A stretch of DNA of 64,000 nt from Octopus vulgaris. Taxonomy: Eukaryota. The notes under the pieces are model-generated. The model was not told where the DNA came from. It made no database searches and saw nothing but the letters and a program-made list of their open reading frames with translations. A program made the translations under genes and the position numbers. Positions 1 through 64,000 of the stretch are shown one piece after another (position 1 is the first letter of the stretch; every line of letters begins with the position of its first letter). The stretch spans positions 79,236,001 to 79,300,000 of the forward strand of contig OX597823.1 in the NCBI GenBank assembly GCA_951406725.2. The letters run 5' to 3'.

Positions 1-33
1 GTATGTATGTATGTATGTATGTATGTATGTATG

Positions 34-706
34 TACTAGCTGAGGTACCAGGTATTAAATTACCTTTAATAAGATAGCTGTTTATACCTATGAAACATTT
101 TTCGTCAAATTTCGACATTTTTCAAAAATTTTACATCTATATTAATGGGTAGGAGCAATGTGTCGAAAAATTGAGCAGCGTCTGGTAGCGAACCTGTGTC
201 GTCGTCACTTTTGTGCATGTGTGTAAAATGGCAAAGTTTTACGTTTTGGGGCAGATTTCGTCAAATTGATGTCAAAACGGCTAGCGTACAAAATGTCTAA
301 ATTTTGCTTGAGAAATAAAATCCGCTTACCTAATCAAAACCTAAAACGCTGTCGAATTAAAACAATGAATAGAAATAATAAGCTTAAGCAAATCAAAACA
401 ATTCGCATTGAAATGCAATATTAGCAAATGGTAAATAGATTACCGTTAATAAGCTGTCTGGTTATACCCATGAAACATTTTTCGTTAAATTTCGGCATTT
501 TCCGTCAAGTTGATGTCACAGTGGCTAGTACCAAAAATGTCGAATTTTTACGATTTTTTAAAAATCGATGCTGATATAAAATTAATGTTTTTAAAATTTC
601 AAGTGCATAAGTGACCGCATGGGCATAAGCCAAGTTTCATCAAGGTCTGTTGGATAGTCTCGGAGGAGTTAAAGTAAATTCATAAACACACAAACTTGCC
701 ATTTAT
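34..706 (+). mobile_element. Non-autonomous Helentron/DINE-1-like element (putative)
   Basis: Begins TACTAGCTGAGGTACC. Has internal direct repeats (~57-122 vs ~437-502; ~256-305 vs ~502-550) and a DINE-like CCAAGTTTCATCAA...CGGAGGAG block. Ends in a CACAAAC...ATTTATTATT tail. Confidence 0.45.
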
Positions 707-714
707 TATTATTA

Positions 715-800
<86 letters not shown>

Positions 801-807
<7 letters not shown>

Positions 808-1146
808 TAGATAAACTTAGATATGTTTCGACCAAAGATTGGTCCAGGCCATGTCTAACTTAATAGCATCACCTGATAGGATTATCTAAATCCTGTTTAA
901 GTCAATTTTGTTCAAGTTTTGTTTTGTGGTCCATTCAAGTAGTGAGTTTTTGTTGGGTGAGTTGTATCCAATTATGGGTGGCTTATCTGGTATTCCTTGG
1001 AGGAATCTATCCAGACTCCGTTTAAAGTTGATAGGATCCTTTTCCTCTTTGATCTCTTTCGGGACGATATTAAATAGGGCAGGGCCTGTTGAGGAAAAGA
1101 AATTATGTTGCAGTGTACATATATGCTGTTATCCTGAATTGGGCAG
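801..1146 (-). mobile_element. CR1-like LINE, 3' end fragment
   Basis: Minus strand translates to GPALFNIVPKEIKEEKDPINFKRSLDRFLQGIPDKP, homologous to the C-terminus of the LINE at 13.2-14.0 kb. Its 3' UTR has CATGGCC-hairpin-GAAAC and a 10-bp tandem tail (ATAAACTTAG x2 on +). Confidence 0.75.
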
Positions 1147-1148
1147 GG

Positions 1149-1179
<31 letters not shown>

Positions 1180-2735
1180 CATAGCTGCACCTTCGTTACA
1201 CAAGAAAAGCCATTGCCAAAAAGACTTACTGAAATGCTTTATTATTGATGCCATGCGATGCCCTCATATGACTTTTAAGCCTAGCCAAATTTTTGCACAT
1301 ATATTTTTTGTTGTGGCTGATTCTTGAAAGTAAGTCGTGTTGCAGCGTGTATATTACTTATGAGGTTTTTATAGTAATGGGTGTTGTGTGACATGTTGAT
1401 GTTGCGGTTGTTGTTCTGATGTCGGTACTAAGCGCTCAATATAGAAGTCACTGCCAGGCAGTCACCTCTATATTGTGTTGCATATAACTGGACACTAGTT
1501 TTATGTCTTGTTTTTCTACGATATATTTTTGTTTTGCTTTCTATGGTGGTTTAAGGCTTTTTCATTTGTTGTGTATGTTCTAGAAGTATGGCTTTAGACG
1601 TTGTTCTGTGCTTTGAAGAATTTGGCTATTTCATGTGTATAACAGGTTGCATTTTTGAGTTGCTTCGTAGGATACATCTTTTAGATGTAGCAATAATGAT
1701 TTTATTAAGTATATGTCAAATATATATACAGAAACACCATTAAAGTCGAATTCTGAAAACCTAGGCTCTGCCTTTTACTACCTTTCGTTTCAGACAATTT
1801 TTTTAATAATCTAAAAGTGCTCTTGCTTCCTTCATTAATGCACGCATGCGTAGTGAATGAAATATGCTTCCGAATAAAGTTACGCAATTTTTAGTCAAGT
1901 TTATTTAGCAGATAGGAGTGTTAAGCAGAATGTTTTGTCTTAGGAAGAGTTGTAGTTGGCTCGTTAAGGTATCTGTTTGCTTCTAGTATTGTAAATATAT
2001 GTGTAGAGGAACTGAGACAAAATCTAAAGAAATAAGCTAAAATATAGACAATTAAATAATTCTAGAAAAATCGATAATCAATCAAAAAATCCCTTGCTTT
2101 AATTACTTTCCTCGGTCTTTTGACAAATTGGATCTTAAAACAGAACATTCCAGATTTCATTAAATGTATTGACAAGATTATGTTTATTTAGTGATTTCAC
2201 TTTGGTAATTAGCTATTTAAATTTTACGACAAATGTCTTGAATGAAATTTAAGCCCGACACATTTAGAAGCCATATTAACATAATATTGATTTCCTCAAA
2301 ATAACTCCGTAATTTCTGAGACGAATAATATAATGCATTATTTGGTTGAAGTATCATATTATGCTTCGCTAATTTACCAGATAATTCAATCAACAAATCA
2401 TATGTTGTTCAAATTTTACAGATCAATCGAAGTTTATTAGTAATTTTGCACATAGCTCGAGTATTCTCTGTTAAGGTCCAAATTTTCCACCTAGCAAGCT
2501 ATGCAATTGTGGCCAGTCAGAATAAATTTTATCTCTCTAATCATGAAGGATTTGGAGTTTATGATTCAGTATTTATTGTAGACTGTTCTTAGGTGCTTTC
2601 TTATAAGATACACTTTATAAAATGTTGCACGTGACATAGCATCGTGAGTGGGAAAATATTTTCAGGAAAATGGAAGAGACACCATTAACTGAAAATTGAT
2701 TATTTAACTTAAACTCCGTTGGTTATCATTGCATC

Positions 2736-2786
2736 ACGTTTCTGATGAGGAGCGTGATGCGATGTTTGAAACAATCTGTGAATTGT
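2736..2786 (+). ncRNA. Degenerate hammerhead ribozyme remnant
   Basis: CTGATGA (2742-2748), a wobble-rich stem II and GAAAC (2768-2772). The cleavage triplet is GTG and stem I is weak, so it is probably inactive. Confidence 0.4.
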
Positions 2787-2884
2787 CGTTGTATATATTT
2801 TCATTCGTTATTCTTAACTATTACAAAATATTATTGAAGCTGTTGTTTTCGCATAGATCTAGTTCAATTTTGATTGAAAAAATA

Positions 2885-3450
2885 TTGGGTTGTCCGGAAA
2901 GTTCGTGCCGATTTATGGTAGATTACCTTTCGACTTATTTTAGAACATGGTTGAGTCCATAAAATAGGATTTGACTACACCTCCATTTAGAGCACAGTTT
3001 AAGCTATCTTTTCGTGGAAGAATGTTTATGTTCCTATAACCTGTGTTAATTCTATAACCCTTTAAAATAGAAGATAAGAAAGTTCATTTTCAGCACTTTA
3101 TGCTTTGGGAAGCAGACAAACATTGCTGCAGCTCGGCTGGGATGTGTTACCCCACCCTCTATATTCACCGGATATTGCTCCTTCGGATTTCTACTTATTC
3201 AGGTCTCTGCAGAATAGTCTTAATGGTAAAAATTTCAATTCCTTGGATGATGTAAAAAGATACCTTGATGAATTATTTGCCATGAAACCACTTCAATTCT
3301 GGGAAGAGGGTATTTTCAAGTTAAAGGAAAGATAGAGACGCAATGTGGAACAAAATGGTTCATATTTGGTTGATTAAAAATGTAATGGCAAGTATTTATT
3401 GACCTTTTTCTTTCCTTTAAAAATCGGCACGAACTTTCCGGACAACCCAA
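2885..3450 (+). mobile_element. Internally deleted mariner transposon
   Basis: Perfect 30-bp TIRs (2885-2914 / 3421-3450) flanked by TA. ORF 3105-3335 carries LPHPLYSPDIAPSDFYLF, the mariner YSPDLAPSD motif. Confidence 0.92.
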
Positions 3451-3499
3451 TATATACTCAAAGACATTTTAGTAGCAGTGATTCGTTATTTTGTCTTTT

Positions 3500-3935
3500 G
3501 TTTAAGGCATATCTACGTGGTTATGAATTCGCTTTACGATCAAATCTTTTGGGTTCAATCCCACTACATGTTACCTTAGTCTACTATGATTTACTATAGC
3601 CGACCAATGTTTCGTGAGTAAATTTTATGGACGGAAATTATGAAAGCCCGTGATTTGTGTATATGTATATGTGAGTGCGTGAGTTTCTGCCTATTTGTGT
3701 GTGTGTGTCGGGTGGTGTTTATGCATGTGTATCTCATCGTTTACCTTTGATCCCCATAGCCATTTGAAAACCGGAGCTGGTTATTTTTACGTCCTCGTAA
3801 TTCTCAGGTTCCGCAAAAGTGCCGATAGAGTAAGTACCATATTTAAAAAGTAATCACTGAGGTCATTTTGTTCGATTAAACGTTTCAAGATGGTACCCCA
3901 GCGTGGCTCCAGTCCAATAAGTGAACACAAAACCC
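3500..3935 (+). mobile_element. SINE family A, old degenerate copy
   Basis: Diverged match to the SINE at 17575-18021 (GGGTTCAATCCCACT...CCCAGCGTGGCTCCAGTC). Confidence 0.6.
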
Positions 3936-4130
3936 CAAAAAATAATAATGAAAAGGTGTGTAAAAGGTATGTAGGACTATACTGTCTGGTGTTATTAAAC
4001 AGATCAGGTGAGATCCATTAAAATAGATACGAATTATTACATTTACACAGATTAATATTACTACATATATAGCACACTTAATGTGTAGACATGTTTTCCG
4101 CAAGTTCTTATGCGTAACATTTATAAACGA

Positions 4131-4189
<59 letters not shown>

Positions 4190-4344
4190 CAAATTTACAG
4201 AAAGTATATGACGAAGACAGATGAAGGAACTACAAGTATGTGTATTCGTTTAGCGCTCAGGAAGAATGACAGAGTCTTTGAAGTCTAGAGCCTGCGCTCT
4301 TCGACAAAGAGAAACCGGAGAGAGAAAACGGAGAGAAAACGTAT

Positions 4345-4349
4345 CTATG

Positions 4350-4381
<32 letters not shown>

Positions 4382-4670
4382 CATGCATGCATGTATGTAT
4401 GTATGTATGTATGTATGTATGTATGTATGAATGTATGTATGTATGTATGTATGTATGTATGTATGTATGAATGTATGTATGAATGTATGTATGTATGTAT
4501 GTATGTATGTATGTATGTATGTATGAATGTATGTATGTATGTATGTATGTATGTACGCATGCATGCATGTATGTATGTATGTATGTATGTATGTATGTAT
4601 GTATATATGTATGCATGAATGTATGTATGTATGTATGTATGTACGTATGTATGTATATATATATGTACAT
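4345..4670. repeat. (TATG)n microsatellite
   Basis: Direct reading; source of the YIHT/MYVC pseudo-ORFs. Confidence 0.97.
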
Positions 4671-5556
4671 CTGAGCGTTAACTTTAATCCAATGTGTATG
4701 TATATAGAAGTTTTATTTTAAATATGAGATACATAACGATTGAAATTTTTGGTGAATTCGGTTTGCAGAGTAATTTTATATCAAAAGAGAAGAATGGAAA
4801 AAATGTCGTATACTTTTGATACGCCAAATATTTATAAGCTTATGTTTGCATATTTACAGGCTTGTAAATGTCTGCATATCTATAAAATCACATAAATAAA
4901 CCGATATAGAAAATATGGAAGACATTTACTTATGAAATAAGATATTGTGGCTATTAGTTTATATTTCAGTTAATATTTCTGATTTGTTTATGCACTAAAA
5001 TTACTTTTACTAAAATAATTATAGAAAACAATTTTATGGCGGTGTTTTTCGATTTTCCGTAATTTTCATTACAATTCATATGATTCTGTTTTTCTTCTTC
5101 GTTTTTTTTATTTTTCTTGCGCATTTCAGTATTAATTCTTTGCTTCAAAGTGGTGAGCTGACAGAATCGTTAGACTGCCGGACAAAATGCTTAGCGGCAT
5201 TTCTTCCGATTTTACGTTCTCAGTGCAAAAGCCGCCGAGGTTAACTTTACACTTCGCCCTTTCAGGGTCGATGAAATCCACTTGCCCTATTCCCCGAAAT
5301 TCATGGCACTGTGCCAAAATTTGGAACGAATGTTAGTCTCTTACTTATTAAGCAATCTGTTTTTATGGGCATAATATCCAAATAATATAAGCATTCGGAG
5401 TGAATTCTTTTCAGAATAAAGTGTGAATTGTAATAATAATTCAATAGTATCACTATATGTCTCTCTCTCTATCTCTCTTTCTCTTTAATTATCTCTCCAA
5501 CACACACACACACACATCATAGCATACATATTTATACATCCAATCACATACATGCA

Positions 5557-5598
<42 letters not shown>

Positions 5599-5861
5599 TA
5601 TATAGATATACATACATACAGGCTCACCTACATGCAAATGTTTGTGTGTGTATTTAAGTGTGTGTCAATGCCTGTGAAGGTATGTATATATTTTCATATG
5701 ATAATAATCGATATATATACCTTTATATTTTCTTATATTTATACATACATACATTCATACATACATACATTCATACATACATACATACATACATACATAC
5801 ATACATACATTCATACATACACACATACATACATACATACATACATACATACATACATACA

Positions 5862-5894
<33 letters not shown>

Positions 5895-5930
5895 TTATAA
5901 GAAAAGACGACGAAGTTATGAATCATTATC

Positions 5931-6028
5931 TGATTATCTTATGAACTTTATTATCTTAAAGCAATGATGAGTCCGCGGCATTTCATGGCAGAAACAGCTT
6001 TGAGGTAATGAGGTTTTTAAGATAATGG
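5931..6028 (+). ncRNA. Degenerate hammerhead inside a short inverted repeat
   Basis: aTGATGA-GTCC...ATGG-ca-GAAAC-AGCT at 5964-5999, between imperfect inverted arms 5931-5962 and 5997-6028. Confidence 0.4.
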
Positions 6029-6680
6029 TTCATTCTTTTGCCATTTTATATTTTTTTACTGCTCTGTAGTCAACAGACGCAACGCTTCCTTCTGGAGTAT
6101 ACTCAATTCTACACCAATTTATTATTCTTCCAATGCCTCGGTGATATGTATGTATGTGTGTGTGTCGGTTAGTTGTTGTTTCATCGTTGTCAAAATTGGT
6201 AGGAGTTGACTACACGAGACATACAGAAAGATTTAACATAAGATGCGCAGAATAGATGCTTGGTGATAGGCGATGAGTGAAATAATGCTACATACATAGT
6301 GAGAGAGAAAAAAGGTCATAGAGATGGCAGAAGATGGGGGGGACGGGGAGTAGGTAGAGAAGGAGCAAGAGGAGTGGAGTTGCAGGAGAAGCAGAAGAAG
6401 AGGAGGGAGGAGGGTGAGCAAGAGGGGAAGGCGGAGGATATGACAGTGTAGCTATGGCGGATAAATACATAGATGCACATATGAAACGAAAGATGATTTA
6501 ATGTAAAAGGCTACCAATTTATAAATTTGAATATCAAACAAATGCATCAAATGTATGAAACTTCGTTTATATATCATTGGAGAAAATTAATTTTCACTTT
6601 GTTGATTCTGTTTTATGGAAGTTCACACACACACTCACCCGCTATTTCTCGCTGTAAAGGTATGCCTACCTACCGACCAA

Positions 6681-6738
<58 letters not shown>

Positions 6739-6751
6739 ATCTATCTATTTA

Positions 6752-6807
<56 letters not shown>

Positions 6808-6849
6808 CCTTTCTTTCTTTCTATATATATATATATAGTTTCAAAAGCT

Positions 6850-7454
6850 GTCATAGCCGGGAGTGGTAGCAGGGGTAAGATCCCACTGCCTACAAAGTGC
6901 TCCTACGACGTGCGTCTCAAATAGCCTCTGACAGTCAAGTCCAACTCCTGGCCTTCCCGCGGCGAAACTGTTCCCACTGACAGGAGAAGGGGCAAAGGCG
7001 AGTCACTGGCGCCTTAAAACGAGTTGCTTCGGGTAGTTGGGACTCGATAGCCTTGACTGGCAGCCCAACTAGGAGAGGGAAACTCCGATTTCAAACCTCC
7101 GCTGCCTTGCCGCAAGACCCCCTCATGGGGAAGGCTAAGGGAGTAACCCCCGACAGAAAATCTGGAGCTGGAGTCCCTAAGACGGCCTGACACAACACGT
7201 CATCACCGGCAACTCCTGCGACGCATCTGGTACCAAGCTGTATCGACCAGTCGTTCCCTTGGAGCTACCAGCTGCGTGGAGAGGGGGGGATAAAACTGCA
7301 TGGACAGCAGCTGATCCCTCATATAAACCTGCTTAGGCCTTGTAGCTCAACAGGAAAAGGTGATTGGTCTGCACAGCCACACCAGGAAGTGCAGATAGAC
7401 CCACCACCTTTTCCGAGCTACACCATCGTCTCTCGAGACGGACGGATACCGACG

Positions 7455-7456
<2 letters not shown>
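6850..7456 (+). mobile_element. Internally deleted RTE-clade LINE (5' UTR joined to 3' end)
   Basis: GC-rich RTE-type 5' UTR (GGCAGCCCAACTAGGAGAGGGAAACTC...). It ends with the coding remnant VIGLHSHTRKCR* (RTE C-terminal zinc-finger end) and the 3' tail CCATCGTCTCTCGAGACGGACGGATACC. Flanked by (TA)n. Confidence 0.7.
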
Positions 7457-7520
<64 letters not shown>

Positions 7521-8569
7521 ATGTGTATATATAAACACATATATACATATGCATATAGATATATACATATATGTGTGCGTGTATGTAAGTGTGCAGGTTG
7601 TCGAGCGGTAGTATGGAACACAGTCACAAGTACACGCTCAGACACACGCAAACACACAATCATATGACAGGTTTCTTTTCAGTATCCATCTACCAAATCC
7701 TCTCGCAAGGCGTTGGTCATCCCATGGCCATAGGAGAAGACACTTGCGCAAGGATACACGTAGTGGGACTGAACCTGGAACCATATGGTTGGAAAGCAAA
7801 CTTTTTATTACATAGTCATACAAGTGGAAAAAATCGAGGAGAGAATGATCCAAATTTCCTTTTTCCCTGACCATGGAAAAAACATTAGAAGCAAAATTAT
7901 AATCATGTATTTTCTAGAAACGTTATGAGGAAACAAATTTGGTGGGGCACTAACCTGATTATATGCAACACAGACATATTCATATATGCGTTTGCGTGTC
8001 TCTGAGTAAGAGTGTGTATGTGGGGCAGGCGAAATCAGTAATATATATATAAATATACTTCAATTTTTATAAAGATCCGAGGATTCCACCCGAGTGTCAC
8101 TAATACCTGTAATTATTAAGATTAATGAAATTTACTTCATTTTCGTTTTACAGAATATGTTACAAATAACGAAACAGCACACTTGAGAAATTCTGTAGAC
8201 ATTCTAGGATTGTATAATGCTTCTATGCGGTCCTTGTGTTCCACTTAGGCAGCCGACAACAGGAAGAGAAGGAATGAGTGTAACTATGACGTAACCTTAA
8301 GCGCAGACGATATATTGTTATAGCATGAAATATTTTTTTCAGTGTCGAATTCTGAAGAAGTAGCAAAACATAACGCCAGTATACAGTTTATCCATCTTTC
8401 AAAATATGTTTTCCTTCTCATTTAAAAGGAATTCCTTTTGTATTAAAAATTCGAAATACTAAGCAGTTTATATGTCATCTCTAAACAAGCACATCTTATT
8501 TATAATGCTTGGATCATATCAAGTGAAACGAATCTAACTCAAATTTATGTGCAATTCTCTTTTTTAATT

Positions 8570-8805
8570 GGTTGTAAACTGTCAATCTAACAAGAACGTG
8601 ACAGTAGGGGGTATATAAATGTATATAAGGACACAGGGAAAAATGTGTCAAAGCCATCAGGAGGCGTTCGATGCTTCCTAGGGCTATACAGCGGTGGTGT
8701 ACCCCCTACTGTCACGTTCTTGTTAGATTGACAGTATACAACCATTCTATCGCCCCACCACCGTACATGTCTCTACGAGAGATTTAGAAATTCAATATTT
8801 CTTCT
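8570..8805. mobile_element. Hairpin/MITE-like repeat (family shared with 14040-14198)
   Basis: 44-bp inverted arms 8570-8613 / 8700-8743 with one mismatch. Confidence 0.75.
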
Positions 8806-8914
8806 TTTTTAATTGATTAATGGAAATAAATTATAGTAGCAACTAAGTAAGAAACGCAACGGAAATTGACGTAGGCAAAGAGAACTTGGTAAAAGCTGAG
8901 TTAAAATTATTGTA

Positions 8915-9128
8915 TACTCTTTTATTGTTTTACTGCCTTCAGTCATTTGGCTGCGGCCATACTGGAACACCGCCTTTAGTCGAACAAATCGACCCCATGA
9001 CTTATTCTTTGTAAGCCTAATACTTATTCTATCGGTCTCTTTTGCCGAACCGCAAAAGTCACGGGGACGGAAGCACACCAGCATCTGTTCTCAAGCGATG
9101 TTGTGGGGACAAACACACACACACATAT

Positions 9129-9160
<32 letters not shown>

Positions 9161-9268
9161 GACGGGCTTCTTTCAGTTTCCCTCGACCAAATGCACTCAC
9201 AAGGCTTTGCCCAAGGTGCCACGCAGTGGGACAAGCAAGCTACTTACCACACAACCACTCTTGCGCCT
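8915..9268 (-). mobile_element. SINE family A (with internal deletions)
   Basis: CAGTCATTTGGCTGCGGCCAT tail, central (CA)/(TA) tract and tRNA-like head. Confidence 0.85.
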
Positions 9269-9277
9269 ATAAAAGTG

Positions 9278-9371
9278 TGCCCCAGGTGAGGAACGAACTA
9301 ATGACCTTCAGATTTCTCTGTTTACGTATTTGATTATGAGACTGACGCGCTGCCTACTGCGCTACTGAGGC
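9278..9371 (-). tRNA. Intron-containing elongator tRNA-Met(CAT), possibly a pseudogene
   Basis: Minus strand reads GCCTCAGTAGCGCAGTAGGCAGCGCGTCAGTCTCATA[21-nt intron, 9314-9334]ATCTGAAGGTCATTAGTTCGTTCCTCACCTGGGGCA. The acceptor stem is intact, the intron is at canonical 37/38 and a TTTT follows. There are two T-stem mismatches. Confidence 0.85.
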
Positions 9372-9530
9372 CACCATACCGAGGCCATCATATGTCTTAT
9401 TACCTGATATTACTCATGCGCATAAAAGTTTACTTTCAAATATACCTGTCTAGTACATACGTGAAAGTATACACATACGCATATTCATATATATATAAAC
9501 AGATAGATAGATAGATAGATAGATAGATAA

Positions 9531-9690
9531 GTTTCTTTATTGGCCACACAGGGCTGCACACAGATGGGACAAGTTACAAGGTAGAGTTTTTCTTTTGGGG
9601 GATGAAAAAAACAAAAAACAAAAGAAACAAAAAAGGGGGCGGCGTAGGTTTTCGATCAAGAGGGATCGTAAAAGGGAAGAAAAGAACAAA
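9531..9690 (-). mobile_element. 3' end of a retroelement embedded in (GATA)n (family shared with 56427-56608)
   Basis: Homologous to 56427-56608. Minus strand ends ...CAGCCCTGTGTGGCCAATAAAGAAAC. (GATA)n lies on both sides. Confidence 0.7.
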
Positions 9691-9840
9691 AAAAAAATAA
9701 TAAATAAATAAATAAAATAAAAAATTAAAAAATAAAAATAAAAAATATAGATAGATAGATAGACAGATAGATAGATAGATAGATGTTTTATTGCTGTAGA
9801 ATTTGACTTTTTACCAAGCGTAGGTAATAAAAAACAAATA

Positions 9841-10089
9841 TTGGGTTGGTGCATAATTATTGCGGCTTTTTGTCAACAAATTTTAATCAACAAAAACCAA
9901 TAACATTTAACAAAATCTTCTTTAAATGATTATTCCGGAGCATATTCACCATTTACTTCAACTACTGCTTTCCCATTTGCTTGGCAGACGGTCAGCCCGT
10001 CATTTCAAGATGTTTTTGTAAAATATTGTTATTGTTTTGTTTAATAAAATTTGTTGTAGAAAAGCCGCAATAGCTATGCACCAACGCAA
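9841..10089. mobile_element. Mariner-derived MITE
   Basis: 30-bp TIRs TTGGGTTGGTGCATAATTATTGCGGCTTTT / AAAAGCCGCAATAGCTATGCACCAACGCAA, with TA on both sides. Confidence 0.85.
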
Positions 10090-10672
10090 TATTTCTTCTC
10101 AAGTACCTCAGGAACATTCTGGATGTCTTATATATATAGAGAAACAAGGTTTGCCTTGTTTTAACATTTTGAGCATACTCTTACGTTTACGTTTGATTCA
10201 ACTTGGGTGTCCGCCCATAAGACAAATAAGAACAAATAATAACAATACAATAATGGTTGAACAGAAAACAAACTCAAGTAGAAAAAAAGTTAATTACTCA
10301 ACAGGACATAAATATACGAAAGGAGGAAATGTTAATGACTTTCTAATGGGAAACAGCGATAATAATTGAATAAAATTCCAAGGAAAACAACGACAACAAT
10401 CCAAACATATACAAACAAGTTTCGCCATAGAAGGAAAACTGAAAATAACATTTTTTGTCTTTCACAAACACAGTCAGGATTATATATTAACCGAGAGAGA
10501 AAAAGCTGCTTTGTAGGATTTTGTGACGAAAAAGATAAAATAAGTACGAGTTCAACTGTGGGATCGATGTAATCGACTTCTTCCTTCCCCTGAGCTTGAT
10601 CGCCTCATGCCAAAATTTGAAATAATTTATTATCATTATTATTGTTGTTGCTGATGTTGTTGTTATTATGAC

Positions 10673-10774
<102 letters not shown>

Positions 10775-10796
10775 CAATATCATTATTATTATTGCG

Positions 10797-11386
<590 letters not shown>

Positions 11387-11387
11387 A

Positions 11388-11705
<318 letters not shown>

Positions 11706-12359
11706 CTATTTTTATTTATTTATTTACAAGATGCAGATTGTACTGTAAGTCCCCAATCATTTGATAGAAAATAAATATTCTCATCTTGCTCATAGGTAAG
11801 TAAACGTTCCCATCACCACCATTAATTTGTTCCATTTATTTACTCTCCGCATACTACATAACCGCCATATTATATAACAGCCATTATAAATGTTGCTACA
11901 CTATCGTCCACCCGACATTTCTACACTTATGCTGCCTAGCTTTCAACGAAAATCTTTTTTCTCTCAAGTACGATTTATTTTTCTTTGCTTAGATTATTTT
12001 CTTTTCTCATCGTGGTAGCAATGAAAAATATTGAGTTATTTATTAGGGATGACGCTTTTAGCAAGAACATTTTATAATTGGGATATTCCTCAAGGACAAG
12101 CCTGGTTATGATTAAACATACATTCTTCATTACATAACAGATACTACAGCCGTATTACAGGAATCTTGTCTCGTCTACAAAATGGTCGCTTTTAAATACA
12201 CTGACCTGCATAGGGGAGAAGTGTTAAGCGAGTTGTTTCAGTGTCAGCAACAAGGGGAAGGCATCATATATATATATATATATATTTAAAAAAAGGAGAT
12301 GTCGAACACGAGTGGTGATATATAAAAAAGGAAATGAAGAAAATTTTCTTCATTTCCTT

Positions 12360-12420
<61 letters not shown>

Positions 12421-12495
12421 TATACACATATATATGCAATTATATACATATATATATATGTATATATACATATATATATACACACACACACACAA

Positions 12496-12538
<43 letters not shown>

Positions 12539-12552
12539 ATATATATACTAAT

Positions 12553-12792
12553 ATATTCTGTTGTATCTGGGGAGAATCATTCTCTTTTGGTAGTTTATAG
12601 TTTAACACACTCACCTGTAAAATTTCCCCTTATTTCTTTTCTATTCTTCTAAATTTTTTCGTTGAAGATGTTGCAAAACGCAATGAAAATTTTAGAAATA
12701 TATAAAAGAAATAACTGGAAATTTTAGCGGTGAGAGTGTTGAATTATAAGGCACCAAAAGAGAATGACTCTCACCAGACACAACAAATTATG
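12553..12792. repeat. Imperfect ~110-bp-arm foldback
   Basis: GGAGAATCATTCTCTTTTGGT...CTCACC..AAATTTCC is mirrored by GGAAATTT..GGTGAG...ACCAAAAGAGAATGACTCTC. Confidence 0.75.
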
Positions 12793-12891
12793 CTTCAACA
12801 CACGAAGTCACATAAAAATCTTGCAAACTAAATCCAAAAACGAAAAATACATATATATGTATTAATGTATTTATGTATGTATGAATATATA

Positions 12892-13110
12892 TGTGATCTC
12901 TTAAGCACCACCAGCTCAAATATTGTCTCCTCTGTCTTCCCTCCTTGGGATATTTCCTTCACCTTGTTTCCGACGAAGAGCTCCGCTCGAAACGTTAAAC
13001 CCTCCTTCCCTTCTTTCCTGAGCGTCAATAATACTTTAATTGTTCCACGTCCTGCGTTGCTGTGTTTTTTTTTCTCTTTTTTTCTGTGTTTTCTTGTTTG
13101 GATTAACAAT
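12892..13110 (+). mobile_element. Short hammerhead-bearing element, family F
   Basis: Homologous to 16428-16632 and 57183-57340 (both minus strand); abuts (TA)n. Confidence 0.8.
12966..13000 (+). ncRNA. Minimal type I hammerhead ribozyme (C4 variant)
   Basis: Stem I GTTT/AAAC; core CCGACGA+A; stem II GAGC-TCC-GCTC; GAA; palindromic stem III ACGT; GUU cleavage triplet. Confidence 0.65.
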
Positions 13111-13147
13111 ATATATGTATATATATATATATGCATATATATATATG

Positions 13148-13212
<65 letters not shown>

Positions 13213-14030
13213 CTTACAGGATACACCGGTCCACAGGGAATTTCAATCCCAAACCTTAAGTCAGTGAGGGATCTGGGTATCGACATGAGTGATGATACCT
13301 CTTTCCAAGTGCACATTGCCAGGATGGCGACAAAGTGCAGACGACTGGCTGGGTGAATCCTAAGAACATTCAGAACCAGAGATAAGGAAACCATGATGGT
13401 CCTCTGGCGGACATTCGTCCTCAGCCGTCTAGATTACTGCTCACAGCTATGGTCACCCACCAGTGTAAAATTAACAGCGGACCTTGAAGCAATCCAGAGA
13501 AGATTCACAAAGAAGATCGTCTCTTTGCAACAGCTCAGCTACTGGGAAAGGTTGAAACAGCTATGACTCTACTCCCTGGAGAGAAGACGGGAGAGGTATG
13601 CAGTAATATATGTCTGGAAGATCCTGGAAGAAATTGTGACAAATTTTGGCATTGTAAGCTACACCAATGCTAGAACGGGACGAAACTGTTTAGTGCCAAA
13701 GATCCCAGCAATGCCATCACGCTTCAGGACCAGCTTCTGCAACAGCCTGGGTTTCAAGGGCCCACAGCTTTTTAATATTCTCCCAAAGAGTCTGAGGAAC
13801 TTGCACAAAGTAGATGTAGCGGTTTTTAAATCAAAGCTGGACATCTTCCCGTCGAGAGTCCCAGATGAACCTACCTCACGGCAAGAGGTGCAAATGAGAG
13901 TAGCTATATCAAACTCCATTCTTCACCAAGTGCCACATATTAGACGAGGTTCTTCGCAATAACAGTGTAGCACAAAACGGCGGTGCATCAGCATGGCCGC
14001 AGTTCTGAGCTGAAACCAGAGAAAAGGAAA
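13213..14030 (+). mobile_element. CR1-like LINE, 5'-truncated (RT C-terminus and 3' UTR), with stop codons
   Basis: VRDLGIDMS...LSRLDYCSQLWSP...LSYWERLKQL*LYSLERRRERY...GPQLFNILP. Confidence 0.9.
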
Positions 14031-14039
14031 AATATGATA

Positions 14040-14198
14040 GAAATATTACATTTCTAAATGTAATATCTCAGAGAGATATAAGCAGTGGTGGCACGATAGA
14101 GCAGTTGTATACTGCCAATTTAACGTGACAGTCCCATAAATAGCGGTGGTGTGATTGCCTTTATGGGACTGTCACGTTAAATTGACAGTATACAACTG
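14040..14198. mobile_element. Hairpin/MITE-like repeat (family shared with 8570-8805)
   Basis: 39-bp inverted arms 14102-14140 / 14160-14198; shares GTTGTATACTGTCAAT, AACGTGACAGT and GCGGTGGTGT with the other copy. Confidence 0.75.
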
Positions 14199-14214
14199 AT
14201 ATATATATATATAT

Positions 14215-14990
14215 ATAATGTAAAGTATAGAAGCCATCTTATCATGGCTAACCACACTGGGGAGAGGGTGTTACTGTAGCTTTATAGCCCCAAGAGATCT
14301 TCGTCTCTAGCTGGCTTTAGACACAATATCTGTGTTCTTGGAGTATTTGCAAAGGGAGGCCATCCCTTCCTCGCAAGCCTGAGTGATACGCTCGAACTAG
14401 TTTCGGGATTGTTGTCCCTCGTCAACAGGTGGTAACCACCAGGTAGCGATGAAAGTGAAGGCTCCTTTGCAAATATATATAAGTTTTTCTAATGGCGTCT
14501 GCCACTGATCTCTTGGGGCTATAAAGCTACAGTAACACCCCCTCCCCAATGTGGTTAGCCATGATAAGATGGCTTCTATACTTTACATTATCGAGCGATT
14601 ACTGTTTCAATCTCATTCTGAGATTTAATTATGCTTATTGTTTGTTTTTCGACATCAGTGACAGACGCCATTAGAAAAACTTATATATATTTGCAAAGGA
14701 GCCTTCACTTTCATCGCTACCTGGTGGTTACCGCCCGTTGACGAGGGACAACAATCCCGAAACTAGTTCGAGCGTATCACTCAGGCTTGCGAGGAAGGGA
14801 TGCCCTCCCTTTGCAAATACTCCAAGGACACAGATATTGTGTCTAAAGCCAGCTAGAGACGAAGATCTCTTGGGGCTATAAAGCTACAGTAACACCCCCT
14901 CTCCAATGTGGTTAGCCATGATAAGATGGCTTCTATACTTTACATTATCGAGCGATTACTGTTTCAATCTTATTCTGAGATTTAATTATG

Positions 14991-14995
<5 letters not shown>
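14215..14995. mobile_element. Retrozyme/Penelope-like non-autonomous element: 357-bp permuted tandem plus 295-bp inverted copy
   Basis: 14507-14638 is repeated at 14864-14995 (period 357). 14215-14509 is the reverse complement of 14654-14948. (TA)n lies on both flanks. Confidence 0.85.
14732..14774 (+). ncRNA. Minimal type I hammerhead ribozyme (U3 variant)
   Basis: Stem I CGCCCG/CGAGCG (1 mismatch); core TTGACGA; stem II GGGA-CAACAA-TCCC; GAA; palindromic ACTAGT; cleavage after 14768. A second copy lies on the minus strand at 14389-14431. Confidence 0.7.
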
Positions 14996-15065
<70 letters not shown>

Positions 15066-16083
15066 GTGTATATATATGGTACTATGGTATGTCTCTGTGT
15101 GTCTCTGTGTGAATGCAGCCGTCATAATGATTGTATATGTTATCGTAGGTTGGAGTTTCGATTCCTGGAGCGACATTACCTTTCCTCTACTTAGAGCCTG
15201 AGATCTGCCTACAATGAAGAACAAGAAGAGAAATGACTAGAGAGGAAGGTATTCTCTGCTAACACATGCAGATTGATTCATATATGTCATTTAACTACAA
15301 AATTAGACCCACTTTTGCAATACTTTCAGTACAACCCTTGTTTGTTTATATCTGTATATATATAACTGTGTGTGCGTGCGTAATATATGTGTGTGAGCGC
15401 GCACACAAGTGTGTGTGTATGTATGTGTGTATGGCTAAAGCTGTTCTGTCGAATCGAAAGGAAATATCTCGGTAAGGGAGAGGAATTGGAAGAAAGAACT
15501 AAACTATGCTTAGTTAAGTTGTTGACAATTTCACCATAAGACTTTTGGGAATTTCTTGCAAGCAGTTATTAGATTTGGCATTTCTAGCTAATTTGTTTCG
15601 CCAAAGATCAAAATCAATCGGCTGTAAACTGTAACACGTTCTTGTGGTAATCAACGGATGTGACGTTCAACAGTTCTCAACAGGTTCGTTGTTATTTTTC
15701 TGTTCGATCCCGTATTGTAATTCAAAAAGATTGTGCACAGTGATATACACACTCAACTAAACACGCTATATATTCTTTCGATCACGTGCGCGCCCCTGTG
15801 TATGTTGTTGACGTCATAAAAATATTTATAACTTTTCGAAAGAATTTGAAATAATCCTTTATGGGAACGGGAGATGAAAGTACATATGACACTATAAGTA
15901 ATAGTAAGCAAATATTGGGTTCACAAAGTATTCATGGATAAAAAATGTTTACGGGAGATTCACAGTCGTACCCCACGAGCCACCTTCACGTTTTTCGATC
16001 CAAACGTGTTTTTTCAACCCAATATTTTCATACTATTATTCATAACATTATATGTGCGTCGAAATCCATTTCCTACATTTACA

Positions 16084-16173
<90 letters not shown>

Positions 16174-16317
16174 GACAGAGAGATACATACATACATAGAT
16201 GGGATAGATAGACAAATAGATAAATAGATAGATACATACATGTATATATATTCATACTTATATATACAACGTTATATGTATTTACATATGCACACATATA
16301 TACATATTTACATGTAT

Positions 16318-16360
<43 letters not shown>

Positions 16361-16383
16361 GCGTGTATATATATGTGTGTGTG

Positions 16384-16427
<44 letters not shown>

Positions 16428-16431
<4 letters not shown>

Positions 16432-16632
16432 ATCCAAACAAGAACACAAAAAAAAACACAACGCGAGGACGTGGAACAAATATAGTATTATTGGACGCTC
16501 AGGAAAGAAGGGAAGAAGGAGGGTTTAAAGTTTCGAGCGGAGCTCTTCGTCGGAAACATAGGATAAGGAAAGATCCCGAGAAGGGAAGACAGAGGAAAAG
16601 AAATCGCCAACGGTACGCAGGAGGTCACATTT
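16428..16632 (-). mobile_element. Family F element with hammerhead at 16523-16557
   Basis: Reverse complement reads GTTT-CCGACGA-A-GAGCTCCGCTC-GAAAC-TTT-AAAC; the G16.2 position is mutated. Confidence 0.8.
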
Positions 16633-16643
16633 TGAAAGACATA

Positions 16644-16890
16644 TACGAAGTCTGATCATTAAGTATCTGAATTGTTGGCACGTGAGGAGAAATCGTCAAA
16701 TCCCCATCTGTGAGTTATCAGAGGACCTGCAGATTAGTTACAGTTCATTTCAGTCCATTATCACTGAAGATTTGGGTATGAGACGTTTGATTGCCATGTT
16801 TGTGCTTTCAGCCTACAAAAAAAAGACACTCGCATTTCAGTTGCACAAGATCTCTTTGATTGTGTCGAGAAAGATGAAAACTTATTGAAA
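16644..16890 (+). mobile_element. Mariner remnant (TIR and transposase HTH region)
   Basis: TACGAAGTCTGATCATTAAGTATC TIR-like start; RNRQIPICELSEDLQISYSSFQSIITEDLGMRR; homologous to 63520-63960. Confidence 0.75.
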
Positions 16891-16964
16891 CTGTGTGCAG
16901 GTCTCTGTGCTGGTTGCCTTTATAACATTGACAGAAGTAGTTAAGTTTAACCCTAGGCGTTAAG

Positions 16965-17020
16965 AGTCGCCGAAGAGGATTAAGATGCTGTACATAAAAA
17001 TCTGAAGTCGCGATCCGACT
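16965..17020 (+). ncRNA. Type I hammerhead ribozyme (C4 variant, A15.1 mutated to G)
   Basis: Stem I AGTCG/CGACT; core CCGAAGA; stem II GGATT/AATCT; GAA-G-TCGCGA-T-C with a palindromic stem III. Confidence 0.6.
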
Positions 17021-17149
17021 ATGTATGCAGGGTACTTACCGCCCTCTGTCGGTCATTAAGTTCAGTGCTTTGGTAGCTTTTGAGTTATTCTAACACTTAC
17101 TTTTAGCAAACGTGGTGCTAGTCAGTACCCTGTGTTGCTTTTGTGCCCA

Positions 17150-17209
<60 letters not shown>

Positions 17210-17289
17210 ACACATATATATATATATATATCGTATATCATATATATATATATACATAGCTGTATGTGTGTATGTATATATATATATAT

Positions 17290-17475
17290 ATAAATTTATA
17301 ACTTAGGGTATCTACGAGATAACGCCATGCTGAAAATAGCAGCCATGATCTGACTCTAAAACCACCTTAAGTGTTCATATAGCACACGGAGAGAAGACAG
17401 AAAGACAAAATAAAACTTGTAAATATTTACTGGATAATTTCGTATAATTAGTAGATACCCTAAGATTTAAATTTA
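17290..17475. mobile_element. Small inverted-repeat element
   Basis: CTTAGGGTATCTAC (17302-17315) / GTAGATACCCTAAG (17451-17464), extended by AT-rich imperfect arms. Confidence 0.45.
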
Positions 17476-17574
17476 AATAATTATTACCTTTGGAAGTTAT
17501 TATTTCCATGCTGGCCACTTGACAGGATCGTTGTTTTATTTTAAATTTACGATCTTTTCCTGATATACTCTCTT

Positions 17575-17803
17575 AACTCTTTTACTCTTTTAATTGTTTC
17601 AGTCATTTGACTGCGGCCATGCTGGAGCATCGCCTTTAGTCGAGCAACTCGACCCCGAGACTTATTGTTTTGTAAGCCCAGTACTTATTCTATCGGTCTC
17701 TTTTGCCGAATCGCTAAGTAACGGGGACAAAAACACACCAGCATCGGTTGTCAAGCAATGCTAGAGGGACAAACACAGACACACAAACACACAAACACAC
17801 ACA

Positions 17804-17853
<50 letters not shown>

Positions 17854-18021
17854 TACGACGGGCTTCTTTTTCAGTTTCCGTCTACCAAATCCACTCACAA
17901 GGCTTTGGTCGGCCCGAGGCTATAGTAGAAGACACTTGCCCAAGGTGCCACGCAGTCGGACTGAACCCGGAACCATGTGGTTGGTAAACAAGCTACTTAC
18001 CACACAGCCACTCCTGCGCCT
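17575..18021 (-). mobile_element. SINE family A, full length
   Basis: tRNA-like head AGGCGCAGGAGTGGCTGTGTGGTAAG...GGTTCAGTCC, central (TA)/(TG) tract and tail CATGGCCGCAGTCAAATGACTGAAAC. Confidence 0.92.
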
Positions 18022-18656
18022 GTGTATATACATACACACACATCCCCTCCCCCAAAATTTCGGGCCTTGTGCCTAGAGTAGAAAAGAAATTTACACTTTA
18101 GTATTTCAAGATAATATTTTATTTAATTTTGGTAAATATGTCAAAATGAGAGTTTCTGTGCGTATTTGTATACATGCGTGATCCTGTTTGTGTGAGTATA
18201 GGTCTATTCATTTTTACGTGTCTAGTGAAAAAATATGAAGTAAAAAAATAAACATTTATAATAGACAATGCAAAATCCAACCTAAACAGTAAAAAAACAC
18301 TTCTAGAAGCGTTCTTAAAACCGAACAAGTTTGCTTAGAATAGGAACCTATTAATATTTAAACGACACCGATTTCGAGTTTGAACGGAGAAACAAATTAA
18401 CTGTAAATGTCATACTGACACTTTGTATGAATTCCCTAATGCCTCGTGTGGAATTTGTCAGCGACATAATTGCAAAGAGTTCATTTCTTTCGACCAATCC
18501 GTCTCCTACAAAGACAGATATCCGCTTTCGATTTGATGGCTTTCGAATCAATATACATACATACACACATACATATATACATATACACATACATATATAC
18601 AGTCATACACATATTCTTTTGTGTGTGTGTATGTATGCAAATATATTATATACGAA

Positions 18657-18689
<33 letters not shown>

Positions 18690-19614
18690 ATATTTATGTA
18701 ATATATATATATACAAATGTGTGTGTAGACAGATAGATAGATAGGTAGGTAGGAAGGTAGATAGACAGACTGACAGACAGACAGACAGACAGACAGATAG
18801 ATAGAAAGATGTTGTTGTTAAGTAACGCTCTAGGGAAGAACTCAATACTATCTACGCATGATTGATTGATTGAATTAGCTTATTTATACCATTACCCTGG
18901 AGATGCACTCTCGACGTCCAGCCGCCTCTTCAGACGAGATCAATCTGGCGAAAGGACAGATTTGAGCACTGTTTTTGCAGACGTAGCTCGGTAGAAGGCC
19001 ATATAAAATAGTACGCACGTAAAAAGCAATATGAACTATGTTAACGACAAAATATAGAGTAACGAGTAAGAAAAAAGAGGAAGGGAATGTTCTAATAAAT
19101 ATTCATACACACAGATATAAACGCAGTGCATCTACACTTTTATATATACGCATTTAGCCATATGCTTGTACAAACAGACGCCCACGTTCACAAATATATG
19201 CCAGCAATTTTCACCACTATCTATTGAAGCCTTCGGAACTTTCCAGAATAAAGAATGTGTAACCAAAGGAAGATGACCGAACAAAACCTCGGGACAGTAC
19301 AAAAATAAAGTAAAAATAAAAGAGACCATAACTCAGTCTAATGGAGCCAAAATTAAGGAGGAGTGATGATAACAGAGAAATAGATTATGGATGGTCATCC
19401 TAATAGCAATATGAATAATAACTATTATTATAAAAAATTATATATAAAATTTCTTTTCTATAAATGAACCCTTTTTCTTCTCTATAAAAATATAACCCCT
19501 TTTTTTTTCTATAAAAATAATATCACTTTTTTTTCTATGAAAATGATAACACTTTTTTTTATATAAAAATAATAACACTTTCTTTCTACAAAGATGATCA
19601 CCCTTTTTTTCTAT

Positions 19615-20280
19615 GGTCTGAAATTTTGGGAAGGAGACTAATCGATTTCATCGATCCCAGTGCGTAACTTGCATTTATTTCATCGACCGCGAAGGAATGA
19701 GAGGCAAAGTTGACCTTGGCGAAATTTGAACTCAGAATGTAAAGACACCGTTAATCATTTTCTCCGGCTTGCTTACGTTTCCGCCAGCTCGCCAGCTAAA
19801 TATTCTTTCTCTTTAAGGGTCAAACCCAAACATTTTAAGGTGATGCAGGTCGATTAAATCGACCACAGTGTTCGAAGGCTACCTATTTTATCAACTCCAG
19901 AAGGCTGAAAGGCAAAGTTTGAACACGGCGGAATTTGAACTCAGAATGTTAAGACTATCGAAATACTACAAAACATTTTGACCGGCATACTAAACATTCT
20001 GCCAGCTCATCATTGTAAAAAGCGGGTTCCAAATCTTGGCACAGGGCCAGCAATTTAGGGGGATGACGTAAGTCGATTATGTCAGACTCGACTGGTACTT
20101 ATTTTATCTACTCTGAACGTTTGAAAGGAAACTTTGTCCTCAGCGGAATTTGATCTCGGAACGTGAGGACTGCCGACATGCAGCTAAGCATTTTGTCTGG
20201 CGAGCTAAGAATTCCTCCAGCATAACGCCCATATAATAAGTGTTTCCATTATAGGCACAAGGGTTGAAAAGTTTGAAGAC
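19615..20280 (-). mobile_element. Cluster of degenerate SINE family B copies
   Basis: Three repeats of AGGCAAAGT..AC..CGGCGGAATTTGAACTCAGAA. Confidence 0.75.
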
Positions 20281-20382
<102 letters not shown>

Positions 20383-21073
20383 TGATAGATAGATATAGAT
20401 GGAGAGAGAGAGAGAGAGATGTATATACGCAAGCATTAATTGTTTATAAACGTTGCCAATGGATTAGAACATCCTTTACTGAGAAAAACGAAGACGATCG
20501 AAACACATTTATGGCTTCCATCTGTAGAATTAAAAAAGAAGACTGCAGACATTAGCAATGTGTCCATTTTCCCAAAAGTGACATATTTAAAGAACCCTGG
20601 GTTCATATCAACTTATGAAATACATCATAAATGCTCTTTTATTCAAATTTCTATACTTCAGAAGACGCGAGTTACATGAAAGCCTATATACGATCTAAGA
20701 AAAATACAATCATTTCTGTTGAAATACTTTGATAATAGAAGACTCAGAAAAACATCTTATTCCTATTCACTGCACATCGGTATGTACAGTGATTTACATA
20801 TATACGTTCACTATGGCGTTTGCCATAAAATCTCGCTTTTGTGCAAGCATATAAATATGCAGTATTTGACATCAAAAGTGTTCTCTCATTTCAGCAACAT
20901 ATATTTAGGAGACACCTTCTTGGAGTATTAAAGCTTATGAAAGATCCAGCTTTGTCCCAGAGTGATTTTTTTCAGATACTATTTAGGAAAAAGTGTGTCT
21001 CAGATACAACCACATATGGAAAATGTATATATATATATATATATATGTAGACAAATATTATGCATGTTCTTTG

Positions 21074-21114
<41 letters not shown>

Positions 21115-21231
21115 GCACAAACACACATAGTAGGTGGTCTACTTGACAAGTTATATTTCATTTTAACTTTACCTTTTAAGTAAGTGTGACACACACAAGT
21201 ACGTACGTAGATATTAGCATATTCAATTTTA

Positions 21232-21266
<35 letters not shown>

Positions 21267-21621
21267 AGAACAAAGTGTACGTACGCCGCTATAAATAAAT
21301 ATATATATATATATATATAATACAAAACGGGACAAGAACGCAAAACATCCGGACAACTAGATGATACAAAAAGAGACAACAAAACATCCAGATAGACGAT
21401 ACCGAAAAACAAGGACGGTTTATTCGAAACTTCCTATCCTTAGTCAATAACCAGATCATCCTCGCAATTTCGGCTGATTAATCTAGAGGTTGCTCCAATC
21501 TGGCCAGCCCCAAAGAAAACCTAAGCTAAGACCATTAGATTTCTTGGAAGAAAGCATCGAATGTATACGAAAACAAGGACGGAAAAACAGGCGATGTTAC
21601 ACGAATATAAAAAAAGAGATC

Positions 21622-21663
<42 letters not shown>

Positions 21664-21689
21664 TAATAATAATAATAACAGGACATAAC

Positions 21690-21892
21690 AACTGGTGTCT
21701 TTCGACTGGAGATGAATTGAATTCAGCTGGCGTGTGTGGAAATGAAGCCTTACGGCAGAGATACAAAACTTTCACAGAGACAGGGAAGAATATCGATATT
21801 GCAGTGACCACAGTCAGACGCAAAAAGAGGGTTGGCAGTCTGAGCTCTCGGTCACGTATTGGTTTCATGATGCAAATAAGAAAACGCTTATG
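21690..21892 (+). mobile_element. Degenerate RTE-like LINE 3' fragment
   Basis: ORF end RRKKRVGSLSSRSRIGF resembles the RTE C-terminal SRIGLxSH motif. Confidence 0.4.
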
Positions 21893-22097
21893 GGTGAATT
21901 CTGTCAGTGGATTTTGTGAACTAAAGCTGAATATATGCATGCATGCATGCATGCATGTATGTATGTATGTACGTATGAATGTATGTATGTTAGATGTTTG
22001 TATATATGTATGTATACATGCATTTAGGTACGGATGCACGTATATGCATATGCCTATATAGTATGTGTATATATATATTATATATTAAATTGAAGTT

Positions 22098-22459
22098 TAA
22101 CCACATGGTTCCGGGTTCAGTCCCACTGCGTGGCAACTTGGGCAAGTGTCTTCTACTATAGCCGCGGGCCGACCAAAGCCTTGTGAGTGGATTTGGTAGA
22201 CGGAAACTGAAAGAAGCCCGTCGTATGTATGTATATTTATATGCTTGTGTGTGTTTGTGTGTCTGTGTTTGTCCCCCTAGCATTGCTTGACAACCGATGC
22301 TGGTGTGTTTACGTCCCCGTCACTTAGCGGTTCGGCAACGAGACCGATAGAATAAGTACTGGGCTTACAAAGAATAAGTCCCGGGGTCGATTTGCTCCAC
22401 TAAAGGTGGTGCTCCAGCATGGCCGCAGTCAAATGACTGAAACAAGTAAAAGAGTAAAG
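22098..22459 (+). mobile_element. SINE family A, 5'-truncated
   Basis: High similarity to 17575-18021. Confidence 0.9.
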
Positions 22460-22498
22460 AGAGAGAGAGTATATACATATATATATGCAGCACGAAGC

Positions 22499-22549
22499 TT
22501 TGTCAGTGAACAGGTCGCGGTCTCAAAGCGACGAAAATATTTTGACAAA
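22499..22549 (+). ncRNA. Type I hammerhead ribozyme with G3:C8 core swap
   Basis: Stem I TTTGTCA/TGACAAA (7 bp perfect); core GTGAACA+G; stem II GTCGC/GCGAC; GAA; palindromic AATATT; cleavage after U22542. Sits in a ~200-bp element (22487-22690) between (TA)n tracts. Confidence 0.7.
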
Positions 22550-23250
22550 TTAAATTTAAATGTTGAAGTGAATCTAACGGTTTTGTGTGTTTCTTAAATG
22601 GCTTATAAACACCTTCCACGCTGCAATTGTTTTTGTTTCATCACACGGTCTCAGATCAAGTCACTCGCTATGCAAGTACATCTCCGTAATATATATATAT
22701 ATATATATATATATATCTTTTCTTTTACTTCTCTCTTATCCGCGCGTTTTTATGCTTGAAATCGATAGACGAATTACTGAAAGAATTAATAGATAAAAGA
22801 TATACACAAGTGGGTGTGTGAGTGTGCGTGCGTACGTGCGTGTGTGTGTGTATGTGCGTGCGTGAATGTGTATGTGTTTGCATTTGACTGTCTGTTTTTA
22901 TGTGCAAACGGCGGTATATTTGTGTTTGCGTGTATGTAAGTACTGCTATCTGTGCCTTTGTACGTGTATATAAATTTATATAAACTTCCTTCTGAGCTAA
23001 GAATATACAGCGAGTCTGTATAAACTATTGATTCGAGGAAGGAAAATGGAGGTGTTTCGCTCCTTCTTTGCTGCACATTATTTGCATAGAGACAATGTGC
23101 TCAAAACTTTATTCCACATGTTTACATTCAGGTTTGTAATCATCGAACTTATTGAATTTCTTCAGATTTACGTATGTAAATATGTCGATGTATACATACA
23201 TGCATGTATGTGTGTGTGTATGCATTTCCATATTTGGTTATATATATATA

Positions 23251-23310
<60 letters not shown>

Positions 23311-23316
23311 TGTATG

Positions 23317-23356
<40 letters not shown>

Positions 23357-23406
23357 AATATATATATATATACATATATGTATAAATATACATATATATA
23401 TATATG

Positions 23407-23463
<57 letters not shown>

Positions 23464-24481
23464 GTGTATATATGTATATATATATATACGCATGCATATG
23501 AAAATGTATATAGAAACGTTATTTCTTTGTATAATTTCTAACAATTTTATCCAACGTTCGTTTTTATCATAATTAGCGGCTCTTGAACTCTTTATGCAGA
23601 AGGAATTAAACGTAATGCAACCGCTTATTAGTTGAAAAATTCCGGCTATTGTTATCAGAACTTTCAGATAAGCTATTGCACAACCACTGTAATCACTACC
23701 AAAATCAAAAGAATGCGCTCTAGGCATACAGACGTAGTATGTGTATGAAGATGTTTGTGATGGGAAATCTCAGAGTTACATCGGTGTCGGAATATCTTCT
23801 ATTTTCATTGGGTGTAGAAGTACTGAATCGTATTGAATTCGGTCGCTACGACTGAATTACCTTGTGAATATGTGTTCATAGTAGAAGCCATTTATGATAA
23901 TTACAGTTAATATTGGCAAAGGGTTGTTGTTAATCTTATGTTAATAAAATGTTATTACGAGATTCCTTAATATGATTTAGAGATATATAGAATTGAGTTG
24001 ACTTTGTCAGTGTCCACCGTATTTTCATAAAGTATTAAATGAATACCTACAAAAGAATATATGTTCGTGATCTCGCACTGAAACGGCATAACATATTTTG
24101 AGAACTTGGAGTCAAACTTCTCTCAAATCGTATATATTTTCTTTCGAGAAAACAGGTCGAGAAAAGTATGGGGAAGCTGTGACGAAGCTTTTTCTTTCTA
24201 GATCTCACTATCTATGTCTAAAATAGCATAAAACACACACACACACCACACCACCACCACCACCACACACAAGCATAGACGCGCGCGCACGTGCACACAC
24301 AGAAAAGATTGAGATATCGCGAGATGGAGGAGTTTGACGGTGATGAAGGCGGTAGTATGTTTGTGAAATCAAAATTATTTTTCTGTCAGTCTCTTTTGCG
24401 TCTTTGTTTGATTCACCTTATCTCTCCCTTTCTTTCTTTCTCATATTTTCTGTCTCTTTCAGTCTCCCAATTTCACACACA

Positions 24482-24534
<53 letters not shown>

Positions 24535-25159
24535 ACTCGAACAATGGAATAAGGAAACAGAGGGAATGAGACAGAAAGAGAGAGAGAGAGAATGCGAGAG
24601 CGTGAGCATTCACTGAGTAACACATTTTAATAACAACGTTCTTTGCAAAACCTTTCTTCATTGAAGTATTAATGTAATTTTTATTGGATTCAATTTCAAA
24701 AGTTGTACGGCGTAGAGTAGAATTCGTACTGCAACACCTCAAAATATCTCTGTTGGCTTTAATTACGAAAACATTAATATTAAAGGCATCATCGCAACTC
24801 GATTTTAAAAGCACAGCTGAGATCTGTAAGATGCATTTCATATCAAAAATTTTGACTCAAACAAAAGCATCTGAATCAAAACCTGCAACGGTCTTAGTTC
24901 TCGGTGACGGATTTTTTTTTACACAACGCTTACACTAATTTTCATTTCCTAAATTGTACAATCTTCTAAAAGAATGCAGATTTGCATTTACAGCAATATT
25001 AAATAATATACCCGTATATGTTAATAAAATATTGCTTTAAAATTTTGGTAAAAGGCCACAAATTTCGTGGGCAAGTTAAGTCGATTACATCGAATCCAAT
25101 ATTCAACTGCTACTTATCTTACCGACCCCTAACACATTCAAGCCTTATGAGCGGATTAG

Positions 25160-25490
25160 GAATCATGGCTCAATGGTTAGAGCGTCGAGCGTACGATCAT
25201 GAGGTTGTGAGTTCGAATCCCGGACCTGGCTGCGTGTTGTGTTTTTGAGCAAGACACTTTATTTCACATTTCTCCAGTTCACTCAGCTGTAGAAATGAGT
25301 TGCGACGTCACAGGTGCCAAGCTGTATCAGCCTTTGCCTTTCCATTGGATAACACTGGTGGCGTGGAGAGGGGAGGCCGGTATGCATGGGAGACTACTGG
25401 TCCTCCATAAACAACCTTGCCCGGACTTGTGCCTGGGAGGGTAACTCTCTAGGTGCAATCCCATGGTCAGTCATGACCGAAGGGGGGTCT
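25160..25490 (+). mobile_element. SINE family C
   Basis: tRNA head TGGCTCAATGGTTAGAGCG...GAGTTCGAATCCC, TTGAGCAAGACACTTTA core and CCCATGGTCA.TCATGACCGAAGGGGG tail. Confidence 0.9.
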
Positions 25491-25626
25491 CAGCATATGC
25501 ATATATATTAATAGTAAGGCAACAAAAGAATGAAAGAGACCTTGATATTATGTAAATAGAGGAATTTATCAGTAACATACGTGACAAATTATTCGGTTGC
25601 CATAATAAGGCTCCGAGGATTGCCTC

Positions 25627-25687
25627 GATAACTGAAGAGGTGCCGGAGCAGGTTTCCGCCCCGACATCCGAAACTCGGAGTCTTATT
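25627..25687 (+). ncRNA. Type I hammerhead ribozyme (canonical core)
   Basis: Stem I GATAA/TTATT; CTGAAGA (25632-25638); GC-rich stem II; GAAAC-TCGGA-GTC; cleavage after 25682. Confidence 0.75.
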
Positions 25688-27639
25688 ATGGCAATCGAAT
25701 AATTTGCCACATATTATATTACAGATATATATGTATGTAGATATATTTTATGTGTGAGTTATTGCGCGCACGTGTGTGTGTGTGTATTTGTACTTTTACA
25801 TGTACAAGCACTTTTCCTATATGAAATGATACCTTATGAAAATTGGCTCAGTGTTACCTGAACTTTCCAGAATTTCAAATATATTATTCAATTTCCAACA
25901 CACACAAACACACATGCATGCACGCACGCACACACAGTCACACATTCACACGCACAAACACAAACTTACATATATTATACATATACACTCATATTATACA
26001 CACACACACATATATATCGCATATAAACGGAGCTGGTCACACATGGTCATAGATACACTTTAAAGATAACATTATGTACAACATAAAATTGACATTTACT
26101 TAAAAGGCTAAACGGCAGCCTCGCGTTTGCACTTTGTGTTAACGTTAGTTCTTTTAGAAGGTATGTTATGATGATGATGATGTTGATGATGATGGTCATT
26201 ATTATATTGATGATATGAAGATAAGGTAAAGAAAAACAGCGGAGAAGGAATCACCCAAGCATTATCTTCGTGGTTGTTATTATTGCATTACTCAACATGA
26301 CCATCATTATTCTCATCATCATTATGTCTCCTGTCATCGTTAATGGTAGCGCTGTGGAATGACTAACAGCATAAAATGGTAGACTGGAAACATCGGAAGG
26401 CTATTGGAGAAAATACCTGACGCTTCTTAGTTTTGCTCATTTATTTTGTGCTTGTAATTCCCTCTGAGGTCGAATTTCTCATTTTCATTTATGTCGGTGG
26501 TCATTATAAAATACGTACACATCAAGTGCCGTGGCCGTTATAAGAAACTTATTCAAAGTACGTGACTACGCACCGATGCTAGAAATCAATCATGTTGAAT
26601 ACGACAAACGTGTTTGTGGGATTTTCTTTCTAAACAGTTCCAAATATTATAGTGGTAGAAGGATCGGTAGGACTCTGACGTATCTTTCCCCTACTTCCCT
26701 TCAACTTAACCGAGTCCGCGAGAAAAGGGAAACAGTCGGACGAATAGGTTGACATTGGAATGGAAAATAGAAAGAAAAGTTTGATAGCGAGAACGAACGG
26801 CTCGAGTACTCAAGTGTTACTCTATAGGCCTCGAAATATGGAGCGTAAACTTGCCCTTGGTGGTAGGATTTGAACACAGCACCGTGCTTTTAAACAGGAC
26901 TAACTTGAATAGCAATGCATTCTCTCCGACTTTGTAATGATTCTTTCATTTCTCTGTTTTTTTGTGTATCCGAATCGATTTTATCAACCACAGTGCGTTA
27001 TTATTACATATTTGATCAGCTGTGCATTGATGAAACGCAATGGGACATAGCTGATTACTGTTTCAGTCGAGAGCTGATTATGTACTAATCACAGATTGGC
27101 ACATGGACAGTTCATTTCTGTCATTGTCAGAGCCAGATCATCCTTGATTATAGCGAAACTATGAACAAACTGTGTTCAAGTCGTGATTATCTTGTCTTGT
27201 TTATCGTGGACACTGCTTTCTTTTCAAGCTTTCAAGCTTTATTTGAGGGAGATTTGAGTGTTAATCATAGGAGCTTCCTTCGTTGATGGTTATAAGAAAA
27301 ATACGTGAACTGGGTAGGAGTTTCATTGGACTGCTAATTTAAGAAGGAACTTTGGCTGCACTTTGGCTCAGGACTGTGGCTCAGTGTAGAAAGCAGATGG
27401 TTCAAAGGTAAGCTGGTACATCGGGTTGATTTAAACATTTGCAGCACACATTTTTACTTAGTTCAAAACATCAGCGGTGTTATTACAAGAAAAGAAAAAG
27501 TAAGATTGAAGTTCGTAGAGTTCGTGAGTGGATTAGTGATTGTAGTGTGTTGACGAGTGAAGGTTATTGGAATTTAAACGGCGTCAGGAGTTATTTGCAG
27601 CTGTTACAAAAGCTCCAATATTATACAGGAATCCAATTC

Positions 27640-28930
27640 ACCGACACCGACGACGAATATATATTAATGCAACTTGCAAAGCAGAAAGAAGTGAGCAAAT
27701 CAATGTACTTGAAAAGCATTCAAATGAGAACGAAAAACGAATATTTTGGTTGTTGAAAAACATTAAACTTACACGTCAAAAGCATACGTGTCATCATCCC
27801 ATTTTCAATGCCAGCTTTTATGCGTAACTCTGTGGGTCGTGAGAGAATGAAATTCTTTAGACTGCTTATACGAGAAATCTATTAAAATAATACACTGAAT
27901 GCAATACCTCAATTCTCTCATCGCTAGAAGAGAGGGTGATAAAGGACTGTTCAGCGCAGATAGAAAGATAAGAAAATCATTAATATCGACGTTATTTTTT
28001 CAACTCACAGGGCCTGCAACGTGTCCTTGTTGATTATTAAAAGAAAAAATGTAAAACGTAAGAAAATTCTCAATACGAGAAATTCGTGTGTATTTCGAAC
28101 AGCTAAAGTTTGAATTTAAAGATGCAGCAAAACGGATTTACTGACAGCATTTACTCAACTGTGGTGAACAACTATAAAAGTTTGACTGTAACTGGCTAAT
28201 CCATCTACTAGCTGAACACCACCTACATTAAAATATAAACTCCGGTCTGTATGCGAAATTTCAGTATGAAAGGGTTAAAGGAGAGAACAATATTTGTGAT
28301 ACAAGAGCAGACCATGATCACTGTTATATTAAAGTGAATAACCACAGCTCCTACACTATAAATAGCTAATATCACTAATACTGAGTATTTATTGAAACAA
28401 TGGACCGCTTTATAACAGGATATTTCAAGCTATCTCTAACAAATTATACATGAAAACACAATAATGTAATAAAGTTAATTGAGAGAGAAATAGTCAACAT
28501 GAATAAAATGCTTCAAGACAAAAACCGCTTGTTATACGTTTGAACCTCCAACTGTCTTAGAAAATAATAACAATACCTATACACTATGGAACATCAGCAT
28601 ACAAAGAGAGCAGAAGTTAGTGCATAATGAATCTGATATCATTCTCCAAGACAAAAATCATAATAGCAAATTAATTATTCACACAGTAATCCCAAATCAC
28701 TATAAGAAGTATAGAAGAGAGCCGAAAAACAAAGAACTTACATCGACGCAGCTGGTGAAATCATGAAGTTATCAATCCATTTGTAATTATCATAACAACA
28801 CTGCAACAATGCCATTTCTGTAAGGACATTAGTAAAGTTCCTGTATAGGACCATAAGCGCTTTTATACGCTATCGTTGTTACAGTATGAGAACACTTTAA
28901 ATAGAGTGTTGTAACACTTGTATGCACGGT
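27640..28930 (+). mobile_element. Highly degenerate R4/Dong-like retrotransposon remnant
   Basis: TLWNISIQREQKLVHNESDIILQDK..LIIHTVIP near 28580-28700 resembles the RLE endonuclease LWD..I.TD...HN.PDI motif. Boundaries are uncertain. Confidence 0.45.
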
Positions 28931-29390
28931 CTCCAGCTGATACCAAACCGTTGTAAAAAGGATTACATAAATTCTGGAGATCATTCATGCTTTCTATGTT
29001 GCAAACAATGAATAATTATGATGAAAATAACGTAACGAGGATGATGCTAATAACATTACTATTAATGGCTTCAAATTTTGAAACAAGGCCAGTAATTTTA
29101 GCGTGGGAGATGTGTGTCGTTTACATCGATTCCTGTCCTCAAAAAGTACCTGATTCATTTTATCAACCCCAAAAGAATTAACAGTTAAGTTAACCTCGAG
29201 GAAAGTTGAATTCAGGATGCAAAGACGAAATACCGGTAAGTATTTTGACAGATAACTATAAATACTGTGAAATAGTTGAGTATTGATTTATACACTCTAC
29301 TAACCAACACTCCCACCAAACCATACAGGAATACACTCATACCGTAAATACACAAAACAATGAACAAAGCCTACGATATATGTCATAGAA

Positions 29391-29621
29391 GGCGGCGGGC
29401 TGGCAGAAACGTTAGCACGCCGGGCGAAATGCGTAGCAGTATTTCGTCTGCCGCTACGTTCTGAGTTCAAATTCCGCCGAGGTCGACTTTGCCTTTCATC
29501 CTTTCGGGGTCGATTAAATAAGTACCAGTTACGCACTGGGGTCAATGTAATCGACTTAATCCGTTTGTCTGTCCTTGCTTGTCCCCTCTGTGTTTAGCCC
29601 CTTGTGGATAGTAAAGAAATA
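29391..29621 (+). mobile_element. SINE family B, full length with target-site duplication
   Basis: TSD GATATATGTCATAGAA at 29375-29390 and 29622-29637. Confidence 0.93.
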
Positions 29622-29829
29622 GATATATGTCATAGAAGGCCGATACCCAACAGAAGAACACAACCTGCGCTGTACAAACAACACACATTACAAAAACAAA
29701 TACAACAGAAGACTTAAACCAAACCCCATAACAAAACATACTGATACAATACAATATACACCACCCCACAAAAAATGTGGCACACACCACCACACCAGCA
29801 CGAAGGTGCAACAAAGGATGCAATAGAGA

Positions 29830-32800
29830 GTTGCTTGAAACTATCAGATATCAAAAAATAGTAGTGGAGATGACGTTGGGGACGAACATTACTTTATCTC
29901 AGTTTGTGAGAGACAGAAGTTTCCGAAGAAACTGATTGTAACAGCGAAAATGAAGCTGGACTTTTAAGGGAAGGCCTCTCGCTCGGCAGTGGTTCAGTAA
30001 AGATGCAGATTGACCGCAGTTGGTATCCTAATACAGTATAAGCAGATAATAGAGTAAGGACGAGGAAGTGAACCAGCGAAGAAAATAGGATAGTGATGCA
30101 GTGCCTCGTAAAAGGTGAACCTAAAAGAAGGGGCTAGAGAAAACGGATGTTAACACTTTGCGCAGAGAAAAATATGTTTAAAGGGACCGAGCAGAGATTA
30201 GTAGATCAAGCTAATGCTATAAGGAGACGAAAGTGGCTGACAGAACTGGAGGTAGAAGAGATCACAAGAGAACCGGAAAAGAAAGATCAGGCAGTGGGAA
30301 AGACAAACTACAACATAAGAGATACAAATCAAACCAAAGAAACACTTAAAGGAAAAATAACGAAGGGACAACTGGCATCAGCGACTTAAGTGATTTAAGT
30401 GAGGAAGATCAGAAGATTTTAGATGAGTCGCTGGAAGTAATGAGTAAAGAAGTAAGAAAATGATCGCCAGCATTAAAAGGCACCAACAGAAGGAAGCTGC
30501 TAGAAATAACTAGGAAAGTAGATTCTGTTATCCGTAGGAAAGATCATAAAAATATAGGAGACACTAGCTTATTGATCTATGCAGGAGGGACAGTAGTCAC
30601 TAGAAGATTAGATATCTCACAGGAAAGGATTAATAAAGAGCAAATGTGGAAAAGGTGACTACAAAATACAGTAAAGACTTTAAGAGAAGATCTGAGTAGA
30701 AAAGAAGCCTGGAAACTGAACAAGTTAGGAAACACAAGATGCAAATCTTCCCTTCAGAAAATACACTTAGCCAAAGAGAAAGGATTTGGGACAGTAATAG
30801 AAGAGTTGAAACAACGTATCATAGCAGTAGTAGGCAAGCTTTGCGGATTTCAGAAAAGAATAGATCGGTATTAACAGAATAGATTATTTGAGACAGACCA
30901 GAGGAGATTTTATAACCAAATAAATAGTGGAGAACGAAGAACTAATGATGAGAAACCTAATGCAGAAGAAGCTAGAACGTTCTGGAGTAATATTTGGGAT
31001 AAACCAGTCAATCATAACGGAGATGCAGTATGGTTAAAGAAAGTGAGGGAAGAAATAGTGAGCGAGAAGCAGCCAGATTTAAGGCTAACTAGTGCATTAA
31101 TAAGTAAAGTGTAAGGTAAATGCCGAATTAGAAGGGACCAGAACCAGATTTAGTTCAAGGGTACAGACAAAAGAAATTTAGTAGTTTACATGAGAGTCTG
31201 AGGGAACTACTTCAGGAATGCTTTAATGGAGAATTAACATCAGATTGGATGATTAGAGGGAGGACAATACTCAGTATGAAAGATAAGAGCAAGGGTTATA
31301 CAGCAAGAAGCTATAGACCAATCACTTGCTTACCATTAGTGTGAAAGTTGTTAACAGGAATGCTTTCAGAAAGCATTTACGAGCACCTTGACGACCAGAA
31401 TGTACTGCCAGAACAAAAAGGTTACAGGAAGCAGGCTAGAGGAACGCATGATCTATTATACATAAACAAAGCAGTTATAAATGAAGTAAAGACTAGAAAC
31501 GAAAATCTAACAATAGCATGGATAGATTATAGAAAAGCCTACGACATGATCCCACACTCATGGATAAGTGAATGTTTGAGTATATTCAATAGAGCAGACA
31601 ACTTAAGAGAATTGATTAGGTAGGAGTATTAGGATCTGACAGAGTACTAACTATAGAAATGAAAACGAACATTGAGAAAGAGTATATCAGAAAGGTGAGG
31701 AAGCTAATGAAGTCAAAGCTAAGTGGATCGGATCTAGTGAAGGCTGTAAATACTTGGGCAGAAACATTGCGAAGATAATCAACAGCTTTTGTTGATTGGG
31801 CAAAAACTGAATTTGCAAAGCTAAACAGAATAACTAGGAATGAATTCAATGTGAATGGAGGACTCCACCCAAGGGCAGAAGTAGCAAGTTTATACCTTCC
31901 TAGAAAAGAAGGTGAAAGAGGGTTGATATCAGTGGAAGACTGCGTGGAGTTAGCTAGAGTAGATATAGATTCCTATGTAGGTAATAATGAAGGAAGTTTA
32001 TTAGAAACTGCTAGAATCACAGCAAGACATAGGGAAATTAAGACACCAAATGAAGTTCAAAACCAGACCAAAGAACAGAAATTATCTGACTAGCAGGAGG
32101 CGTTGCATGGTAGATTCCCAAAGACAGTTTCATCAAATAGCAGTAGTGAAACATAGCTATAGTTTCAGAAAGGAAGGCTGAAAAAAAAGACACAAAGTTT
32201 GTTTGTAGCGAAACAAGATCAAGCATTAAGGACTAATTGGGTAAAAGTCAAGATAGACAGAAACCAAGTAGATTTCCAATGAAGGTTATGCAAATCAAAA
32301 GACGAAAACGTTACTCATATAGTATTGAATGTAGAATGGTGGCACAGAAACAATACAAGAAATGACATGACAGCCTAAGGAGAGTAATCCACTGGGAGTT
32401 ATGTAGAAAGCTAGGATTTGAACATACTGATAAATGGTATGAACATGAACATAATAAATTACTAGAAAGTAAGAAACACAAGATGTTGTGGGACTTTAAC
32501 ATTCAGACTGACAGAGTATTAGAAGCTAGATTTAATAGCGGTAGATAAAGACAATAGAAAATGCCAGATAATTGATTTTACAGTCCAAAATTATGAAAAA
32601 ATTAATATGAGGGGCATAGAAATAAATAGCAAAGAACCAGGGTCTAGCCATTGAATTACAACGACTGTGGGATGTGCGGATAAAAATGTATCCCTGCAGT
32701 TATAGGTACATTTGGAAAAAAATCCCTAAAGATTTGAACAGATAGATAGAGGAAATAGGCATAAAACCCAGTTGAGTACAGTTGCAGAAAACAGTGTTAT

Positions 32801-32912
32801 TAGAGACAGCTGGATACTTAGGAGGGTTCTTGGCATCTAGGGCTACTTGTTGTAGCCGGATATTAGAATTTTTTTCTTTTCCAACATTCTAATCTGTTGT
32901 ACGTATATAAAA
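29830..32912 (+). mobile_element. R4/Dong-clade non-LTR retrotransposon (RT plus restriction-like endonuclease), decayed, internal deletion near 31620
   Basis: QRLVDQANAIRRRKWLTELE, YRPITCL, EQKGYRK..GTHDLLYI, AWIDYRKAYDMIPHSWI, LYLPRKEGERGL, LWDFNIQTDR, LQKTVLL. Many stops and frameshifts. Ends at (TAA)n; the 5' boundary is approximate. Confidence 0.9.
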
Positions 32913-33856
32913 ATAATAATAATGATAATTGCAATACCTGGGCCCTCAACACTACATACATGCAAACTAATCACTACGTAACTGGACCCTCAACACAACA
33001 ATACGTGGACCCACTAGGCTGCACACTATCCAAAAGATAACCCAGCTAGGAATAGCGCACATCCTATGCAATACAGTAGAATCCAAATAAAACAATCCAC
33101 AAACACGATTCCAACAAAATAAACAACCCCCACAGCATGTACTCTACAGGGCAGATTCCCAACAGAACCCGACTCGTATTACACACACACAACGCACAAT
33201 ACAAAAACACTAACACAACAAAAAACTCTAGCCAAAACATATAAAAAACTGATGCAAAAAATACTGGAAGAGTTTGTACTCCCCCAACAACAGCAACAAC
33301 AACAACAAGAACACACCCCCAGCAATACGGAAATGTAGCAGGTAATGCAGTAGAAATTTGCCCGAATCTATCTAGTAGTAGTAGTAGTAACAGCAATCAG
33401 CAGCAGCAGAAATGTATTGAGAGCTCCTTTTCTTCATACGTCAATAGTTTAGAAAAAATAAATTTACATTCTTGCTTAAACCACGGGGGCCTTTGTTATA
33501 TTCAAATTTATTACATTTCGAATTTATACTGTGTTGTATATAAATATTGTTTAATTACGAGCTTTCAAAAGTACAAATATACGAATTGGGTTATGAATCG
33601 TGGTGATAACGTTATTCGTGCTTCTTTTATATAGATTCTAATCTGTACTATTGAGAAAGGAAAGGAATAGATACGTCTTCTCTGAGAAATGGTCAACAAG
33701 CCATGAAACGGTCCGTGGCAAACTCCCTATCCTGTTGAAAAAATGGGCTTACATTCTTATTTATCTCACAGTGAAGCTTTGTAATATTTGAATTAATTGC
33801 AGTCCATCGGATTTAAGCATGTTCTGCAAAATTATTAAATAAAATGTTATACTTCC

Positions 33857-34062
33857 ACTTGTTTCAGTCATTTGACTATGGCCATGCTGGAGTACTGCCT
33901 TTAGTCGAGCGAATCAACCCCAGGATTTATTCTTTGTAAGCCTAGTATTTATTCTATCGGTCTGTTTTGCCGAACCGCTAAGTTACGTGGACGATGTTGG
34001 AGGGGCACAAACACAGACACACAAACATACACACACACACATATACACACACACCTATAGAA

Positions 34063-34109
<47 letters not shown>

Positions 34110-34580
34110 CTGTTTACCTTCCATTATTGTACTAATGAGTATTATATTATATAAGTGTAGCATTATGAAGTTTATGTATAAGTTTTTATATTTTACATTT
34201 TTATATTTTTATATTTTTTTATTTTTATATTTATATGTATATGGTTAAATAATCTTTTTCACAATTATAACAAATTTAATTCTCTGAAGAGGCCGTGGGG
34301 CATCCTTGTTAATGCCTCATTTATACCTGCCTTTATGGCTTATAGGTTAAATGAGGTATGACTGCCCTCACTGCCGAAACAGCTGTCAGAATTGATTTAA
34401 TTACATATTATATTTGAAATTTTATACTTATATCTCTTTGTCTATTTACTCTTACTGTATATTTTTTATAATGCCTTTACTGATATGTAATGGTGTATTA
34501 AAGTATTGATTGGGTATCATCTGATAGTTGATGTTTTATTGATTTAAGTAGGTTTCTCCATTCTCTAATTTTGTAGTTAG

Positions 34581-34614
<34 letters not shown>

Positions 34615-34770
34615 GACGGGTTTCTATCAGTTTCCGTCTACCAAATCCACTCACAAGGCTTTGGTCGGCCCGAGTATATAGTAGAATACACTTGCCCAGG
34701 GTGCTACGCAGTGGGACTGAACCCGGAACCATTTGGTTGGTAAGCAAGCAACTTACCACACAGCTACCCC
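33857..34770 (-). mobile_element. SINE family A split by an insertion in its central (TA)n
   Basis: Tail half at 33857-34060 and head half at 34612-34770. Confidence 0.85.
34278..34393 (+). ncRNA. Type I hammerhead ribozyme with 85-nt stem II
   Basis: Stem I AATTCT/AGAATT; CTGAAGA (34284-34290); long rod-like stem II (GGCCGTGGGGCA/TGCCCTCACTGCC and ATGCCTCATTTA/TAAATGAGGTAT); GAA; palindromic ACAGCTGT; GUC cleavage after 34387. Confidence 0.85.
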
Positions 34771-35244
34771 AATGACTACTGACAATTCTGTAAGATTGCC
34801 GACTTAATTCGATTACTAATGCTCCTTTCTTGTTTTGGCACAAGGCCAGCAATTTTGACGGGTGACGAAGTCGAGTAACAGTGCTTCACTAGTACTCATT
34901 TTATCAACCGCGAAAGGATAAACGGCAAAGTCGAACTTAGCAGAATTTGAACCCAGAACCTAAAAGTGAATGGGATGTCGCCCGATATGTTAACGATTCT
35001 GCCTGGCTTAATACGATTACGAAAAATATTTGAATTACACAAGACCACTAAAATGACTTGCTCTAAGGATTTGGCGCTGTGAAGATCAGTTTTAATGCTT
35101 TAAAGAGAGAATCGAACCGTAACTTGCTCTCTAACTAGTGAGGGGCACTAACAGAGTGTCGCTAGAGAGCTTCAGCTATTCATACTAACTCTGTTCAAAT
35201 CCCATCGTGGCAAAATTTGCCTGTAATAATTCCGTACTGGAATT

Positions 35245-35810
35245 TTCTTCTTATTATTATTCTTCACCACTTCATCCTTCTTCTTCTTCTTCTTCTTCTT
35301 CTTCTTCTTCTTCTTCTTCTTCTTCTTCTTCTTCTTCCTTTTCTTTCTTCTCCTTCTCCTCCTCCTCCTCCTCCTCCATCTTCTTCTTTTCTTTCTTCTT
35401 CTTCTTCTTCTTCTTCCTTCTCTTTCTTCTTCTTCTTCACTTCTTCTTCTTCCTTTTCTTTCTTCTTCTTCTCCTCCTCCTCCTCCTCCTCCTTCTTCTT
35501 CTTCTTCTTCCTTCTCTTTCTTCTTCTTCTTCTTCCTTTTCTTTCTCCTCCTCCTCTTCTTCTTCTTCTTCTTCTTCTCTTTCTTCTTCTTCTTCTTCCT
35601 TTTCTTTTCCCTCCTCCTCCTCCTCCCCTCCTCCTTCTTCTTCTTCTTCTTATTCTTATTCTTATTCTTATTCTTCTTCTTCTTCCTTTTCTTTCTTCTT
35701 CTTCTCCTCCACTTCCTCCTCATCCTCCTTCTTCTTCTTCTTCTTTTTCTTCCTTCTTTTTTTCTTCTTGTTCTTCTTCTTCTTCTTCTTCTTCCTCTCC
35801 ACTTTTCTCT
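35245..35810. repeat. (CTT)n/(CCT)n polypyrimidine tract
   Basis: Direct reading. Confidence 0.97.
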
Positions 35811-36489
35811 CATATTGTACTCGAGGTTGAAAAGCTCAGTTTCGCAACATAATGAGTCGATTGTCTAGCCATGAAGCGTTTTTCACACTGTAGCTGTCCC
35901 ATGTTCGATCCTACTCTCTGTAACTTGGGGCAAAATTTTCTAGATTGACCTCAACTCCATCCAAATGTTGATAATGAAGCTGTGTAGACGGAATCTATGC
36001 AGACGCTGTTCAATCAGCACTGACCTGCGGTAAAGCAATAATAGCATCAATGCAATCTCCGGATGCATCCATTTTCTTTTGTTTATGCCATTAGCTGTAC
36101 TGGTATAACTAGGAATTGTATATCACCCCCATTCATGTGTTGAGTGAAAATAAACTAAAATTGACAAGCTGACTATATTGGATGAAACTTACAGTAAATT
36201 AGAAACAAATTGCTTGTAAAGTTATTAGAAGACCAAATCTTTCCTTGATGCTTTAGTTTTTATTTGGAACAAACATTTTGGCCAAGTGCCCGTTCTAGCT
36301 TTAACGCATGTATGGATCGTAGCTTCTTTTAGCCTTTCTCTTTAGCCTTGCGAATCCTGCAAAGAAAGCCGTAGACTCTACACTTGGTCCTTTTATTAAG
36401 CTACTAAAAACGGTCAAATTGATTTGGGTTAATCTAAACCAAAAATTGAAACTACAAAATGCATTCCAAAATTTTTAGACTTTTTACGG

Positions 36490-36880
36490 TGAGCTGGGAG
36501 AAACGTTAGCACGCCGGGCGAAATGCGTAGCCGTATTTCGTCTGCCGTTACGTTCTGAGTTCAAATTCCGTCGAGGTTGACTTTGCCTTTCATCCTTTTG
36601 GGGTCGATTAAATAAGTACTAGTTAAGCACTGGGGTCCATATAATCGACTTAATCCGTTTGTCTGTCCTTGTTTGTCCTCTCTATGTTTAGCTCCTTGTG
36701 GCTAATAAAGAAATAGGTATTTCGTCTGTCTTTACTTTCCGAGTTCAAATTCCACCGAGGTCGACTTTGCCTTTCACCCTTTCAGGGTCGATAAATTAAG
36801 TACCAGTTAAAGACTGGGGTCGAACTAATCGACTGGCCACCTCCCCCAAAATTTCGGGCCTTGTGCCTATATTAGAAAAT
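36490..36880 (+). mobile_element. SINE family B dimer
   Basis: A near-full monomer joined through AAAGAAATA|GGTATTTCGTCTG to a headless second unit. Confidence 0.88.
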
Positions 36881-37532
36881 ACTTTTTTATGGAAAGATAT
36901 CTATTAATTTCAAACTGCAAGGCCCTAAGGTCCTTCATAGTAGAAGCCTCTGTCTTCAATATACTTGTAGTGCTCCAGCATGAACTTCTTCCAAATTGAG
37001 GTTATCTGGGACCCTTGTCACAGCCTTCATAGTCTTCAAAATTACTACACTTGAGGTCCTCCTTCAGCTTTGGGGCCAATCAAAAGTCACAGAGAAGAAA
37101 CTCTTGGATGTCCAGCTCTATCAAGTATTTGGTTACCTGAATGCTTGTCACTGAGTACCCTGAGAACAAACTTGGCCCAAATTTTGCCTCAATTTTTCAT
37201 AATTCTTTGTACAGTAGCCACAGCCAATTTTCTTCCCTAGCTTTGATGTTCTGTCGTCCTCTCTCTCTCCCAAACCTTTCATCTCTTTACCATCAATGAA
37301 CTTTATGTACAATGGGAGAAGTTATTCCATATGCGGTATGGAACATTTCACAAGATTTTGTAGCATTTTGCCCAGTTAGACACGAATTTTAGTGCATAGC
37401 TGCCTCTATATCCTGATCAGCTGAAACGCTCAGTAATAGTAGGACGTGATCAAAGTGATGCTACAGCCGTCTCCTTCGATCTGGAATGAAAATAGTTGGC
37501 AGGTCAGTTTATTAGATGTATAGCTATAATAG

Positions 37533-37790
37533 TGGAGGCACGTGGCTTAGTGGTTAGAGTGTCAGCACCACAATCGTAAAATTGTTGTTTCGATTCCTGG
37601 TGCGGGTGACGCATTCTGTTCTTGAGCAAAACACTTCATTTCACGTTGCTCCAGTCCACTCAGCTGGCAAAAATGAGTAATGCTCCGATGGACTGGCGTC
37701 CCGTTCAGCTGGGGAACACATACGGCATAAAAACCGGGAAACTGGGCCCATGAGTCTGGCTAGGCTTTAAAAGGGGCGCATTTTTTATAG
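37533..37790 (+). mobile_element. tRNA-headed SINE related to family C
   Basis: GTGGCTTAGTGGTTAGAG...TTCGATTCC; TTGAGCAAAACACTTCATTTCACGTTGCTCC. Confidence 0.8.
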
Positions 37791-38390
37791 CTATGATATA
37801 CTACCACAACTATAATCTATGACAGTTATAACTGCTTCCCATAAAAAGTCTCAAAACTTCTGGAATGCACCTCGTACGTTCTTCTAATAACCTTACCAGC
37901 AATTTGTCTCTAATTTACCGTAACTTTCATCCAATACAGTCAGTTTGTCAATATTAGTTTACTTTCACTGAACACATGAACGGGTGTGATATACAATTTC
38001 CTAGTTATACCAGTGCAGCTAATGTCATAAACAAAAGAAAATGGCTGCATCCGGAGATTGCATTGAAGCTGTTATTGCTTTGCCGCAGGTCAGTGCTGAT
38101 TGAACAGGGTATGATCAAAGGTATTCCGGCCGTGGCCATCGCATCGTTTGTGTTTATTACAGATTACATTGTTTTTTTTTTTTTTTGTGTGTGTGTGTGT
38201 GTATAACGTTTTGTATTTAAGACAAACTATTGTGCGATTTGGTAAAGAAACTCGCTTTGCAATATGTGGTTTCGGGTTCGATCTCACTGGGCGTTATTCT
38301 GGGCACGTGACTTCAACTATAAATCCGGACTAACCAATGGATTGTGAATGAATTTTGCAGACGGAAATTTTGTGGAAGTTCGTTCTATGT

Positions 38391-38462
<72 letters not shown>

Positions 38463-39539
38463 ACGTGTGTTTGGGCTTATCTTCTCATCTCCTAATACTG
38501 CTTGACAACCCGTCTTGACTTCTTTTCTCCCCCTCGTAACTTAGCGATTCGGCAAAATTTACGGACAAAATAAAGTATGAGATTTAAAAGATATCAATAC
38601 TGGTGTCGATTTGTTAGATTAATATTTCAAGGCGGTGACCCCAGCATGGATGTTGTCCAATTACTGAAACGAGTAAAAGATTAGATTAAAAGATACCGCT
38701 ATCCGCAAGGATCGTATTAACGCACCTGCGTTACGTCGTGTCGTCAACTCAGCCTTTAGCAGCCTACTTACATTTACTGTACATTATTGCAACATGTAAG
38801 ATTGATCGACGAACAGAAATAAATTCCAAAATTAGGTAACTTGTTATCTTTCTGATTTATCTTCGCAATTCCCTCCCTCGTAATCTCATAAATCAATAGA
38901 ATACAAGAGAATGGTGATCTTACATCTTGCGATCGATATGCTATAAACAGCAGAACCCTATTGTCTTGAACATAAAATGATGCATTCCATAATGTAGTCT
39001 ATAATACTTTCTTTTCTCTGCACAAGGCTTGAAATTTAGTAGGTAGGTGTTAGCTGAATACATCTAATTTTCAAATTGTACTTACTTTATCAACACCAAA
39101 ATGATAGAAGACAAAGCGGAATTTGAACTCCGAACCTAAAGCGAGGAGAAATGTCGCTAAGGGTTTTGTCCAGTTCACTGCCCTACAATGTCGCCCATAA
39201 TATCGGTTTCCAAATTTGGCACAAGGCCAGTAATTTCAGGGAAGAGGAAGATCGATTACGTCTATAACAGTGCTTGTCTGCTACCTATTGATGAAAAGTT
39301 AAATCGATGAAAAGTTAAATCGATGAAAAGTTAAATCGACCTCGGTAGAATAATGTAGTCCATAATATTCTTTTCTATTCTAGGCACTAGGCCCGAAATT
39401 TTAGGGGAGGTGGCCAGTCGATTAGATCGACTCCAGTGCTCGTCTACTACTTATTTTATGGACTCCGAAATTATGAATAAGATATTAAATCGACCTCGGT
39501 AGAATAATGTAGTCCATAGTATTCTTTTTTATTCTAGGC

Positions 39540-40200
39540 ACAATGCCCGACATTTTGGGGGAGGGGGCTAGTCGATTAGATCGACTCCAGTACGCAACTA
39601 GTACTTAATTTATCGACCCCGAAAGATGAAAGGTAATGCGAACCTCGGTGGAATTTGAACTCAGAACAAAGACAGATGAAATACCGCTAAGCATTTCGCC
39701 CGGGGTGCTAACGTTTTTAATTTCTTTATTGCCCACAAGGGGCTAAGCATAGAGGGGACAAACAAGGACAGACAAAGGGATTAACTCGATTACATCGACC
39801 GCAGTGCGTAACTGGTACTTAATTTATCGACCCCGAAAATATGAAAGACAAAGTCGACTTCGGCAGAATTTGAACACAGAACGCAGCGGCGGACGAAATA
39901 CCACAAAGCATTTCGCCCGGCATGCTAACGTTTCTGCCAGCTCGCCGCCTTAATGTAGCCCATAATACTGATAAACGTAAGAATGTGGTGCGCAGGCAGA
40001 ATCGTTAGCACGCAGGGTGAAATGCTTACCAGACTTCCGTCCGTCTTTACGTTCTGAGTTCAAATTCTGCTAAGGTCCACTTTACCTTTCATCATTTCGG
40101 GGTCGATAAAATAAATACTAATTGAGCACCAGGATTGATGTAACTGACTATCGCCCTTCCATAAACTTTTACATCTTGTACTATAGTTGAAAGAATTATG
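39540..40200. mobile_element. SINE family B copies in opposite orientations (minus dimer 39540-39951, plus copy 39995-40200)
   Basis: Matches to 29391-29621. Confidence 0.85.
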
Positions 40201-40314
40201 AAGAAACAATAAACATCTATAAGGTTCTGAATAAGCACTCCACGATCACCATCATTTTTTTTCTTTGCAAAAATTCCTTCGGATTTCTATATGCTTATAT
40301 CGGTGATTGTAAAG

Positions 40315-40637
40315 GTGCATAGCTCAGTGGTTAGAGAGTCGAGCTTACGATCATGAGGTTGTGAATTCGATTCCCGGACTGTGTTGTGTTCTTGAGCAAG
40401 ACACTTTATTTCACGTTGCTCCAGTTCACTCAGCTGTAGAAATGAGTTGTGACATTACTGGTCTTATGCTGTATTGGCATTTGCCTTTACCTTGGATAAC
40501 ATCAGTGGTGTGGGGAGAGGTGGCTGGTATGCCTGGGCGGCTGTTGGCCTTCCATAAACAACATTAACCGGACTCGTGTCTGGGAAGGTAACTTCCTAGT
40601 TGCAATCCCATGGTCATTCATGACCGAAGGGGGGTCT
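40315..40637 (+). mobile_element. SINE family C
   Basis: Matches 25160-25490. Confidence 0.9.
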
Positions 40638-41714
40638 CCTCCTCCTCCTCCTCATCTCGGTGATTTCAATTCACCTGGCCATGAAAGAAAAAAAGATATT
40701 TTTCATGTTTTCGCCGAAAATAGGGTTCTGCTGTTTATAGCATATCGATCGCAAGATGTAAGATCACCATTCTCTTGTATTCTATTGATTTATGAGATTA
40801 CGAGGGAGGGAATTGCGAAGATAAATCAGTAAGATAACAAGCAACCCTTACTTCGTTCAGTTGTACTCAACTGGCCGTAACTGATTTTCTGAATTATATT
40901 TTAAACATAGGAAATAACAATTACTGCAACAAAAATATTTTCAAATTTACATCTTATTTGTTCTTTTTCTCCTTTTCTTTTTTGGTGTGGGGTGCATTTT
41001 GGCCCTTCAAGTAGTCCTCATCATAATAGAATACTTATTCCAAACTTGCTCCCAATGCCCCTATATATTTAAGCGTAAAATCTAATCGAATTCTTGTTAT
41101 ACTTCTCCCTCTTCTCCCCCTCTCCTCCCTCTCTCCTCTCTCTCTTTCACACACACACAGGCACGCACACACAATTCGTTCTTCTTTCTCTCCCTCTTTG
41201 TCTTTTTCGCCTCTTCTTTCTTCTTTCCCCATCTCTCTTTCTGTCAGGCTTTCATTGCATTTTACATCCCCGAATTTCGAAAAGCCAATCGACACACTCA
41301 AGAAAAAAAAAAAGAGAAAAACACCGGAAGAAGCAGTCTGATATTTACATTAACCTCAACTCACGCACACACACACACATGAATACACACACATACATAT
41401 ACAAACACACATGCATACACACACATACACACACACATACACTCAGTCACGGACACACACTCACAAATACACGTACACACTCTTTCTCTCTCTCCCTGTC
41501 TCTCCTTCCCTCTCCGTTTCTCTCTCTCTCTTCCTCCCACTTTCTGACTCCTCTCTCGCTCTCATCTCCTCCTCCTACTCTCTCTCTCACCCTATTCTCC
41601 CTCTTACTCTCTGTCGTCCTCCTTCTCGCCCCTTGCTCCTCCTCTCTCTCCGCTCTCTCCTCCTTCTCTTCTCTCTCCCTGCTTCCCCATCCTCTCTCAA
41701 CACACACACACACA

Positions 41715-41766
<52 letters not shown>

Positions 41767-41988
41767 CAAACACACACACACTTTTTCTTTCACTTTCAAA
41801 CTCTTTACGACAATAACTGGTTACGGAATCAAACTACAATATCTGACATATTTATTTCGTCCAATCAAAACATATGAACGTTAAATTGGACTTCATCTGT
41901 GAAGCTAACAAGGAACGAAACGAGACCCAATACAATAATAAGTCGGATCGAACCAGCTAGAAATACCTGTCAAACGATCCAGGACAGG

Positions 41989-42144
41989 CAGTGGCCTTGC
42001 TAGAGTGTATAATGCTAGGGGCAGTCCTTGTGTTTGCCGCCCCTATACAGGCTTATACAGCAGATTCATAGGTGCCGCCTCCATAAAAGTGCCACCCAGG
42101 GCGACGCGCTCTATCACTTGCAGCCTCGCTTAGCAACGCTACTG
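41989..42144. mobile_element. hAT-like MITE
   Basis: TIRs CAGTGGCCTTGCTAG / TTAGCAACGCTACTG; degenerate 8-bp TSD AGGACAGG / AGTGCAGG. Confidence 0.7.
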
Positions 42145-42287
42145 AGTGCAGGAGCTTCTTGACATGCTAGAAATAACGACTGAATCTAATTGAAATCATG
42201 CTCTAAGTGTCTTAGAGAAGGACACGTTGGATCGTGAGGTCCCGCGTTCATGGCACAGAGAAAAAGGCGAGAATGTCACCTGGAATG

Positions 42288-42658
42288 CCTGTGGCTGTCT
42301 GTTAAGAGGTTTGCTCTCCAACCACATGGTTCCGGGATCACTCCCACTGCGTGGCACCTTAGCCAATTGTCTTCTACTATAGCCCCTGGTCCACTAGTGC
42401 CTTCCGAGTGGATAGATAGATATCTATCTATCTATCTATGTATGTATTCCTTGTGTTGTATGTTTGTACTCTGTTTTTTCGTTGTTTGAAAAAAAAAGTC
42501 AGTTTCTATGTTTTTGGTTTTATGCTTTCGTTTCTCATCGTGTTCAACGTTTTTTTGGTGTCCTGTAGCCATATATGCATGTATATATATACATATATAT
42601 GTAGGTATGTACATATATGTATGTATATATGCATATGTTTTATATATTATTTTCTTAG

Positions 42659-42720
<62 letters not shown>

Positions 42721-42774
42721 AAGAGAGACAGAGAGAGACAGAGAAAGAGAAAGAGAGAGACAGACAGAGATATT

Positions 42775-42838
<64 letters not shown>

Positions 42839-43105
42839 TAAAGATGAGTGCGTGTGTGTGCATGTGTGTTTGTGTATGTATGTGTGTATGTATGCGTGTG
42901 TCTATGTTTCTTTGAGCCTGTGTCTGACACCAGTGTCGGTGTGTATACGTCCCGTAACTTAGCGAATCGGCAAAAGCGACCGAGAGGATAAGTTCCAGGT
43001 TTTAAAAACATAAGCACTGGAGTTGATGCGATCGACAAAAATTTTCCAATGCGGCGCTCAATGCCTGGCACTAAGTCTAAATAACTGAAGCAATTAAAAG
43101 ATAAA
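42288..43105 (+). mobile_element. SINE family A split by microsatellites and a second repeat (42440-42660, homologous to 61340-61560)
   Basis: Head at 42288-42410 and tail at 42900-43105. Confidence 0.7.
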
Positions 43106-43465
43106 ATCATTGTTGATCTCGGGCTAAAAAAAACAACACCGCGAGCAACAATATCATCAACAGCAGCAGCCGTCCAAGAATTTGGACCCGGAGGTCACCA
43201 TTTCCAGCGACTTCGAGGGCCACCTCCTAATGGTGTCGGGCGTCAACGAAGAGCCCTCGACTACAACAAGACGACCAAATTTTTTTTCTTTTTCCAAGGT
43301 CTGGGATCTCCCGCCCCTAAGCCCTAGACCATCACCTAATCACCGTTCCCCGTCTCGTTGCTTAACAACAACAACAACAGCAATCAATAACAGCAACAAC
43401 ACCTCTTGAATTTCCTCTGAAATGCTAACCTCACTCGAGTTATTTCATCGAATTAAAAAAAAAAT

Positions 43466-44308
43466 AGGCGAAATTCTGGTTTAAGCACTCATATTACCCA
43501 TTATTACTCTTTTTTCATTTTCTGAAATTTTCAGAAAAGTTTTGCGAATTTGTGTTCAACACACAAGAATTCATACGATTATGCATAAAGCAAGAAATTT
43601 TTGTGCGTTACTTAAGGGCTATTTAGCTATTATTTTTAGCACATCCCACGACCATCATGTATCCTCCTCGTTTCTTTGTCACTCTGACATGTGTCGATGA
43701 TTTTCAATATATTTCTCCCCATAAACACATTTGAGGGTCTATTGCTGAGATTTAAGTCCAAAATATGGACTGTCCGTATTTCAAACTATGATTAAAAGAA
43801 TAATTTCGAAAACATTTAAAAAAATTGTTTAAATTTCGAAAATGTCTTTTAAAATTTGTTTTCATAGTCGTGTGGATTCTTGCGTGTAGAATACAAATTT
43901 TCTGAAATTTTCTGAAATTTCCAAAAACTAAAGAACTTACAGCGATCTATATTTAAGAGATGAATTATGTACATTATTTACATTATGCCTACGGGCATAT
44001 GGCATAGTGTTTAAGAGTGCGGGCTACTAACCCAAGATTCCAAGTTCAATTCCAATCAGTGACCTGAACAACAACAATAATAATAATAATAAGAAGAAGA
44101 AGAACAACAACAACAACAACAACATCGAAAATACCTTAGGAATGAGAACCCAGGTTCGAAATTTTCCCCAAGACACCTATGGAGGGCTGGAGGGTATATC
44201 AACCGAAACTTTGTGTTAACAAGATGAGGACAAACACTCATCGAATGTAAATAATGTAAATAAAGTTACGGAGGAATTTTTTGACGTGCTTAAACCAGAA
44301 TCCTGTCC
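43466..44308. mobile_element. Foldback/MITE-like DNA element (possibly Harbinger) with a nested insertion
   Basis: Terminal ATTCTGGTTTAAGCAC / GTGCTTAAACCAGAAT; internal inverted arms at ~43530-43585 / ~43863-43918. Confidence 0.55.
43945..44265 (+). mobile_element. tRNA-headed element with a degenerate hammerhead (44172-44217) and terminal inverted repeat
   Basis: A-box-like TGGCATAGTGTTTAAG and B-box-like AGTTCAATTCC, then (CAA)n and GACAC-ctatgga-GGGCTG..CAACC-GAAAC-TTT-GTGTT. TTATGTACATTATTTACATT is mirrored by AATGTAAATAATGTAAATAA. Confidence 0.6.
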
Positions 44309-44659
44309 CAAAAGAATATGACAAGTAAATCAGACTTCATGTGGTATGTTAACACAAACCTCAGAATTTATTCGAACTCTTAGAGTTAAAAGTTACTTGT
44401 ATTTGAAACCAAAACACGCCCTACCTATTGTATCTTTTAAAAGAATATGACAGATTAGGTCTAAACTTATCCAGGATACCCTCATTAACTGAAAAGTAAA
44501 GATGGTTTAAGTAAAAATGGTTTATGTTGATCTTCATAGAAAACTTGGCTAGGACCTAGCATAGCAGCAATGACAACAACAACAACATCAACAAAAGCAA
44601 CATATAAATCCAGGCTAGTTATTTAGTTCAGTACACCAGTGTTGCCATCGTTCTGCTAA

Positions 44660-44762
44660 CTCCTTTCACGGATGATGCTGATGCCAGCGGCGACTGTAAT
44701 GATGATGATGGTGGTGGTGGTGGCGGTGGTGATGATAATGATGATGATGATGCTGATGATAG

Positions 44763-44816
<54 letters not shown>

Positions 44817-45004
44817 CAACGATTGTGATGACAACGATTGTGATGACAACAGTGAAACTAAATGACAACAATGTCGACGATGACGATGATGACCATGGCG
44901 ACGAGGGTTACGGCAATGATGACGACGACGACAGTGACCACAACGACGGTGATCACAACGACGACAACAATGATGATGATGACGGTGATGATAACGACGA
45001 CGAC

Positions 45005-45043
<39 letters not shown>

Positions 45044-45181
45044 AACGATGACGATGATGACGATGAGGGTGATGACAATGATGATAATGACGATGATGAT
45101 GATGATCATGCGGACGCTGACGACGATGATAATGATCATGACGATGATGACGATGATGATATTGACAATGATGATGATGAC

Positions 45182-45270
<89 letters not shown>

Positions 45271-45864
45271 TGATGATGATGATGATGATGATAATGATGA
45301 TGATATTTTAACTCCACATAATATTTGCGGGATGGCTATGTATGGGTTGTTTGTATCGATATAGACACAGTAGGAGAAATTACTTATTTTAGATACGAGT
45401 ACAAGGCCAGAAAAGCTAGGGTGAGGGTATGGGGTGTATCTGTTAAAGATCGAAATCCCATTATTTACAAGGTACTTTATTTTTATCGATCCCGGAAGTA
45501 TGAAAGATAAAAAAAAAAAAAACATTCGAAAAAAAAGAAACCGGTACGATTTGAAAGTAACAAAGTGACGTCACTAAATACAGAACGAATGAGGAGTTGG
45601 ACCGACCCATTACCAATCCCGGCACTCCCAATGGCTAAATGATGATGATGACGACGACGACGACGATGATGATGATGATGACGACGATGATGAAAACGAT
45701 GATGATGATGAGGACGATGATAATGATGAAAATGATGGTGACAATGATGATGATGATGATGATGATGATGATAATGATGGTGGTGGTGGTGATTATGATG
45801 TTGATGACGTTGATGATGATGATAAGAAAGAGGAGGGGAGGAAGGGGAAGAGGAGGGGAGGATG

Positions 45865-45908
<44 letters not shown>

Positions 45909-46104
45909 CCTTTCTAGTAGAGTCAGCCGGGCTGGAATTTGGGGGGTAAGAGGAAAGTCGATTATGTCGATCCCAGTAAATAATGACAAGAACCACAACT
46001 TTAACTAAAACAAAAACAACCACAACATCAATGATGATATTACCGGCGACAGTTGTGGCGATGGCGACAGCGACAACGACCACGACAGTGACGACGACGA
46101 TGGC

Positions 46105-46140
<36 letters not shown>

Positions 46141-46141
46141 A

Positions 46142-46191
<50 letters not shown>

Positions 46192-46195
46192 ATAA
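44660..46195. repeat. Decayed (GAT)n/(GAC)n trinucleotide tracts (44660-45305, 45639-45910, 46050-46195)
   Basis: Direct reading. Confidence 0.93.
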
Positions 46196-46347
46196 CGATT
46201 CAGGTAAGTAATAGATAGATTTGATATATAGACAAAAATGCATAGAATGATAGACATACAGGTAGATAGATGCCTAGGCAGACAGATACAAACAGGTAGT
46301 CATTCGGATAGGTGTGTCTGTGTGTTTGTGTATTCGTGTGTGCGTAG

Positions 46348-46388
<41 letters not shown>

Positions 46389-46416
46389 CTTACTATGTTT
46401 ATATACAGATAGATGT

Positions 46417-46452
<36 letters not shown>

Positions 46453-46457
46453 CAGAC

Positions 46458-46519
<62 letters not shown>

Positions 46520-46639
46520 ATTTATGGACACATAGAGATGTGACAGGCAACGATAGATAAAAAGAGGTTGTTAAACGGATAGTTACACTGTGTGTGTGTG
46601 TGTCCGCGCGCGCGCGTTGAGTGCATGTCTGGACTAATT

Positions 46640-46726
<87 letters not shown>

Positions 46727-47479
46727 GATTGAGCGTGCCGTAATATGTTTAAGTAGATAAATATGTAGTTAGGTAGACCGATTTAAAATATAAACATCGC
46801 TCGTCCAGTATATACGTTCGATTATATATATTCGTAACAATCAGTGCCGGAAACATACCTTTTTTTTTTTACATACTTCACCAAAATTAAGGAATAACTA
46901 AAGCACAAAATAGATCCATTACTATATATGTCTGTGCTTATAAATCTGCGTGTTGTATGTTTGTGTTTTTTTTTTTTTATATGGTTAAACACATATATAA
47001 ACACACATAGACGAACATAGACACGAAGGGCGAATAAGTACTTTGAAAGAATCATACGTCGATATTGTTATTTATTATAGATAAGTAGTTTGGTAATAGA
47101 GACAGGTCAACGGGAGAAAATATTATATATACAGTTATAAAAGTTATATCTTATCTTTATATGCAATTATGTAATACTTGTTTCAAACTTTGGTACCGGG
47201 CCAGCAATTTCTGGGAAGCTGGGTTAGTCGATTATATCAACCCCAGTCTTCAACTGGTACTTTTTTAATCAACCACAAAAAGGTTGAAAGGAAAAGTAGA
47301 CCTAGGCGCAAGTTGAACTGCGAACGTTAAAGCGGACGGAATGCCGTAAAGCATTTTGCCCCGTGTGTTAACGACTTTGCCAAGTTCACCGCGTTGTATC
47401 GTGATACATTCATATAAATATATACAGTTATACATACATACATACATCCAATCATGGATGCATGCATACATACATACTT

Positions 47480-47965
<486 letters not shown>

Positions 47966-48202
47966 AATATATAATTTATCTTACCTTAGATGACATTGTC
48001 AATTCTCTTTATATATGTTATGTGTTTTCACAGTATGTTATACTTTTTTTTAGACCGTATCTCTGCTGATATCTGTTTTCTTCTTCTTTTTTCCTTTTTT
48101 TCTTTTATTGTTTTATTGATATTTTTCTTATGTTGTTACAATGTTTGTAAGCGTGTGTGTGTGTGTGTGCGTTTGTGTGTGTGCGTGTGTGCGTGTGTGT
48201 GA

Positions 48203-48279
<77 letters not shown>

Positions 48280-49684
48280 AGCGTTTCTTTGTCTCTTTTC
48301 TTTTTTTTTTTTTTGTCTCGATGGTACTGTGTGGAACGGAAGGAAGTTGGTGAATTTCCGAAGTTAAAAGTAAAAAGAGCCAACCGCTTATTCTACTAGC
48401 AGACGTCTTCGAGTCTGTCTTATTTTTCCCTACTCTGTCTGCGAGGTTTGTCCGTCTGTCTGCCTGACTGTCTGTCTATCTGTGTTTTCGCTGGTTGCCT
48501 GGTTTGGCTGGCTGGATGGCTGCTTAACTGACTGTCTGTCCGACTGACTGTCTGACTCGGTTTGTTTTGGCTTGTTTTCTCTTCCGCTTATCTCTGTCCG
48601 CGTTGCCTGCTTATTTTGCATATGACGACCAGCCTGCCAACCAGCACGCCTGGCTGTCTGCCTGCCTGCCGCTGTTTCCCGCCTTATCCGATTTGGTTTT
48701 GCCTCTTTTTACCTTTTGCAGTAGAAGTAGTTGGTTGCGCTCATATCGCATGCAGTGACGAATAACAACAACAACAACGACAGCGACAGCAATAACAATA
48801 ACAACCACGGCAAATACAAACGGCGTTTTCTATAACTATGACTCTGATGGTGGCATTGTTTCTGCATTTTTACATTGTACCAACGCACGCGCGTTAGGTG
48901 TGGTGTCACCAAGGAACGAAAAAAAAAAAAAAAGCAGACGACACTTTATCGCTTTTATTTTTATTTTTATTTTTCTTTCTTCTAAGCGACATATTCTTTT
49001 TTTATATTTAGCAGACGACAATTGCAAAACTGACTGAGATGCAGACGACTTTTTTTCTCAAAACGATAAGAAAATAACAACGACATCAGTATCACAACCA
49101 AGATCAATAGTATCTACAATGAAATCAATATCAACATAAATAACTATATTATAATACAATCACTACTATTGTAAATAGTATCGACAATATCCATATAACA
49201 TCAACTATTATAATATTGCTAATAGAAATGTCACAATCAACATTATTAATCATGTCACTATGACATCATAAACTATAACATTTATCATCATTAAATCATT
49301 ACCAACTTTAATATTGCTGTCAATATTTTCAAAAATATTACTATCAACATTATCATTATCGTTACTATTACGGAATCAATTATAAAATACTTTCAACAAT
49401 ATCAACATCGTTATTATAGTATGATCAACTACAACATTCTATGAACATTATCGCTTATGCCATTATAAAAATATGAGTTGTTTAATAATAATATGAATAA
49501 TATCAATAATAACGATGACAACGTTATCACCAAAGTCACTATCACAGCAGATATAACTTGTCATCAATATATCAATATCAACTATGTAATATTATTATCA
49601 ATACTATCAACAATTTTGCTATCAACAGTAAAGTCACTAAGACATAACTACTATAACGCGTCACAACTTTTTCAACACACATAT

Positions 49685-50128
49685 TCTCTTTTTACTCACT
49701 TTTACTTATTTCAGTCATTTGACTGCGCCCATGCTGGGGCACCGCCTTTTTTAGTCGAGCAAATCGACCCCAGGACTTATTCTTTGTAAGTCTAGTACTT
49801 ATTCTATCGGTCTCTTTTGCCGAACCGCTAAGTTACAGGGACGTAAACACACCAGCATCGGTTGTCAGGCGATGTTGGAGGGACAAACACAGACATACAA
49901 ACACACACACACACGCGCGCACGCACATACACACGCATACACACACACATATATGCACATATATACGACGAGCTTCTTTCAGTTTCCGTCTACCAAATCC
50001 ACTCACAAGGCTTTAGTCGGCCCGAGGCTATAGTAGAAGACACTTGCCCAAGGTGCCACGCAGTGGGACTAAACCCCGAACCACGTGGTTAGTAAGCAAG
50101 CTACTTACCACACAGCCTCTCCTGCACC
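49685..50128 (-). mobile_element. SINE family A, full length
   Basis: High similarity to 17575-18021. Confidence 0.92.
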
Positions 50129-50439
50129 CACACATCACTACAGCATCAACAACAATAGCATAAAGCTTTAACAACACATAATATAATCAAGAGTTTAATA
50201 CAAATACAAATACTAATGATAATAATCCCTTTCTAATACTGGCAGAAGGCCTTAAATTTTGTGAAAAGGCTCTACTCGATTATATCGGATCTAATGCCCA
50301 GCTGGTTCTTATATCATTCACCCTGGGAGGAAGAAAGGCAAAGCCACCCACGGCGGAATTTGAACTCAGAACGTAAAGACTGACAAAATACCGCTTATCA
50401 TTCTGCCGAAAGCCCGCCTTAATAGTAAGAACAACAACA

Positions 50440-50518
<79 letters not shown>

Positions 50519-50617
50519 TAATAATAATAATAACAATAACAATAATAATCATAATGTCGATGATGATGATGATGATGATTATGATGATGATGATGATGAT
50601 ACTATATGTATATTTAG

Positions 50618-51350
50618 TGGAGGCGCAATGGCCTAGTGGTTAGGACAGCGGACTCACAGTTTTAGGATCGCGGTTTCGATTCCCAGACCGGGCGTTGTGA
50701 GTGTTTATTGAGCAAAAAACACCTAAAGCTCCACGAGGCTCCGGCAGGGGGTGGGTGGCGATCCCTGCTGTTTAAAAAAGTATTGGCGCAGGAGTGGTTC
50801 CGGGTTCAGTTCCACTGCGTGGCACCTTGGGCGAGTGTCTTGTACTATAGCCTCGGGCCAACAAATGCCTTGTGAGTGGATTTGGTAGACGGAAACTGAA
50901 AGAAGCCTGTCGTATATATATATGTGTGTGTGTGTTTGTGTGTCTGTGTTTGTCCCCCTAGCATCGCTTGACAACCGATGCTGGTGTTTTAACACCCCGT
51001 TACTTAGCGGATCGGCAAAAGAGACTGATAGAATAAGTACTGGGCTTACAAAAGAATAAGTCCCGGGGTCGAGTTGCTCGAATTAAAGGCGGTGCTCCAG
51101 CATGGCCGCAGTCAAATGACTGAAACAAGTAAAAGAGTATATGTATTTGTGTGTATGTTTGTGTGTCTGTACTTAACAACCGATGCTGGTATGTTTACGT
51201 CCCCGTAAGATGGCGGTTCCGAAAAATAGACCGATAGAATAAGAACTAGGCTTACAAAGAATAAGTCCGGTGGTCGACTAAAAGAAGTGCTCCAACATGG
51301 CCACATTCAAATGACTGAAACAAATAAAAGAATAAAAGAGTAAAAGAATA
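50618..51350 (+). mobile_element. SINE family D head (50618-50770) followed by family A (50785-51139) and an extra family A tail
   Basis: Matches to 62496-62872 and 17575-18021. Confidence 0.88.
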
Positions 51351-51491
51351 GAATGTACAGAAGGAAATAAAGGAGAATGCCATTGTTATTTTTGAACCTG
51401 TGGAAAACACACGAGATGTCAAAACATTGTCCACTTGATAACAATGGCACTATTTTCATCTGATGATAATAATAACAATAACAACAACAAC

Positions 51492-51695
<204 letters not shown>

Positions 51696-51699
51696 TAAA

Positions 51700-51970
51700 A
51701 GACCCCCTTCGGTCATGAATGACCATGGGATTGCACCTAGAAAGTTACCTTCCTAGATACAAGTCCGGGCAAGGTTGTTTATGGAAGGCCAGCAGTCGCC
51801 CATGCATACCGGCCTCCCCTCTCCACGCCACCAGTGTTATCCAAGGGAAAGACAAAGGTCGATACAGCTTGGCACCAGTGACGTCGCAACTCATTTCTAC
51901 AGCTGAGTGAACTGGAGCAACGTGAAATAAAGTGCCTTGCTCGAGAACACAACACGCAGCCCGGTCCGGG
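51700..51970 (-). mobile_element. SINE family C lacking its own tRNA head
   Basis: Matches 25160-25490 from CCCGGACCGGGCTGCGTG onwards; (TTA)n tail. Confidence 0.9.
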
Positions 51971-51982
51971 ATAAAAATCAAG

Positions 51983-52034
51983 TTCCCATGCCGGGAATCG
52001 AACCCGGGCCTCCTGGGTGAAAGCCAGGAATCCT
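51983..52034 (-). pseudogene. 5'-truncated tRNA-Glu(TTC)
   Basis: Minus strand reads AGGATTCCTGGCTTTCACCCAGGAGGCCCGGGTTCGATTCCCGGCATGGGAA, about positions 21-73 of tRNA-Glu. Followed by CTTGATTTTT. Confidence 0.88.
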
Positions 52035-52047
52035 GGTAATTATCCTG

Positions 52048-52084
<37 letters not shown>

Positions 52085-52089
52085 AATGG

Positions 52090-52460
52090 TTTCTAATCGA
52101 TGAATCAATGCCAATAGATGACAATGTTTCTCTCTAAAAAAACAGAGAAACTTTCAAAATACTAAGACCTGGAAATAGAGGTAACTCGAATGTGGAGCCT
52201 AAAAACGGAAACAATTCCTATTATAGCAGGCGCATTACGTATGATAAAAAAAAACATTCAGACAAATACATACGAAAAACACCAGGACTTACAAAGTATA
52301 TATAACATACAGAAACTTCTAAACACTGTAGACATCCCACGTAAAACACTTTCAATACAATGATAATAAGAGCCCCACAACAAACTACAGCACATACCCA
52401 AGGCGCACAGAGCTACGCTCGGTAGTGCAGTGAAAGCACGTGATAAAAATAAGATCACTA

Positions 52461-52462
<2 letters not shown>
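52090..52462 (+). mobile_element. R4/Dong-clade 3' end fragment
   Basis: Homologous to 53625-53997; bounded by (TAA/TGA)n. Confidence 0.88.
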
Positions 52463-52517
<55 letters not shown>

Positions 52518-52539
52518 TATAGTAATAGTAATAATAATA

Positions 52540-53994
52540 ATACTCAATGCTAAAAACAAGATAATAGGTATTAACACTTTAGCTGTCCCAGTTATAAGTT
52601 ACAGCTACAATATCCTTAACTGGATGATAAATGAACTGATCAAAATAGAGAGGAAAACAAGAAAAATAATGACAGGATCTAGGATACATCACCCAAAATC
52701 TGACATAGAAAGACTATATATACAACGTATAGAAGGTGGTAGAGACCTTATACAGCTGGAAAACCACTATAAAATAACCACCATAGGACTGCAAAAATAT
52801 CTACTTCAGAAGGAAGGAAAACTGATACAAATAGCGGCAAAACACGAGCAAAACAAAAAGCTGTTCTCAGTATTTAAGGAAGCTGACAAATACAAACAAG
52901 AAATCATGCCACCTAAAAAATATGAAGAAGAAGAAGGAGAAGAAGAAGAAGAAGAAGAAGAAGAAGAAGAAGAAGAAGAAGAAGAAGAAGAAGAAGAAGA
53001 AGAAGAAGAAGAAGAAGAAGAAGAAGAAGAAGAAGAAGAAGAAGAAGAAGAAGAAGAAGAAGAAGAAGATGATGAAGAAGCAATAATAGCTATAAAACAA
53101 ATGAAATCCAAACTAAAACTAGAACAGCAAAGAACCATGATAAAACGATGACAAGAAAAGCCCCTTCATGGTAAATACTGGACTAAATTAAATGCAAAAG
53201 AAATAGACAAAGAAAAATCCCAGCTCAGGACTCAAAGCAGAGACAGAGGGATTTTTAATTGCAGCACAAGACCAAAGCCTCCCCACCAGAAATTACCAAA
53301 AACATGTAATGAAAAGAAATATAACAAGTAACTGCAGAATATGTGGAGATGGACAAGAAACAATAAATCATATTATCTCTGGCTGCCCAGTCCTGGCTAA
53401 GAAGGAATATATTCACAGACATGACAGAGTTGGAACCTACATACACTGGAAGCTATGCCAACATTATGGAATAACAACAGAAAAAAGATGGTATAGGTAC
53501 ACACCAGAAAAGGTCACAGAAAACGAGAAAGCAACCATACTCTGGGATATGCCGATACACACAGATAGAGAAATTAAGGCCAACAGACCTGATATAGTTG
53601 TCAGAGATCATGAGAAAAAAAATGCTTTCTAATTGATGTATCAATACCGGCAGATGACAACGTGTCTCTAAAAGAAATGGAGAAACTTTCAAAATACAAA
53701 GACCTGGAAATAGAGGTAACCAGAATGTGGAAGCTAAAAACGGAAACAATTCCTATCATAGTATGTGCAATTAGGCATGATAAAAAATATTCAGACAAAT
53801 ACATAACAAAAACACCAGGACTTGCAAACACATATAACATACAGAAAATTGCACTACTAGGCACTGCACACATCCTACGCAAAACACTTTCCACACAATA
53901 ACCATCAGAGCATCACAACAAATTACAGCACATACCCAAGGCACACAGAGCTACGCTCGGTAGTGAAGTGAAAGCAGACTATAAAAAAAAACTA

Positions 53995-53997
<3 letters not shown>
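52540..53997 (+). mobile_element. R4/Dong-clade retrotransposon, 5'-truncated
   Basis: HHPKSDIERLYIQRIEGGR, CRICGDGQETINHIISGC (CCHC), ILWDMPIHTDREIKANRPDIV (RLE) and IQKIALLGTAHILRKTL; (TAA)n on both flanks. Confidence 0.93.
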
Positions 53998-54092
<95 letters not shown>

Positions 54093-54114
54093 CAACAACA
54101 ATAATAATAATAAC

Positions 54115-54155
<41 letters not shown>

Positions 54156-54156
<1 letters not shown>

Positions 54157-54520
54157 GATAATACGAAAAATGTATTAATAGTATGGATAGATTATAAGAA
54201 AGCCTATGATACCATTCCACACTCATGGATTGGTTAATATTTGAGTATATTCAATATTGCAGACAACATAAGAGAATTAATTAGCTTCAGCACGAAGAAA
54301 TGGAAAGTAGATCTCTATCCAGGTAACACAGCAGTAGTTAATATCAAGAGAGGAATTCTCCAAAGAGATTCGTTATCCTCTTTACATTTGACTTATATTT
54401 GAACTGGTTTTATTTAGCATTAAGGAAGGCTAAGGCCGGGTATCGGTTCAGAAATAGTAAAGGAAAAGTTAACCATTTGTGCCACATGGATGATGTAAAG
54501 CTTTTTAGTAAGAATAAAAA
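54156..54520 (+). mobile_element. R4/Dong RT fragment (same family as 29830-32912)
   Basis: WIDYKKAYDTIPHSWI, RGILQRDSLS and VNHLCHMDDVKLF; covers part of the segment deleted from the 30-33 kb copy. Confidence 0.85.
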
Positions 54521-54521
54521 T

Positions 54522-55160
54522 AACTGGGGTCGATATAATCGAATTAATCCGTTTGTCTGTCCTTGTTTGTCCTCTCTGTGCTTAGCTCCTTGTGGGTAGT
54601 AAAGAAATTGGTATTTCGTCTGCCGCTACGTTCTGAGTTCGAATTCTGCCGAGGTCGACTTTCCCTTTCATCCTTTAGATGTCGATTAAATAAGAACCAG
54701 TTACGCACTGGGGTCGATATAATCGACTTGATCTGTTTGTCTGTCCTTGTTTGTCCTCTCTGTGTTTAGTCCCTTGGTGGTAGTAAAGAAATAGGTATTT
54801 CGTCTGCCTCTACGTTCTGAGTTCGAATACCGCCGAGGTCGACTTTGCCTTTCATCCTTTCGGGTTCGATTAAATAAGTATCAGTTACGCACTCGGGTCG
54901 ATGTAATCGACTTAATCCGTTTATCTGTCCTTGTTTGCCCTCTCTGTGTTTAGCCCCTTGTGGGTAGTAAAGAAATAGGTATTTTGTCTGCCGTTATGTT
55001 CTGAGTTCAAATTACGCCGAGGTCGACTTTGCCTTTCATCCTTTATGGGTCGATTAAATAAGAACCAGTTACGCACTGGGGTCGATATAATCGACTTGAT
55101 CTGTTTGTTTGTCCCTGTTTGTCCCCCCTCTGTGTACCCCCTTGAAGGCAGTAAAAAATA
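54522..55160 (+). repeat. Tandem array (~3.5 x 184 bp) of headless SINE family B units
   Basis: GGTATTT(C/T)GTCTGCC recurs at 54610, 54794 and 54978. Confidence 0.92.
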
Positions 55161-56257
55161 AGAAGTGGACAAGGTATGTCATTGTTGGAGGTTGCAAATG
55201 CTGATGAAAGGATTTTGACACACCTAACTGCATGGTGGATTGACAAAATGATTAATTATTAGTCAAACAATTAATTAGTTAATGAATTAACTAACACTAA
55301 TTAATGAACAAGGGAGTGTGTTTGTTATTGACATAATGATCATTTGAAATACTGCAAATTTGTTTCAACACACAATTTCACATTGCAAACCAAATACAAA
55401 AACGAAGCATTTCAATAACTATTCAAGGAATTGTCTGCTGCTTAGAGAAATGAGACCGTTCTGTTTTGTATTTTAGTAATGATTTCCCTCTGGAGGGAAA
55501 TGATAAGAAAAAATTAGTGTTTCCAAAGAATTCAATACAGCGTTCCTGCTTTATTTTAGTATTTTTTTTATCCTTCTTCATTGCAAAATCGGTCGAAAAT
55601 TATTCATTGTACTATCTTCTGCATCTAACTGTCCAGATGTAAGAAAATTGTAATGAAATGTAGTTAAGTATTTAGATGAAACGTCTCCATGTTTTATATG
55701 AATTGATTTGTGGCAACCTTATAACTGACAAAGAGTCGGTTAGTTATTTGAACCAGTTCTTATCTGCTGCGTAGATATCAGTAAAGTGGAACAGGAAAGC
55801 TTCATTGCTTTCAAAAAGGAACCACTATCATCTCACTCTTGTTATCTGCTCAGCAACCAAGTAATTAAAATAAGCGTAGTTTGGAGTCCTGGCCTAATAT
55901 ATCAACCTTCTCTCTCGTTGACTATTCTATATGAGATAATTAGAGCATGAGGACGTTCTAATACATGGATGCTGCTTCCATAGAGAATGGAAATAGCATT
56001 CATTATCAAACTCCGAAACATTTAAAGAACGTATATATACTTACGTGCGTTTGAGGATGTGCGTGTATACACATACATACGTACATAGATACATACATTC
56101 ATACATACATGCATGCAAGCATATATACATGCATACATACATATATCCATACATATGTATATACATACATTCATAATACGTTACGCATTCACAGTCACAC
56201 ATAACTATCTATGGTCTATCTATCTATCTCCATGTGAAAATGAATAGATAGATAATT

Positions 56258-56393
<136 letters not shown>

Positions 56394-56426
56394 GGATAGA
56401 TGATAGATGGATAGATAGATAGATAT

Positions 56427-56608
56427 GTTTCTTTATTAGCCACACAGGGCTGCACACAGACAGGACAAATTACAAGGTAGAGCTTTTCTTATGGGGGTAA
56501 AAAGAGGGGGTTGGTTTTCGATCAAAAGGGATCGTAAAAGGAAAGAAAAAGGACAAAAAAAGGGGAGGATTTAAAAAAAAAAATGGGGGGGAGGGAAGAA
56601 AAAAGAAA
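56427..56608 (-). mobile_element. 3' end of a retroelement embedded in (GATA)n
   Basis: Homologous to 9531-9690; long (GATA)n on both sides. Confidence 0.7.
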
Positions 56609-56628
56609 GATAGATAGATAGATGGACT

Positions 56629-56723
<95 letters not shown>

Positions 56724-57040
56724 AAAATGCATTCGTTAAGGAGATTGAGTTGCTTAGCAAAATACCTCATTCCATCCTCGTTCCATTTTCCCCGGTCAAA
56801 AACCCAGCTGCATGTTTTCATTATCTCCCTGTCCATTCCCATGTTCTCAACCACCTTCTTCTGTGGTCTTCCTATACATCTTTACTGTTTACATTTGTTC
56901 CATACATAACCTCATAGACTAGAGCTAGTGTGTTATGCTGTTTTGTCACATGAGTAAACAACGACAATCTGTGCATTATTTATAACTGCCAAATGTGTTG
57001 CGCAGTTCGCAGTATTTTCAATAATGAAATAAATACATAC

Positions 57041-57169
<129 letters not shown>

Positions 57170-57182
57170 TATATATATATAA

Positions 57183-57340
57183 AGTTAATCCAAACATGAA
57201 AACACAAAGAGAAAACACAACAACGCGAGGACGTGGAACAAATATAGTATTATTCGACGCTCAGGAAGGAAGGAAGGGAAGAAGGAGGGTTTTACGTGTC
57301 AGAAACATAGGAAAAGAAAAGATCCAGAGAAGAGAAGTAT
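57183..57340 (-). mobile_element. Family F element with the hammerhead centre deleted
   Basis: Matches 16428-16632 but lacks TTCGAGCGGAGCTCTTC; lies between (TA)n tracts. Confidence 0.8.
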
Positions 57341-57352
57341 ATATATATTATA

Positions 57353-57407
<55 letters not shown>

Positions 57408-57410
<3 letters not shown>

Positions 57411-58367
57411 AGTTAGTTAGTTAGTTAATTTGGCTCAAAAGCAAATAGCAAGGCCATGTAGGGGGACATGGAGTTAATTACAGGGTGGTGTTCATGTAAA
57501 GAGTTCAGACCACTTGAGGTCCAGGGAGGCTTTGAACAAAGCGGTCGTCGGCATCTTCACCATCTCGTCTGGCAGCTTGTTCCACGGATCCGCAACCCGG
57601 ACGGAGAAAGCTCCTCTCCTTCGATTGAGATGAAATCGTCGCAGGTAGAGCTTTTCGGAATGACCCCGCAGCCGACGCTCTGGAGCAGGAGTGAAGAACA
57701 GCTCTTTCGAGAGGTTACACTTTCCGCTTATGATGTTGTGGGCGAGAATGAGATCACCACGGCGGCGGCGTTTTTCAAGAGAATAAAGGTCGAGCGTCCT
57801 CAGCCTTTCTTCGTAGGACAAATTTTTGAGACCATGAACCATGCAGGTAGCCAGCTTTTGGACTCTTTCGAGATGCTGTATGTCTTTGAGGAGATAAGGA
57901 GAAGAGGCTTGAATCCCATAATCCAATATGGGTCTCACCAGCGTGACATAGAGTGGTAGGAATATGGCTGCTGTGAGCATTCCGAATGACCGTCGAATCA
58001 AGAACAGAATTCCGCGTGCTTTGTTAGCAGCACGGTCGCACTGGGCCGAAGGCGAAAAGGAGGAATCCACCAAGATACCCAGGTCCTTTACCTGATCGGT
58101 CCTCTCCAGCAGCAGACGACCCGGCTCGAAATCAAGTTGAATTGCAGGAGTAGAGCCGACAGGCAGATGACAGCACTTTGACACGTTCAGACACAGGTCC
58201 CAATCGTTAGACCACTTCCAAATTTGGTGGAGGCATCGACGGAGATCCTCTATATTACCGCGAGGAGCGACCCGTTTGATATCGTCGGCAAATAGAAGGG
58301 TGTGTTGCGTGAGGTCGTCGGGCAAGTCATTTATGAAGACTAAGAACAACAAGGGCCCAAGCACTGT
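57408..58367 (-). mobile_element. CR1/L2-group LINE, 5'-truncated, open RT C-terminal half
   Basis: VLGPLLFLVFINDLP...LLFADDIK...VKDLGILVD...LVRPILDY...LSYEERLRTLDLYSLEKRRRRGDLI; (TAAC)n tail; inserted in (TA)n. Confidence 0.93.
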
Positions 58368-58413
58368 ATATATATATACATACATATTTATATATATATA
58401 TATATATATATAT

Positions 58414-58830
58414 AGGTGTAGGAGTGGCTGTGTGGTAAGTAGCTTGCTTACCAACCACATTATTCCGGGTTCAGTCCCACTGCGTGCCACCTTGGGCAAG
58501 TGTCTTCTACTATAGACTCGCGCCGACCAAAGCCTTGTCAGTGGATTTGGTAGACGAAAACTGAAACCAACCCGTCGTATATATGTATATTTATATATGT
58601 ATGTGTGTGTGTATATATGTTTGTGTGTCCGTGTTTGTCCCCCTAACATCGCCTGACAACCGACGCTGGTGTGTTTAAGTCCCCCGTAACTTAGCGGTTC
58701 GGCAAAAGAAACCGATAGAATAAGTACAAGGCTTACAATGAATAAGTCCTGTGGTCGATTTGCTCGACTAAAAGCGGTGCCTCAGCATGGCCAAAGTCAA
58801 ATGACTGAAACAAGTAAAAGAATAAAAGAG
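58414..58830 (+). mobile_element. SINE family A, full length
   Basis: High similarity to 17575-18021. Confidence 0.9.
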
Positions 58831-60009
58831 AATAATGAGTATAGTAAGAAACATACTTGCATACATATGTGCATATATATAAATATATAAATATATATAT
58901 GCATGCATGTATGTATATATGTATATACACATGTATATGAATATATGTTCGCATACAGTTTACATACAATCACATTGCACTGAAGTAAAACGCTACAAGA
59001 CTGTTAAACCGGAAGTGAGAAAGTTTCGCCGGGAGAAATTTATGAATCACCAGTGACTTGTTTAACTGTGAATTCACTCTTCATTCATGAACAATGCTTT
59101 CTTTCCAGTCATGTACCACTCACAGCTGCATAGAATTTGCAGAAACTTGAATGCAATCCATCAAACTCTCTTTTTGTTTTGCGAAATCAGCATTTAGTGT
59201 GGACGCAAACACTGCAGAGACCATTTTATTAAGCTTGCCTTTGGCTAAATAATAATAAACAAAGTAGAAGAGTTTGGTATTCGCTTTTATCATCTAAAAC
59301 GTATTGTGAATGCACACTCGTTTGTCTGTGCGAGCTTGATCTAATAGTTACAAAACAAACCTATAAGCAACCATTAAACAACTATTAAATATCACTTTAT
59401 ATTGAAGGTTTCTATAAATCGTATTTCAGTCTATGGAGAGGTATTGAGCTTGAATTAAATTCTAATTCATTCTTAAGTAGTTACTAAATACAGCCATTGT
59501 ATTTTTAAATTAGCTCTTCTACCTTCAACAGTTGCGCAATTCTGCCGCCGGGAAGATGAAGATTTTTTTAAAAAGTATATTCTTTATTCACACATGTTCA
59601 TCTTTGAAACTCTCATGAAACAGTCTTGCTTATTTAAACATCACATGCACACCAACACACACATACACTTTCACGTACATTTATACAAGATAATTCAATA
59701 AAAATCAACAAATAACTAATTATAAATTAGTTATTCATGTAATCATTTGTGAACACAAATATTAAATTGATTAAAAATAAATAACGCCACCGGTGTAGAG
59801 ATACATCACTGAGAAAGTATAAGGTCTAGCATTGTCATGTGTATGTCATTCTGATTTAGCCTGAGAATTACGAGAAATGAGTCGTTTTTATGGGCACCGA
59901 TCAAGTTACACGTTAATTCCACGAATAAGAATTCAGCTGGGCAAAGAACAGAAGGTTCATTGCAGACAGCAACTGAAAATCGACCAAACCACTGTGAATG
60001 AAAGTGTCA

Positions 60010-60730
<721 letters not shown>

Positions 60731-61802
60731 GTGGATCTGTCCGTCTGTCGGTATGTATGTATGTCTATTTGCCTCTACCTCCTTCTATCTGATTCGGAAA
60801 ACTGTTCGTAGAGAACCTACATTTAGCTGTTTTTCGAGCAAATCAGTACATAAGTACATGTGTGATTGTGTGTAAGTGTGCGAGTGTGTGTGTGTGAGTG
60901 CAAATTCGCGCGCGCACCTGCTTTTGTAAATTGAGAACATGTTTCTTGAAAGTTTTTATACCAATTTATGCTTGACAATGCATAAATGACATAGCTTTCA
61001 CAATTTGGCCTTCCCTAAGCGTATCAGCGAGTTTCCCGAAATATCCAAATGTTGGATACGCACACACCGCATTCGTTCACTTATAAACATTCTTGCATCT
61101 AAATTCTCACTCAATCACACGCGCATAAACACACGCACACAAACACAATCATATAAAAACACACTCAAAGACTCTCTCCCTCTCAATGTGTATATATATA
61201 TATATATATATATCCCGTGACCACGTGACCGACCGGTTATCAGATGTTGCTATGCATCGCTGGTCACAATGCCTTTCGCATTGTTTTAGCCTTCAAATGG
61301 CACTACCCCGTTGTCTAAGCGAGCAGGCTTATATATATATATATATATAACAAATCAATAAATAAGACATATGCATATATACATACATGTATGTACGTAC
61401 CTACATCTACATGTATATATACATGCATATATGGGTACAGAACGCCCAAAAAACGTCGAACGCGAAAACATAAACACAAAACCAAGGAAATGGACATTTT
61501 CCTTAAACAACGAAAAAATAGAGTACAGGACATACAACACAAAGAAAATTCCCCTTCTTCAGTCGCCTCTGTTTCATCTACTCCGCGTTTCGAAGGTAAA
61601 GGCGAGACAAGACTTCATTGAAACATTCCTTCCCGCAAATTTAATAAAATTTGAGATTTTTTTGCGGAGGGGTAAAAATGGTAACAAAAACAGGACAGTA
61701 AAGACAGTACAAAATATAAACAGTAAAAGACAGGACAAGGAGAATAACTGTAACACAGACATTGAGGGTTGTTAAGCCATACGAGAGAAAATATTACGAA
61801 CG

Positions 61803-61850
<48 letters not shown>

Positions 61851-61858
61851 CATACATA

Positions 61859-63300
61859 CAGTGATCCTTTGGCTTACAAGTTTAATTCGTTCTGTGACGG
61901 AGCTCGTAACTGAAATTACTCTTATGTCAAATCAAATTTCCCCATTGAAGTGAATTGAAATATCATTAAACCGTTCCGAGACCCCACAAAAAGCACAGTA
62001 ATATTTTGTTACGTGTTTTTAAATAAGAAAAATGTCCTTAGAAATAACTGGTTTTATTAAGTATTATGTACAGCTTTTACCTTGGAGATTAGACGACTTG
62101 AGGATGGTGACGGAGGTGGAGGAGAAAGGCTGAATTGAATAACTGAATCTTATTCCATGATTTTCGCCGTTTTCGCCACGCTTTCCACACTTTCATCTGC
62201 AAGAGTTTTCGATAAAAAAAAAACTATCCAATAAGGTCTGTTTCATCCTCACTTTCCGAGTGTTTCTGAAACGTGTTAGGCAAATGTCATTAAATAGCAC
62301 CGTTGCAACCTTTTCCGAGCGTTTCTTCTCCGTGTGCTGCTGCGTCTGTAGATTCTTTAGCTCTTCTATTGTCAGCTCCTCGATGAGCTCCTTGCCATCA
62401 CCCTCATCCCTGATTAGGCCCATGGACTTGCCGAGGGATACAATCTTCTCTACCACTACCGCTGTGGATTCGAATCTTCCATAGTCCATTTCCGATGGAG
62501 GCGCAATGACCCAGTGGTTAGGGCAGCGGACTCGTGGTCGTAGGATCGCGGTTTCGATTCCCAGACCGGGCGTTGTAAGTGTTTATTGAGCGAAAACACC
62601 TAAAAGCTCCACGAGGCTCCGGCAGGGGATTGTAGTGATCCCTGCTGTACTCTTTCACCACAACTTTCTCTCACTCTTACTTCCTGTTTCTGTTGTACCT
62701 GTATTTCAAAGGGCCGGCCTTGTCACGCTGATTATCCCCGAGAACTACGTTAAGTGTACACGTGTCTGTGGAGTGCTCAGTCACTTACACGTTAATTTCA
62801 CGAGCAAGCTGTTCCGTTGATCGGATCAACCGGAACCCTTGTCGTCGTAACCGACGGAGTTCTTCCGTCCCCAGTCCATTTCCGACACAAGTTCAGGTCA
62901 CAGCTTCTTCCACGCAGAGGTCAAAGTCCTCTTTGTAAAACCCTGCCAGGCGATATCGATATTTCTGAGGCATATCATGATGTTATTATAGTGGTTGTTC
63001 CAGAACTCTCGAAGGGTGAGGATTGTGCTTTTCGTCCGCTCAAAGCAGCAGTGGAACAGGTGCTTGTTGAACTCATTCTTGAAATTAGAAATTCCCTGCT
63101 GATTCATGGGTTCCAGGATAGGGATGGTGTTGAGTGGAAAGTAGGGAACGTTTATAAACATGAACCTTTCGAGGATGTCATCTTCGAGGTTAGGTGGGGG
63201 AACAGGTGCATTGTCCAGGATGAGAAGGGCTTTCAGAGATATGTTATTTTCCTGGAGATATTTTTAAACATGAGGGCTAAATGCCAAATTCACCTACTGT
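61859..63300 (-). mobile_element. pogo/Tigger DNA transposon remnant
   Basis: YFPLNTIPILEPMNQQGISNFK (DDE_1-type FLPPNTT..LQPMDQ), CLRNIDIAWQGFTKRTLTSAWKKL and a Tigger-like end CAGTGATCCTTTGGCTTACAAGTTTAATTCGTTC after TA. Confidence 0.85.
62496..62872 (+). mobile_element. SINE family D, full length, inserted in the Tigger remnant
   Basis: tRNA-like head; 13-bp TSD AGTCCATTTCCGA at 62483-62495 and 62873-62885. Confidence 0.92.
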
Positions 63301-63349
63301 AAAATGAACTGCCTGCGACCCACGCCCTTGAATTTCCCTTCACACACAT

Positions 63350-63406
<57 letters not shown>

Positions 63407-63445
63407 CATACACATACACACACATACACACGCATGCACGCACAC

Positions 63446-63519
<74 letters not shown>

Positions 63520-63525
<6 letters not shown>

Positions 63526-63960
63526 CGATACTTACTCTGAGGACTACAGAAAGTTGCAGAAAGTGTATGAAAAAACATCGATATTGACGACAGATCTGAG
63601 AGACCCGCAACCAGCAGAACTGAGAAAAACATCGCAGATGTGCGGGCAGCTGCTTAGGGGAAATCGTCGAATTACCATCCGTGAGTTATAAGAGGATGTG
63701 CAGAATAGTTACGGTTCAGTTCAGTCCATTATCACTGATGATTTGGGTATGAGACGCATGTCTGCAAAGCTTTTGCCACAACTGCTTTCAGTTGACCAAA
63801 AAGATACTCGGGTTTCAGTTGTACAAGTTCTCCTTGATTGTGTCGAGAACGATGAAAATATTCTCATCAGGTATCGCCAAGCATTTGACAAAATTTGATG
63901 CAGATGCTCTGCTCAACTTTGTCATGTTCAATGTGACGATCACACGCTACACAAGAAATG
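63520..63960 (+). mobile_element. Mariner transposase remnant
   Basis: NRRITIREL*EDVQNSYGSVQSIITDDLGMRRMSAKLLPQLLSVDQK. Confidence 0.8.
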
Positions 63961-64000
63961 CTGTAAACCGCGGAAGTGAGTTAGAACGTTAAAGCTTAAT

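Follow-up and report, generated by a model that had tools for sequence, protein, structure and literature searches.

A dispersed 357-nt hammerhead element with Penelope-type insertion ends in Octopus vulgaris, and a LINE inserted in its superfamily

Mobilisation of animal retrozymes by Penelope-like elements (PLEs) was proposed from co-occurrence and from pseudo-LTR (pLTR) similarity (PMC7229834; bioRxiv 10.64898/2026.07.22.740005). The PLE signature consists of two internal reverse transcriptase (RT) start sites and of a tail left at one end only (PMC11167929; PMC8557442). Among the minimal hammerheads of PLEs, the U3-A8 pair is a known natural covariation, and a palindromic helix III implies low-activity action as a dimer (PMC4209133). 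Known targets of Tx1-clade LINEs include DNA or LTR transposons, snRNA and 5S genes, satellites, and microsatellites (PMC4494074).

The locus at 14215-14995 of the window (the whole stretch of Octopus vulgaris DNA analysed, 64,000 nt) is a non-LTR retrozyme, that is, a non-autonomous Penelope-like element, and not an autonomous PLE. Its parts and immediate neighbours are listed below, with unit positions counted from u1 (14639).

14063..14198, no strand assigned: adjoining two-armed insertion, short, from a distantly related sister family whose unit measures about 325-355 nt (match E 0.0098)
14199..14216, no strand assigned: left TA run, (AT)9, the target, which would mask any target duplication
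14215..14509, minus strand: inverted arm, u16-310, whose outer (3') end is RT start site A
14389..14431, minus strand: the other copy of the hammerhead, carried by the inverted arm and substituted at two positions of stem I (u95, u98), with its core at 14425
14507..14638, plus strand: earlier lap of the direct arm, 5'-truncated (u226-357), with a 3-nt GAT overlap (14507-14509) with the inverted arm
14639..14995, plus strand: full 357-nt unit, 43% GC, non-coding, terminating at start site B
14710..14729, plus strand: target site (u72-91) of a 5.3-kb L1/Tx1-type LINE, empty here, occupied and duplicated in other copies
14732..14774, plus strand: type I hammerhead of predicted activity (motif and covariation), with stem I 14732-37/14769-74, core UUGACGA 14738-44 (U3·G8), stem II GGGA/UCCC, GAAA, palindromic stem III ACUAGU, U17, and the predicted cut GUU/CGAGCG between 14768 and 14769
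14944..14948, plus strand: site A (u306-310), where one of the family's two fixed 3' ends lies
14949..14995, plus strand: 47-nt tail with a small hairpin (predicted fold), ending in site B (u350-357)
14993..15077, no strand assigned: right TA array

The direct repeat (14507-14638 and 14864-14995) is 132 nt long at a spacing of 357, with 2 differences between laps, and the 295-nt inverted arm differs from the direct copy at 8 positions. Since the outer end of the inverted arm is site A, the 47-nt tail is absent from this arm. The earlier note had described 1.37 head-to-tail units of period 357, an inverted upstream copy of 295 bp, (TA)n on both sides, one UUGACGA hammerhead per full unit, and no credible coding capacity. 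This description holds throughout, with UUGACGA...GAAAC cores at 14738 (+) and 14425 (-) and a longest stop-free frame of 68 codons within the insertion. Rfam has no hammerhead at gathering score in the window, and the ribozyme call therefore rests on motif and covariation.

The 357-nt element is inserted at the TA end of the sister-family insertion (14063-14198). The sister hammerhead family has 1666 first-look candidates, and its longer copies carry a canonical CUGAUGA/GUC hammerhead. Elsewhere in the window, another inverted pair lies at 12553-12791, and hammerhead-like CCGACGA...GAAAC motifs at 12970 (+) and 16553 (-); the pair and the motifs are probably the ends of a different Penelope-like family. 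A hammerhead-like CUGAAGA...GAAAC motif with a long stem II is found at 25632 (+). Degenerate LINE RT fragments, presumably CR1/L2-like and RTE-like, occur at 13209-13962, about 58190-58781, and about 52540-52920. An Rfam tRNA-like match with a long variable insert, at 9278-9371 (-), is possibly a SINE head.

The 357-nt unit has 1916 first-look candidates in the 2.8-Gb genome, and its 40 best-scoring loci are 96-100% identical, which places the observation far beyond chance. The 20-mer u288-307 has 892 exact matches genome-wide. The unit is a dispersed non-coding family with hundreds of scattered copies. Arm ends were mapped in a position-chosen sample, namely the 70 loci behind the first 100 of the 892 matches (contigs C1 to the start of C3), which admits only copies with the exact 20-mer. 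In this sample, 52/106 arms end at u304-312 (site A), 44/106 at u346-357 (site B), and 10/106 elsewhere; the two sites, 47 nt apart, together take 96/106. One A arm is paired with one B arm in 26/26 two-armed loci of the sample, and in 19 more among score-chosen loci, with 2 complex. The 5' ends are scattered round the unit. The permuted ends expected for other copies are not borne out: the 3' ends keep to two sites that have no relation to the cut site, and only the 5' ends vary. More than one unit is covered by 21/96 A/B arms, the longest reaching 2.5 units, and A and B arms do not differ in length (p 0.97). Of the two-armed insertions outside TA runs, 21/24 stand between target duplications of 11-17 bp, with one mismatch tolerated; duplications of at least 10 bp flank 12/45 single-armed insertions and 3/269 control sites. 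A TA run is present at one or both ends of 37/106 insertions.

The two fixed 3' ends, the one-arm-per-site rule, and the 11-17-bp duplications are the Penelope 'tail' signature. Further EN+ PLE-type features of the family are 5' truncation, partial tandem, the inverted 5'-truncated arm, and microsatellite bias. A non-coding retrozyme-type hammerhead monomer, copied for more than one lap and with Penelope-type ends, had been proposed from the window, and the fixed 3' ends, tail and inverted arm bear this out. In place of the template inversion proposed with it, the inverted arm reflects a separate priming at the alternative site, which in some loci used an RNA of another haplotype. Between arms of one locus, 16/306 positions are discordant, and 15 of the 16 fall in four loci with different haplotypes. 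Because the arms overlap in sequence and differ in haplotype in these four loci, priming is indicated to have happened twice, in some cases at least on separate RNAs. Such priming would fit the predicted dimer of the PLE protein (PMC11167929). In locus L114, the inversion junction lies exactly at the palindromic stem III of the hammerhead.

The u357/u1 border is crossed by 79/235 arms (154 loci), which run into the previous unit, and 0 run into a Penelope ORF; this agrees with the earlier expectation of no long coding parent. The sole shared non-unit upstream flank among 97 is the 5.3-kb LINE. As arms continue from u1 into u357 and the only shared foreign flank is a LINE, the monomer is the whole element. 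An RT + GIY-YIG ORF between pLTRs is absent from the family, and no PLE ORF is shared up- or downstream in the 154 loci.

The 357-nt element is very probably a PLE-mobilised, non-coding hammerhead monomer. An autonomous PLE of the same genome, with a 781-aa RT/GIY-YIG protein, likewise ends at two points, some 40 nt from each other, and has the U3-A8 core and palindromic stem III in common with the family. Its CxxC zinc motif ahead of the nuclease is a Neptune/Nematis trait (PMC8557442), and its copy at L203:906-1982 and 2245-4587 carries one more frame upstream, of 359 aa, that matches nothing in Pfam. This PLE was not accepted as the partner: its likeness in core, palindrome and two-end tail is accompanied by no significant sequence match, the alignment of its end to the unit being no better than shuffles (677/1000). 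Another PLE, of 775 aa (L205/L217-L226), has different ends. In 76/76 scored copies its protein is 100% identical over 573-574 residues, so that it has been active very recently; a variant hammerhead-like motif in it includes the palindrome AGUACU. Among the 54 PLE loci searched (drawn from 150 scored of 6136 GIY-YIG candidates), the family profiles give 0 matches to pLTRs, and no autonomous PLE with sequence common to the 357-nt unit was found. Two further candidates were discarded: L083, considered as a pLTR-ORF-pLTR partner, is a LINE inserted in a unit, and the unit-like match near the PLE ORF in L205, considered as a partner pLTR, is a separate old insertion beyond the end of that element.

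The hammerhead structure is kept through compensatory changes across families that are 70-97% alike. Covariation of stem I, the 3-8 pair, stem II and stem III was scored across nine variants, where 12/14 pairs change on both sides and 0/500 shuffles score as high; the stem II and palindrome pairs are imposed by variant selection, and the nine rows are related. Ordered by between-copy divergence (8.0, 6.2, 3.3%), the subfamilies run from UUGAUAA/GUC through UUGACAA/GUC and UUGACAA/GUU to UUGACGA/GUU. The last is the type of the window, the most numerous in the sample and the youngest. It has U3 in 62/62 and U17 in 67/68 cases, and lacks the 3-8 Watson-Crick pair and the GUC triplet, both present in older subfamilies. 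U3·G8 and GUU weaken hammerhead cleavage. No published cleavage rates were found for U3·G8 or GUU cores; in the youngest subfamily cleavage may be inefficient, or the element may do without it. The non-T pattern matched 106 times, 95 of the 100 matches listed being of the GUC subfamily.

The hammerhead of the 357-nt family is predicted to act as a dimer. Two complete same-strand hammerheads one unit apart, the arrangement taken as 'active' by Li et al., were sought by exact match and are present in at least 11 loci, the window locus not among them. All 11 of these arms terminate at site A. In 9/11 natural dimers, a fold with both hammerheads formed differs from the minimum by 1.8-7.2 kcal/mol (folding energies, no control set); the single-hammerhead fold is unremarkable (z -0.06). 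The window locus is not supported as a source of circular RNA and is likely a dead-end copy, since each strand holds a single ribozyme and both are predicted to be buried in the long hairpin of a read-through transcript.

What the copies share upstream is the 3' end of a LINE of 5.3 kb with two ORFs (L083:2199-7471 and L285-L347). Its Pfam domains are zf-CCHC (ORF1 zinc knuckle) and, in ORF2, Exo_endo_phos (APE), RVT_1 (RT) and C-terminal zf-RVT; the nearest named homologue of the LINE protein is from Argonauta (55%). A search with its own 3' region, ending 11 nt before the LINE end, gave 167 candidates, of which 40 were scored. Each of the 40 has retrozyme superfamily sequence on one side or both, with a superfamily profile match downstream in 37/40 and upstream in 36/38 with the 5' side seen. 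A target duplication of at least 10 bp surrounds 32/38, and 28 nt typically separate the LINE end from the start of the hammerhead core downstream. Full-length copies number 31, 5'-truncated copies 6, and unresolved copies 3. In 29 full-length loci, the LINE ends are 96-97% alike and the flanks average 81% (65-99%); the two flanks of one locus match (r 0.75), and LINE 5' distance and upstream flank are uncorrelated (r 0.04). LINEs this alike in flanks so diverse, and matching each other, point to independent, site-specific insertions into many subfamilies. As one repeat flanks 40/40 copies and is far more diverse than the LINE, the LINE is target-specific by the test of >20% of flanks in one repeat and independent insertions. 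No LINE targeting a hammerhead or retrozyme element was found in the open-access literature searched.

Some LINE loci are complex. In L332, L337 and L344, the LINE's own 5' junction recurs after it; in L335, L315 and L336, the two sides of the target duplication are of different subfamilies; and in L326:1-700, two junctions of LINE 3' end plus unit face each other across a (TATC)n run.

A scheme combining a 357-nt element, a dimer-type hammerhead, a borrowed PLE RT/endonuclease, and a likely circular template is considered fairly probable. Rare loci with two same-strand hammerheads would be transcribed, and the two palindromic stems III would pair. Double cleavage would free the monomer from u131 round to u130, and a host ligase would close the circle. 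Target strands would then be cut about 11-17 bp apart in AT-rich DNA, as the DNA footprint indicates, and priming would occur inside the RNA, for one strand at site A and for the other at site B, by the putatively borrowed Penelope-like RT/endonuclease. Each cDNA would be of variable length, about a fifth extending beyond one full lap, and the cDNAs would join at short microhomology into 'inverted arm + 1.x tandem', as seen in the footprint. The retrozyme superfamily is, as its copies show, the fixed target of the 5.3-kb L1/Tx1-type LINE, about 28 nt 5' of the hammerhead core. A three-tier chain may be drawn further, in which an autonomous PLE enzyme copies the ribozyme-made 357-nt circle from two internal sites and the LINE parasitises the retrozyme, landing 5' of the hammerhead, riding retrozyme transcription, and being cut out, target-flanked, by the flanking hammerheads. 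If true, this would explain why 31/40 LINE copies are full length; the chain is doubtful.

The earlier note left the template as either a circle or a multimer. A unit-length circular RNA is somewhat favoured, indirectly, and linear RNA is retained as a rival. Laps of one arm agree at 136/138 diagnostic positions, where 43.5 discordant ones are expected, in at least nine haplotypes, whereas with a linear master, a new mutation arising in a single unit would be expected to make laps disagree. No tandem array or chained dimers are present among the two-hammerhead loci found (assembly can collapse arrays), and a satellite master was rejected on the same count. Lap agreement and the lack of an array favour a circular monomer template. 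As predicted circles, natural monomers fold stably, with z of -4.1 and -5.8. Arms pass the predicted cut site in 55/57 cases, with 1 indel in 145 segments there, and 5' ends show no significant pile-up at it (3/106 arms at u130-131; 2/57 arms in a second count). Under the linear reading, the same element and Penelope machinery would use uncleaved read-through RNA of 1.x-2.x-unit loci; template switching, or insertion of the element into its own copies, would restore the number of units, and the hammerhead would be vestigial or regulatory. This is rather unlikely, yet a serious contender. It accords with the fixation of the weakened core in the youngest subfamily, with Poseidon insertion in vitro from uncleaved RNA, which needs no cleavage (PMC11167929), and with the limit of 2.5 units on arm length. 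In Xenopus, 8/9 retrozyme dimers were uncleaved (bioRxiv 10.64898/2026.07.22.740005). Drop-off rises with arm length from 0.24 to about 0.6 per 100 nt, which counts against a circle because an endless template should give a constant rate; the ending of all 11 two-hammerhead arms at site A counts against it as well. Some arms are mosaic (L017); together with arm pairs of different haplotypes, these make template switching between linear RNAs possible. In L127/L303, 1 kb of LINE 3' end inside one arm could be copied read-through RNA, an ambiguous case. Against a linear template stand the compensatory maintenance of the hammerhead, the lack of a fixed 5' end marking a transcription start among the arms, and the lack of any transduced shared 5' flank besides the LINE among 97. 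Contigs assembled from four runs, presumed to be RNA, span most of the unit; three of these runs leave the unique right flank uncovered, and a fourth run, of unrecorded type, covers it. Since contigs cannot show circles, ends, strand or level, they are given no weight as evidence.

Two other readings deny that the monomer is the mobile unit of Penelope-type machinery. On the first, the locus would be a truncated tail-end copy of a long PLE of the ordinary kind and the 357 nt would be its pseudo-LTR, for tail, inversion, partial tandem and target duplication are standard PLE features (PMC11167929; PMC8557442), and minimal hammerheads, U3-A8 cores included, occur in PLE pLTRs (PMC4209133). This is largely refuted and very improbable, as all 79 arms passing u1 continue into u357 with no shared PLE ORF on either side, the one unit-like match near a PLE ORF (L205) lies past the end of that element, and the profiles find no pLTR in the 54 PLE loci; the unit may nevertheless descend from a pLTR. 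That the L1/Tx1-type LINE is the mobiliser, with the unit as its 3' flank or SINE, deserves almost no credence. The LINE 3' end does abut the unit in 37/40 copies, and its distances correlate weakly with those of the downstream flank (r 0.25, p 0.018). However, the LINE sits inside the unit, with a 12-20-bp duplication in 32/38 and the upstream unit part on the 5' side in 36/38; LINE pairs 99% alike are found in flanks 71-80% alike; no unit insertions with LINE-type ends were seen at LINE target sites; and a site-specific LINE cannot account for dispersed two-armed insertions in AT-rich DNA. PLE mobilisation of the non-coding monomer is thus the preferred reading. The octopus insertions themselves bear the mechanistic PLE fingerprint, i.e., two starts, a tail, one arm per site, and sometimes two RNAs per event. 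The family is a substrate for asking whether PLE RT uses circular templates and what the PLE hammerhead does, and the stepwise core weakening in its most successful subfamily provides a ready allelic series for a cleavage assay.

With metazoan non-LTR retrozymes (PMC7229834; Li et al. 2026, bioRxiv 10.64898/2026.07.22.740005), the octopus element shares a non-coding monomer of 150-450 nt and <50% GC, a single type I hammerhead in each unit, partial tandems, a self-paired predicted circle, long target duplications (>4 bp), and co-occurring PLEs. In contrast to them, octopus copies are almost all dispersed 0.1-1.9-mers, with no array and at least 11 two-hammerhead loci, and the core of the octopus lineage, known here from DNA alone, is non-canonical (U3-A8 or U3·G8, GUU). 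The two-site tail and A+B arm rule are not described for retrozymes in PMC7229834 or in the main text of bioRxiv 10.64898/2026.07.22.740005, as far as these sources were covered.

Features in common with EN+ PLEs (Poseidon PAc, Frangieh 2024, PMC11167929; Craig 2021, PMC8557442) include two internal RT starts, a one-end tail, an inverted 5'-truncated arm, partial tandem, AT-rich or (TA)n targets, and a hammerhead upstream of the starts. The octopus element differs in being 357 nt long without an ORF, in having a tail of 47 nt instead of the 30-40 of PLEs, and in that its repeat unit is the entire element. A palindromic helix III, predicted action as a dimer and U3-A8 are shared with the minimal, dimeric PLE hammerheads (Cervera & de la Peña 2014, PMC4209133), whereas the 4-bp helix II and extended helix I of the octopus ribozyme are like those of canonical metazoan type I ribozymes, and its youngest subfamily has shifted further, to U3·G8/GUU. 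Non-autonomous Chlamys PLEs, e.g., MRC1, are likewise PLE-mobilised units forming pLTRs and head-to-tail multimers (PMC8557442). MRC1-type elements, as presented in the parts of that source covered, resemble their autonomous partners at the 3' end and are without canonical hammerheads; the octopus unit is without partner homology among the 54 PLE loci searched.

The LINE resembles Tx1-clade LINEs (Tx1, Tx1-Mar, Keno, Kibi, Koshi; PMC4494074) as a two-ORF APE-RT LINE with one site in a multicopy repeat and a target duplication, a likeness of domains and targeting and not of an RT tree, and differs from them in that its target is a hammerhead retrozyme superfamily. The class of the 357-nt element is already published, and what the octopus family adds is the PLE fingerprint at the level of insertions, the series of ribozymes, and the LINE that targets the superfamily.
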